64,000 bases of DNA, from the NCBI RefSeq assembly GCF_016433145.1, contig NC_058131.1:650621862-650685861 (forward strand), written 5' to 3'. Shown here one piece after another: positions 1 through 64,000 of the stretch. The notes under the pieces were generated by a model that did not search any database, had not been told where the DNA came from, and saw only the letters and a list, made by a program, of their open reading frames with translations. A program made the translations under genes and the position numbers. How positions within the stretch are numbered: position 1 is the stretch's first letter; every line of letters starts with the position of its first letter. This DNA comes from Gracilinanus agilis (Eukaryota).

Positions 1-441
1 TCAAGTATGTTGGTTACTTCCTGTTGGGGAGTTCCCGCTTTGAACTTGGTGCTGAAGCATCTCGGCTGAGACCTCAGGCTGCTTCCACTCTGAATGGTCG
101 TGGGTAAGTCACGCTGACTTCCTTAGGCCTACCTTGGCGTTTTCCAGACTCTCTACCTTAAGTAGGCCTCTTGCCTCTCTGATTGCTAAGGCCTTGTGAT
201 GGGCAATCTAGTTTAATTAGCCTTTTAACCCTCTCTCTCTGTCTGGGCCCCTGCAGGCCTGGACTAGCCTCTCCCTCTCTCTATTTCCCTTGCTTTCTAC
301 CCTTCCTAATTGTAAATAAACTGCCTTAAACCTGATCCTGACTTGGGTCTATTTTAATTATGGAACCAATCTGAATTATTGATTCCTGGCGGCCACACCT
401 TAAATATATATCTATATAATACCTAAAATCTCCCTCTTACA
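1..441 (+). mobile_element. 3' part of an ERV LTR in COX15 intron 8 (5' part outside window)
   Basis: AATAAA at ~314 and ends ...ctcttACA. Shares blocks (ctaattgtaaataaac, tcctgacttgggtct) with the solo LTR at 44769-45422. Confidence 0.7.
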
Positions 442-1136
442 CTCCCCATACAGTCTGTCACTGGCCCATACCCAAAGCCTATCAATGCTGGTAGAGCCGG
501 TACCCAAACAGTTCAGGATCACCTTTAGGTCACAATAAAGAATTGGGGTAAGACTTAAACAGAAACAATTGCTTAACAGACTATTCATAAGCCTGGGACT
601 ATGAAATCATTTATCACAAATTTATCTTGGCAAGATCTCTATTGACCTGTATAGGGTAGGAAAGTTCTGAACTGCCATCAAGAACATGCTCAGCCTAAAT
701 ACTGTGATATAAGGGGAAAAAACCACTGAACTTAGCATTTGGGCCCTGGCTTCCCATTTCCCAGCTATAAGATGATAGGCAAGCCCCTAGTCTCAGTTTC
801 CTTATTAATAAATGAGATGATAATAGGCCATATTCTACTTTAAATGAGATAATAAAGGCAATCTGCATCAAAACTGTAAAGTATTAAATAAATGTCAGCA
901 ATTATTATTACCATCATCATGATAAGATTAAAGGATCACGAGCTAGAAGGGTCCTCAGTCCTCATTGCCAGGGACACCCTTATCTTATAGAGGAGGAGCT
1001 GTGGCACAGAAAGCTGAGAGGATTTGTCCAAGATCACAGAGGCAGTATGAACAGCCAGGATTTGAACCCAAGTCTTTCAACCTTCAATCCAGTGTTTTCC
1101 CCATTACACCAAGCTAATTAAAGAAGTGGTAAATAC

Positions 1137-1250
1137 CTGTGTGTAGGCCACAGTCAACAATGTTGCCACTGCCATTTTGGCCCTTCGAGGAAGGGGGATT
1201 CTCCGAGAGAGGAAGTAAAGCCCAGTAATGGCTGTGACTGTAGTGATTCC
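1137..1250 (-). CDS. COX15: COX15 coding exon 8 (114 nt)
   Basis: Translates [42 protein letters not shown] borders and phase 0/0; matches the heme A synthase C-terminal region. Confidence 0.97.
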
Positions 1251-1374
1251 CTAAAAGAAAGGAAGAAGCTAGTCATAATGACTTTTCCCCAATTTCTGCC
1301 TCCTACCCTTTAAACTCTAAATTTATGTTGTTTTCTAGCAACATTACTAGTGCTCATCTATAAATATTTAGAGA

Positions 1375-1620
1375 CCAAGAGATATCATTTGCAATGGAGA
1401 TGCAAAAAGATCAGGGTAAAACTAGGATGGCCATCATCTCCACTATTATCTAACATAGTATTAGAAATACCAACTATATAGCAAAAAAACAAGAAAAAGA
1501 AACTGAGAGAACAGGTGATGAAGAAGCAAAATTACTTACAGATTATATATGATGGTTTGCTTAGAGAACCCCAGAAATCCAATGAAAAACCCAATAAAAA
1601 CAATTAGTACTCCAATGGAA
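1375..1620 (+). mobile_element. L1 ORF2 (RT) fragment, degenerate
   Basis: Decayed QGCPLSPLLFNIVLE and ...MMVYLENP-like motifs (GWPSSPLLSNIVLEIP; MMVCLENP). Confidence 0.7.
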
Positions 1621-2019
1621 CTGTGACTTCACTGATTGACTGTTGCCTCAATGACTCATTCATGTCTGCCCATCCTGTGTGACTTGTCTGTGGCTTCCAA
1701 AAAGTTTGCCAAACAGGGTCCACCAACAAGCTGAGAGCCTTCATTTTCTCTTGGCATTGTGAGGACACTCATGGTGACCTTAAGCTGCTACCTGTTATTC
1801 TTCCTTCCTATATAACTAGCCAACTTCTTTTTCAGTCAGGAAAACCTAGGATGAAACCCTTAATCCAATTATTCTTTGAAGGTCTTTATTTGCTCTATGT
1901 TGCAGCTAGCTTGTATCTTCCCCATACCTCACCATGTCTCTCTGCAAGGCTTCCTTTTAGTTTTTCGAGACTGGGCAGTCATCTATGTCTTGAAGTCATA
2001 AAACCTATAGGGATTATCC

Positions 2020-2190
2020 ATCTGTGTGTGTAAATGTACACATCTGAATACATACATGCACAGCTACCCATATGATGTATGTATACATGTGAATAATTAT
2101 GTGCAGATTTATATGTACTTGTAATACCAGTGTGTATGAACATGTATATAACACACACACATATGCGTGTGCCTGGTTTAGACAGTACAA
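2020..2190. repeat. Degenerate TA/CA/TG alternating purine-pyrimidine microsatellite
   Basis: Runs such as tgtgtgtgtaaatgtacaca, atatgtatatacatgtg and acacacacac. Confidence 0.7.
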
Positions 2191-2942
2191 ATGGACACAA
2201 ATTTAAATCCAAAATTCAATGTGAGGATAACCAAATGGGATTACTTCTGGAAACTGCAAAACTCTTTTGATGACTGCACACTTCTTCCAGAAGCAAAGAT
2301 CCCCCCCACTTATTTTTTATTTTTAGGATTCCATCACTTTTGGTGTATGACCATGAGACATAGTATGCTATAAAATAATTAATAGCTTCAGTCAAATATT
2401 ACAATTCTGGAAATTATCAGTTTATCTGTACAAATCCAAGAAGAGGTACAAAGAAAACTTTCATCAATGCAACAGCACACACAAAATATTTGGGTGTTAA
2501 CCTCCTATGACACATATATGAATTACATAACTACAAATATAAAAGAAGACTCCAAAGCTCTTTGCTAGTGTTTATGATTTTAATTCTTATTTTTTGTCTT
2601 ACCCTTTTCATATTCTATCATATTCAAATCAACATGTACTAAGGGCCCGTGTGCCATAGGCCTTGGGGATACCACCGTCACCAACCACCACAATAACAAA
2701 AGCTTATATTCCACTGTATTTATATCATATCCCATTAGATTATAAGTTCCTTAAAGGCAAAGACAGTATTGTTTTTCACTTTGATATTTTAATGGTACCT
2801 GACACCGGTTGCTTAATAAATGTCTGAATGGATGTTCCTTGGGGCTAGGGAATTTTGTTTTTATATTTGTATTCCTAGTACCTTAAGAAGGGTCTTGATC
2901 ATAGTAAGCCCTCAAAAAATATTTGCTGGAATTAACTCAATC

Positions 2943-3433
<491 letters not shown>

Positions 3434-4131
3434 TCAAGATACATTTAAAAACTCAAAATAAGGGAAGCCAGTAAATATAATACCTTTTACATGTAAAAAA
3501 TACAAAACAATATAGTATAATTTCTCATCCTGGTGCCATATGGTAGAAACAAGAAAAGTGATAGAGGTATACTGGTAATTAATCCACAGGCATTTGTTAA
3601 GCCTGCACTATGTGCACTGTACTAGGTTCTGTGGACAGAAAGACAAAAGTAAACCTGCTCAAGTGGAGGAGATCATGGATAAATAAATAAACGATGTGAT
3701 GTATTGCATAAAAAAACAACTGCCAAGGAATAATGTACGTCTAAGAAACCCAGAAAGGCAGGTTGGGGCTGGGTAGCAATTAATAACTTTATATCAGAGC
3801 TAATGGCAATAGAAGACACTAGGAGTTTAATGATTAGGAGTGATGTGGCCACATTTACACTTTAGGCAAATCCCTTTGACTGCACTAAAGGATCATGAAA
3901 TAAGCCTTTACCCTTGCCAATACTCTATTTGAAAAACATATTAGGGAAGGTTTAGACAAAATTATGAATTAAAGATTCAAAATGGATTCGTTTAAGTAAG
4001 GTTAGGAATATCTGTGGTATCTCCCACATATATCTGGGGAAAAGACAATGCTTTCTCAGGAAAACATCCCTCATGTGACAAAAGTCTTGTAAATTAAAGG
4101 TGAAGAAATACAGGTTCATATTTAGGAATCA

Positions 4132-4380
<249 letters not shown>

Positions 4381-4922
4381 CTATACAACAGAAGGAAGAT
4401 TAATCACATAAACAAACAATATTGCAAGATCTAAAAAAAAAAAAAAAAAAAAAAGGCAACATATTTTTTCAAAGTCAAGTAAAAGTGAAGGATAAATACA
4501 ATTAAATGGATATGTTAGGAGGTTAAAATACTTTACAATGTTTGAAGAGATCTATCCTAAGAGACAGGGCTGTTTTTATAGAGTATTTAAAGCCTAACAG
4601 ATCCATTAAGTATTCATCATATGAGCACTTACAAGGTGCTCTGAGCTACAGATTTGGCCAACAGAGTAAAAATGAATCTCTAGGTCTCTTTCAGTTTTTT
4701 CTTTTAAAAATATTAATTTTTTTTTTCCTATTAACACCTCCCAAGAGAGTATTTCTACATACGCAGAACAGAGGATTACATGTAAACATGAATTTTTCAG
4801 GTCATCTTTCTTGCTTTTTTAGAACATAAACATTAAATTTAATGTTATTTTCAAAGCTCTTCTGTTTGTAGTTCTTTTGAATGTCCTTTGGTTCTCTTCT
4901 GTGCATTTTAAATAAAGTTTCA

Positions 4923-5126
4923 GGGGCAACTAGGTGGCTCAGTGGATCAAGAGTCAGGCCTGGAGACAAGAAGTCCTGGGTTCAAATCTGGCCTCACATA
5001 TTTCCTAGCTGTGTGACCCTGGGAAAGTCACTTAACCCCAATTGCCTACCCCTTGCCATTCTTCTGCCTTAGAATGGATACTTATTCCTAAGGCAGAAGG
5101 AGGTAAGGACTTAAAAATAAATAAAT
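4923..5126 (+). mobile_element. Marsupial tRNA-derived CORE SINE
   Basis: ggggcaactaggtggctcagtgga head, ggttcaaatc B-box, CORE tgtgtgaccctggg, A-rich tail. Confidence 0.85.
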
Positions 5127-5504
5127 GATGGTTCAATAGCCTTTGTGTGTGTATGTGTGTGGAGGTACGGGGTGTAATCATTATTACAGCATCTTTTATT
5201 ACTAATTCCAATTAAAAAATGAGAACAAAAAAAAAATCCCTTGTAGTAAATCAGCAGAGACAAACAAAATGAATCACAATAGCTATTGTCTAAAAACATG
5301 TCTCTTTTTGCACTTGAGTCCATTACCTCTTGATCAAGAAATGAATGAATGAAAAAGACGTTCTTAAGCACTTACTGTTGGCAAGGCACTACACCAAGTA
5401 TTAGGGATATGAATAGAAAAGTAAGACAATCCTTGCCCTCACAGGGTTCACATTCTAACCAAGGAGATAACACACATGAAAGATTTCAGCTATTAAATTC
5501 AAAA

Positions 5505-6470
5505 TTATTAGACTAGGCTCAGTATTCTAGATTGTTGAAATATTTTTCGATCCTATCATTTATTGTGTTAGTTATTCCTCCCAGTTTTTTGTCATCTGCA
5601 AATCTGGTTAAACATGTTATATCCAAGTCACTGACAAAAATGTTAAATCCTAAAGTTAGGGGATAGCTAGGTGGCTCAGGAGATACAGTACCAGGCCTGG
5701 AGCCAGGAGGACCTGGGTTCAAATCTGATCTCAGATACTTTCTAGTTGTGTAACCCTGGGCAAGTCATTTAATCCCACTTGCTTAGTCCTTGCCCTTCTG
5801 TCTTACAGAGTTGTTCCAAAGACCAAAAAGGTATTAAAAAATACGTATGCATGTCTATTCATATGTCTATCAAAGTCAGATCTCTGAGACATTCTTCTGT
5901 AGAGATCAAACCATTATTAAGTGTTTTTGGTTCCAGCCACTATACTATCATCTAACCCATATCTTTTTGTCTTGGTGAGATGGGAGATGACAGAATGACA
6001 AATGCTTTGCTAAACTTTAAGAAAACTATCTACAGCATTATTTACATAAATTAGTTTAGTAACCTGTCCAAAAAAAAAAAGAGATGTTTGGCATGACCAA
6101 TTTTTATAGAAGCTACTGGCTCTAAGTGATTACTGCTTTTGGACTTAACGGTCTGAGAAAAAATAGCATCTAGATGCTAATTATCTATCTCTTTGATAAC
6201 CCAATCTGGACTTATCACAGAAATCAAAACCAAGCTCATGCACCTGTAGTTTATAGATTCGACTCTTCTGCCTTTAAAAAAAACAGGAAGAATATTTATT
6301 CATCTCCAGCACTGTGGAAACAGTAGGGGTCTCTTCCATTTTCCATAATCTTTCAGAGATCACTATCATTGGTTAGCAGTCATAATTGTGAGTTCCTTCA
6401 GATTACTTGAGCCTGAACTCACCAAGAGGCAGCTAGATGATTTCTTGCTATCCCCTACTTATTTTGAGTT
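5505..6470 (-). mobile_element. CR1/L3 LINE RT fragments, interrupted by a SINE
   Basis: Minus frame DLDITCLTRFADDKKLGG (FADD RT motif typical of CR1), with further CR1-like decay downstream. Confidence 0.7.
5659..5842 (+). mobile_element. CORE SINE inserted in CR1 fragment
   Basis: gggatagctaggtggctcag head, ggttcaaatc box, tail. Confidence 0.8.
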
Positions 6471-8058
6471 TTAGTTTCCAATTTTGTTTTGTTCTTTAAA
6501 GTCTAAAGATTATACCCCTTGGCAGAGAAAAGAGAAATATTTTAAAAGCTCAAGAATTCTGTCTTCTTCCATGCCAGTGTTCCAATCTTCTTCTTTGAAT
6601 TTTCTCTTCTCTAAATATGACTTTTTTAAAAAAATGCTTTTTGCTAATTTTAGCTTTCTTCAAACTCAATTTAATCTGAATTTTAGTATTCCTGACACTA
6701 TTCTTGTAGGACTGTGCCAGACTTTCAAATTAATCTCTACTTCCTGCCCTTTTTTCTTGTCTTCTTAAAACTTAAGATGGTCAATAAGTTAGTTCCCTGT
6801 GCACCCATATCATTCTACATAGAAACCAATGTGCATAAAAATGATAGCTGAGAGGCTAATGAATGAGATCTCTGAGAGGAAGAATATAGAAAGAAAAGCA
6901 GAGTGCTAAGAGCGAACTTTAAAAAAATATTCAAATTTAATTGGTAAAAAGAAAATAAGTGATTACGAGTTAGGAGAGAAGTATTATAGACACCAAAAGA
7001 GAAAAAGGTTTCAAGGAAGCAATGCTTAATAGTGTACAAAAGCAATGAGAACTGAAAAAGACCAGGCACTTAGGAGGTGCCTCGAATACAGTTTTAGTGA
7101 GATAGAGGGAGTAAACACCAGATTATAGGTGATGAGGAAGGGGAGAGGATTGTGGGGAAGTAAAGACACCAAAGGCACACTTCTTATTCTCTAAGTCTGG
7201 CTGTGAAAAGTAGGAAAGGAATAAAATTATCCATACGGTCTACATCAAAATTTCAATTTTAGGCTGGTATCTCACTGACACCCATAACATTTATATATAG
7301 TCTTTCCCAAATGTCAGGTGGTGTATGCTTAGTAATACAAATGAATTTCAATACTAGAATGAGGAAAAAATACAACTTCTGAATAAAAATTCACTGCAAA
7401 AAATACACACACACACACACACCCCATTTTGTCATATACATGAAACTACAGATATATCCAGTTCTCTTCTACCCTTAAAAAGACCTTATTTCACCTTCCC
7501 ATCTCACCTTGTATCTCTCTTCTCTTTTACACTCAAACTCCTAGAAGAAGTCATCCCCTCTTGGTGCACTCATATCCTTTCATTGTCCAACTTCTTCAAC
7601 TAGTGACTCCACTTGGGCTATTCTTACCTTTCTGCCTGCTTCTTTCCATCTTTAATTCTTTCTTTTTCTTGCTCTAATTTTTATCCAGGGCTATTTTTTG
7701 CCATTCTAGGCTGATGATTATACTTTTCACATTTGCTATAAAGTGTATGAATGTGAAAGATGATGAAAATATCATGTAGGTACAACATAAAGGTATCATA
7801 CCTTGCTTTTATATATTAAATCAGTCCTGTAAAAGATATAAATAGGGTCCTTTAACTAATGCATAGAACACATAATATCACATTGTTAAAGGAGTATGCA
7901 TAAATTATTTTCTCTTAGATTTGCCAAGTAATAAAGATATAACTCTAAATAGACAATACTTTTCTTATTCTACATTACTTTAGATTCACAGATAATCTTT
8001 CAGCACCCTTTGGATATTCACAAGTCAAATGTTTAGGGTTTGGTCTTTTAGTGAAGGG

Positions 8059-8245
8059 TTTTAAAATTAAAACCCTCATTTTCTGTCCTAGTAACAACTT
8101 TATGACAGAAGGGCAAGGGCCAGGCAAATAGGGTTAAGTGATTTGCCCAAGTTACACAGCTACAGAGTGTCTGAGGCCAGATTTGAACCCAGATCCTCCT
8201 GACTTCAGGCCTAGTGCTCTATCCACTGTGCCAACCAGCTACCCC
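8059..8245 (-). mobile_element. CORE SINE
   Basis: Reverse complement of SINE head (..ccagctacccc) and gatttgaaccc box. Confidence 0.8.
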
Positions 8246-8700
8246 TTGGAAGCAATTTTTAAGCAAGAACTTTTTTTTTATTGTACCTAACTCTATCTAA
8301 ATATATTTTATTTCCCTTGTAATCCTATGTATTTATCTGATATATTTAAAAACACTGTTGGATCCAGGATAGAAAAAGGTAAAAAAACCCTGCTCCAATA
8401 AAATTTCTTCCAACTTCATTATTTAAAACTTTTTCTTCCTTATCATCTTCAATAGACTTCATTCTACACTGGCATGCTGATAAAATGGCCTGCCCTTAAA
8501 TTTTGCCTTGGGGAAACTTGCTCTAGATCTCTTACAAAAATGATGTAGCCTTCTTATGACTTATTCAGGTCCTAGAATTCAATGCTCCTTTCATTCTCGG
8601 TTATATTGAATTTCTAGGACACTGGTAACCTTCAGGATAAGGAAAATTTTACTTAGGTCAACCATCATCCACCTGTGGTTCACTAACTTTTAAATCTTCA

Positions 8701-8964
<264 letters not shown>

Positions 8965-9049
8965 CTAGCAATAAATGGAGGGAGAGCAAGATATAACATG
9001 ATTCAAATTAACTACATATCTTGAGGGAAATCATTTAACTTTATTTTTA

Positions 9050-9280
<231 letters not shown>

Positions 9281-9380
9281 TCAATAAAGGAGAATAAAAG
9301 AACATTTTTCTTGAGCTATACCTCGTTTAACATGATAAAACAAAGGCACAATTGCATACATTAGAACTAGAGAGCTAAAT

Positions 9381-9625
9381 GGCGTTGTAGTGGATGGAGC
9401 ACCAGGTCCAGTCAGGAAGACTCATCTTCCTAAGTTCAAATGTGACCTCAGACTAGCTATGTGACCCAGGGCAAGTGATTTATAACCCTATTGGCCTCAG
9501 TTTCCTCATCTGTAAAATGAGCTGAAGAAGGAAATGGCAAACCACTCTAGTATCTACTAAGAAAACCCCAAATGGGGTCATGAAGAGTTGGACATGACTG
9601 AAAAATGACTGAACAACAGCAATAC
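9381..9625 (+). mobile_element. MAR1-like SINE (CORE plus RTE-type tail)
   Basis: cctcagtttcctcatctgtaaaatgag core followed by gaaggaaatggcaaaccactc...aatggggtcatgaagagttggacatgactgaa tail. Confidence 0.8.
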
Positions 9626-9756
9626 CACAATTGCACAGCCTTGCAAAATAGGAAATTAGTTCTTCTCTGAAGCTGGAAGATGTTGCCCCTTGCTAAAGAG
9701 GTGAAATATCAGAGTATGCCTTATTTGTGAATGGGAAATTTCTATTTCTTGTTTTC

Positions 9757-9892
9757 CACACGCGCGCGCGCGCGCGCACACACACACACACACACAATCT
9801 CTCTCTCTCCCCTCCCCTCCTCTGTCCCTTTATCCCTCTCTCTGTCTCCTCTCCCCCCTGTCCTGTTCCCTCTTTCCCTCTCCCCCCCCCCC
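9757..9892. repeat. (CG)8-(CA)n microsatellite followed by (TC)n/C-rich pyrimidine tract
   Basis: Read directly: cacacgcgcgcgcgcgcgcgcacacacacacacacacaca, then tctctctctctcccctcccctcc... Confidence 0.95.
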
Positions 9893-10150
9893 AATATCAA
9901 GCTGCACTAAGAAGTTTAACTTCCAGAATCCAGGAAGCCAAGTAAAATATTTGACCTAGATACCATTTATATCTTTAATACATACAACATTTTCTTTCAC
10001 TACAGGTAACAAAACAGTAAAAAATAAAGAGATTAGAAAGCTCCTGTATGATGCATTTTGTTTTTCCCTATACTTCCACGCAATAAACTCAATTCAATTC
10101 CACTCACAAAACATTTAGTGTTTGTTTATATCTGCAAGTTATTGTGCTTA

Positions 10151-10336
<186 letters not shown>

Positions 10337-10771
10337 TTACAGACTGAAGTAATAAACATCTGAATTTAACCCTGCAAAGAATAATTCTGTTTTCCCTCCT
10401 CTAAAAATTGTTTTTTGTAATTTTCCACAAAGCCATTATCAAGCACAAGTTTATCTCACTTTTTCTCTTTCATCTTTTTCCTTTTTTTTCCCTCCCTCAT
10501 AGGCTATAGCTGACTCAGTCAATACTAAATCTGTTAAAACCAAGTTTTCCTATAAAATCTACCATTCTGTACATGTAGAAGCTTAAAATTTCAGATCTAA
10601 AAAAGGGCCAGAGATCATATAGTCCAACTTCTTCATTTGATGGATAAGGAAACTGAGGCACAAAGAATTTACATGATTTGCCCAAGTTAGTGGCAGTATC
10701 TTGTATCTGGTTTCTGAGTTTTGTGCTCTTTTTAATTTGCATTACTGTGCTCTTGAAAAATACTCAAAATT

Positions 10772-11025
10772 ATTTGTTGTTGATCATTTGGGTTGTGTAT
10801 GACCCTCCTTGACCCCATTTGGAGTTTGTTGTTTTTTTTTGGCAAAGACATGAGTGCTTAGCCATTTCTTTCCCCAGCTCATTTTAGAGATGAGGAAACT
10901 GAAACAAAGTGATTTAAGTGACTTGCCCAGAATCACATAGCTAATAAGCATCCGAGGCTAGATCTGAACTCAGTTCTTTGTGACTCTAAGTCCGCATTCT
11001 ACCCATTGTACCACTTGGCTGCCCC
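10772..11025 (-). mobile_element. MAR1-like SINE
   Basis: Reverse complement of MAR1-type tail (gaccccatttgg, gccatttctttcccc) and core (agatgaggaaactga). Confidence 0.75.
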
Positions 11026-11098
11026 CATATCAGAGTTACAGGTGCCTAATGGGTGGCAAATGAGGCTGAGTTATTTTGTTTTACTGTGGACTGCTCAC

Positions 11099-11289
11099 CT
11101 AGTCACTCCACCAAGAATAACTGCTCCTGCTACTGTTCCACTGCAGACCAAGAGCCAACGGCCCATAATCCGCTCGGTAGCCTTCGTGGGGATAGACACT
11201 GACCTCCTTCCAGACTGTAAAGCTACTTCAGAGGCAGTACTGTACTGCCTTTGCAAGAGAGGGAGCTTTTGCCCATTATGGGAACCACA
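11099..11289 (-). CDS. COX15: COX15 coding exon 2 (191 nt)
   Basis: [63 protein letters not shown](R), bounded by TAG/GTGAGC. Confidence 0.96.
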
Positions 11290-12504
11290 CTAAGGATTAA
11301 GGGAAGAAATATTATTTTAGCATGAAAGTGAGATCTAATATGGTAAGCCTTTACACTTAGGTTTGCTCTATGTTTTTCTGCCATATTGTCTTGTCCAATT
11401 CTTACTAAATTATAAATTCCTTGAGGATAGGGATCATATTTCATCAAACTCAAATTATTCTAGTATGGTTTTCAAAGAGCTTTCTTCACGACAACTTGGG
11501 AGATAGCACATAGCAACTAGAGGCAGCTGGATTTAGAATCAGGAAAATCTGGATTGAAGCTCTACAATCAGACACTTTTAAGCTATTTAGAACTGGGAGT
11601 TCTAAACAGGGAGTTCTGGACTGTCTAAAATGCAGTTCCTCCTTTGCAAAATAAGAATTAGATCTGAGCCCCCTTCCAAATCCTGAGCTCTGTTTTCTTC
11701 AAAGATCCTGTGAAGTCAGAGCTAAGTATCACAGATCACTTTCTTGATGTATCACTAGAAGAGATCTTAAAGATTACTCAGTCCATTCCTCTTATATTTC
11801 AGATGAGGAAAATGAGGTTCAGAAAGCTTATGAATTCTGATGAGTATTCTGTATTCACTCATTCAGCCATCAATTATTTACTTAGTTTCTACTGTTCCAG
11901 GCCCTGGAATGAATAATAGGTGTAAGAGGTAGTGAGTAGCTGAATTGGAAATAAGATCCCGGGCCTTATAAATCTAATTTTTCCGCAATTTTTCAACCCT
12001 GATATTCTCCTCAACATTTTATTTTTGTGTCTTCCCTAGAAGCAGGCACAGTGCCTATTCCCATTTTACAGTTCAGGAAACTGAACAGAGGTTGAGATTT
12101 GCCACAAGGTCTTCCAGATTTCAAGACCAGTTCAAACCATTCTGCCATCTGGTTACCGGTCCTTGATAATAACAATAACGGTTAGTATTTGTATAGCAAT
12201 TTAGGGTTTGCAAAGCGCTTTACATACATCATTCCCATTCGATCCTCAAGGAACTTACTTTCTACTGGGAGACGGGGACATGTGCACAGATAAGTTCAAA
12301 GCGAATACAAAGTAATGGTGGGGGACAGGAATGGGACAGTAAATGAATGGCCCCTCCAAGACCACCTAGGGCTCTACAATACGCTGGCTCCTCCCGGCCC
12401 CTTTCATCTCCAGTCCTCCTTCCCTCTTCACCCTGCGTGATCCCAGACCCATGCTTCTGCCTAAACCTGCTCTGATCCTGAGAGTCTTGTTGGGGCGTCC
12501 GTAC

Positions 12505-12588
12505 CCGGGGAGCCCCCCTCGTAGCCAGGAGACGGATTCCTGAACTCTTGAGCACCGCCTTTAGAGGAAGAAAGAACAACCGCAACAT
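12505..12588 (-). CDS. COX15: COX15 coding exon 1 (mitochondrial presequence, 28 codons)
   Basis: MLRLFFLPLKAVLKSSGIRLLATRGAPR is Arg/Leu-rich with no acidic residues. Phase-0 GTACGG donor is compatible with exon 2 (donor position less certain). Confidence 0.88.
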
Positions 12589-12940
12589 CGTGAACTCTAC
12601 TGCCGCTAGCCAAACACGAGTATCCCAAAGTCAATTCCGCATAACAATCTTCCCTAGCGACCCCGCGTCTCCTTCCTTCCAAAAGAGAAAAGCACTTCCG
12701 GATCGCGCAGGTCCCCGGGCAGGTCCCATCGCAGGATGCTACCCTAGTCATGTGATGACGGAAGCAGTGGTGAGGTCGCTGGAATTTGACGCCTGCGCCT
12801 GCGCTTGCTCCGCTGAGGCGCTCGCTCTGGAAGAGGTGGATCGGAGAGGCGCGGAATCGTTGGGGGCGCGCGACCCGGGGCGGAGCTCTCATCGCGCAGG
12901 CGCGTCCCAACCGCGTCGGTCCAGGCTGGTGATTGTGAGG

Positions 12941-13001
12941 ATGAAAAGGCGGGCGGTTAGCAGGGATTCTCGGCAGGGCACCTTAGTCCCGGTGCAGCCA
13001 G
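12941..13001 (+). CDS. CUTC: CUTC exon 1 CDS (61 nt)
   Basis: MKRRAVSRDSRQGTLVPVQP(E), donor G|GTAAGA; basic N-terminus as in mammalian CutC. Confidence 0.9.
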
Positions 13002-13526
13002 GTAAGAGCCGCTGCAGGTAGGCTGTGCCCTCCAGGGATGCCGAAGTGCTTGGTTCGTGTGTCGCGGAGAGAGAGCGTCAGGTTCGAATGTGGGCGTGCC
13101 TGGGTTGACCTTGGGCGAGGCCCGGGGCCTTCAGGCCTCAGTTTCCCCATATGTAAAATAAGAGGGTGAGGAAAGGGTTGGGGCTGGACTGGAGTCAGCA
13201 AAGCGCTTATAAAATGCCCTCCTTGGCCCTGCGCATACCCGAGGGAAAACAGGTGAAGCAGTGGCTGCCCTCAGGAGGCTTACGTCAGCCAGCTGCGGCT
13301 GCTCCGGCTGAATAAAGCCCGGGTGGAATGTGGTCTCGGACAAGTACCACCTAGAGTTGGCCTTTGTGTCCCCCTTGCCTCGGTTTCCTTATTTGCAGAA
13401 TGAGATTAGTAATAGCAGCTATTATCCAGGCTTGTTGGGAGGATAAAATAAATATTTGTAAAGCTAGCGTTGTATATGCCATCACTACTACTACTTAGGA
13501 ACACAAATTTTACATAAGCGAGGAGA

Positions 13527-13745
13527 CAGTGTGTATATATGTATGTGTGTACATATGTATTTTGGGGTAGATGTGTACTTGTATATTTTATATGTATATG
13601 CACGTGCAGATGTTTTGTATGTGTACATATATGCACGTGTGGATACTTCTATGTGTAGCCATGTATGTAGATGGGTTTGTGTGTGTATGCATGTGTGCAT
13701 GTACATATTTTAGATGTATTGTGGTCATATTTACATATGTGTTTG
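13527..13745. repeat. Degenerate (TG/TA)n microsatellite in CUTC intron 1
   Basis: gtgtgtatatatgtatgtgtgtacatatgtat... repeated. Confidence 0.85.
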
Positions 13746-14243
13746 TTTATAAAACTCACTTCTCTCACTCCCAGTGTGTGTCCTTAAGCAGATCACTTCA
13801 TTTCTCTTGCTAGTTTCCTCATCTGTGAAATGAAGAAAGTTAGACTCCTATCAATAATCAGCCAAGAAGCACTGCCCCCTTACTTATTTTTAAATCCACA
13901 GTGCTTAATACACGCCTAACATATAATAGGTGCTTAATAAACAGTATTTGACTTGAACTGAGAACAGGCCCAATGGGGGAAGTGCTGTCTCCATATAAGT
14001 TAAAAAACATTGTGTATTCTTTTGGAATTCTTTTCTCATACACCAGTTGCCCTACACCTAGTTAGATCTCTGCTTAACAACTGTAAAATACCAGGGTGGG
14101 GGGTAGAGAGGAGGGTTCATCATTTGTGAATGAGGATATTACTGTTCTAAGTAAGCTATTATGATGTTGATTGGGGGTAGTAGAATAAACAGTTGTTGGA
14201 GGACTCTCCTGATAGTTTTTGTTTTTGTACTTGTACCTTCTAG

Positions 14244-14315
14244 AAATGACAGGTGGATTTCTTATGGAAATATGTGTGGATTCAGTGGAATCGGCTATAA
14301 ATGCAGAGAGAGGAG
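14244..14315 (+). CDS. CUTC: CUTC exon 2 (72 nt)
   Basis: MTGGFLMEICVDSVESAINAERG(G) with the CutC EVCVDS motif; TAG/GTAAAA. Confidence 0.97.
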
Positions 14316-15215
14316 GTAAAAGAGGTACAGGGTGGGGGGATATGAAGTATTCTGAACCTTTCTCATGTGCTTGCAAACTGACCTTTGGGGAATCTCTTAT
14401 AATCACAAGTACTAGAAAACTGGGTACCTCTCTGATCCTCAATATCATCATTTGTAAAATGAGCAGTGAGATGATCTAAGATCTAATTCTAAAAATTCTA
14501 TGATTTTGTGATTTGTGAAAAGTAACTGAAAACAAAAGCATCCTAATAAGGGGAGTGTGAAAGCATCATCTGGTTCAACCCCACAATATGAAATTGAGAG
14601 GCAAGAAAATATTTCCATTTCTTTCATTTTACTGAGCAGGAACCTTGGCCTATCTAAACCTAAAAGATGACTTCTGAAATTTGTTGCTATCATATAAAGC
14701 TAACACATTGTATCTCCTACCCCAAGGCCACTTTTGTAAGAGTTGTCTAGTTAAAAGATTTCCAGCATTTCTGTAACAGTCTTCTAGTTCTTTGCCACCT
14801 AATTTCATTTCATCAGCTTGCATTTTCTTATTTTGAGCTCTGGATAGGAGCTAACTCCCCTGTGTCCTGATCTTAGTATAACTTGGAATTACTCAAAATC
14901 ATAGTCTATACTTACTCTTCTGTAAGAAAGACCACAGTGGTTAATCTAGAGACTTATCTCCTATTACTAGGTCTTTCCTCATAGTCTCCTATTGAAATTT
15001 GAGTGGAATATTAACTTTTAGATCCTACTGTGATTGATCTGCTCTAGTTGCAAAATGTAACTGGACCAAGATATAGTTTCTTGTTATGATGATTACTTGA
15101 GTTTCTAGTAGATACATATTTAACCCCCCCCCCCCCCCCACTACAATATGGAACAAAGAAAGGAAGTTTGATTTTGTTTGGAATATCTAATGACCTTTAA
15201 GCTCTTTTATAACAG

Positions 15216-15275
15216 GTGCTGGTCGAATTGAATTGTGTTCTGGTTTGCTCGAGGGAGGAACAACACCCAGCATGG
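15216..15275 (+). CDS. CUTC: CUTC exon 3 (60 nt)
   Basis: AGRIELCSGLLEGGTTPSM(G); CAG/GTGAGT. Confidence 0.98.
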
Positions 15276-16429
15276 GTGAGTGCCCATTCTTCTCAGTAGC
15301 TCCTTAGAGCCCAGAGGAGTTATTGGTACATAACAAATGTTTTTGGGTTTTATTGAATTCATTTTACTGTTGCTATTGCATAATTGAGTTAAGTGTATCA
15401 CCTTGAGTAAGGGTCAGTGGACAAAGGGCTGATCTTGCAGTCTGGAAGACTCAGTCATGTCCCACCTTTGGCACATACCAGCTGTCTGACATGGGACAGG
15501 TCACATTAACCCCTTGATATTGGTTGGTAAAGAAAGTGCCAATCTGCATTGGTAGAGGAAGCTCCTTGCTGGAGCCCTTCTTCAATGAAATTACAGAACC
15601 AGTCCAAACCCCCCTCCCCACAAAAAAAGAACAAGAGGTTTTGGATTTGACCAGTGTGTGTGTGTAACCTTAGTACCTTTCTATCTGTGCTCAAATAATT
15701 TCATTTCCCAAGGCCTTGGTTTCCTCACATGTAAAGTGAGGGTGCTAGACTAGATGATTTCTGTGGTCCTTTACAGCTCTAAATCTCCATTCCTCCCTTA
15801 GCTAGCTCCTACTGTTTCTTCTCTGTGTATCTCCATTTCTAGATCTTTGCACGGCTACTCAAAACAGAAATTTTTTTCTTTTATTAGAGGAAGGAACTTT
15901 CATTCAGAGGAACTAAGCAATTTGCATTTGTACATTTTGAGAACACAGAACTTAGACCATTAGAGTTGGTTTTAAATAGTGTTTCAGGGGACTCGGGAGG
16001 AAAAGCTTGAATCTCAGTGATCCACTGGCAGAACTTGGAGACTTGTAGTGGTTAGATCATTAGGTGTCACCTACCAGTAAAAGAACAGAATATATTGTGC
16101 AAGATTCTACAAGAAGTTTTTTTGGAGCCTTGACTGACAAGTACTTGAAAGATTTCAGTGTCATTCTTTGCTGGTTTCTAAAATTACAGTTGTTGTCTAT
16201 TACTCAGCCATAGCTTCTTGTGCATTTTTCCATTTTTTTCTCCCTTCCCACCCTCTATTTACATTTCTTTTGGCCTTGGCAGTTTGCTTTTCCTTTTCTG
16301 TTGGAGGTGGTGACATTAAGGAGCAGGTTGAAGAAGCCAGAAATATTCTTGCATTATGTTTATCTCTTAAGAGTTAAGAGTTTATTGCCCCTGCTTGGCT
16401 TTTTATCTTTTTACTGTGCATTCTTGTAG

Positions 16430-16639
16430 GTATGCTACAAGTAGTTAAGCAATGTGTCCAGATCCCTGTCTTTGTGATGATCCGGCCACGTGGAGGGGAT
16501 TTCTTATATTCAGACCGTGAAGTAGAGGTCATGAAAGCAGACATCCGTCTTGCCAAGCTTTATGGAGCTGACGGGTTGGCATTAGGGGCATTGACTGAAG
16601 ATGGACATGTTGACACCGAGCTCTGCATGGCACTTTTAT
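16430..16639 (+). CDS. CUTC: CUTC exon 4 (210 nt)
   Basis: MLQVVKQCVQIPVFVMIRPRGGDFLYSDREVEVMKADIRLAKLYGADGLALGALTEDGHVDTELCMALL(S); TAG/GTAAGG. Confidence 0.98.
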
Positions 16640-18113
16640 GTAAGGACTTAAAGCTGAAATGGAAACACCTCTTAATTACCAACAATGTGATTATATCCAT
16701 ATGTATTCAATGTGGAAAGACTACTTGATTACATACCTATTTTTTCTAGTCATCTTTGCCTGTATCAGTAGCCAGGTCATTTCTTAAAGATGGTGCTTAG
16801 AGTAGGGAAGAGCCATTAAAGACCACAGATAGAAGTATGTAAAAGGTAGAATAAACTTGGTTGTCTAGTTTGACTTCACTTGAAGAAAATTTCATTAATT
16901 TCTATTTGTAACTCCTTGCTACAATATTTGATGAAAGGCCATTGTCAGGCAACCCATTAGTACCATTCAAATGCAACTTAAATATCCAAAAACTTTGAAA
17001 GAGGCTACTTTACAACCTATTGGAAATACTGATAAGGAATTCAAGTTTTGATAATTTTGCTTCAATGACTTTGAAGTGTCATTTTCACTTGAACACGAGT
17101 TTGTTCATTTGGTTTGTCTCCAGTCAGTGTTAATAGTCCTAATGATTTTGAATGGTCTTAAATGTTTTTAAAATTTGCACAGATTTCTATATGTGACCAT
17201 TAAAACATACATTAAAGTGTATATGCAGAAACTGCTCCATTTGTAAATGGACTGTTTCAGCCGCAGTATTGTTATTCAAGACCTACTTAAGTAGAAAGAA
17301 AAAAATTGATAATGACTTCGAAGATAGCAAAGTTACTACAAGCATTTGTTGATATTATTTCCATTTCTCTCCCAGTACCTAGTACAATGCCCTACTTGAA
17401 TTAAAATTGAATTGTCAGAAGAATCATGGCAGGAAAATGTTAAGGAATGGTTTGGGGGATGGGAAAAGGAGAAGCTAAGAGCAATGTTTTAAACTGTTTT
17501 AAATATGAGTTCACTATTTCTTTGATATTGTTGCCACAACTAGGGTAACTGTGGAGTCTGAGAGAGGTTCCTCATGACTTTTTTTTTCCTGTTCTATTAA
17601 AATGAATGTTAAACTGTGTGATAGTGTATATGTCAGGGTGGGAGAGGTAGGTAGGAAAGAAGGGACTTCTGTATTTCCAGATCAGAGTACAGTATACTTG
17701 TTGAAAATAGGATAGATCATAAAGGGAAAGTAGCAGCCTCAACACTGAGTTTACAGAGTTGCCAGGCTTTGATAAACAGTTATTTGTTTGAAAATAGTAG
17801 ATTAAGGAAAGGTGCTGGGTTTTTTTTTTGTATTTCATTCTATCATTCCCTTGGTCATCTATTTATTGAGTACTCAGATAATATTAGGCATTGTGTTTTG
17901 GGGAAAAGAAAGAAAAACAGCCTTGGTGAGCTTATAGTTTAATAAAATTTGTGACTTACTTTTGATTTTCAGTTTACCATTTCTTTGCCTCATAGAAGGC
18001 AAAAAGAGATTTTGAAAATGGGAAATTAAAACCTGTGGCAATATAGATTATTTTCTGAATAGTAAACAGTGAAGTTTGCCTCATGTATTTATCATATGAT
18101 TTTCTTTTTACAG

Positions 18114-18149
18114 CTACTTGCCGTCCCCTGCCAGTCACATTCCACCGAG
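18114..18149 (+). CDS. CUTC: CUTC exon 5 (36 nt)
   Basis: TCRPLPVTFHR(A); CAG/GTAAGT. Confidence 0.96.
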
Positions 18150-18729
18150 GTAAGTCAGGTATTGGAAGTTCTAATGAAACAGACTAGCTTGTACTATGCC
18201 CAAAACTAAAACTACAGAGTATTGCACTGTTGCCAATTGGTTTCTTGAAACTGATAAAAATCATAGATTTAGATATGTAAAATTTTGAGAAATGTTGTTG
18301 GGAGAGAGGTGTTTTATTGTGTGGAATTTGAAGGGAAGAGAAAATGAAATCAATATGCATACATACATACATATATATACATATACACACACATTCTACA
18401 TTTATAGACAATTTTTCACACTCTTAGGCCTAGTCATTTGTTGTTTTGTTAGCATTGAAATATATAATTTCTCATGAAATTGTCATCTTGGGCATAGTTA
18501 AAAGTGTGAAACTCATGAAAAAAAGAAAAAATGGAAACTTCTTTCCTTCTTTTTTATGAGTTTTTAATTTCTCTATTCAGTTTCCTATATGGACTTAGTC
18601 AAAAAATTAATTAGAGAAGTGATAATTCAGGCCAGGGAAGAAATTTATTTCCTGAAAAATTGATAAATTTTGGATCATTAGATTTTTTTTCATTATTATG
18701 TGTAAAACATTTCTTGTTTGTGCATTACC

Positions 18730-18911
18730 TTTTTTTTAACCCTTACTTTCTGTCTTAGAATCAATAATAAGTATTGTTTTTAAGGCAGAAGTGGTAAGGA
18801 TTAAGTGACTTCCTCAAGGTAACACAGCTAAGAAGTGTATCAAGCCAGATTTGAACCCTGAACCTTTTGTCTTCAGGTTTGGCACTATCTACTGTACCAC
18901 CTAACTGTCCC
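18730..18911 (-). mobile_element. CORE SINE
   Basis: Poly-T then reverse-complement SINE body with gatttgaaccc. Confidence 0.8.
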
Positions 18912-19010
18912 TCGTGCATTGCTTTTATTTGCCCAAAATTATTTTTAGGACTACGCAATAAGATTTTAACATAATATAATTTCTTTTTTTTCTTTCTTTA
19001 AAAAAAAACA

Positions 19011-19223
19011 TTATTTTCCATCTTAGAATCAGTATTAATACTACTACTAATAATAATCAATACCAAGTATCGGTTCCAAGGCATAAGAGTGATAAGGGCT
19101 AGGCAATGAGGATTAAGTAACTTGCCCAAGGTCACACAGCTAGGCAGTGTCTGAGGCCAGATTTGAACCTAGGACCTCTGATCTCTAGCCTGGCTCTCAG
19201 TCCACTGAGCCACCTAACTGCCC
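19011..19223 (-). mobile_element. CORE SINE
   Basis: Reverse-complement SINE ending ..gagccacctaactgccc. Confidence 0.85.
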
Positions 19224-20459
19224 TCATCATCTCTTTTCAATTATGTTATTGTATTAGGATGTTCCAAAAGTCTTTTGGGGACACTGTAATTCTCAACACC
19301 AACAGTACAGCACAGCTTTCAAATGTATGATTTTGATCATTTATGCTTCCAGAGAATTGCTATTTTCACTAGAGAGCTCTTGAGCCTTCTTTCCTTAAGA
19401 TCTTCATTGACTTTCAGTCTGTATATTGATGGGTATATGTCTACTTTAGAGATGAGGCCTTGAAAACCTGGGAATGTAGCCTATATCAACATTTACACAC
19501 ACACATAATATATAGAACATATATACCCATTTATTCTTTTTTTAAAAGAATTTCTTCATTTTGTGTAGATGTTTCTGTTACCTTCATTTCTAAATATGTA
19601 TATATCCACTATAGACCACAGACTCTTGTTCTTGATAGAATGAGTCAGCACTTCTAGTGTTTATTGTATAAATAAACTGTATTTCAAAATTTAACATGTA
19701 AAATATGAAAGTTTCATAGCAGATATATAGAAAACATTATTTTTGTTCCCCAAAAGGGAGGGATGTGCTTTAGATTTGTCAAGCTGTCTTTTGTGTATGT
19801 TATATATAAGGTATTTCATTCTGGCCATTCCAAGGAAAATATTGCTTTTGGAACTTTTCCCCATGGCTTTCATGTTTCTGAAAATTTTATATTTCTGGAG
19901 AGATCCTCTCTAGGGCTCCACAAATTTGGTTTTCATTCCAGTAGTAGGGTGGTAAGTAGTGGGACACTACTAGGGAAAAAAGCTCAATAACCAATATAAT
20001 ATATCGTAAATTAAATTAGACTGGTGGAGATCTCTTGACTGTGTTACTTGGATCCCTGGCTCAGCCAGCATGCTTTCTTACTTCATGGCTTCTAAAGCAG
20101 TGGCATCATTTGGACTGAGGGCAAAGGCAAAGACAACTTTTTCTCCAAGAGGCTCCTATTGTCTTTTGCCTCTTTCAGATTGTTGATATAGGTTGTGTAA
20201 GTGGAGTTAAGTGCTTACACAAGGTAGAGGGAGGGAATCTCAGAGAGTGGGATAAAATCTGATGCATAAAAATGATATTTAAATGCCCTATTCTGTCATT
20301 ATATTGTGAACTTTTTGTATAGGATATTTTATAGGATATTAGTTTATATGATGTTCCTTTCTGGAAATGATGAATTTTATTCAACTCTGTAATTAGAATA
20401 CTGTTTCCCAGGTGCTGAAGGGTTTTTGATCAAAATACAAATTGTTTTATGTATTTCAG

Positions 20460-20593
20460 CCTTTGATATGGTTCAGAACCCAGAGGTGGCTTTGGAAACC
20501 CTTTTGACCTTGGGATTTGACCGTGTGTTGACCAGTGGATGTGACAGCTCAGCACTAGAAGGATTGCCTATGATAAAGCAACTTGTAGAACAG
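20460..20593 (+). CDS. CUTC: CUTC exon 6 (134 nt)
   Basis: FDMVQNPEVALETLLTLGFDRVLTSGCDSSALEGLPMIKQLVEQ; CAG/GTATGC. Confidence 0.98.
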
Positions 20594-20619
20594 GTATGCA
20601 ACCTTTTATATATAGAGAA

Positions 20620-20795
20620 AGAAGCTAGATAGCACAGTATATAGAGTGCCAGACCTGGTATCTGGAGGGCCTGGGTTCAAATTTGGCCTCAAACACTCCT
20701 ACCTGTGTGACCTTGGGCAAGTCACTTAACCCCAATTGCCTAGCTCTTGCTGCTTTTCTGTTTTAGAATTCGTTCTAGGACAAAAGATAAGAGTT
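20620..20795 (+). mobile_element. CORE SINE just downstream of CUTC exon 6
   Basis: ggttcaaatttggcctc..tgtgtgaccttgggcaagtcacttaacccc. Confidence 0.8.
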
Positions 20796-22344
20796 TCCAC
20801 ACTTAATTATAAAGAGAGGAAAAGCATGGTTTGGGTTACTTTGGACACTGCTTTTCAGAAGAAACCCTGTGTCATTGTTTTACGTGTTATTTGTCATTCT
20901 TGCTACTAGGGAAAAAAAGGCAAGGAGGAAGGTAGATATTATTACCTTTGCATGACTAAGGAATCAAATTTAATTACAATTAGCATAGCAAATTTACCTT
21001 CTCTGCCACCCAGTATAATTCTAGGCTATCTCTTCCTCTCTGCTCTTTGTGTGCCTAGGAAATCCAAACTGATTTCATTGTTAACCTAAGAAAATATAAT
21101 ATTAGAAGGTAAATTCTACAGTAAAATCCTTCACTCTACACCCCATCATACTACATTCTAAGACCAGTATTATGTCCTTAATATTCCATTATCTTTTCTA
21201 CTTCAAATCTTTCACCACCCACCTCCACCCCTATCCCACTTTTGAGAAGAAAATATAGCATTTTTCTCCCTCTATGATTTATCCTTCCCAAACTACCATC
21301 AGAAAAAAACAGATAAAAAATTGAAAATTGTACTTTTTTAAGATTAGACCAGTGTAATATTGATTTAGTATTCCTTTGGCCTAACATAAATAAGTGAAAA
21401 TAACTTAGTTTTCACTTTTCTGTAGCTGTAAAAATAATTTTAAAAATTCTTTCATGAGAATTCCTTCATAATTTGATTGTGCCAATCTAAAATAAACCAC
21501 TTTTGTTGTAACCTGTTTGTTCATCAAAAGTGTCAGTATTATCAGAATAATAGTAATAGCTGCCTTATGTAGCACATCATAACATTATCTCATTTGAGCC
21601 TTATAATAGTTTTGTAAAATAAGATAAGATACTATTCTTGCACTTTTATATTCTGGTTATGATTGTAGAAATATGGGATAATATTCAAGAAAGGAGCCAG
21701 AAGCAAAATCCATGGCCCCAAGTAGACAAATATCCAAAGTACAGGTAACAAGTAGGGCAAATTGTCAGTTATAATGCAGGAAGGCAAATTTGACCTATTA
21801 GTTATTACTGAAATTTGATGACTAAATTCATGCCTGAAAAAGCACATCTTATTTAAAAAAAAAACAAACAAACCAGGATAGGTCGAAGGAAGTGGAGTAG
21901 CTTTATATATTAGGAAGATAAACTCATGAAGAAATTAGGAGATAGAAAGGAGATGAATGGTGGAGATCAATGGATGTGAAAATAGATGTGATTGTAGTCT
22001 ACTATAGACCACATATACAGAAGAAATCATTGAGAAGTTCAGGAAATACATTACAGACTGGTATAAGAGTGTGACAATATTCTGCTGGTGCTCTCTTTTA
22101 ACTTGCCTTAATGATAAATTCCTCCATCAAAAAGTGAAAGAACCTAAAATGGGGAATTCTATCCTGGACCTGATATTTGACAATAGAAAGAATCTGGTTG
22201 TTGGACAGGAAATAATGAGAAAGTCATGTAGAATTCTGCATTTGTGGTAGTAAAAAGGAAGAAATCTAGAGGTAGTCTAATATGATAGGTCTTCATAGAA
22301 AACTTGGAGAAAGAATAGGTGAGGCCTTCGTGGAATAAAATTCT

Positions 22345-22810
22345 TTTTAATACTTTTTTAATTTATTTAGAATATTTTTTCGTGGTTACATGACCCCATG
22401 ATTCCCCCCCCCCATCCTCCCTCCTCCCAGAACTGACAAGCAACCCCCATTGAGTTATACGTGTATCATTCTTCAAAATCTATTTCCATGTCATTCATAT
22501 TTTCAGTAGAGTGATCTTTAATATCAAAACCCTAATATCCCCATCGAACTATGTGATTGATCATATGTTTTTCTTCTTCATTTCTGCTCCCACAATTCTT
22601 TCTCTGGATATGGATAGCATTCTTTCTCATAAGTCCCTCAGAATTGTCCTGAGTCATTGCATTGCTGCTAGTAGAGCAGTCCATTACATTCAATTGTGCC
22701 ACGGTGTATCCATCTCTGTGTATAGTGTTCTGGTTCTCTCCTTTCACTCTGCATCAATTCCTGGAGGTCTTTCCAGTTCACATAGAAATCCTCCAGTTCA
22801 TTCATGGAAT
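22345..22810 (-). mobile_element. L1 3' end fragment
   Basis: T-rich start, then reverse complement of marsupial L1 ORF2 end and 3'UTR (ttctctggatatggatagcat, cactctgcatcaattcctggagg). Confidence 0.85.
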
Positions 22811-22829
22811 AAAATTCTGTAGGTGAAAT

Positions 22830-23790
22830 CAGCCCAGGAGGCATGAAAAGTTCTCAGAAAGGAAAAGGGGGAGTTGTACAAAGAGATTGTGAGGGATGTA
22901 TAGGGAACTGGAAATAATAGAGAGCCAGTGAAGTCTGTTGAGTAAGGATGGTGGGAAGAAGAGTGGAGTGAAATAGTATTGTCATACCTGTGTTTTAAGT
23001 AAGATAATTCTGAAAGCTAAGGGAGAGATGGATTGGAGCAGGAAAAGATGAGGCAGTGAGACTAACTAGAAGGCTATTATAATAGTATAGGCGTGAGATG
23101 ATGACAGCTGAGATGTTGTACAAGCAGAAGCCACAGAACTTGGCAACAAATTAGGTATATGGAATGAGTGAGAATGAAGAAATGAGGATGATGCTAAGCT
23201 TGGGAGTCTGAATGACTTGGAAAATGTCAGTGCCTTTCACAGTAATAAGGAAATTTAGAAGAGGGGAGTATTTAGGGCGAAAGGCAGAGTTCAGTTCTGA
23301 ACATAAGGAATTTGTAATGTTGAAATCTGCTAGTATGAAGGCAGGTGTTGAAATGGAAAGGAAGGCTGCGAGTCAGGGACTGAACTCATTGAGAAAGAAG
23401 TGGAATGTCTAGGGGTTGACAGATGATGGCCACCTGAATCCTGTTTTGGTGATAAATTAAGACTGATTGCATCTCAGAGGAGGCCTTTGAGTAATGATGA
23501 GAGGAAACTCTGAAAGTGACAAAAAATCATCAAACTGTTATTATCAGGATGAGTCTCAGAACCAGAAGATGGAGGGAAGAGGAAAGGAAATGGCTTCAAA
23601 TGAAAGCAAGTTTTTTTTTAAAAACTAGGCATTCCCTAGCACAGTAGAAGAGGTGGGCAGCTTTAGAGTGAGACTTGGGGGAATTGGGTGAAGAAGTAGT
23701 GTTCTGTTGAGGGGAATGGGAGTAAGAGAGTGAATAGGAGAATGTGGATTCTCCATACTTGACCATGTTCCCTGATCCCACTTTTTACTC
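22830..23790 (-). mobile_element. L2 LINE remnant
   Basis: Purine-rich decayed L2-type text (gagagatggattggagcagg, aggctattataatagt, gagatgatgacag). Confidence 0.55.
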
Positions 23791-23994
23791 TCTTTTACAT
23801 GTTGTCTTCCCTAATTACGATGTAAACTCCTTGAGGGCAGGCACTGTCTTTTTGCTTGTACTTGTGTTCCAGCACATTGCCTAGCAGAGAAAAAATGCTT
23901 AATGAGTGTTTGTTGTCTGCCTGCCTGCAGAGTATTACTGCTGGAAAGAGATCGTTTGGGTGAGGCAAAATACATCAAGAGGTACGGCAGCAAG

Positions 23995-24400
23995 GACATA
24001 ATAGATCATAGTTCTCTTGTATCTTGGTCAGACCACATGTAGAGAATTGGGTTTGATTTCCAGTCCCACGTTTTAGTTATGCTATAATTGTCTAGGGATA
24101 TGTAGAGGAGGACAGATCAGAAGTTGAAAGACCTTGAGATCATGCCAGATCAGGATCAGTTGAAAGAGCTGGAATTGTTTAACCTGGAAATGGGAACACT
24201 TAGTGGGTGTGATACCTGTCTTTAGGTGTTTGAAGGGCTATTGTGTGAGGCCTTAAACTTGCTCTCTTTTGCTCCAGATGGCAGAATAAGGAGCCATGAG
24301 TGATAGTTGCAGAGAGGCAGCTTTAGGCTGATAAAATGAAAAACTTCGTAACAAATTAGACTTGTCCACAAGTACAGTAAACTGCCTCAGGATGCTGTTT
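23995..24400 (+). mobile_element. CR1/L3 3' fragment
   Basis: tcttggtcagaccacatgtagag..tttccagtcccacgtttt..gagctggaattgtttaacctgga, typical CR1 ORF2 end. Confidence 0.6.
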
Positions 24401-24624
24401 TTCCAAAGACATTGTTGCTCTCAGGTTGTGGTGCTCTTTGGTTCAGAGTGTCATAGAAGAGATTCTTCTTACTCAGTCTCTGGTGAAACTAGAGAACCTT
24501 AGAGGCCCCTGACAGCTGTGATTCTTAGCTTCCAGGGGATTAATTTGGTTGACTGGAGCAATTGTAGAATAAGCTATTTTGGGGGTTTTGCGCATGGTGG
24601 GGTTTTTTAATTTTTTCCTCAGTT

Positions 24625-25100
24625 GCAATTCAGAAACAATTTTTACCCTTCATTTTCTGACATTTTGTGACCTAAATTCTCCCCCTACCCCCCAAGGTAC
24701 CAATCAGTATATGTTAATACATGTGCTATCATGCAATACATATTTCCTTATTTGTCATGTGAAAGACATACATTGCACTTTCAAGAAAAAACTCACAAAG
24801 GAAGTGAAGTGAAAAATGGAATACTTTGATCTGTGTTCAGACTCCATCAGTTCCTTCTATGGCAGTGCCTTTTTCATCATGAGTCTACTGGGGTTGCCTT
24901 GGATTCTTGCATTGTTGATAATAAAGTCATTCACAATTAATCATTGTACATTATTGTTGTTACTATGTACAATGTTCTCCTTTGCATCAATTCATATTTG
25001 TCTTTCCAGGTTTTTATGAAATTTGTCTTGTTTGTCATTTCTTATGGCACAACAATATTCTGTTAAAATCATATACCACAACTTGTTCAGCTATAAAATG
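24625..25100 (-). mobile_element. L1 3'UTR remnant
   Basis: atttccttatttgtcatg..tgatctgtgttcagactccatcagttc..atcatataccacaacttgttcagc pattern. Confidence 0.65.
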
Positions 25101-25159
25101 TGCTGTTGTAAAGAGTATTTCCTCTTTCTACATCTCCAAAACTCTGTATGATTGACCCT

Positions 25160-25381
25160 TTGTTTTTGTTGTTGTTGTTGTTTTTTTAAAACCTTTACCT
25201 TCCATCTTAGAATCAATACTGTGTATTGGTTCCAAGACAGAAGACTGGTAAGGGCTAGGAAATGGGACTTAAGTGACTTGCCCAGGATCACACAGCTAGG
25301 AAATATCTGAGGTCAGATTTGAACTTGGAGCTCCTGTTTCTAGTCCTAGCTCTCAATCCACTGAGCCACCTAGCTGCTCCC
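25160..25381 (-). mobile_element. CORE SINE
   Basis: (GTT)n/T tail, ccatcttagaatcaatactgtgtattggttccaag body, head at 25381. Confidence 0.85.
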
Positions 25382-26019
25382 TGACTCTTTGTAAACAATA
25401 AAACATTTTTATTTTAACCATTTTAAAAGGAATTCTTCCTAAAATGTAATCTTTTTTTTTTCTTTAGTAAGTAGGGAAGAACAGGTCAGATGTAAATTTA
25501 CCTTGTTTTTTTTAGCACTTCTATGGGTCTATCACCAGTTATAATCCAACTCTACTTTCTCATCCTCTGTCGCTCTTCTTGGCCCTTCAAAAGGAATTCA
25601 CCCAACAATTTAGTGCCCTTCCATTAGTTACCACTTGGATGTCACTGAAGCAAGCACACTGTCAGTTTGCTATCCCTTGGCTTTGCTCTGCTTTATTAAT
25701 AGCTCTTCCTTTTCTAGCTAGGCCTCCCTTGGGTAACATCTTTTCTGCTACTTCCTGCATATATCAGCATTGGTAATATACTGTAGCCTAATAACATCTA
25801 TATCTCCTTCCATTTCATTTGAGTGACCAGAATTATTTAGAAATTGTGATATTCATTGTTTTTCTACCATCACTATTTAATCATTAGATAATGTGAAAGT
25901 TAAAAACGAGTTTTCATTTTGGGGAGAAACTTGAAGTTATTGAAAGCACTGTCCAGCATTCCAGATACAGTCTAAGCCCTTGACTTTTGTGGATACAATT
26001 TTAGGCCAAACTCTTAAGT

Positions 26020-26690
26020 AAAACATGTTCTTAGGAAAGTAGATACAGAGTAGATACAAAATAACTTTTAGAGGGAGAAAGTACTGTCAACTGGAGGATC
26101 AGGAAAGGACTTGGGGAGGAGATAGCAGCTGAGTTGGACTTGGAGGGAAGCTCTGGTGTCTAAGAGGGGAGGTAAGGAGAGGATACCATTTGTGCTAAGG
26201 CTCGTGGGTTCAAGGAGGAATTTTGGATGTGGGCCAGTTTGACCAGAATAGAGAGCACCTGACAGGGAATAGCACAAAATTAGAAAAGCAGGTGGTAATC
26301 AGATTGTCCAGGGTTTTAAATGCTAGTCTGAGGATTTTTGTATTTTATCATAGACTTTGAAACATAAATTAATTGGCAAGGTGGAAAGACTGAAAAGAGA
26401 GAGAAATGAGTAAGCTACTGTAATAGTTTAAGTGAGAGATTAATGAAGACCCCAACTAGAGTAGAAGTTGTGTATGTGAAACAATAGTTAATGAAAAATT
26501 GATAACCCTTGGCATCTGGTTGGACATGGGGTGGGAGCATTAAAGTGAGAAAGGAAGAGTTGGGAGTGAACCTGGTTTATTGGGAGAATGATGGTGTCCT
26601 CAGTGGAAATAGGGAACTTTGGAGGAGGCATGGTTTTGGGGAGGGCATGATATATGAGTTCTCTATAAAATGAATCAGTCCTGATAGACC
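26020..26690 (-). mobile_element. L2 LINE remnant
   Basis: Decayed L2-type purine-rich sequence (agctgagttggacttggaggg, gatggtgtcctcagtggaaatagggaac). Confidence 0.55.
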
Positions 26691-27233
26691 AGCTCACTGG
26701 GCTCTTAATTAAACTGCAGATCGTAGTGTGGCCAATAAGCAGTCTTTTATCTACTTGGTTTTTCCTTGTACATATAATTTAGTATCTATTAAACTATTGT
26801 AGGATATTGGACTAAATATATACTTCTTGGAGAACATGCTCTAGAACTTTCTTTCTGACTTGATAGCAGTTATAACTTGATAAGCACATGCTCTCCTTTG
26901 TCTCTCTTCCCACCTGCTCCCACCTCTCCCCTTTCCCCCTCCCTCCCCCCCCAGGGATATAAAACCTGCTGCCCTGCCTCCCTAGTCATATATTGTTCCT
27001 GCTTTTCTGAATAATTAATGGTGTTGAATCAAAGGCCAAAGCATCATTCTCTCAAATTCTTTTGCACAAATTCTTTGTTATGGTTCTAAAATGATCTTTC
27101 ATTGAAGATAAGAACATATGATGGGACAAGTTGTAAAAATTTTTATCTACTGCTGTAATAAAGTGCTCTCGTAAGCAGCAGATAAGATTGTGTTTGATAA
27201 CTTCAGACACTCATAGATAATTTAAAACTATGA

Positions 27234-27441
27234 GGGGCAGCTGAGTAGCTCAGTGGATTGAGAGCCAGGCCTAGAGATAGGAGGTCCTAGGTTCAAATCT
27301 GGCCTCAGACACTTCCCAGCCGTGTGACCCTGGGCAAGTCACTTGACCCCCATTGCCTACCCTTACCACTCATCCACCTATAAGTCAATACACAGAAGTT
27401 AAGGGTTTAAAATAAAAAACAAAAACAAAAAAAAAAAAAAA
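27234..27441 (+). mobile_element. Young SINE1_Mdo-type SINE with TSD
   Basis: Full ggggcagctgagtagctcagtggattgagagccaggcctagaga.. body, A tail, TSD aaaactatgag on both sides. Confidence 0.92.
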
Positions 27442-28299
27442 CTATGAGTCCTACAGCATTAATACATGTAGGAACATTTAGGTCGCTTTTGTTTTAATTT
27501 GAGGGAAGATGATTCATTAGCAGATGCTAGAATTTGGCAAGCATTATCAAAATAGGCTAGGTTCATTAGCAGTAAAAAATTTTAGGGGTAATCAGAAATG
27601 AATCTATTTTCTTTCTCCCCATAAAAAGAAATACACAACATTTGTTCAATTTTGCAATTTCATTGTTCATCGTTCATTTTCACTGCATAGAATCTTCTGC
27701 CTTCGCCAAAGCCATATTACCATGTGTCCATACTTGCTCATGGCATGGGGAAATAGATAAATAACCAAGAAAGGTTATGGGCCATGTCAACAGAGTAAAA
27801 GCACTGACCAACCAGTTCTCATAAGCTGCAAAAGCTTAAGTATATACTACATTAATTAAATTTAAGGAGGTGCAACACAGCTTTGCACAAGTGGTCAATT
27901 TTTCAGCCTTAGGAACTCTCAGAAGTTTGCTGTGTTTTAGAGGGGTTTTAATCTGAGATGTGGTAGGATTACCTAAATTAAGGGGCTTGAAATATTAAAT
28001 ATCTAATGGCATGTCTCAAATTTTCTAAATAACTTGAAATCCTTCAAAAAAATACAGGGTGCTCAACAATTATATCTGCTCCCCTCTCTTGACTTTTAAC
28101 TGAAGGAAACTTGAAACCCAAATAACTATAGCTTCTAGAATATACCCGGATCTGTTGTGTAACCATTTTCATTTAATTTAGAGAATATGAATTATGTTTT
28201 AGCTTTGCATTAACAATGCTTCAGAGGTTGTTGAAAATGAGTACAGCTTAGCTTGCTACACATCAGAGGAAAACGAGTCTTGACTTTTCTCTGTTCCTT

Positions 28300-28660
28300 T
28301 CCCTGCTTGTGGCCACCTTTGTATCTCCCTCAACTGTGGTTGCTTCTACTCTATTTATAGGCAGTGCTTCTCTTCTTTACTACATGATTCATTCTTCTCT
28401 CCAAGTTTCTGTCTTTTAAAATGTTCCTTTTGTGTTCTATGTTTTTAACTTTTCTCCTCTCATTTCTGTCTAACTTTCCCTGTCTTCTTAGGTATATCTT
28501 TTTTCTTAACACATTCCTCTTGACTATCTTCTGTCCTTCCCATCTTCCTGCCTAACTTTTGTTTCCTCCTTCCTCTTCTCACTTCTTCCCTTCCCCTTTA
28601 TCTGGTTTCTTTCTTCCCATCTCCTCCTACCCTTGCAAGTACCTTTCCTTCTTTTGACCT
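28300..28660. repeat. Long C/T-rich low-complexity tract
   Basis: ~350 bp dominated by ttc/ctt/tcc repeats. Confidence 0.7.
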
Positions 28661-30439
28661 TTCAATGACCGTGATATGGAGTCTAGGTATGCTTTTAGTA
28701 CTTATGATTAAGAGAACTTCTCATTTATCATATGTCTGTAAGGGGAAAAAAATACCCTCCCTACCAAGTCAGTTATGTTAGTTCTTGTCTCCATGTGTTT
28801 CTCAGCTAGATTTTTTTTTTTCATATGGTTCAGTATAACTTAATAGTAAAAAAGAAAAAAATCTATCCTTGTTACATTATATGTTCATATACCACCAGAG
28901 CAGTAGAAAAGGCTGATGAGAGAAAGTAGTTAATAATTATATAGTGCTTTATATATGTTCTCTCATTTGGTCTCCCCACAACAGCCTTGTGATATAGGTA
29001 GATGAGGCTGAGAGGTGAAGAGACTTGCCCAGAGTCACATAGCCACTAAGTGTCTAAGCCAAGATTTTAACTCAGATCTTCCTGACTCCAAGCCCAGCAC
29101 TCTTCTGCACCATCCAGCTGTCAAGAGAAAACTAGTCCATGATTTAAAAACTCATCCTCTTGTGAATAGTCAAGAATTGGCTATTTACTTTCAACTGCTT
29201 TCATTTTACTTTGCATATAATAATAATGAGAGCTAGCATTTATACATGCTTTAAGATTTTTCAAAGTACTTTACAAATATTATCTCTTTTGATTCTTAGA
29301 ACTACCCTGACAGGTAGGTGCTCCCTATCCAAAATTCCCATTTTTTGGATATGAGAACTGAGGCAGAGAGGTTGAGTTTACCATGTACATAGTGTGGCTT
29401 TCTAGGGATAACTTTCACTTCCACTGTTACTGTTAACACACCTGCTTTCCAAAAGCTCCAGAGCCTTTGAGTATCACAGTGGAATCACCTTGTTCTAAAT
29501 TCTAATTTTAGTTATTATGTCATGATGGATTTTATTTAAAAAAAAAATACAAAACACAGTGGGAAGTTGCAAGCTTAAACAAAACTCAGACTATCCCAAG
29601 CTTTGTCTGCCACTATTATTAGAATGTATTTAGGAACTATTATTTCATTACTGAAAAGTAGGTAAAGGATAAATTAAACCATAGTCTTGGTTAATTGATG
29701 TGATGATCCAGCAAGAATATTTGAGGATGTGTAGGGTTTAAGTTCATGACATTCGTTTTTCAATAACATATAAAGAATTTTCTTGAAGCTGTCACTTCTG
29801 CTAAATCCTTTGTGGAAAACCAGCTGTCATCATACCCTTTACTTAATAAACTAGTGGTCATTTGAGACAAAAATTTTTGAGATTTCATTAGTGGTGATTA
29901 AGAAGAGATTTTATAGTGTTTTCAGAGTGCCTTCCCATACCTTATGTCAGTTAGTTGTCCCCTGTACCTGGTGAAGAAGTGCTGTTGTCCTTGTTTGCAG
30001 ATAAGGATATGGAGGCTCAGAGATAGGGGGTTAAGGCCCAAGGTCATCCATCTGGGGGAAGAGTCTAGGTCTTATGGCTCTTTTTTTCCCCAGTAAACTA
30101 TATTTGTTGATCTAGATTCTCCTAGCTCCCATAATCTTTTAAACAAACCACTTGGTTCTGTTCAAACATTTCTCCTTCAATATGTTAAAATTACCCTTTC
30201 AGTCTGGTAAAGACCTCTATTCATAGCTCTCTCAGGGCAGAAATTAGCTTATATTAACTAATAGAATACAACAATTCCCCCCCCCCCCCAAGGCGCAAAA
30301 GAAATATGGTGGACCTCTTTGAAATCAGACATCAAACCTGATAATAAAAAACTAAATGTGCTTTGACTCATTTTTGTCCTCTGTTTCATTATCCCATGCA
30401 AAGGAAGAATATTTAAATTTGCCTTTTTTCTTTTTTCAG

Positions 30440-30467
30440 GCAAAAGGCAAGATTGTGATAATGCCAG
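30440..30467 (+). CDS. CUTC: CUTC exon 7 (28 nt)
   Basis: AKGKIVIMP(G); long polypyrimidine tract, CAG acceptor, GTATTT donor. Confidence 0.95.
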
Positions 30468-30854
30468 GTATTTATTTATTTTTCCATTTGCTAGTTGTAA
30501 CATTGAAATTCAGTGTAAGATGAGAAAGGAGGCAGATGGATACAGGCGAGAGAAGTCTAGCAAACATTTTTTTAAAGTATATTTAGGGGAAAATGTTCTA
30601 GACTGGCAGGCCTATGCTGACTAAGAATTTTACAGAGGGGATATTTTAGAGTAAAGAGAATATTCTAGTAGAGGGTATCCTAGAGAAGACTTGAAATTGG
30701 GGAAATCTTAGGATGGGAGAATATGTCCTTGGAGTTAAGGCTTGTCTTTTTATGGGAAAGGGTTTCCCAGAATCATGGGAGTTTTCCTATGGTTACTATC
30801 TTTTGTTTAGTTGGGTTTTTTTTTTTAACTGAGGAGAAGCAATGTCCCTTAGGA

Positions 30855-31059
30855 CAGTGATGGGCAAACTACAGCCAGTGGGCCAGATGTGGGCCCCCTG
30901 AAATGTTCTATCTGGCCACAGAACATTATTCCTAATCTGAAGAATACAACGAGTAGGATACAATACAATGAAACTTTGAAAGAATTGCCTTAGAAATAGA
31001 CTGACAGATAAGCATTTCCTTTCCTTTAGTCCCCTCTTTAAAAAATTTGCCCATCACTG
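30855..31059. mobile_element. Non-autonomous hAT DNA transposon (MITE, 205 bp)
   Basis: Perfect 14-bp TIRs cagtgatgggcaaa / tttgcccatcactg and perfect 8-bp TSD ccttagga (30847-30854, 31060-31067). Confidence 0.95.
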
Positions 31060-33899
31060 CCTTAGGAGAAATTCTGTGCCAGAAGGTTGGACAATAGTGT
31101 GGAATTATGCCTCCAGGGATAATATCCAACAGTTATGTTTTGTCAGGTTTAAGTCAGTGTTTCTAGAAGTGGAGGTGAAGAACATGGGCAGATGATCTAG
31201 TAAATATTATTTGAAAGGAAAAGTGAATTATTTAGGGAAAATAGAGAAGATACAAATGGGACATCAAATAAATTAAGTGCATTCTAAATTCTGAAAATCA
31301 GTGATCGCCAAATTCTGTCTTTTCGCCAATAAATCCATGATGAAAATAATGTAGACACTTCCAGTGGTATATAGGAAATTGTGGCTTAGAAGCAAAATAG
31401 ATTGCTCACTTTGGAAGAAGTTAGTTAAGGGGATCCAGAATCAAAATGAAGTACTTTAATGAGAAGGAACTTTCTTTGAGTCAAGATGTGTGTGGGGAAG
31501 GGAGAGGAGGGTTATGATTATAAGTTAGGAGTTTATGAAAAGAACTTTGGAGTAGAACAAGGGAAGAGACAGGAGCCTGATCAAATGGAACATGTAAACG
31601 CTTTTTATGTTGAAGTCCATGCATAAAAAATGGTTCATGTTTAGGGTAGACAGTCTGCTTATTGTTTTGAGTTTAAAGAAAGTGAATAATTTAAAATTGT
31701 ATGCAAGCTTTTAAAAAACAGCTTCCTAAACTACTAAAAATTGCTAAAAACTTTAGTGATACTATAGTAATAGAGTTTAGTATGAATAAATACATAAAAA
31801 TGGAGAAATATATGCCTATCAAGGGATTCAAAATCAATAAAATAAAATTAGGGACATAGTTCAACAGTAAATCCTTAAACCCTTAATAATTAGAAAGATT
31901 AACAATGGCAGTTAAAGTTGAAGAAACAGTTAACTTGTAGAGAAAATAAGTTTTGTCTCAGTTGTCATTAGGGTTAAGTGACTTAAAATTCCAGCTTCAA
32001 TGCATTCTTTTGTTACAAAATGATTCAGTACAAAGTTAGACGAGATCACATTTAACTGAGTTTCTGGAGTATTCTGTATGTTGCCCAGAAGTTGTTACTG
32101 ATGAGGATTGATGTACTATAGAAAGGAGGAAAAAGAATAATCAGCATCAATGATGTTATGCCTCCAGACTGCAAATGGAAGGGCTACTTTGAAAGCTAGC
32201 TAGATTACAACCTAAATATGGGAAACTGATTGGTAAAACAGAATAATTAAGTTTGAGGAAATAGAACATAACCCAGAAATAAGTCTGTAAGTTCAGCAAC
32301 TTCTTGAAAATAGAAAACTAGAACTACATGCTATTTACTAGTCTTATAAGTAAAAGTGATCATTTATGACTGTAGGACAATTTGGTGGTCAGTGAAAGTC
32401 ATGAGGGCTTGTTTTTCTATTCAAGACAGTATTATTGGCAGCAAAAGTTCTGAAGTACAACATAAGTTTCCTTTATTTTTAAGATTCAAAACTCAAACTT
32501 GTTTGCAAAGGAAATATATTCATTTCCTTGTTGGCTTTCATCATCATTTCATTGATGAAATTCCATTACAAAAAGGTCATGTTATGGCTTAATAAAAATC
32601 TCAGTTAAGAATCCTAATATCTGTCTAAACTTGATCATTCATTTAAAAATGAGTTGGTTGTAAGAGACAGCAGTGTCCATTGCTGACACAAAATGTGAGT
32701 ATAGTAACTAGACCACCATTTATCCAAAAGTCTCTCAGTGAATACATCTACTCTTAAGTGGTTAATGACATCCATTATGGTTACCCAAGACACCACAAAG
32801 GCCCAGAGGATCTTGATTTCTTCTTGTCTTGATGATTCATATTCATGTAGATTTAGTTGATTTATATTGGTAATATTATTCACCAGAATTCTGATTAAAG
32901 TTTATCCTATTAACCAGCCATATACTTATTTCTGTGCATGTACACCCACTGTCCTTACTTACTATCGTGGATTCTATCCCCTTAGCTTGGTGACCTGAGC
33001 AAGTCATTCCCACCTCTCTGGGCCTTAGTTTACTTAGCTGTAAAATGAGGGGTTGCTAGATGATCTGTAGAGGCCCCTATATCATTCTAGCATATAAGCC
33101 TAGCTCTGAAGTGGCTGCTGGGAGCACTGGGCAGTAGGGGCATAGATGAAGGGAGAGAACCTGGTGATGGGTGATTTGGATGATGGAGCCCAAGGGAGAG
33201 GCAGAGCCCAGATGGCTGGGAGAATGGAGAGCGAAGGTATGGGCAGGATGGGGAATGGCTTTGAGGGACTTAAACTAAATCTGTTTGGAGCATTTGACCT
33301 TGTGGATGCCAGCAGGGCCAGAGGTGTGTTTGGGAGAGGTCTGTGTGCACAAAGGCGGTGGGAAATCCACCTTTAATGTTCCTAAACTGACCTGTGGTAC
33401 TGGGGGCATTGAATGGTCTTAGAAATCACATCAGGCTTGATGATTTAGGGTTCATTTTGTATTTTAAGACTTAAATTAGGCCAAGCTTGTTAAAACGATT
33501 TCTTTTAGATTCTTGATTCATATGGTCTCATAAAATGAAACTTATGTGAGCAAGGGTGAATGTATTTTTTTCCATTCTTCTTAGAAGATGACCAGTAATA
33601 AAATAGAGACATACCAAAACCCAAGAAAGACAAATGGAAATGAAGGGGACTAAAGGACAGGAACAACAACTTGTATAGTTTGTGGGGGTTATAAAACACT
33701 TTCCTCATAGTCACCTTGTGAAATGGGTAGAGTAAATATTATCCCATTTTACAGATGAGGAAACTGAGGCCCTGAAGGATAATAGGACTTTACCATGACA
33801 CGTAAAAGTGTCAGATCTGGGCCTTGATCCAGATGTCATCTTTAGTGCCCTTTGCCTGACCTCAGAGAGGAAGTAGGAAGAGAGGAGCGTTTTCTGACC

Positions 33900-34800
33900 A
33901 CGGAGTCACCAGAGCAGTCCAGAAAAGGCTGAGGTTAGGCAGGTTGCGGCCAGGGGCCGCGTGGGCGGGGTCGGGCCTCGTGATTGGTGGAAATCAGGCG
34001 CCACGGGGTGGGGCCTTCCCTGGCTGAGGGAAGGCCTAAGAGCGACTCAATGTAGCAGGCCTGGGGTGACCAGGGCTCCTTGACGTGGTATTGGGCTCTC
34101 TCCCCCAGGGGGCGGCATAACCGAGAGAAACCTGCAGAGGATCCTTGAGGGCTCCGGCGCCACTGAGTTCCACTGCTCAGCTCGCTCAGCCAAGGACTCC
34201 GGCATGAAGTTCCGGTAGGGCGGGGCCTGGGAGGGGCGGGGCCGCAGGGCGCTCTCGAGGGCTTCTCCATGCAGCCCCCCAACTTTGGTGTCCTCGGTAA
34301 ATGGACGAGTGACTTGCTGAGTGACCCTGGCCACTGTTAAGGGAAAGGCAAGGCTCTCGTTTTTGCGGGAGGTATTACTTCCCATCCTGAAAGTGGCCCC
34401 CATTTCATGCTTTACGTGATCTCCTTTGCACTTCTTAACAACCATGGGGGGCTGGGCTATGGAGGGATTGGAGGCCGAGGAGGGAAGCGGCTGGCTAGGA
34501 AGTGTCCGAGGCCCTGCCCAAGCCAGGTATCCGCATTAGCCACAAAGCGGAGCCGGCTGAGGAAGACCGCTTCAAAGAGCGGAACTTGGGCTGCATCTTC
34601 TAACCGGAGACTGCAAAGTGCGGAATGTGCCGCTAAGAAGGATTGCAGAGCCCCAAGTCCAGTTCTTCTGGGCAGCTGTGATGCGGGTCTGTCACCAGGA
34701 GGGGCAGGAAAGGCTTGGGGATTTAGGGGGCGGGTGCCATGGGGGAGGCCTGCCAAACTCCTCCGAGCTAGCAAAGGGAAGGCGATAATCTGTTCCTTTA
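33900..34800. promoter_or_regulatory. Intragenic CpG island over CUTC exon 8 and intron 8
   Basis: Abrupt GC/CpG rise. GC boxes gggcgggg at 33963, ~34219 and ~34234; inverted CCAAT box tgattgg at 33981-33987. Confidence 0.65.
34109..34214 (+). CDS. CUTC: CUTC exon 8 (106 nt)
   Basis: GGITERNLQRILEGSGATEFHCSARSAKDSGMKF(R); CAG/GTAGGG. Confidence 0.97.
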
Positions 34801-34815
34801 TCATTTCTTTGACAG

Positions 34816-34927
34816 AAATACCTCTGTTGCCATGGGAGCCTCCCTTTCCAACTCAGAATATTCCTCGAAGGTAACAGATGTGACCAAAGTAAGGACCTTG
34901 TGTGCCATCGCCAAGAGCTTCCTGTAG
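34816..34927 (+). CDS. CUTC: CUTC exon 9 CDS to stop (112 nt)
   Basis: NTSVAMGASLSNSEYSSKVTDVTKVRTLCAIAKSFL*. The spliced CDS totals 819 nt (272 aa) in frame. Confidence 0.97.
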
Positions 34928-35227
34928 GATCAGCAGAAGCCCTGGGAGAGAAGTGCCCGAGCCAGGATCAAGAGTCAGGGAAGCCTGATGTCCAAGGCTG
35001 TTGGACCCAGATAGCACAGCTTTCCCCTTCTCTGGACAGGACAGGGATTGACCACACGGACCATGGAGAATCCTTCCGGAGGAGCCACGGTTGGTTGGAG
35101 AAGCCCCAGTCTCGTCATCTGATTATTCTTGCCAGCCTTCTCCATCATCATGACTAAACAGAGCTGGATTGAGACTTTGACAGAGGCTTATTCTGCCCAG
35201 AAAATGAGATTAATCGATAGGCTGGAA

Positions 35228-35269
35228 AATAAATTTGATATAGTCTTTGATTTACCTTTATGAAATAAA
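35228..35269 (+). terminator. Candidate CUTC polyadenylation signals (AATAAA x2)
   Basis: AATAAA at 35228-35233 and 35264-35269, ~300 nt after the stop and followed by T-rich sequence. Confidence 0.6.
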
Positions 35270-36189
35270 ATTTCTCATTTCTGTTAGATTTTTTCGTCTA
35301 TTTACTTTTACTCTGGGAGTAGTCTCTAGCCCAGATAAAAGGAATAACTTGGCTTTTGACTTCTTGGAATGGATTTTTAAACTATCAACAAATATTTTTT
35401 GACAGGCTTTTATATGTCCTGCACAATATATAGGGAGATAAATATGGAAAATGTTCTTGCCATTACTTGCCTTAGTCTCCATGCATTTTTTTCTCTGTAC
35501 TTCCAAAACATCTTGGCTATGCCACATAATGACTATGTGATTCATTATTATATGATTTACTTTTTTGCTTCATGTGTTTGTCTTTTTTAATTAGATTAAG
35601 CACCTAGAGGACAGAGACCATGTTTTGCCCAAATATTTGCTTTTGATCTTTCTCCATCCCTATGGTGCACTTTCCTGCTTAGTATGTCCAATTTCTAGCT
35701 TTAGAGGGCCAAGTCAAAAGCTTCCACCTCCATGGAGCCTTCCATACCAGTAGGAAGTCATCTCCTTCTGGTGAACTTTCATAATACTTCATTTATTCAT
35801 CTGCAGCATGGTACATGGAAAGTGTCTCAGATTTGGAATTAGACAGTCTGTATTAAAATCCTGCCATTTACCAGCTGTATGATCTTTTAACAAATCTCTT
35901 GATGTCTCTGGGTGTCTATTTCCTCAACTGTAAAACATTTGTGGCAAGTCTCAACCTCTAAAGCTCCTTCTTAGCTCCGAATTCTGTAATCTTGAATTTC
36001 AATATTCTAGTTTTTGGTGAATTTGTTTTATTTCCCCTGCTAGACTCTAGGCCTCTTGGGTAATAAGTACCACGTCTTATTCATTTTGTTCTACCACTTC
36101 TCTCCCCCAGTGTCTGATACAAAGTAGGAATTCGGTCTCTTATCTCCTCCAACACATATGAACAGGAATCTCACAATAATCCTAAAAAT

Positions 36190-37480
36190 CGGTCATCCAG
36201 ACCAGGAGTTGGCAATTAAGAGATAATTGACAAATTTGGAAAGAGCATACTTGGTTGAATGATAAGATGAGGAGGTAGATTTACAGAAAATTAAGAGTGA
36301 AAGATAAAGAGGGGAGGCACTTAGCAATGAAAGGGATGAGGGGTATTGGGCAACAGCCGGCCAGAATGAAGTAATCAAGTGAAGGAATCTGAGGATGAGG
36401 GAGACTCAAGCATGTCTATAAGCAGCAGGGAAGCAGCCAGTAGAAAGGGAGAAACGGAAGATTAGTGAAAGGGTGGGGATGATAGAGGGAACTGTCTGCT
36501 GGAGGAGATGGGATGGAATGAGATGTGCATGCAAAGGCTACATGGATCCTTGGCCAGGAGAAGTCATAGCAGTTGAGAGAAATATTAGAGGCAAGCATCT
36601 GAGTTATATGATGAGAGGAGGGAAGAAGAGGGAGTTCAGCAAATGGCCTCAATTTTTTTTTTTTAAATTTTTAAACCCTTAACTTCTGTGTATTGACTTA
36701 TAGGTGGAAGATTGGCAAGGGTAGGCAATGGGGGTCAAGTGACTTGCCCAGGGTCACACAGCTGGGAAGTGTCTGAGGCCGGATTTGAACCTAGGACCTC
36801 CTGTCTCCAGGCCTGGCTCTCGATCCACTGAGCTACCCAGCTGCCCCAAATGGCCTCAATTTTTAAAATGAAAAGCAAACCTCTCAACTGAGGGGGCTGG
36901 GGATGTAGGAGCCTTGAGTTTTGAGGAAGGATGAAAAGTTTCAGAAAAGCCACCTTGGTGGATGGAATAGTGAATTGAATAAGGAAATGTAAAAGTATTG
37001 CCTTGAAGCGATGGGGACTCATGGTTTTTTTATTTTTTTTCCTCCAACTTCAGCAACACTTGAATAAGAGCAAAGGCAGCAGAAGGGGAATTTATCCAAG
37101 GCTTAGGCTTGACAGGGCAAGATAGGATAATAGGGCAAGGGACTCAAAGGGACAGTGTAAAGTTGAACTGTTTCACCAACTGGATCAGGGTGTAGAAGAG
37201 AGGAAATTATAACCAGTAGTGGAGGGATGGCCTGGGGAAGAAATGAGAGGTAGAGGCCTTAGAGGTCATGGTGAGGACGAAGATTAAAGCTAGGCATTCC
37301 AGAGGTCTCGGTGTGGAGCAGAGGTAGCTTTAAAGTGGGAAGTTGGGAACTGAGCATTAGAGCATAGAAAGCAGAGTTTATACACTGGGTTCAGTCAGTG
37401 GCATGGGAAGGGCAGTAGGATGAGGTGGGAATATCTTGATTATTGAGAAATGAGTTAAGGCAAGTTTTCATCCCTATGGC
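36190..37480 (-). mobile_element. L2 remnant interrupted by a young SINE
   Basis: ttggcaattaagagataattgacaaatttgg, gtcatggtgaggac and similar L2-type reverse-complement text. Confidence 0.55.
36657..36847 (-). mobile_element. Young SINE1_Mdo-type SINE with 16-bp TSD
   Basis: TSD aaatggcctcaatttt at 36641-36656 and 36848-36863; full body. Confidence 0.93.
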
Positions 37481-38869
37481 GTGGAGATGGGGCAGGCTGG
37501 TTGAGGAGAGTGAGCAGTGAGGCTCACCAATCTTTGAGTCAGCCTCAGGGTAGAAATTGTCAGGTGCATAACTGAAAAATTTGGGTGGAAGAAGATAATC
37601 ATGACTAGAGACAGTGCCAGAGGCTGATGGAAAAGTAATAAAATACTAAGCTTCTTGAGCAAGAACTCTTTTTCTCTCTTTGTATAGTGAACATCAGGCA
37701 CAGTTCCAGGCATATAGTAGTAGTAGGTGCTCAATAAATGCTTCTTGAATAAATGAACCTCCTGGCTCTCATCTCTAGTCATCTTCCACATAGCTGACCA
37801 TATCATGTCCCTGCCTGCCTCCAAACCTCAAGTGGCTCCCTATTACCTCTTGTCCCTGGTAGATTTTAGCAGCATTGTCTAGGAGTTTTTTGCAAGTGAC
37901 TTAGATCCAGAGAAGCAAAGTACTGAAGAGGAGCCCCCTCCTGGCCTGCCCTGAAAATAGGACCTATTCCAGTATGTCTAAGAGAAAATGTTTCTGGGGA
38001 CCAGATGACTATACAGGGCATTTAGGATCCAAGATGAAATGTGCTGATTAAATGGATATTGGGAACGGATCACTAAATTACAAGGAAACAATGTTAGTTA
38101 ATATTAGTGATCTTTATTGTACTACTTTGGCTTTTTGTTTCACAGTATGCATCTGTTGGCTGAGTTTTCTTGATTGCCTTGGTGCTATATAAATAGCACC
38201 CATCTAAATTAGTCCATAGTTTTAGATAGTCTTACTATGGTTTGTGCTATGATTAATCAACGTTATTCTTACATTAACCAGTGAGTAGAAATTGTGACAA
38301 GTCTACATAAGATCCTACATTTAAATTACAGAAGAAACATAATTACCTTCTTTGGGTGACTCCTATTGGAATCCTTCATCTTGATTCATGTGGCTGCAGG
38401 GAAATGGCTAGTTTGCCACCCTTGGTAAATGAGCATTTATTACTTCTTGCTTTATCCTTTTTAGACTTTTGCATTTGTTGCTATGTTAAAGCCTATTCTA
38501 AAGTTGCACCAGAAAAATTGATGTCAGTACATAATGTTAACTATGTTAAAATTATATTAAATTTTTTAATTATAGAATTAGTCTATAGATAAGTGATCTG
38601 TGCCTCATTGATCAAAAAGGACTGAAATATCAGACTGATTCTGTATCATTTTTAATTACTATTATTTACATTTAATTGGTTTTGTCCTATGACTGCCCAA
38701 GTGTGAGTATGTTCTAATACCACTTTGTAGAATCCAACCAATTTTGTATATCAAAATTTTTTTAATTAGAAAAGCTAGCTCTGTCTCTGAACTTAGTTCT
38801 GGATTCAGTTGGCCTCTAATGAGCTAAGTTTGGAAGTTCAGTTCTCTTACTAATCACTTTTCTATTTTT

Positions 38870-39612
38870 GCCTGTTATTCTTGAGGGATGCAGGTGGACA
38901 CTAGGGAGTCTGGTTCACTATCTCCAACCGTGCAGGTGTTCTCCAACAATGAACATTTCTTAGTCACAAGAGTTCGGCTTCCCCTCTAAGTTAGTGAAAA
39001 GAAAACTTGTTACAAAAATATCTTCAATTCCTGGAAAATTCCATGATATCTGTTTGCTCTCTCTGAAGGTCTACAAGTTGACCTAATAGATTTCCACAAG
39101 TTATTCTGTCCATCCTTGCCTATCCTCATACAATTAAGGAGTTTTCTCTCCCTCCTCGGGGTTGGGGAGTCTGCTGTCCCGGATCTACTATCATGGCTTC
39201 AGGATGCAGATAGGTCCCATAAATCAATAAAGCATTCCTCTAGGACAGAGAGGGATGGCTAGTAGAGCCACCTGGGTACTAGCCTACTTTTCTTCTTCTT
39301 CTTTTTTTTTTTTTTTTTAAACCCTTACCTTCTGTCATAGAATCAATCCTGGGTATTGGTTCCAAGGCAGAAGAGTGGTAAGGGCTAGGCAATGGAGGTG
39401 AAGTGACTTGCCCAGAGTCACACTAGCCTATTCTTCTTAATGTAACCAATCATGTCCTCACCCTCATGATGCTGTCAGCCCTATGACCAATTGCATCATT
39501 TTCCTCATCTATCCAGTTTTGCTCTGTGTTCTATGCTTATAAAAAGGAGCTGTACCTCCTTCTCAGGTCATTGGCCTAACTGAGGTAGCCATTTGACCCA
39601 CTTTGTTAACAA
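38870..39612. mobile_element. Possible solo LTR containing a SINE fragment (39302-39423)
   Basis: Non-LINE, moderately GC-rich block ending ..tgttaaca; boundaries not resolved. Confidence 0.3.
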
Positions 39613-40311
39613 TTTTGGACCCTATTAATGAACTGATAAAGCTCAGAATTCTGAATCTTTGTTTATCTTTTTTGGATTTGCTCAAGACAAGATGGAGAAT
39701 GTGGAAGGAACAGCAAACGGGTCATTGTAGCTAGTGTATGAAATGTTTTGAGGGGAGTAAAGACTAGAAAAGCAGGAAGGGGCCAGGTTGAAAAGATTTA
39801 AAATGGCAAGGAGGATTTTATATTTGTTCCCAGTAGAAATAAATAGCCATTAGATTTTACTGAGTGGTAGGAGGTTGGGGAAAGGTGGCAGAGTCAATGC
39901 AGGTGACATAGAGTTAGACCTGTCTTTTTGGAAAATCCCTTTGGTAGCTGAAGGAAAGATGGGTCAGAATGCAAAGACTTAACGTAGACCAATTAGGAGG
40001 CTATTGGAAGAGTTCAGACAAAAGGCAATTAGAACCTGGATAAGAATAGTAGCCAACTGAGTGGAAAGAAGAGACAGTATGGAAGAGATGGTGTGCAGGC
40101 TAATAATGAAGAAATTTAACAACAGATTTGATACGTAGAATGGATGGAGAATGATCTTGGTTTGGTGACTGGGAAGATGGTGGTTTCCACAATCTGTGTG
40201 AAAAGGTTCTGGGAATTTTAGTGAATGACAAATTCAGTGTAGGTCAGGAATACGGCATGATAGCCAATAGAAATCATGCAATCTTAAACTGCCTCAAGAG
40301 TGTCATACTGT

Positions 40312-40490
40312 GGGGCAGCTGGGTAGTTCATTGGATTGAGAGACAGAAAGTCCTGGATTCAAATCTAACCTTAGACTCATCATATGTGACCCGGGGCATG
40401 TCCCTTAACCCCCATTACCTAGCTGCTACCACTCTTCTGTTTTGGAACCAGTAGTTTATATTAGTTCTAAGACAGAAGATGAAGTTGCTT
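40312..40490 (+). mobile_element. CORE SINE
   Basis: ggggcagctgggtagttcattggattgaga head, CORE and tail. Confidence 0.8.
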
Positions 40491-41019
40491 TTTTTTTTTT
40501 TTAAGAAATTAAATTTAAAAAAAAAAGAAGAAATTAAATGACCAAGGTTGTCCCCCCAAAACAATATGAAATGACACCTTTCTTTGGCTCCTTTGGAGAA
40601 GTGAGGATCATGGGTTGGAACACTACATAGAGCATCCTGATTTTTTCAATATTTTGGTTAGTCTTACTGAATTATTTTTTTCTCCCTCTTTTAAAAATTA
40701 TTTATTATTAAGAGTTCTCTGAGAGGGGATTGAAAGGAGAAATGGGAGTGGAAAAATGCAGTGGGGAATATAAATAATATAAAAATAGATCAATAAAATA
40801 AATAAATATATAACTATGTTAATTTTTAAAAGAAAGTTGCATTATTGGTGAAACTACAAATAGTATAATCATTTTGGAAAGGAATTTGTTATCATGCTGA
40901 TAGTATCCATACTCTCTGAACCGGAGTCTCATTATTGGACTTATATCTGAAGGAAACCATTGATAAAAAGAAAGCTCCTATATTATAGAAGTACTTTTGG
41001 AGATAGCAAAGAATCATAA

Positions 41020-41300
41020 ACAAAGTGGGTAATAAAAAGTGAGTGTAACAGAAGAAAAACAACTACTTGATCACATGGGTTGATGGGGATATGATTGGGG
41101 ATGTAGACTCTAAATGATCACCCTAATGCAAATATCAATAATATGGAAATAGGTCTTGGTCAATGACACATGTAAAACCCAGTGAAATTATGCATCAGCT
41201 ATGGGAGGGGGTGGAGGTAGGGGATGGAAAGAACATGAATCTTGTAACCTTGGCAAAAAAATTCTAAATTAATTAAATAAATCCCCCCCCCCAAAAAAAG
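41020..41300 (+). mobile_element. L1 3'UTR fragment
   Basis: acttgatcacatgggttgatggggatatgattgggg..aataatatggaaataggtctt..aaaattctaaattaattaaataa. Confidence 0.8.
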
Positions 41301-41333
41301 TAAGAGTGAGACAACTATAAAGATTAAGTGTGA

Positions 41334-41538
41334 GGGGCAGCTGGGTAGCTCAGTGGATTGAGAGTCAGGCCTAGAGACAGGAGGTCCTAGGTTCAAATCT
41401 GGCCTCAGACATTTCCCAGCTGTGTGACCCTGGGCAAGTCACTTGACCCCCATTGCCCACCCTTACCACTCTTCTGCCTTGGAGCCAATACACAGTATTG
41501 ACTCCAAGATGGAAGGTGAGGGTTTAAAAAAAAAAAAA
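41334..41538 (+). mobile_element. Young SINE1_Mdo-type SINE
   Basis: Complete body, poly-A, flanking aagattaag repeat. Confidence 0.92.
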
Positions 41539-41549
41539 GATTAAGCATG

Positions 41550-41948
41550 TGTTAGTGGAAATTTGGGGTCCTTGGTCTTAATATCAAGATCCATGATATA
41601 AACTTCCTGTGGATGCTTAGGGGACTTGAGAACTACATTTCCCATGATTCAACAGGCTTCCTACCCTTACTTGGTGAAATAAGACAACGTAAACAGAAGC
41701 TTAAATAGTGAGATTGGGATTGGTACTTGCTCTTTCCTGTGGAACAAGCCAGGTGGGCAGAGGTAATGGCGAGGCATTTGAATTAGATCTTAGCAGGCAT
41801 GTGGCCTTCTTAATTACCAATATGGCTTTAAATAAACTATTAAATATTTTGAATATATCCATCTATATCAATTTTATTCGTAACAAGCATGACTCAAATG
41901 AAGAGATAGGAGAAGACACTCTCACCCATTGGGTCCATGGGTGTTACA
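41550..41948 (+). mobile_element. Degraded solo LTR
   Basis: TGTTAG...TGTTACA termini, AATAAA at ~41830, aactacatttcccatgattc motif. Confidence 0.5.
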
Positions 41949-43864
41949 CATTGCGCATGTTTTCAGACTTTTCCAATATATTGATCAATTGTGCTGATTT
42001 TTTCTTTTTCTTTTTTTTTTACTTTAAAAATACTAACTTTCAAAAATATTTTTAAAGCACTGAGAAAAATTGTCCTTAAAATTTTGTTAAATGGAATGAC
42101 TCTGTGGTAGGTGGGTATAGAGGGATACTGGGGATAACTGTGAAGATGTAAAAAGCAGAAGATAGCAATAAAAAACTTATTTTTAAAAAAAGCTTTAGAG
42201 AGAGGTTTTAGGGAGCAAAAACTTTCTATCAGTTAAGAGACTACCTTGGTCAATAAGTACCCTGCCACTAAAAGGTAGAGGACTGCTAGTCAGGCTTATT
42301 GTTGGCACAGGTTGGATAAGATAGTCTCTGAGATCCCATCTAACTTTAGTTTTATGTAACAATAAAGCCACAAAAATATCAACTTTTAACCATCATAGTA
42401 GCAATAAATCGTTTGGTCAAGGCTTGTAACTGAGCTCTTTTTTTATACATGCCCTATCACTCACACCATCAGTGGTCTACGTGAGGAGCTTTCTGCATGA
42501 TAGCTAGTTCTAAATTAGAAAACACAATTCATCTTTTTCTGGTAAGCAAAGAATCAGTCACCAAGAAGTGGATAGCTTTAAAAGATTCTCAGAAATCTGA
42601 AAAATGTTCTTCTACCATATCCTAGAAATCTATCATAATAATGTAGTAATTTGTTTACCCAAAATATCTCTGTTCCATATCTCCAGATATATGGAAATTT
42701 TATGACTCCTTTTCCATCCCCAGATCATCCATAAAACCAAACAGGTCCGTTTTATGTGAGCTCATCCTGGATTAGTTATAGCACATATATTTCACAGGTG
42801 AAATATGGTACAGGTGCACATGTTCAGCTCTAGTATAAGCCTTTTTATCTCCTCTATTGTATTTGCTTGTGGTCAGTACAAGTCAAAGATAGCTCTTCCC
42901 TGGTCTGACCTTTTCTTTCCCCTTTAGACAAAGGACTTTTCACAAAGAGAGAGATAATTTTCTTCTGAGTGCTGAAGTCACAGTTTATCCAAGTTCAAGT
43001 ACATATCATACAACACCCTTTAAACCTTGAACTGAACAAAAGGAGATTAAATTTGCTATAGAGATAACCTGACTGTAAATATCACCCTTTCCTTCTATTC
43101 ATAAAATTGTTGAAGAGAGGGCCCTGTTCTCTTCAAAGGTCAAAGATCCTGTCTCTCACAGATAAGATAGGATTTTAAATACATGCATGGTTGAAATTAT
43201 TAAAATTATTAATTTTATTAAAATAAAAATTGTAATTGTAATTTTGGTTTTTCTCCCTAGAAATCTATTTGTGACTTCCCACTTGGCAAATATTTTTCTC
43301 TTGTATAAGTAAAATTATAATTGGCACAAGAAATAACATGGCATAATAGATATCTAGTTGGCCTTGAAGCTAGGACAATCTGGGTTCAAATCTTGCCTCT
43401 GATGAATTTTGGCTTTGTGACCCTGGACGATTCACCTCACCTTTCTCTTGGGAGAATTTTAAGCAATTAAGACTATAAATTGTAGAAATGTTATGTTAAA
43501 TGTTATTATGAAAATTCTATAAGACTTTTATGACTGCAAAATACATAGAACATCCCATCTATTACCTTAATATTTCTGTGCAGAACCAGTAGTTAACAGC
43601 TCACTTTGAGGATTCCCATCAGCTCAATTTTTCAGATAGTAAAACTGAGGTTCAGAGTGGTAGACAAAGACTCAAATCCACATGTTCTGATGATAAATAT
43701 GGTACTGCTCTACACATCAGCCTACCCTGAAGCTAACTGTTGGGGTTTCAGAAGATGGTAAAGGAGGAGAAGTGAGTTAAAAATAAGTTGAAGATATACA
43801 GATGCATATATCTACATGAAAAGAAACATAACCTTGCAAATAAGTATTTTTTAAAAATATCTTT

Positions 43865-44430
43865 TACACTGTTGGTGGAATTGTGAAACTATCCAACCAT
43901 TCTGGAAGGAAATTTGGAATTATGCCCAAAGGGCTTTAAATGACTGCCTGCCCTTTGACCCAGCCTTACCAGTGCTGGGTCTGTACCCCAAAGAGATAAT
44001 TGGGAAAAATACATATACAAAAATATTCATGGCTGTGTTCTTTGTGGTGGCAAAAAATTGGAAAATGAAGGGATGCCCTTTGATTGGGGAATGGCTGAAT
44101 AAAGTGTGGTATCTATTGGTAATGGAACTGAAACAACCTCCAGAAAGTGATGCAGAGTGAAAGGAGCAGAACCAGGAGATACACTGTGGCACAATTGAAT
44201 GTAATGGACTTCTCTACCAGCAATGATCCAGAACAATTCTGAGGACTTATGAGAAAGAAAGCTATCCACATCCAGAGAAAGAACTGTGGGAGCAGAAACA
44301 CAGAAGAAAAAACGTTTCCTTGATCACATGGGTCAATGAGGAGATGACTGGGGATGTAGACTCTAAATGATCACTCTATTGCAAGTATTAATAATATAGA
44401 AATCGGTCTCGATCAATGATACATGTAAAT
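43865..44430 (+). mobile_element. L1 ORF2 C-terminus and 3'UTR fragment
   Basis: HCWWNCETIQPFWKEIWNYAQRAL..LGLYPKEIIGKNTYTKIFMAVFFVVAKNWKMKGCPLIGEWLNKVWY. Confidence 0.9.
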
Positions 44431-44768
44431 ATTATTGCCATCCCATCCCTGCTCTGACTCCCCATTCTCTGGAATGGAGTCCTCTTTTGTAATCAAGAAA
44501 AACAATTGAGCAAAAACAATGAACACAGGGACCAAGTCTGATGATGTTTGCAACATCCCATCCCTGTATTCTCCATGTCTTTGACAAAAAAAAGGTAGGG
44601 TGATATATTTTGTCATATTGTTATCTGGGACCAAGAGTGGTTATTAAAATTACTTAAAGCTCAAAAAAACTATTTTGTTAAATATTTCCCAATTACAATT
44701 TAAAAAATTTGTGTAAATGGAATTAGTTCATCCTCATTCATTCTTTAGACTTTAGCCACCAGGAATAA

Positions 44769-45422
44769 TGTCACCCCACCCAATTTAGAATTAAGGGGGG
44801 AGGTGGGGGAGGTGGGGGAGGTCTATGATCCACATCTGATAGTAAGTGACAAATCAAAAACGAGTGACTGCCCCATGGGCAGTCCAAAACAAAATTGAGG
44901 CTGCCATTTGTCCATGTAAAACTGGAGGTGGACGCAGGAAGTGACGAAAGCTGCTATCTTTTAAATATGATAGTAACTTCCTTTGAAGGAAGGGCTTTGG
45001 ACTTTTAAACTTGGTGTTGGAGAAGCTCGAGGGAGACCTCAGACTGCTTCCCCTTGAATTGTCACGGGGGTAAGTTAGGCTGACTCTCTTTCCTTTTTCT
45101 CTTGGCATCTCTGGAGACTCTAGCCTCAAGAGGACTCTCATCTTGGAGGAGGCCTTGTGGCTAAAAACCTTGTCTAATTAACCTCTGTGCTCCCTCTGCT
45201 GGGGTCTCTGAAGCCCTACCTGGTTAGGGCCTCCAGTCCAGGCCAGAGTTTCTCTCTCTCACCTCTCACTTTCCTTATCTTCAACCTTCCTAATTGTAAA
45301 TAAACCACCATAAAAGTCATCCTGACTTGGGTCTGTTATTTTGGAATCGAATAATCAATTTTTGGAGACCAGACTTTAAATATTCAATCCAACCAAAATC
45401 TTTCCTGTTTTCCCCTTTTACA
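44769..45422 (+). mobile_element. Solo ERV LTR (~654 bp)
   Basis: TGT...ACA termini, near-TSD aataa/aatta, AATAAA at ~45299; related to the LTR at 1-441. Confidence 0.75.
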
Positions 45423-45683
45423 AATTAACATTAGCTTAAAAGATTTTTGAGCTCCAAATTCTCTCCCTCCCTCTTGCCTCTCCCTCACCCCTTGAGAAGG
45501 CAAGCAATATGATATCGGATCATAAATGTGATGCCATGCAAACATTTCCCTATTAGCCACTTTGCGAAATACATACACATTAAAAAAAACCCACAAGAAA
45601 AATGAAGTGAAAAAGGATGTTTTCATCTATATTCAACAAAAATTCATTTAAAGAGATTTCACTGGGCTTACAAATTAGGTAAT

Positions 45684-45752
45684 AGTCTAGCAGTAGACCT
45701 GATCTTGGTTGAAATGTTGAAGTGGCTAGATGGTTGCAATGGTTAAACTGGA
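45684..45752 (+). repeat. Left copy of 69-bp direct repeat flanking the ERV-bearing insert
   Basis: 65/69 identical to 54542-54610. Confidence 0.95.
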
Positions 45753-45788
45753 TTTTTTTAAAAGGGAACTGAGAAACTCCTTCAAGGT

Positions 45789-46741
45789 TGTAAGGAGTGA
45801 TTAAGGCTTTTTGTTACTTGATCTAGCAGGGCAGTTCCCACAGTACTCTAAGGAGTGAGTGCCTTTTGGCTCCCTGAGTCAGCTTAACCTATGTGACAAG
45901 GGATAACACAGCAACTGTTCCAGAGAGAAATAAACACCTCAGGAAAAAGAAATGGCATTTTGCTGGGAATTTTACTTTACCTAGCTTCCTAGGGTGTTTC
46001 CCCTCTGGGACAGAATGCTAGAGAGAGAATGGTAGTTGATTGGAACTTGTCTTTGCCCAATCGAAATAGACTCCCTCTCTTTGAGATAATCCCAAACAGA
46101 TATCCCCTTATGACCAAATGATCTGACTGCTATAATTCTTTATAAGATAGTTTATTGAAGTGCAGGGTGATTGGATTGGATCAGGGAAAAGGGTAGCAGG
46201 AAACCCTGTCTAACACCCCAAAGGATGACAATCTTCTGCCCTTAGCCAAAGCCAAGGCAAACACGGAACTCCTCTCTAATCTAGATGGTATCTATACATT
46301 AGCTAACCCTGGGCTAAGTAATCAATCAAGGCTCTAGGATGTTAGAAGTTCAGGGTTGAGAGGTTCACTGCTGGCTCAGTACAGTCACCCTCAAGGCTAA
46401 CCCTCGAGGTAGACTGTTATATCACTGAGTCCACACAGATGTAGTTCAGGAATCCAGGAACAGATACAGGAATATAAAAGATCTTCAACAAGAATCACTT
46501 TTGCTCAGGATAAGTTGGAAATAGTCCAGGAGAAAGGTTCAGAGTTGTCTCTTCTCCAAGAGTCCAAGACCCAATCCCCCCACTCCAAAGGTCCTTTCCC
46601 AGAATATGTTGGTTTTCAGAATCCTTCTCTCACCAATATTCTATGCTTCTCTTCCTGCTTTTCCCTGTTCCTGCACATTGCTTGCTTCTTTAGCAAATCT
46701 GTCTTCTCAGTCATCTCCTTTCAAGAATACTCAACCTTACC
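45789..46741. mobile_element. Solo LTR (~950 bp) nested in the insert
   Basis: Inverted termini TGTAAGG...CCTTAC(C) and near-TSD aaggt/aaagt. Confidence 0.6.
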
Positions 46742-46789
46742 AAAGTTGGTTTTCATGAATCTTAATACCTACCTTTAATCTACTCTTAT

Positions 46790-47400
46790 TCTATTAACTA
46801 ATTCCCTGCGAAGAGCCCACTCTTTGCTCAGGGGTCTCTGGAGGTAGGATGGCGTGGTGAAATGAAGTGAAAATGAGCCAGAGTGCAAGTGAGTTTGCAA
46901 AGGCTGTTCTTTCATGCCATCTGCTGATTTTTATTTTTATACCCTTTTTTCTTTATGATCTCATACAGGTTTTGATTTTCCCATACATTAAAAATCACAC
47001 ATTAACTTTTTTTAACATTTATTAATATTCATTTTTAAAACACACATTAACTTTTGAAATATCATATGATTGGCATTTACTAATTATCCTACTGTGATTA
47101 AACAAAGAAGCAAGCTTGTCAAAAATTATTCATTACGGAATGGCTTAGTTGGAACTTTATTATTTTCAGCCATCCGAAATGTACAAGAAAATCATTTCCT
47201 AGTTAAGCATGATGGTTCATTATATTTTAACTAATTAAACCATGCATATTCTTACTTTATGCTATTCAGACCTATCATTAATCAAGAACATAGTTATGGT
47301 AGTGGATTACATCAAAGAAGATACAATAATATCAGTTTGGTCCAAATATTGTTTCAATTATAGTCTTTCATTTCACTATTCTTCAAAGGTAAGTTTGCTG
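46790..47400 (-). mobile_element. Candidate 3' LTR of the ERV (boundaries unresolved)
   Basis: Minus strand gggTATAAAAATAAAAatcagc (TATA/polyA-like) at ~46930-46946, downstream of IN; no clear PPT. Confidence 0.35.
47011..47040 (-). mobile_element. 30-bp L1 3'-end micro-insertion with 15-bp TSD
   Basis: TSD cacacattaactttt at 46996-47010 and 47041-47055. Insert reads ttttaaaaatgaatattAATAAAtgttaaa on the minus strand. Confidence 0.75.
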
Positions 47401-49099
47401 TTCTTTCTGCTACAAGGTTAATAAGAATGAAGTTCTGGAAGGGTGATTCTGTACTAATTTGTAATTCACTGTTTCCTTGATCAGTGAGAATTTGGGAGTA
47501 AATCCAGGCCAGGTACATTCTTGCTGGGGAATTTAGAAACTTGAATTAACTCAGTAATTGCTGGTTTATTGCGGGGTTGATTCTAGGAAAAGTTTCTGTA
47601 TTGTGGGGATTTGTTTAGGGGTTTATTTTGGGATAGTGAGTGGTCTGTGACGTTGTTCTTGCCATTAACCTGTATTGTTTTTCTATGTCTCCCTGGGGTT
47701 GAATAAGGACACTGATGTAAATAGTTTCAGTAAAAGGGAATGGTAGTGAGAAAAGAGTCACATTGGGGAAATTGAGTGAAACTATCCATCCTTCTGACAC
47801 CTGCTTTGTGGGTTTTTCAGAACTGCTGATGAGCTGTGCTAAACATCATGGACTTTGATGGCTTCCCACAATTTCCATAATAAAAAAACTCCCTCTACTC
47901 TATGCTACTCTATTCCTATGTAACTATCCCTAGTCTAGGGTATTCCCCAGGAAAGATATAGGTTGAGATTTGGGGTTTACATAATAACTACGGAAAGCAA
48001 AATGCAATCGTTGGGATATAAACATAAGAACATAAAAATAATCAATAAATACTACTAGTTCTGTTAACTGTTCTTACAATCCTAGACTAATACGAACATT
48101 TCTCTATCTATGCCTATCACTCTGGTAAAATAACCTTAACTATAAATCTTCCATTAACACAATTTTAGCCTTGGCTTTCACAAGAAACTTTATCTAGGAA
48201 CTTTTCTGCAAATGCAGTCTATTATTAACTAATTTAATAGCCTATGAATTGTCTATAGTAACTCTTACCCTTACAACTAAACTGTTAAAATAACATTATA
48301 ACTAATATCCCTATGTTATTTTTTTATACATGGTCTATCTACAATCTATGGTACAATATGTACAATCTATTTAGATACAATTACAAAACCTATGTTATAC
48401 GTATTTATAATATCTATAGAGAGTATGTAGAAAAAATACAGTGGTTATTCAGTTTCACCTTTTCCCTGATATTAATCAAATGGAAAAATCTATTGATCTT
48501 TCTATGTGATTAAGACCTTATGGATCTAACTAAGTATTTACATATTTATCATTATTTCAACATAAGACTCCGATTTATCTACTTGGGATCATTAAATATA
48601 TCATTTTGTGAATTGTGTAGTCTTTTTTATGTTGTGTTGCATGTGATGCTTACATCGCCTCTTCAGAATTCCTCTTTTGCTTGTTGCCTGATGTTTCTCT
48701 TCTGTCTTCCAAGTTGTGTACTTGTTGCATGTCCTATTATGTGAATATGTTGTGTTTGTGATTTGTGATGCACTTTTGTCTTACATATGTCCTAATTATC
48801 ATCTGTCCTCCTGCTATGTACCATATCCACAATGTTCAGTGAGTTTTTCTGTCCATGTCAGCTCTCCAAAGTTTCTTCTGTCTGTTCTTGTAGCTTTTGT
48901 TCATGCTTTTCCTTTGGGCTGGTAACTCTTTTCTTTTCTTCATGCTTTTCTTCCACAGCCCTTTGTCCCCTACTGAGCATTTTGCCTGTTGTTATACTTG
49001 ACTGTTCTGCAACTGATTCAGGAACTTGTATTTCATCTTGATCTAATTTTATTGTTTCTGGTTGATTTTCATTTCCAGAACTTTCTTTCTCATGTCTAA

Positions 49100-50012
49100 T
49101 TGCATGTTAATTCTCTCTATTAGTGTAAGGCTTTTTGATCTTTACATGGGAACAGTGAATCCGTGAAAGTTTTCCCAATACTTTTATAGAACTCAGTGTT
49201 AATAAAACTTCAAATGGTCTGACCAATTTGTTTTTAGTAGCAGTTTTTCTATTAAATTTCTCACATAGACTTTATCTCCTGGTGTTATGTTGTGCAATGA
49301 AAAATCCAATGGTGTGGTTTGTTGGATCAATCCCATTTCATGTAGCTCTTTTATTCTGATTTGCGATGCCTTTATATAAGATGCCAATTTGCAATCTCCT
49401 CCTAACATTGAAATATAACTCATTTTACACATTTTGCCTTGCCAGAATGGAAAAAGATGTAAGTCCCCACTTGGATGAGTTTGTAGATGAAAAAGAACTA
49501 GAGGTAGTATCTCAGTCCATTTCAAGTGAGTCTTTGAACAGATCTTCCCAATGATAGTTTTGACCTCTATGTTCTCTCAATTTGCCCCAAACTTTGTGGG
49601 TGATAAGGCTATGAAAACTGGCTTTGATTCCCAAATTTTCATAAACTTTCTTAAGCACAGATTCTGAGAAATGAGATCCATGGTCTGAATCCAGTCTGGA
49701 TGGAATTCCAAACCAAAGAATGATCTCCTTCAACAGGACTTTTACTATGAATACAGTGGTGTTCTTCTTAGCCGGAAACACTTCTGGCCATCTGTCTACT
49801 ATCACTGTCTACTATCACTAGGCAATATTTAAACCCTTTATCTCTTGGCATGTTGATGTAATCTATTTAAATGCATTCAAATGGAGTGTAAGCTAGTGGT
49901 TGACCCCCAAGACTTTTTTTTTAAACACTCCCTGGTTGAACTTCATACAAATGTTGCACTTGTTACAGACTTTGATTGCGATTGATGATATTCCAGGAGC
50001 TAGCCAAAATAA
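49100..50012 (-). pseudogene. pol: ERV integrase remnant
   Basis: HHCC (HEKGH..CNKC, His part ~50050), VDRWPEVFP, FGIPSRLDSDHGSHF, PGDKVYVR, IHCSHVK; class I (gamma/epsilon-like) signature with stops and frameshifts. Confidence 0.92.
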
Positions 50013-50745
50013 TCAAACTGCATCGATCACAGCTTGAGTCCCATAATGTCCTTTCTCATGTATTGCATTATATACATGATAGAACAACTTTATAGGCAAG
50101 ATGGGTTTGGCTAAGTCAGAAAACCATAACCTTCCTATCTCCTTAGCCCCAAAGTTCTTTTTCCATGTCTGAATTTCCAAATCATCATAGGCACTTGTTA
50201 GATCTGCCTCTACCATGATTGAAAGATTCAGCATATGTATTGGGCTTTTCCTAGCCAGGTACTTGGCTATAATGTCTGTCCTATGGTTTCCTTGGGACAC
50301 AAAGTCTGTTCCAAAGCTGTGAGCTCTATAGTGAATCACTGCAACTTCCTTAGGCAATTGTATGGCCTCAAGAAATTCAGTGATAATCTTGGCATACTCT
50401 ATCTCTTTGCCTGTAGTGATTAGGAACTCTCAATTCCTCCATATCTTTCCAGTTTAATGAATAACTGAGAAAGTATATCTGGAATCAGTGAATATATTTA
50501 CTCTTTTGTCCTTTTCTAATTTGCAGGCTTGCACCAAGGCAATGAGCTCAGCTCCTTGAGCACTCATGTTTTTAGGCAATGATCCAAACCACAATGTTTC
50601 TGTTTGTGTTACCACCACTGCCCCTGTAAATCATTCCTCTCTAACTATATAACTGGATCCATCCATAAAAATCTCCAAGTCTGGATTTATTAATGGAGTA
50701 GCTTTCAAATCCATCCTGGTTTTTTGTACCAACAAGATTGTGTCC

Positions 50746-51315
50746 TGTTAAAAAGAAATGAAAGCCCTGATAATATTTTTATATATCTCTCTATAGATCT
50801 TCCTCTAGATCAGTGATTCCCAAAGTGGGCACCACCACCCTCTGGTGGGTGCTGTAGGGATCCAGGGGAGTGGTGATGACTACAGGTGCATTTATCTTTC
50901 CTATTAATTGCTATTAAAATTTAAAAAAAATTAATTTCCAGGGGGCTAAGTAATATTTTTTCTGGAAAGGGGCAGTAGGCCAAAAAAAATTGGGAACCAC
51001 TTCTCTAGATCTTGGAGGATGGATGGTATGTAGATCTCAGAGATAATATGAATGGAGGAGAGATCAGGTGCCCAAGGCCTAAGATGGCTATAGTTGGTGA
51101 GAGGAGGAAACACACACTCCTCTCACAACAGCTATTGATGTAATCTATGCCTCTCCTCCCTGACAGGCTTGATTGATCAAGCCTGTCAGTTGTTTCCTTC
51201 TAACAGCTGCCCAGGTTAGGGATCCTTGGGAGGTTAGATAGTTAGTTAATCTCACTAGGCCCCAATCTGAGGTTGGATTAGTTGTTGATAAGGCTATTTA
51301 CTGGCTATTGGAAAC
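50746..51315. mobile_element. LTR-like insertion within pol
   Basis: Non-pol ~570 bp (including the MITE) beginning TGTTAAA; pol homology resumes on both sides. Confidence 0.55.
50811..51002. mobile_element. Charlie-type hAT MITE (192 bp)
   Basis: TIRs cagtgattcccaaa / ttgggaaccactt; perfect 8-bp TSD ctctagat (50803-50810, 51003-51010) matching the NTCTAGAN preference. Confidence 0.93.
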
Positions 51316-51894
51316 GTTGTTATCTGACTACATATTGATTCTCCCTTTCCTCACAGTTATGTATTGGTTCTCCCTTGAGTAGTAAATCTGGGAGAATTGT
51401 TGCTGGATTCAACACATTCCATCTTTTTAAAGTGATGTTCTCATTGTTCAGCAACATAATTTTATATTGGAAAAGTTTCTGCTGGGTGAAAGCTTGCAGA
51501 TTGCTTCCAATTGATAGGCAGAATAAACACTCAGTTTGGATCTTAGCACTAGATCTGTTGACTTTTGGATCATTAGTGCTGTTGCCGCGATGGCTCTTAA
51601 ACATGGGACCATTCCTTTTGCCACGTTATCCAATTGTGCATTATAATATGCCACTGGTCTAAAATTTGGTCCTAAGGTTTGCACTAGGACTCCTGATGCT
51701 ATCTTTTGTGCTTCATGGACAAAGAGATGGAGTTCTTTGTTGTAATCAGGGATTCCCAAGGCAGGGGCTGTTATTATCGATTCTTTTAGCTCAGCCAATG
51801 CCTGTAGATGTTAAGCAGTGAGTTTCAGAAGTTCTGTCACTTCCTTTCTTGTAAGGTCTGTGAGACATTTGGTTATTTGACTGTAACCAGGAAT

Positions 51895-52801
51895 TTATTG
51901 TTTGCAGAACCCTGTGACTCCTAGAATCGCTTTAAGTTGCTTTCTGGTTTTTGGCACATTGAGCTTTTGGATATCAGCAACCCTTTTCTTGGATATCTGC
52001 CTCCTCCCCCTCACCAAAATGAAACCGAGGTATTCTACTTTTTGAATACACCATTGCAATTTTGATTTATACACTTTGTGACCACTTTTGTAAAGTTCAC
52101 AGAGAAGCTTGGTATTGTCTCTGAAACAGACTTTCCATGTCAGACTTGTGAGCAATGTATCATCCACAAAATGGACAATGACACTTTCTTTAAACACAAT
52201 GGATTTTAGATCTTGCTTCAAAATTTGCAAAAGACACTCCCAGATTTGTACCACCCTTGAGGCAAATGGCACCAGGTGATCTGGGTTCCTTCCCAGGTAA
52301 ATGCAAAGATATTTTGGCTCTCCTTATCAATAGGTATTGAGAAATATGCAGAGGAAAGATTGATCACTGTATAAAATCTAGCTTTACTTGGAATTTCTGC
52401 AAGAATACTTGTGGGGCTTGGGATGACAGGGTGAGGAGACTTGACCACAAAATCATTTATAGCTCTTAAATCCTGAATGAATCGCCATTGTATGTTTTCT
52501 TGGGCATCAGGTTTTGCTTTTTTGGTTGGCATAGTGGGTGTGTTATACTCAGATATAGTTGGAACCAGGATTTTTTGCTCCAGCAAGCATTGGATTATAG
52601 GTCTTATGCCTTCTGTGGCTTCTTTGCTAAATTTGTATTGAGGTATTTTTGGTAGTATTCCTTGCTTTACTTTGACCTTCACTGGTATTGCAGATTTCAA
52701 CAACTACATCTGTTGAATGTTTAGCCCACACCCCATCTGGTATTTCACTGGGAATTTCAAAAATTGAACTTGTCTCCTGTTTTTGCTCATCCTCCAGTTG
52801 T
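51895..52801 (-). pseudogene. pol: ERV reverse transcriptase remnant
   Basis: YNTP, WRFIQDLRAIN, YFSIPI..FAFTW, LPQG, HFVDD (52159-52170), KVEYLGF; frameshifted. Confidence 0.95.
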
Positions 52802-53191
52802 TCACCCAAAAAACAATGGATAAAGTTTCAGTGCATCCTTAGGTAAGTATAGAAAAATTTTCTCTGTTGGATTACACTGAATTGTCACACCAATTTTACA
52901 TAGAAAATCCCTCCCTAAGAGATTTGTCGGACATTCAGGGATAAGTAAAAAAGTGTGGTCCAGTGTCAGAGGACCTAAAGTTACCATTTTAGGTTTAAGT
53001 TTTGGTACTCTTTGAGTTTTCCCTGTAGCTCCCATCACTTGCACTGATCCCACTATTTTACTATTGTCAGGAGATGTTTTTAATACTGATCTCATTGCTC
53101 CTGTGTCTATTAGAGCTGGATATATTTCCTCTCCTACTTTTATCATTACAAGAGGTTCAATAGTATTAGGATGTTGGAAAACCTGAACCAT
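52802..53191 (-). pseudogene. pro: ERV aspartic protease remnant
   Basis: LIDTGA active site and NLLGRDFL motif. Confidence 0.93.
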
Positions 53192-53203
53192 TGGTGCTTG
53201 AAG

Positions 53204-54541
53204 TTAAATTTTTCCCAGATCCAAGTTCTCTATTATCTGAGTTGTAAAATTTTGCTCTGAATTCTGTTTTAAGGATTGATTTTTCAACCCATTTGCAATG
53301 GGATTGCTTGAGCTTGGAGACTTGAGGAATTTTGGATATTGTTTGTCTTGTTCATTGACCCTATATATGTTGATGGATTGAACTCTTTAATATTAGGGTT
53401 CAGTCTTTACCAGATCTGTGACAACCTCCTCTGCTGTATTATCCTCATTGCTTATGTCTCCAGGAGGTCTGCTTATTTGGATCTTTGGAGATATTATTGT
53501 TTTATCCAACCCCTTGAGCCATTCTACTGTTTGAATAGATGTCTTTTCCTCCACTTCAATTAAAGATTTCATTTTGGAGGAATTAGAGCACAAGATCTTT
53601 GAATCATTTACATTTGCTTTTTCATTTTGCTCTGGACCTTCAGTTCCTATCCTATGTTTTTTTCCCTTTGTTATGTTACACTCGTTCTGTGCTGAGATCT
53701 CTTTTGCTTCACTGTTATTAGAAACGGTTTCTTTGTAATCTTTCCCCTCTTAATTATTGCTCATTAATAACTGTGTTGTTTGTGTTGTATTCTTTGTAAC
53801 ATTATCTTCATCCCCTTCCTCCCTTGTTTCTTTTATCACTGTTCTATACACCTTACACTGTATTTCATTAATATTTTTTTGCATTTGTAAGTCTTCCTCC
53901 TTTTGTGCTCCATTTTTATATTTTATCTTTTTGCCCACTGTTTTTATCCCAATGTCTTTTCCCTCAGTACTATTTTCTCCATATCTTTTCCCATTACTAT
54001 TTATTTCTTCTACACCCATTATATGGCTTCATAATTGACTTTGTTTAGAAATTCCTGCAGCAATAGATGAATATTTTGCTTTCTCCCCTTGTTGGATATA
54101 TTTTCTCATTGTTTCAAGATCTAGTGCTTAGCTTTCTGAATAATTATTACTACTATAGACATGGGAACAACATTTTCCATGTTCTGACTTATTGTTGGAG
54201 TTATTATAGGTTGAATTATTTTTCCACTATCCCCTTTTATCATTTCCTGTATCTAGTTGTGCTTTAATTCTACAGTTTCTCACTATGGCCTAATTTTCCA
54301 CAGAAGAAACATTTTGGCAGATTGCTTCTTTGTCTGTTTTGCCCAAAGTCTCTTCTAGGTCTATATGCTTGCAGGTTTTTTACTTCATCTATCTCCTTTT
54401 GTCTCAACTTGTTGTTTGCCTCTTATAACTGAGATTTCAGCTACTGTACCAACTCATCCCATTGCTTATTTCGATGTTCCTTCTCCCCAGTAAAAACATA
54501 AGTAGTTGTTCTTCTTAAATCCTCTAACCCTAGAAATTCCC
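53204..54541 (-). pseudogene. gag: 5'-truncated ERV gag remnant (NC zinc knuckle plus long downstream segment)
   Basis: 54311-54272 reads CFFCGKLGH..(frameshift)..VRNC, a CX2CX4HX4C knuckle 2 nt short. In-frame TAA at 53204-53206 precedes the protease. Confidence 0.7.
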
Positions 54542-54610
54542 AGTCTAGCAGTAGACCTGATCTTGGTTGAAAGGTTGAAGTGGCTAGATGGCTACAATGC
54601 TTAAACTGGA
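54542..54610 (+). repeat. Right copy of the 69-bp direct repeat, continuing into an old MIR-like SINE (to ~54700)
   Basis: 65/69 identity to 45684-45752, followed by cttggaatcaagaagacctgaattcaaatcc...gtgtgactctaggcaagtcactta. Confidence 0.9.
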
Positions 54611-54959
54611 CTTGGAATCAAGAAGACCTGAATTCAAATCCTACTTTGGGCATTTACTAGCTGTGTGACTCTAGGCAAGTCACTTATCCTCTCTCCCAGT
54701 TTGGGGTTTAGAATTAAAGTTAGGTCTAGAGTCAGAGTTGGGTTTCTCTCTTTATTCACAGCTATCACCTTAGCTCTGGGACTCACAAGTTATTGCCTGG
54801 ATTATTACAGCCTCCTAAATGATCTCTTTGCCTCGAGATTTTTCCCACTCTAGTCCTTTCTCTACTTGTTTGTGTTTGTTATGAGGCAAAAATAGTTATT
54901 CTCTTCTGGATTTATCTTTTCCCTTTTAAACATAGTTCCTTGAACATATGATTTGTCAC

Positions 54960-55365
54960 TTATTTATATGGATATTGGATGAAGGGTTTTGGTTTTTAAA
55001 AGATTGTTACAAAAATGAATAATATGGAAATAGGTATCAAGTGATAACACATGTATAAACCAGTGGAATTGCTTTTTTTTTTCCTCCCTTAACTTCTGTC
55101 TATTGGTTCATAAGTGGAAGATTGGTAAGGGTGGGCAATGGGGGTCAAGTGACTTGCCCAGGGTCACACAGCTGGGAAGTGTCTGAGGCCGGATTTGAAC
55201 CTAGGACCTTCCATCTCTAGGCCTGGCTCTCAATCCACTGAGCTACCCAGCTGCCCCCTGGAATTGCTTTCTGGCTCCAGGAGTGGGAAGCAAAGAGGGT
55301 AGGGAGAGAAAATGAATCCTGTAACAATGAAAAAAATTAAAAATAAATAAAATTAAAAAAAAATA
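54960..55365 (+). mobile_element. L1 3'UTR fragment interrupted by a SINE
   Basis: aataatatggaaataggt..ccagtggaattgc|SINE|..tgaatcctgtaacaatgaaaaaa A-rich tail. Confidence 0.75.
55076..55258 (-). mobile_element. Young SINE1_Mdo-type SINE with TSD
   Basis: TSD tggaattgcttt at 55064-55075 and 55259-55270. Confidence 0.92.
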
Positions 55366-55562
55366 AACATAGTTCCCTGGACTTTTAATAGAGAGGACCA
55401 TCACTTGCTTTAGACTTAACACAGTTCAAACAAGTTTAACCATATTCTACAGAATGCCCTTTGAAACCTGAATTGCAGAAATGGGAATTATATTTGCTAA
55501 GAAGATAATTCATTGTAAATAAGTCACTGTTTAGAATCTCACATGTTATAAAGCAACAGTTC

Positions 55563-55818
55563 TTTAAATTAATTATACTGTTGTTCAGTTATTTCTGTCA
55601 TATCCAACTCTTTGTCATCCCATTTGGTGTTTTCTTGGCAAAGATACTGGAACGATTTGCCATCTCCTTCTCCAGCTTATTTTATAGATGAGGAAACTGA
55701 GGCAAACAAGATCAAGTGACTTGCCCAAAGTCACCCAGTTAGTAAGAATCTAAGGGCATATTTGAATCCAGGTCTTCCTGATTCTAGATCTAGTGCTCTA
55801 TCTATTGTGCTGCCACAG
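55563..55818 (-). mobile_element. MAR1-like SINE
   Basis: tgttgttcagtt..ccatttggtgttttcttggcaaagatactgg..agatgaggaaactgaggc. Confidence 0.8.
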
Positions 55819-56716
55819 TGATTAAAAAAAAAAAGGAAGAACCTCAGTCAATTGAATAGATGAAATAAATGTGACTAATAAATAAAAACATTTAGAGGCT
55901 CGGTGTTTTTGGAAAACCTGAGAACAAAAACCATAGAAGAAGTGGTTTTAATTTACCTTTTTAATTCAACAGAAACTTCTGGGGAAAGAACAATTTAGTG
56001 GAAAAGGGGTTGAGACAAGCATTTTATACTTTGTACCATAATAAAGTCCAGATGGATAAAAGATATGAACATAAAAAGCCAAAATACAAGGTTAAAACTG
56101 CTACAGTTATGAGAACTGAAATAACTGGTAACAAGCTTTGTGTACAGCCTATTTATTGCAAAAGAGAAAACAGGCCCTCTGAAATCACAGCCATTCTTTT
56201 AGATAGTTTTGTTTAATGATTTTTTGAGATTCTCCTTTGTAAAGGGATCAGGACATACTGGTTGGAATGCTTTTGCTCTGTCAAAACCAAATGTAGCAAT
56301 AGTAAAAAAAAAAAAAAGAAAATTTGAAGATAGTTAAAAATAAGTGTTTGAATTGTACTAACCAGTTTCAAAACACAAATGGCTCCTAAACCAAAAAGAT
56401 CATGAGTTGATAAAATCATTACTAATAATTAACCTATTCAAACAATCTAGAACTTCAAAGTTATCTATGAACATTGAACTCTGGGTATTTACAGTACCTT
56501 ATTAAAGTGATGGGCTTGGGGGAGGGGGAGCCATTTAATGGTGATTAAATTGACTTAAGTATTAAAGACGGAAATGAGACAGCAAATTTTTTTGTTATGT
56601 CATTCTGTTGTCACTGAGAAAGAATGTTGTGTCATTCAACTGACAGTGGGAAAGAATGTTGGAAATTAATTATAGCATGATATTTAAAACCATCTGCTTG
56701 CCATGTGTTTCTTTCT

Positions 56717-56921
56717 TTTTTTTTTTTTTTTAACCTCTTCTTTCCATCTTATAATCAATTCTATATATTGATACTGAAGCAAAAGAGCGGTATGGGCTAG
56801 ACAATGGGAGTTAAGTGACTTGCCCAGGGTCACACAGCTAGGAAGTCTCAGACCAGATTTGTACCCAGGACCTTCCATCTCTGGATCTGGCTCTCTATCC
56901 ACTGAGCCACCCAGCTGCCCC
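56717..56921 (-). mobile_element. CORE SINE
   Basis: Poly-T and reverse-complement body ending ccacccagctgcccc. Confidence 0.85.
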
Positions 56922-57589
56922 TTGCCATATTTTTTTTTAATGAATTTTACAACACTTACATTTCCTGTATCTCTTTTTCTCCTCCCAGAAAACCATCCTA
57001 AATAACAAAACAAAAAGAAGAAACAGTTCAGCAAAATTCACCAACATATCAAAAAATAAAAGTCTGGTATTATCTGTAAGTGCTCCATTCTCATAATCTA
57101 TTATTTCTGCACAGAAAGATGGAAGGAAACATTTTTTTTCCTCCTTTGGGTCATGCTGGGTTATAATTTTGTAGAATGCAATTTCAGTTGATTTATTGTT
57201 CTTCTTGCTGCCTACATTGTTTTAGTAATCGTGTAAGTTCTTTCCCCGGATCTGCTTACTTCCTTTTGCATCCTTTTACAGAATCTGTACAATGCATCTC
57301 TATAATTCTTCACAGTAATTGTATCTTTCAATGCCATATTATTCCATTCTGATTAGTCATTCCCCAGTCAGGCCATCTACTTTGCTTCCAGTTTTTGTTT
57401 TGTTGCTACTAAAAAATACTACTATAAATATTCGAGGGGATAGAACATGTCTTTCTGTATCATTCTGTAGGAGAATCAAATGTTAGAACGAAAAGGGATC
57501 AAACTGTCCAGTGCAAACTGTTCATTTTATACATAGCCCTAGTCTGATATTGTTAAAGAACTTGAGATTCTGGAAAGGAAGGCCACCTA

Positions 57590-58020
57590 GTTCAGGGAGA
57601 AATTCTGATTCTCTGGGGAAATTGGTTTATTCCTGGACTGACGCTGCCAAATTCTGACCCTTCCACACCAAAGGAGAAATAGGACAGAAACCAGGCAAGA
57701 AGACTGAGAGACCCTGCCCCATGGAGGGGGCACGATGGGAAAAGTTCTGATGAGGCAAAGCTGGAAGATGGGAAAACAGAAGCCACAAAGAGCCACTACT
57801 GTGGACATGAGACAAACTGCAGTAAGGGGCTGCCAGGCTCTATTGTAAGGCGAGTCTGAGTGAACCCTATTTTTTGCTGGATGTGTAGTCTCTATACTTA
57901 ATATATGTAGTATTACACAGAATGCATTTTAAAGCTTTAAGCTATTAAATAACTTTTACTATTTGATAGTAGCAGCAGCTATTATTAAATAGAGATTGCA
58001 ACTATTAAAGCTTAAAATGC
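57590..58020. mobile_element. Possible LTR remnant
   Basis: LTR-like composition with an ATTAAA-type signal; termini not resolved. Confidence 0.3.
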
Positions 58021-58129
58021 TTTACACTTGGGAGTGTTTGTACACATACCTGTACTTGTATCCATTAGAATGGAAACTCCTTTAGAGTAGAAATTGTTTC
58101 ATTCTTTGCCTTTGTATCTCCAGCAATCA

Positions 58130-58915
58130 ATCAATAAACATTTATTAAATGACTATTATGACAGCCTCTGTGCTAAGTGTTGGGGATACCAAAGGAGAAA
58201 AAGGCAGCTACAGACCTTGGGCTGACAGCCTATTGGGGGAGAATACAAGCAAACAAATATATATAAAACCAGCTACATATAAGATAAATGGGAACTAATT
58301 GACACAGAGAAGGCTCTAGAATTAGAAAGGGCTGGGGGTGGTGGTGGTGCAGTTTGGTGGTTCAGTGGATAGAATACCAGTTCTGGAGATCAGAGATCCT
58401 GGGTTCAAAATCTGACCTTAGACATTTCCTAGCTGTGTGACTCTGAGCAAGTCACTTAACCCCAATTGCCTAGCACTTACTGCTCTTCTACATTAGAACC
58501 AATAAGTAGTATTGAGTCTAAGATAGAAGGTAAGGTGTTTTTTTTAAAGGGGGGTAGGGAAGGTTTCCTGTAGAAGATAGGGATTTAGATGGGAAGTAGA
58601 AGAAGCCAGAAAGGTCAATAGGCAAAATGAAGGAGGGAGAGAGAGCATTCCAGGCACAGGGGGACAGCCAGGAAAATTCCTAGAGCCAAAAGATAGGAGT
58701 GTTTTATTTTTGGAACAGCCAGGAGACCAGTGCCATTGGATCCAAGATTAAATAATAGGGAGTAAGACTGGAAAGGTAGGAAACCTGGGGTAGTTATGAA
58801 GGACAAACAGGATTTTGTGTTTGATCCTGAAGGAGACAGGTAGCTGCTAGAATTTATTGAGTAGTGAAGTTACATAGTTGGACACTCACTTCAGGAAAAT
58901 CACTTTGGTGATTGT
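58130..58915 (-). mobile_element. L2 remnant containing a SINE (58346-58550, +)
   Basis: tcaataaacatttattaaatgac L2 3' end (reverse complement) and gagagcattccaggcacaggg body. Confidence 0.65.
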
Positions 58916-58939
58916 CTTCTGAAATTACCCCCTTGTCAT

Positions 58940-59131
58940 TTTTTTAACCTTCCATCTTAGAATGAATACTGTGTATTTGTTCCAAGGCAGACGAGCGATA
59001 AGGGCTAGGCAATGGGGGTTAAGTGACTTGCCCAGGTTCACACAGCTAGGAAGTATCTGAGGTCAGATTTGATCCCAGGACCTCCTGTCTCTAAGCCTGA
59101 CTCTCAATCCACTGGACTACCCAGATACCCC
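58940..59131 (-). mobile_element. CORE SINE
   Basis: Reverse-complement SINE with gatttgatccc box. Confidence 0.8.
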
Positions 59132-59134
59132 TTA

Positions 59135-59550
59135 ATCATTTCTTTTAGTACAATAGTATTCCATCACAATGATATGCCACAACTTGTTCAGCCATCCCCT
59201 AATTTTGAACATGCCCTTGATTTCCAATTCTTTGCCACCACAAAAAGAGCTGCTACAAAAATTTATGTGTGTATGTATATGTGTATATATACAAGTCCTT
59301 TTCCTTTTTCTTTGATTTCTTTGGGAAACAGACCTCGTAGTGTTATTGCTGAGTCAAAGGGAGAGGCACAGTTTTATAGCCCTGGGGGCATAGTTCCAAA
59401 CTTGTTCAGAATGACTGGGCCAGTTCAATAGTCTACCAATAATAGATCATTAATGTAATTGCCCTGACGTCTGCTAGTATTTCTCATTTCTAATAGGAGT
59501 AAGTAGTATCTCAGAGTTGTTTTAATTTACCTTTCTCTAATCAATAATGA
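59135..59550 (-). mobile_element. L1 ORF2 3' fragment
   Basis: ttccaattctttgccaccacaaaaagagctgct..gagtcaaaggg..tctcagagttgttttaattt (reverse complement of L1 ORF2 end). Confidence 0.8.
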
Positions 59551-59557
59551 TTTAGAG

Positions 59558-59687
59558 CAGTGATGAGCAAACTTTTTAAAGAGGGGGCCAAAGGAAAGGA
59601 AATGCTCATCTGTTGGTCTGTTTCTAAGGCAACTGTTTCGAAGTTTCATTGCATTGTATCCTACTCATTGTATTCGTCAGATTAGGA
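59558..59687. mobile_element. Truncated copy of the 30855-31059 hAT MITE family, opposite orientation
   Basis: Starts cagtgatgagcaaacttttt and is colinear with the reverse complement of the 31059 end up to ..tcagattagga. Confidence 0.85.
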
Positions 59688-59727
59688 TATTAGTTATTTC
59701 ACTCAGTATCAGTTCATGTAGATCTTT

Positions 59728-60399
59728 GATCCAGTAATACCACTACTAGGTCTGTATTCCAAAGAGATTTTTAAAAATGAGAAAGGACATGTTAGAACAA
59801 AAATATTTATAGCTATTCTTTTTGTGGTGGCAAAGAATTGGAAACTAAAGGGTATCCCTCAATTGGGGAATGGCTGACTAAATTATGATAGATAATACTG
59901 ATGGAATACTGTTTGCTGTAAGGAATGATAAACAGGATTATTTCAGGAAGAGCTGGAAAGATCTACATGAACTGATACTGAGTGAAATAAGTAGAACCAG
60001 GAAAATATTGTACAAAGTAACAGCAATATTATGGAACAATCGAATGTGATAAATTTTGCTACTAACAGCAATATAATGATCCAGGACAATTCTAAGGGGC
60101 TTATGAAAAAGAATGCTATCCACCTCCAAAGAAAGAACTGTTGGAGTAGGAATGCAGATGAAAGCACATAATTTATCATTTGTTTATTTGGGTATATATT
60201 TTGTGGTTTTGATTTTATAAGATTGTCCACTTACAGAAATGAACAATATGCAAATATATTTTGTGTGATAATACATTTATAAACCAGATTGAATTGCTTG
60301 CCAACTGGTGGGGGGAAGAAAGGAGGGAGACAATTTGGATCATATAACTTCAGAAAACTTATGTGGAAATTTGTCACTAAAAAAAAAAAAAAAAAAAAG
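59728..60399 (+). mobile_element. L1 ORF2 end, 3'UTR and poly-A
   Basis: ctaggtctgtattccaaagag..gtggcaaagaattggaaac..A21 tail at ~60379-60399. Confidence 0.9.
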
Positions 60400-61789
60400 A
60401 ATCAATGGGAATAACCTCCAGGAAATAGAAGATTTAGCATTACAGATTTGGCAAATACTTTCTTCTTCTCAATAGCAGTCCATCCAGTTCATATTTGCAT
60501 GACATTTACTGTTTAGCCCCAGAGACAGCTCTATACTCCTGCTGTTAGTCACAATGTGACTGGATCTAAACGGCCTTTCTCTATCTCAGAAATCACCCTG
60601 GCCCAACATGTCCACCACATCATGTTTATTGGGAAGCATTTGGTAAAGGACACTATCTCAGTTAGTAGGTCATTTGAGGCACAGAGACTTAGAAATAAAT
60701 CACTATCTAAGCTAGAGATTATCTCTATGAACTTTCTAGAAGTTCAACTTTCTGTATTTTCCTGATGAGAAAAAAAAAAGTCCCAGGGCTTTGGGGCATC
60801 TTTCAGCTTTTGGCACCAGTAATTAGTTTAATTATATATTAGAACTTTCTTGACATGGTTGCTCTTTTACTTAGGGAAGCTTTAACCCTTCTTTCTCCAA
60901 TCCTTTGCAAGTTTCTGAGGCAGTAGAGTACCTGCTCCATAGGGGACTTGGCCATCCCAGATCTTAAGCCTCCATGAACCTAAGGTACAATACCTTTTCT
61001 TCAGGGGACTCAGAGGTGGGGAGCTGAATGCTTGTACACTGGTGGTTATTTTCCTGGGTATGCTCAGTCTTCACAGGATTCCAGAGGGTGGTTGTATCTA
61101 TTAACTAGTCATTCCTCACCCTAAGGAAGATGAATTCCTAGATCTTGTTCCCCTTCTCCCCATGCTTCAGAGACAATGTCTGCTAGTTACTTTCAATTTT
61201 GTTGATGTGTATTGTTTTTTGCTATATATGTTTATAGATTATTGCCCCTTTGTGAGGGATCTCATAACAAAGTTAGACAGTTAAACAAAACTAGTAATAT
61301 AGTGTCCTTATGTATAAAACAAGGGGGTTGAACTAGGTAATGCCTAAGATCCCTTTCAAATCAATTTCCCTTTAGTCTCTCTGTAACATACATCCTGGGA
61401 GAGGCAAAGAGAAGCTTTTGGTCTTTGGGATGCATTGGTGGCGAACATCAGGAAAGAATGTCAGTTTGTCCTGATTCAAGGTCTTCTAAAGATGACATGC
61501 TTAGGTATTTTTATGTGGGAATCTACCTACTAAAAGAGTTGAGAGATAGTGCAGTCACTGGGAATGCATCCCTTTTGTGACATAATTCCCATGAAATTAT
61601 ACACTCATATATAGAACACCTGAACTGAGCAGAAAAGAATGTTTTAGTTGGACTAGAATGGGATGGGAGGGGCCTGTGGAAACCCAATGCTTGAATTGGG
61701 AGACAGATTTGAATATAGATCTCTCCTACCACAACTCACTAATCTTGTAATGAGAGCAATAGGATCTTCTGTCCTCTCTCAAGACAATT

Positions 61790-62140
61790 CTCAAGAATTG
61801 TTCCCCATTGCCTTTAAGATCAAATATAAATTCCTCAGTTTGGTCATTCAAGCTTTTCAAAGTCTTTTCTTAGCTTGACAGTTTCCTTTCATGTTACTCC
61901 CTTCCTTTCTCTCTATAGTTTAGAAAAAATGGCCTCTTTGCTATTCTTTACATATGATCTATTTCCTCTCTCTGGGAGTGAGTACTGGCATTCCTCTGTA
62001 CTTTGAATGTCTTCCTATTCACTTTTGCCTCTTGGAAGCCCCGAGATTCTTTAAGTCTAACAAACACCATCCAGTTTGCAAGGACTTTCCTGATCCCTTC
62101 AGCTGCAAGTCTTTCCACTACCTAACTCCTAGCAGAAAGA
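61790..62140 (+). mobile_element. L2 remnant
   Basis: ccccattgcctttaagatcaaatataaattcctcag..cttttgcctcttgg pattern. Confidence 0.55.
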
Positions 62141-62288
62141 CTCTTGTGGCTGAAGTAATGGTGAACCTATGGCATATGTGCCAAAGACTTTCCTGATCCC
62201 TTCAGCTGCAAGTCTTTCCACTACCCAACTCTTAGCAGAAAGACTCTTGTGGCTGAAGTAATGGTGAACCTATGGCATATGTGCCAAA
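62083..62288 (+). repeat. Tandem duplication, 2 x 103 bp
   Basis: 62083-62185 vs 62186-62288 differ at 2 positions. Confidence 0.95.
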
Positions 62289-62600
62289 GAGGGCAGGCAG
62301 AGTGCTCTCTGTGAGCATGTGCACTGCCATCCCCCCCAATCCACCCCCAGAGTTCATTACTGGAAAGGCAGAGGGACTTGGGTGGAACTGTTCTCCTCCC
62401 CTTCTCCACTATCTGATGACATTTTTTCACACCCCCTGCCCCTCTGCCTATGTCCAATGGAAGCATACAGGGGGTGAGGTGGGCAGCTCATGGGTAGCAA
62501 AGCTGGAGGGGAACTGAGCACTTGGGCTACTCTGCTCCCTTCCTCTACACCCACCCCTCCAACCAGCAGCCCAGCGGAAGCACTTCCTTCCTCCACTCAA
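62153..62600 (+). mobile_element. hAT-type non-autonomous element, left end (duplicated), right TIR not found
   Basis: aagtaatggtgaacctatggcatatgtgccaaaga resembles a CpG-decayed CAGTGATGGCGAACCT hAT terminus, followed by a GC-rich body. Confidence 0.55.
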
Positions 62601-62639
62601 TAGAGGGAAAATATTTCTTATCCCATATTTTGAGTGTTA

Positions 62640-62979
62640 CCTAATGTGGTTCTTTCTCAATGTGGTTCTTTCTTCACTGTCATCCAGGATTTAGGATGAA
62701 AGAAATGCTCTCTGCCTACCACTTTGAGAGCTGATGATCCTATCCCAAGCAGTTCCACATTCCCTAGTGCAGTCACATGGCTATCTCTTGGGATTGTATA
62801 AACATCCTCCCAGGTTAAAGATTAAATACCTTGTGACTTTAGATCAAGAGACTCTACCCCCACCCATCAGTTTCTTGTAGAGAGTGAGCTGTGTGGTTCA
62901 TCAGCTATAGGCTTGAAGGAAAGGAAGAAAGAAGAGGAATTGTGATTCATAATAGAAGCCTGTACACAAACAAGGAATC
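62640..62979 (+). promoter_or_regulatory. ABCC2: ABCC2 proximal promoter and 5'UTR
   Basis: E-box gtCACATG 62772-62779, HNF1-like GTTAAAGATTAAA 62814-62826, and ..aggaatcATG context resembling the human ABCC2 start. Confidence 0.7.
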
Positions 62980-63012
62980 ATGTTGGAAGAATTCTGCAAT
63001 TCTACCTTCTGG
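62980..63012 (+). CDS. ABCC2: ABCC2 (MRP2) coding exon 1
   Basis: ATG TTG GAA GAA TTC TGC AAT TCT ACC TTC TGG|GTAAGC = MLEEFCNSTFW (human MLEKFCNSTFW); conserved synteny downstream of CUTC. Confidence 0.93.
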
Positions 63013-63289
63013 GTAAGCACTTCATATTTTTAGTGCTGTTGAAGACCCTCAGGACAGGTGGTTAATTAACCCAAGACGGTCCTCAGAAGAACTAGAGAAG
63101 GTAGCCTTTTGTTTGGTGTGGAGATTGTTCCTTGGAGTCAAAGCAATGAATCTCCAAAATGTTACAGATGGAATGAAGATAGTTAACTGGAAAATCCTCT
63201 AACACCCATTTATTTTAGCATGGATTACTTTACTAGCTTGGAATCATAGATTCTTGATAGGTACCTTAGAGGTCATTGAGTTTAATGAG

Positions 63290-64000
63290 ATTTTGATAAG
63301 AATAGGAACTGGCTTTTGGGAAGTAAAGAGAGGGAATTTTATTTTAGACATGTTCAGATTGGAGGGTAAGTGACACTGTCCAAGTAGAAAGATTCAGTTA
63401 TTAGTTGAAGGAGTGGGACTGGGACACTAGAGGAAAGACAGGAGTGGAGAGCTAGATTTTGGAAAAACTATATCAAGATGATGATCATTGAGCTATGAAA
63501 GACAGTGAATTCTCCTGGGAAGAAAGAGTAGAGAGAAAGGAACAGAGAAGGTGAGATCAAAATCTTGGATTTTAAAGGGCACAAGGAGGGAGAGCACATA
63601 GAAAGGTCAAAGAATTAGGAAATAAACTAGAATAATATAGAAGTGGGGAAATTTTAAGGAGAGGTTGTTTGTTACTGTTATCAAAAGCTACAGGCAGTTC
63701 TGGAATGATTGTGACTAACAGCAAGGAGTATAGAGCTATCCCTAGGGCTAAACGCCTTTTCTCAGGTGTTTTATTTTTGATTCAAGTAAGCAGATAGCCT
63801 GACTACTTGTTTAGAAGTCAGTGAAAAGAAAAAGAGAAATAGAAGGATACTTTGATGGGCTAGCAGTCAAATTCAATAATTTTTCAGAAAGAGGTCATCT
63901 GTATGTTTAAAGACTGAGAGGAGGGAGCCAGTAGACCGGATGATATGGAAACCATTAGAGATAGGGGATAATTGATAATTGATAAAGGAGGCTGAAGGAC
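63290..64000 (-). mobile_element. L2 remnant in ABCC2 intron 1
   Basis: ttttagacatgttcagattggaggg..ggagctagattttgg..gagggagccagtaga decayed L2-type text. Confidence 0.5.

Follow-up and report, generated by a model that had tools for sequence, protein, structure and literature searches.

Long target duplications flanking truncated endogenous retroviruses (ERVs) have been described in primates. In the available portion of their report, Kahyo and colleagues give 8 HERV-K(HML-2) loci with duplications of more than 10 bp among an estimated 451, and describe 6p25.2 as a truncated provirus with one LTR and a 111-bp duplication, for which the pre-integration allele was determined and rearrangement models were discussed (PMC5488345). 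Such loci, including a truncated provirus with a 450-bp duplication at 21q21.1, are ascribed in the accessible text of a second report to inefficient integration completed by host enzymes (PMC4422153). When only one viral end is integrated in cultured cells, the junction at that end is normal and the other end is often truncated, usually with short homology to the DNA it is joined to; in most cases the host DNA also carries a duplication well beyond 5 bp, as set out in the accessible sections of PMC5041404. HERV-W copies made by L1 end at the R/U5 border, carry poly(A) and lie at TT/AAAA sites between duplications of 5–15 bp, according to the part of PMC5016936 that was available.

The locus described here lies in a window of 64,000 nucleotides, by which we mean the whole stretch of DNA analysed. 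Like HERV-K(HML-2) 6p25.2 and 21q21.1, it is a germline ERV that keeps a single LTR, is truncated internally and is flanked by a host duplication greatly exceeding 4–6 bp; unlike them, it has lost its 5′ LTR, the 3′ LTR being the one lost at both human loci as the available text describes them. It differs further from the HERV-K cases in being a class I ERV of a marsupial, with target copies 6–7% diverged and a mapped microhomology, whereas the pre-integration allele is known for 6p25.2 and not here. With the aberrant one-ended integrants of HIV-1 and ASLV (PMC5041404, in its accessible part) it shares an LTR–host junction, a truncated end, short homology and a long host duplication. However, those integrants came from cell cultures in which drugs, a mutant integrase or a defective DNA end had been used, and the duplications given there reach hundreds to thousands of bp; they were produced experimentally, whereas the event in the window is ancient and known from sequence. 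Like HERV-W processed pseudogenes, the locus is an ERV without a full 5′ LTR, flanked by direct repeats and with a short A-run at its 3′ junction, but in comparison with the copies described in the available text it ends at an LTR terminal motif, has a 69–72-bp duplication and lies at a non-consensus site.

The structure is real and rare, and its explanation is already in print for primate retroviruses. With the present locus, ERVs that have one LTR and a long duplication are known beyond primate HERV-K, in a class I ERV of a marsupial in which both junctions are mapped; no marsupial case was found in the open-access literature searched. Such loci are easily mistaken for L1 retrocopies or for elements without LTRs, and recombination between their long repeats can produce an allele that falsely looks 'empty'. 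One locus that seems fixed settles no open question alone; a genome-wide count would. The features of the locus, in window coordinates, are as follows.

45684–45755, plus strand: left target copy, its right half the head of a SINE; a 69-nt core runs to 45752, and 72 nt are reached with one more mismatch.
45753–45759, plus strand: T7 run, read as three letters of the target followed by four of the LTR terminus, with differences from the right copy and the relatives at two of these seven; it may alternatively be a short poly(A).
45756–46709, minus strand: 3′ LTR of 954 nt, reaching from its initial TG at 46709 to the inner terminal motif, without the 137–142-nt outer extension of its closest relatives (genome matches and relatives).
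46710–46722, minus strand: purine-rich tract directly before the LTR, polypurine-tract-like by eye; L092/L108 and L057 align through it.
46807–47870, unstranded: nested solo LTR (TG...CA) that belongs to a different family, one of high copy number, with a 6-bp flanking repeat containing one mismatch; a later insertion, as relatives L057 and L092 join 46806 to 47870.
47871–49198, minus strand: 3′ internal region of the ERV, with no minus-strand open reading frame of at least 100 aa and with env identity not assigned (open reading frame list and relatives).
49199–52703, minus strand: broken pol with many stops and frameshifts, containing reverse transcriptase (RT) and RNase H (Pfam); the 3′ part is taken as integrase by position only.
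50742–51345, unstranded: nested later insertion of about 600 nt without counterpart in aligned relatives, holding a hAT-like MITE at 50811–51002 with a perfect 8-bp duplication (the label presumes that 8-bp duplications are typical of hAT).
52802–53203, minus strand: retroviral protease frame (PF00077, E 9.8e-13).
54270–54546, minus strand: 3′ end of gag, capsid tail and nucleocapsid zinc knuckle (Gag_p30 and zf-CCHC matches below the curated cut-offs).
54542–54546, plus strand: 5-nt microhomology between virus and target at the truncated end (comparison with relatives).
54542–54613, plus strand: right target copy, continuous with the SINE (alignment to the left copy).

The 69-bp direct repeat that had been reported to bracket the ERV was reproduced in a self-comparison within the 64-kb window, 45684–45752 and 54542–54610 being identical at 65 of 69 positions, and blastn stretches it to 72 nt (45684–45755 and 54542–54613; 67/72 identical, five differences). 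As also proposed originally, the right copy runs on into a SINE of CORE/MIR-like type, and by eye it agrees with two other SINE heads in the window at two of the differing positions. The kinds of SINE present suggest marsupial DNA. That the repeat might be a common repeat piece present twice independently, one of the conditions named as refuting the original prediction, is ruled out: a genome search with 45600–45760, in which the search tool skipped very common words, gave three matches, namely the query, the other copy of the repeat and 37 nt lying outside it, so that the repeat occurs at two genomic places only. An assembly artefact is unlikely, the target copies differing at 5/72 places. 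A contig of run X24 corresponds exactly to 53627–54571 and extends 25–30 letters past the gag-side junction, which is under our 31-letter rule, and X24 is possibly the assembly's own source; none of the 32 pieces listed from the runs crosses the LTR-side junction. With one LTR and a 69–72-bp duplication, the locus departs from a canonical provirus, for which two LTRs and a 4–6-bp duplication are expected.

The segment had been described as LTR-less, a claim that does not hold. A genome search across the left junction gave 39 matches, 36 of which are copies of a repeat running from about 45758 to 46709, so that the 954 nt at 45756–46709 are an LTR with 36 other genomic matches. The repeat is the 5′ LTR in L012, where it is followed by gag and, by eye, a PBS-like stretch, and in L092/L108 it is joined to the 3′ internal region as it is in the window; 45756–46709 is therefore identified as the 3′ LTR. 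Most close copies of this LTR reach 137–142 nt further out and contain the terminal motif TGTTAAAA in two places, one being the outer end and the other the position at which the window's copy stops. Comparison of 24 LTR rows, from which seven were left out for want of an outer end and L012 was set aside as a 5′ LTR, left 16 to be scored. A perfect 4-bp duplication was found at the outer motif in 9/11 long-form solo LTRs and at the inner motif in 4/5 short-form ones (L009, L089, L090 and L096); the fifth, L095, has by eye a 4-bp duplication with one mismatch. Since short-form solo LTRs end at the inner motif with 4-bp duplications, the window's LTR stops where the family makes LTR ends.

In a tree of the 24 LTRs, the window's copy and six long forms make up a seven-row clade (99/97) that is separate from the remaining short forms (three changes); L009 is a short form within the younger clade. 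This position among the long forms implies that the outer 137–142 nt were lost independently in the window's copy, most simply by a loss between the two motifs, which could have preceded or followed integration. The two motifs, 137–142 nt apart, allow the very doubtful suggestion that loss or misuse of the outer one makes a poor integrase substrate and leaves the family prone to one-ended germline integration. If this were true, the locus would belong to a class of fossils that can be counted, and that would measure the frequency with which retroviral integration is completed by host repair in a marsupial germline. At two family loci, L092 and L012, the five neighbouring stretches searched held no repeated outer flanks.

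The LTR-side junction lies at the position where five short-form solo LTRs end, although there are differences at two of its seven letters and the LTRs most closely related to it are long forms. The length of the T7 run equals three target letters plus four LTR letters, and 5/7 letters match target or LTR. In favour of reading T7 in this way, a perfect 4-bp duplication is immediately followed by TTTTAAA in 2/5 solo LTRs of a sister subfamily. Against it, the usual end of that subfamily is TATT, so that its T-runs came from a different change, and TTTT was found at the inner motif in 0/26 long-form copies.

These letters bear on the proposal that L1 proteins reverse-transcribed a read-through ERV RNA, in which case T7 would be a decayed poly(A), the gag end a 5′ truncation and the repeat a very long L1 target-site duplication. 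This proposal accounts for T7 without any substitution, and L1 insertions are commonly 5′-truncated at a microhomology. It can also draw on the closest LTRs being long-form, the window's copy lacking 137–142 nt of their end, and on the R/U5 border of the window's LTR being unmapped; HERV-W, in the available text of PMC5016936, shows that L1 can copy ERV RNA. Yet the ERV stops at the very LTR motif that serves as the terminus of solo LTRs flanked by 4-bp duplications. The original prediction had noted no AATAAA close to T7, and a hexamer scan agrees: none of 40 related loci has AATAAA, ATTAAA, AGTAAA or TATAAA within 60 nt of the inner motif, the border itself not being RNA-mapped, and AATAAA lies 376–524 nt inside the LTR end in 23/40 loci (in the window, at 401 nt). 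TT/AAAA is missing from the insertion site, and the duplication of 69–72 bp compares with 5–15 bp in the HERV-W copies of PMC5016936, as far as its accessible part describes them. Moreover, an exact 22-letter pattern of T-run and LTR occurs in the genome at the window locus only, a search that easily misses diverged copies in a family whose members are 11–14% apart, and none of 45 LTR loci inspected by eye combines a poly(T) run at the LTR end with a long duplication. Taken together, the end at an LTR motif, the fit of T7 to host and LTR letters, the T-run starts in sister solo LTRs and the lack of a nearby poly(A) signal make L1 retroposition quite unlikely.

At the other end, the lack of a 5′ LTR and PBS and the abrupt start inside gag, both proposed originally, were confirmed. 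Among the loci shown, 16/17 relatives continue as virus past 54546, and they align to 54545–54546 only because the window leaves the virus there, which disposes of the idea that copies share a truncation point. The continuation past the break in L051 has a weak Gag_p30 match (E 0.031, below the Pfam cut-off) and the window keeps the zinc knuckle (54270–54422, E 0.011, likewise below the cut-off); these matches together place the break late in capsid. About 1.0 kb separates the break-equivalent point from the 5′ LTR in L012, so that about 2 kb, including the LTR, would be missing from the window's ERV. The target begins with the five letters AGTCT, and 6/17 relatives, including the closest, L029, have these same letters in the virus at the break, and at least five shared letters occurred at random virus–host junctions in 0.74% (0.0074) of 200,000 draws. 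The end opposite the LTR is thus truncated and joined at short homology, and the large duplication of host DNA lies at this aberrant end. A splice-acceptor-like stretch seen by eye at the gag break in relatives was set aside, as no upstream exon is attached.

On balance, it is probable that the LTR end was joined by integrase and that the truncated end was attached by host repair at a distance of 72 bases, so that the target was duplicated. The mapped junctions fit the one-ended integration model from cell culture; the locus bears each mark of the cultured aberrant integrants: a junction at the LTR end, a truncated end, short homology and a long duplication. Which enzyme made which junction, and when, we infer as follows. 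Integrase would have joined the 3′ LTR end to the chromosome, while the other end of the ERV was about 2 kb shorter and lay in capsid. There the viral 3′ end would have primed on the target at the 5-base microhomology, and a host polymerase or break-induced repair would have extended the primed end across the target, copying 72 bases, all at integration and in a germ cell. Against this account, T7 as an integrase junction requires two substitutions, and the place of the window's LTR within a long-form clade requires an independent loss of the outer piece. The proposal of a non-canonical insertion with a long target duplication is thereby supported, as is its repair-templated branch through the 5-nt microhomology on the gag side; its LINE branch is poorly supported. 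No function is indicated for the locus, which is likely a fossil of failed concerted integration.

Repair need not have coincided with integration. A normal integration with a 4-bp duplication may have come first, followed by a break in gag whose microhomology-based repair used an unoccupied copy of the site as template, either the homologous chromosome during insertion polymorphism or a local duplicate; this repair would have deleted the 5′ portion and created the second copy of the target. We regard this sequence of events as unlikely, though worth serious consideration: it yields the same sequence as one-ended integration, and sequence alone cannot tell early from later repair. The 'pseudo-TSD' rearrangement models put forward for HERV-K 6p25.2 in the available portion of PMC5488345 lend it further support. 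It needs two or three separate events, however, and the same text places the human 6p25.2 truncation point in four ape genera, as expected of an early event. A local duplicate as template is also disfavoured by a self-comparison of 43–57 kb against the window, in which no trace of a longer local duplication was seen. No empty site appeared among 15 of 674 joints listed from four runs (X1, X6, X21 and X24, of 24) against 44600–54640, where repeats swamped the tables.

Divergence speaks for later repair to some degree. The target copies differ at 4/69 positions (95% interval 1.6–14.2%) or 5/72 (2.3–15.5%), that is, by 5.8–6.9%, and are less diverged than LTR pairs of the family: the window's LTR differs from its nearest relatives by at least 10.6%, and the nested LTR from 14 relatives by 7.7–11.3%, although such neighbour distances between LTR relatives overstate age. 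The gap leans towards a duplication younger than the insertion, but it is not significant at 10–12% (P 0.07–0.26), with P 0.016–0.032 at 15%.

Integrase may also have taken no part at all, a viral cDNA or a copy of a provirus being captured at a DNA break with both ends joined by microhomology. Pathways of integrase-independent insertion exist (PMC11042837, in its available part), and by eye a three-letter match, ACT, is shared by the target and the sequence immediately beyond the inner motif in the long-form LTR. Such a capture leaves the coincidence with the terminal motif unexplained and would also need slippage for the length of the T-run. Nor did the search for a donor proposed originally bear fruit, no provirus above 88% being found in five genome searches with ERV segments, with at most the best 40 candidates scored in each. 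We therefore hold break capture to be highly improbable, and return to one-ended integration as the favoured reading.

The body of the element agrees with the minus-strand ERV proposed originally, with Pfam matches to protease (E 9.8e-13), RT (E 5.8e-10) and RNase H (E 6.5e-10) in broken frames. Judged by its RT piece, the ERV is class I (gamma-like), because that piece is closest to MMLV RT (E 4e-27; HIV-2, E 4e-10) in a comparison with solved structures rather than in a tree; a further RT match (E 3e-17) is to the Pr125Pol structure, which we take to be that of foamy virus. The gag-pro-pol order, LTR, polypurine tract and 4-bp duplications among family members are consistent with this class, the gag matches being below the Pfam cut-offs. 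Rfam gave no matches within the window. The two nested later insertions (46807–47870 and about 50742–51345) account for about 1.67 kb of the 8.8-kb segment.

The 3' LTR of the class I ERV (45756-46709, minus strand) belongs to a family in which long and short forms occur, and a tree of 24 rows requires three changes between them. Among the family's copies (L002-L020 and L085-L101), those of the long form have an outer extension of 137-142 nt in which the terminal motif recurs; this extension resembles a second LTR end. Two pairs among the matching loci, L010/L011, which adjoin an N gap, and L023/L024, which sit on two small contigs, have within-pair flanks or matches that are identical, and are likely to be assembly duplicates rather than separate insertions.

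Within the LTR, at ~46140-46180 on the minus strand, two CCAAT motifs are followed by AATAAA and, 12 nt further, by TATAAA, so that AATAAA lies ahead of the TATA-like box.

Internally, the ERV has a ~1 kb interval (53204-54269) between the gag zinc knuckle and protease that is A-rich on the minus strand and common to relatives; the single frame scanned within it (53393-53749) gave no Pfam match. The later nested insertion (~50742-51345) contains two features:

50811-51002, MITE whose ends are short inverted repeats, flanked by a perfect 8-bp duplication
51160-51189, near-perfect palindrome of 30 nt

This MITE is 87-88% similar to other copies. Its depth is very high in sequencing run X24 and low or nil in runs from three other species, hinting at a lineage-specific burst.

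Further features of the window are as follows:

~44750-45380, another LTR-like repeat, a short way left of the ERV
12001-13000, GC-rich stretch (GC 0.54; CpG observed/expected 0.77)
34001-35000, GC-rich stretch (GC 0.58; CpG observed/expected 0.45)

The LTR-like repeat shows 67% similarity to window positions 39-407; at its beginning it looks like the insertion found interrupting locus L022. The CpG ratio at 12001-13000 is like that of a promoter island.
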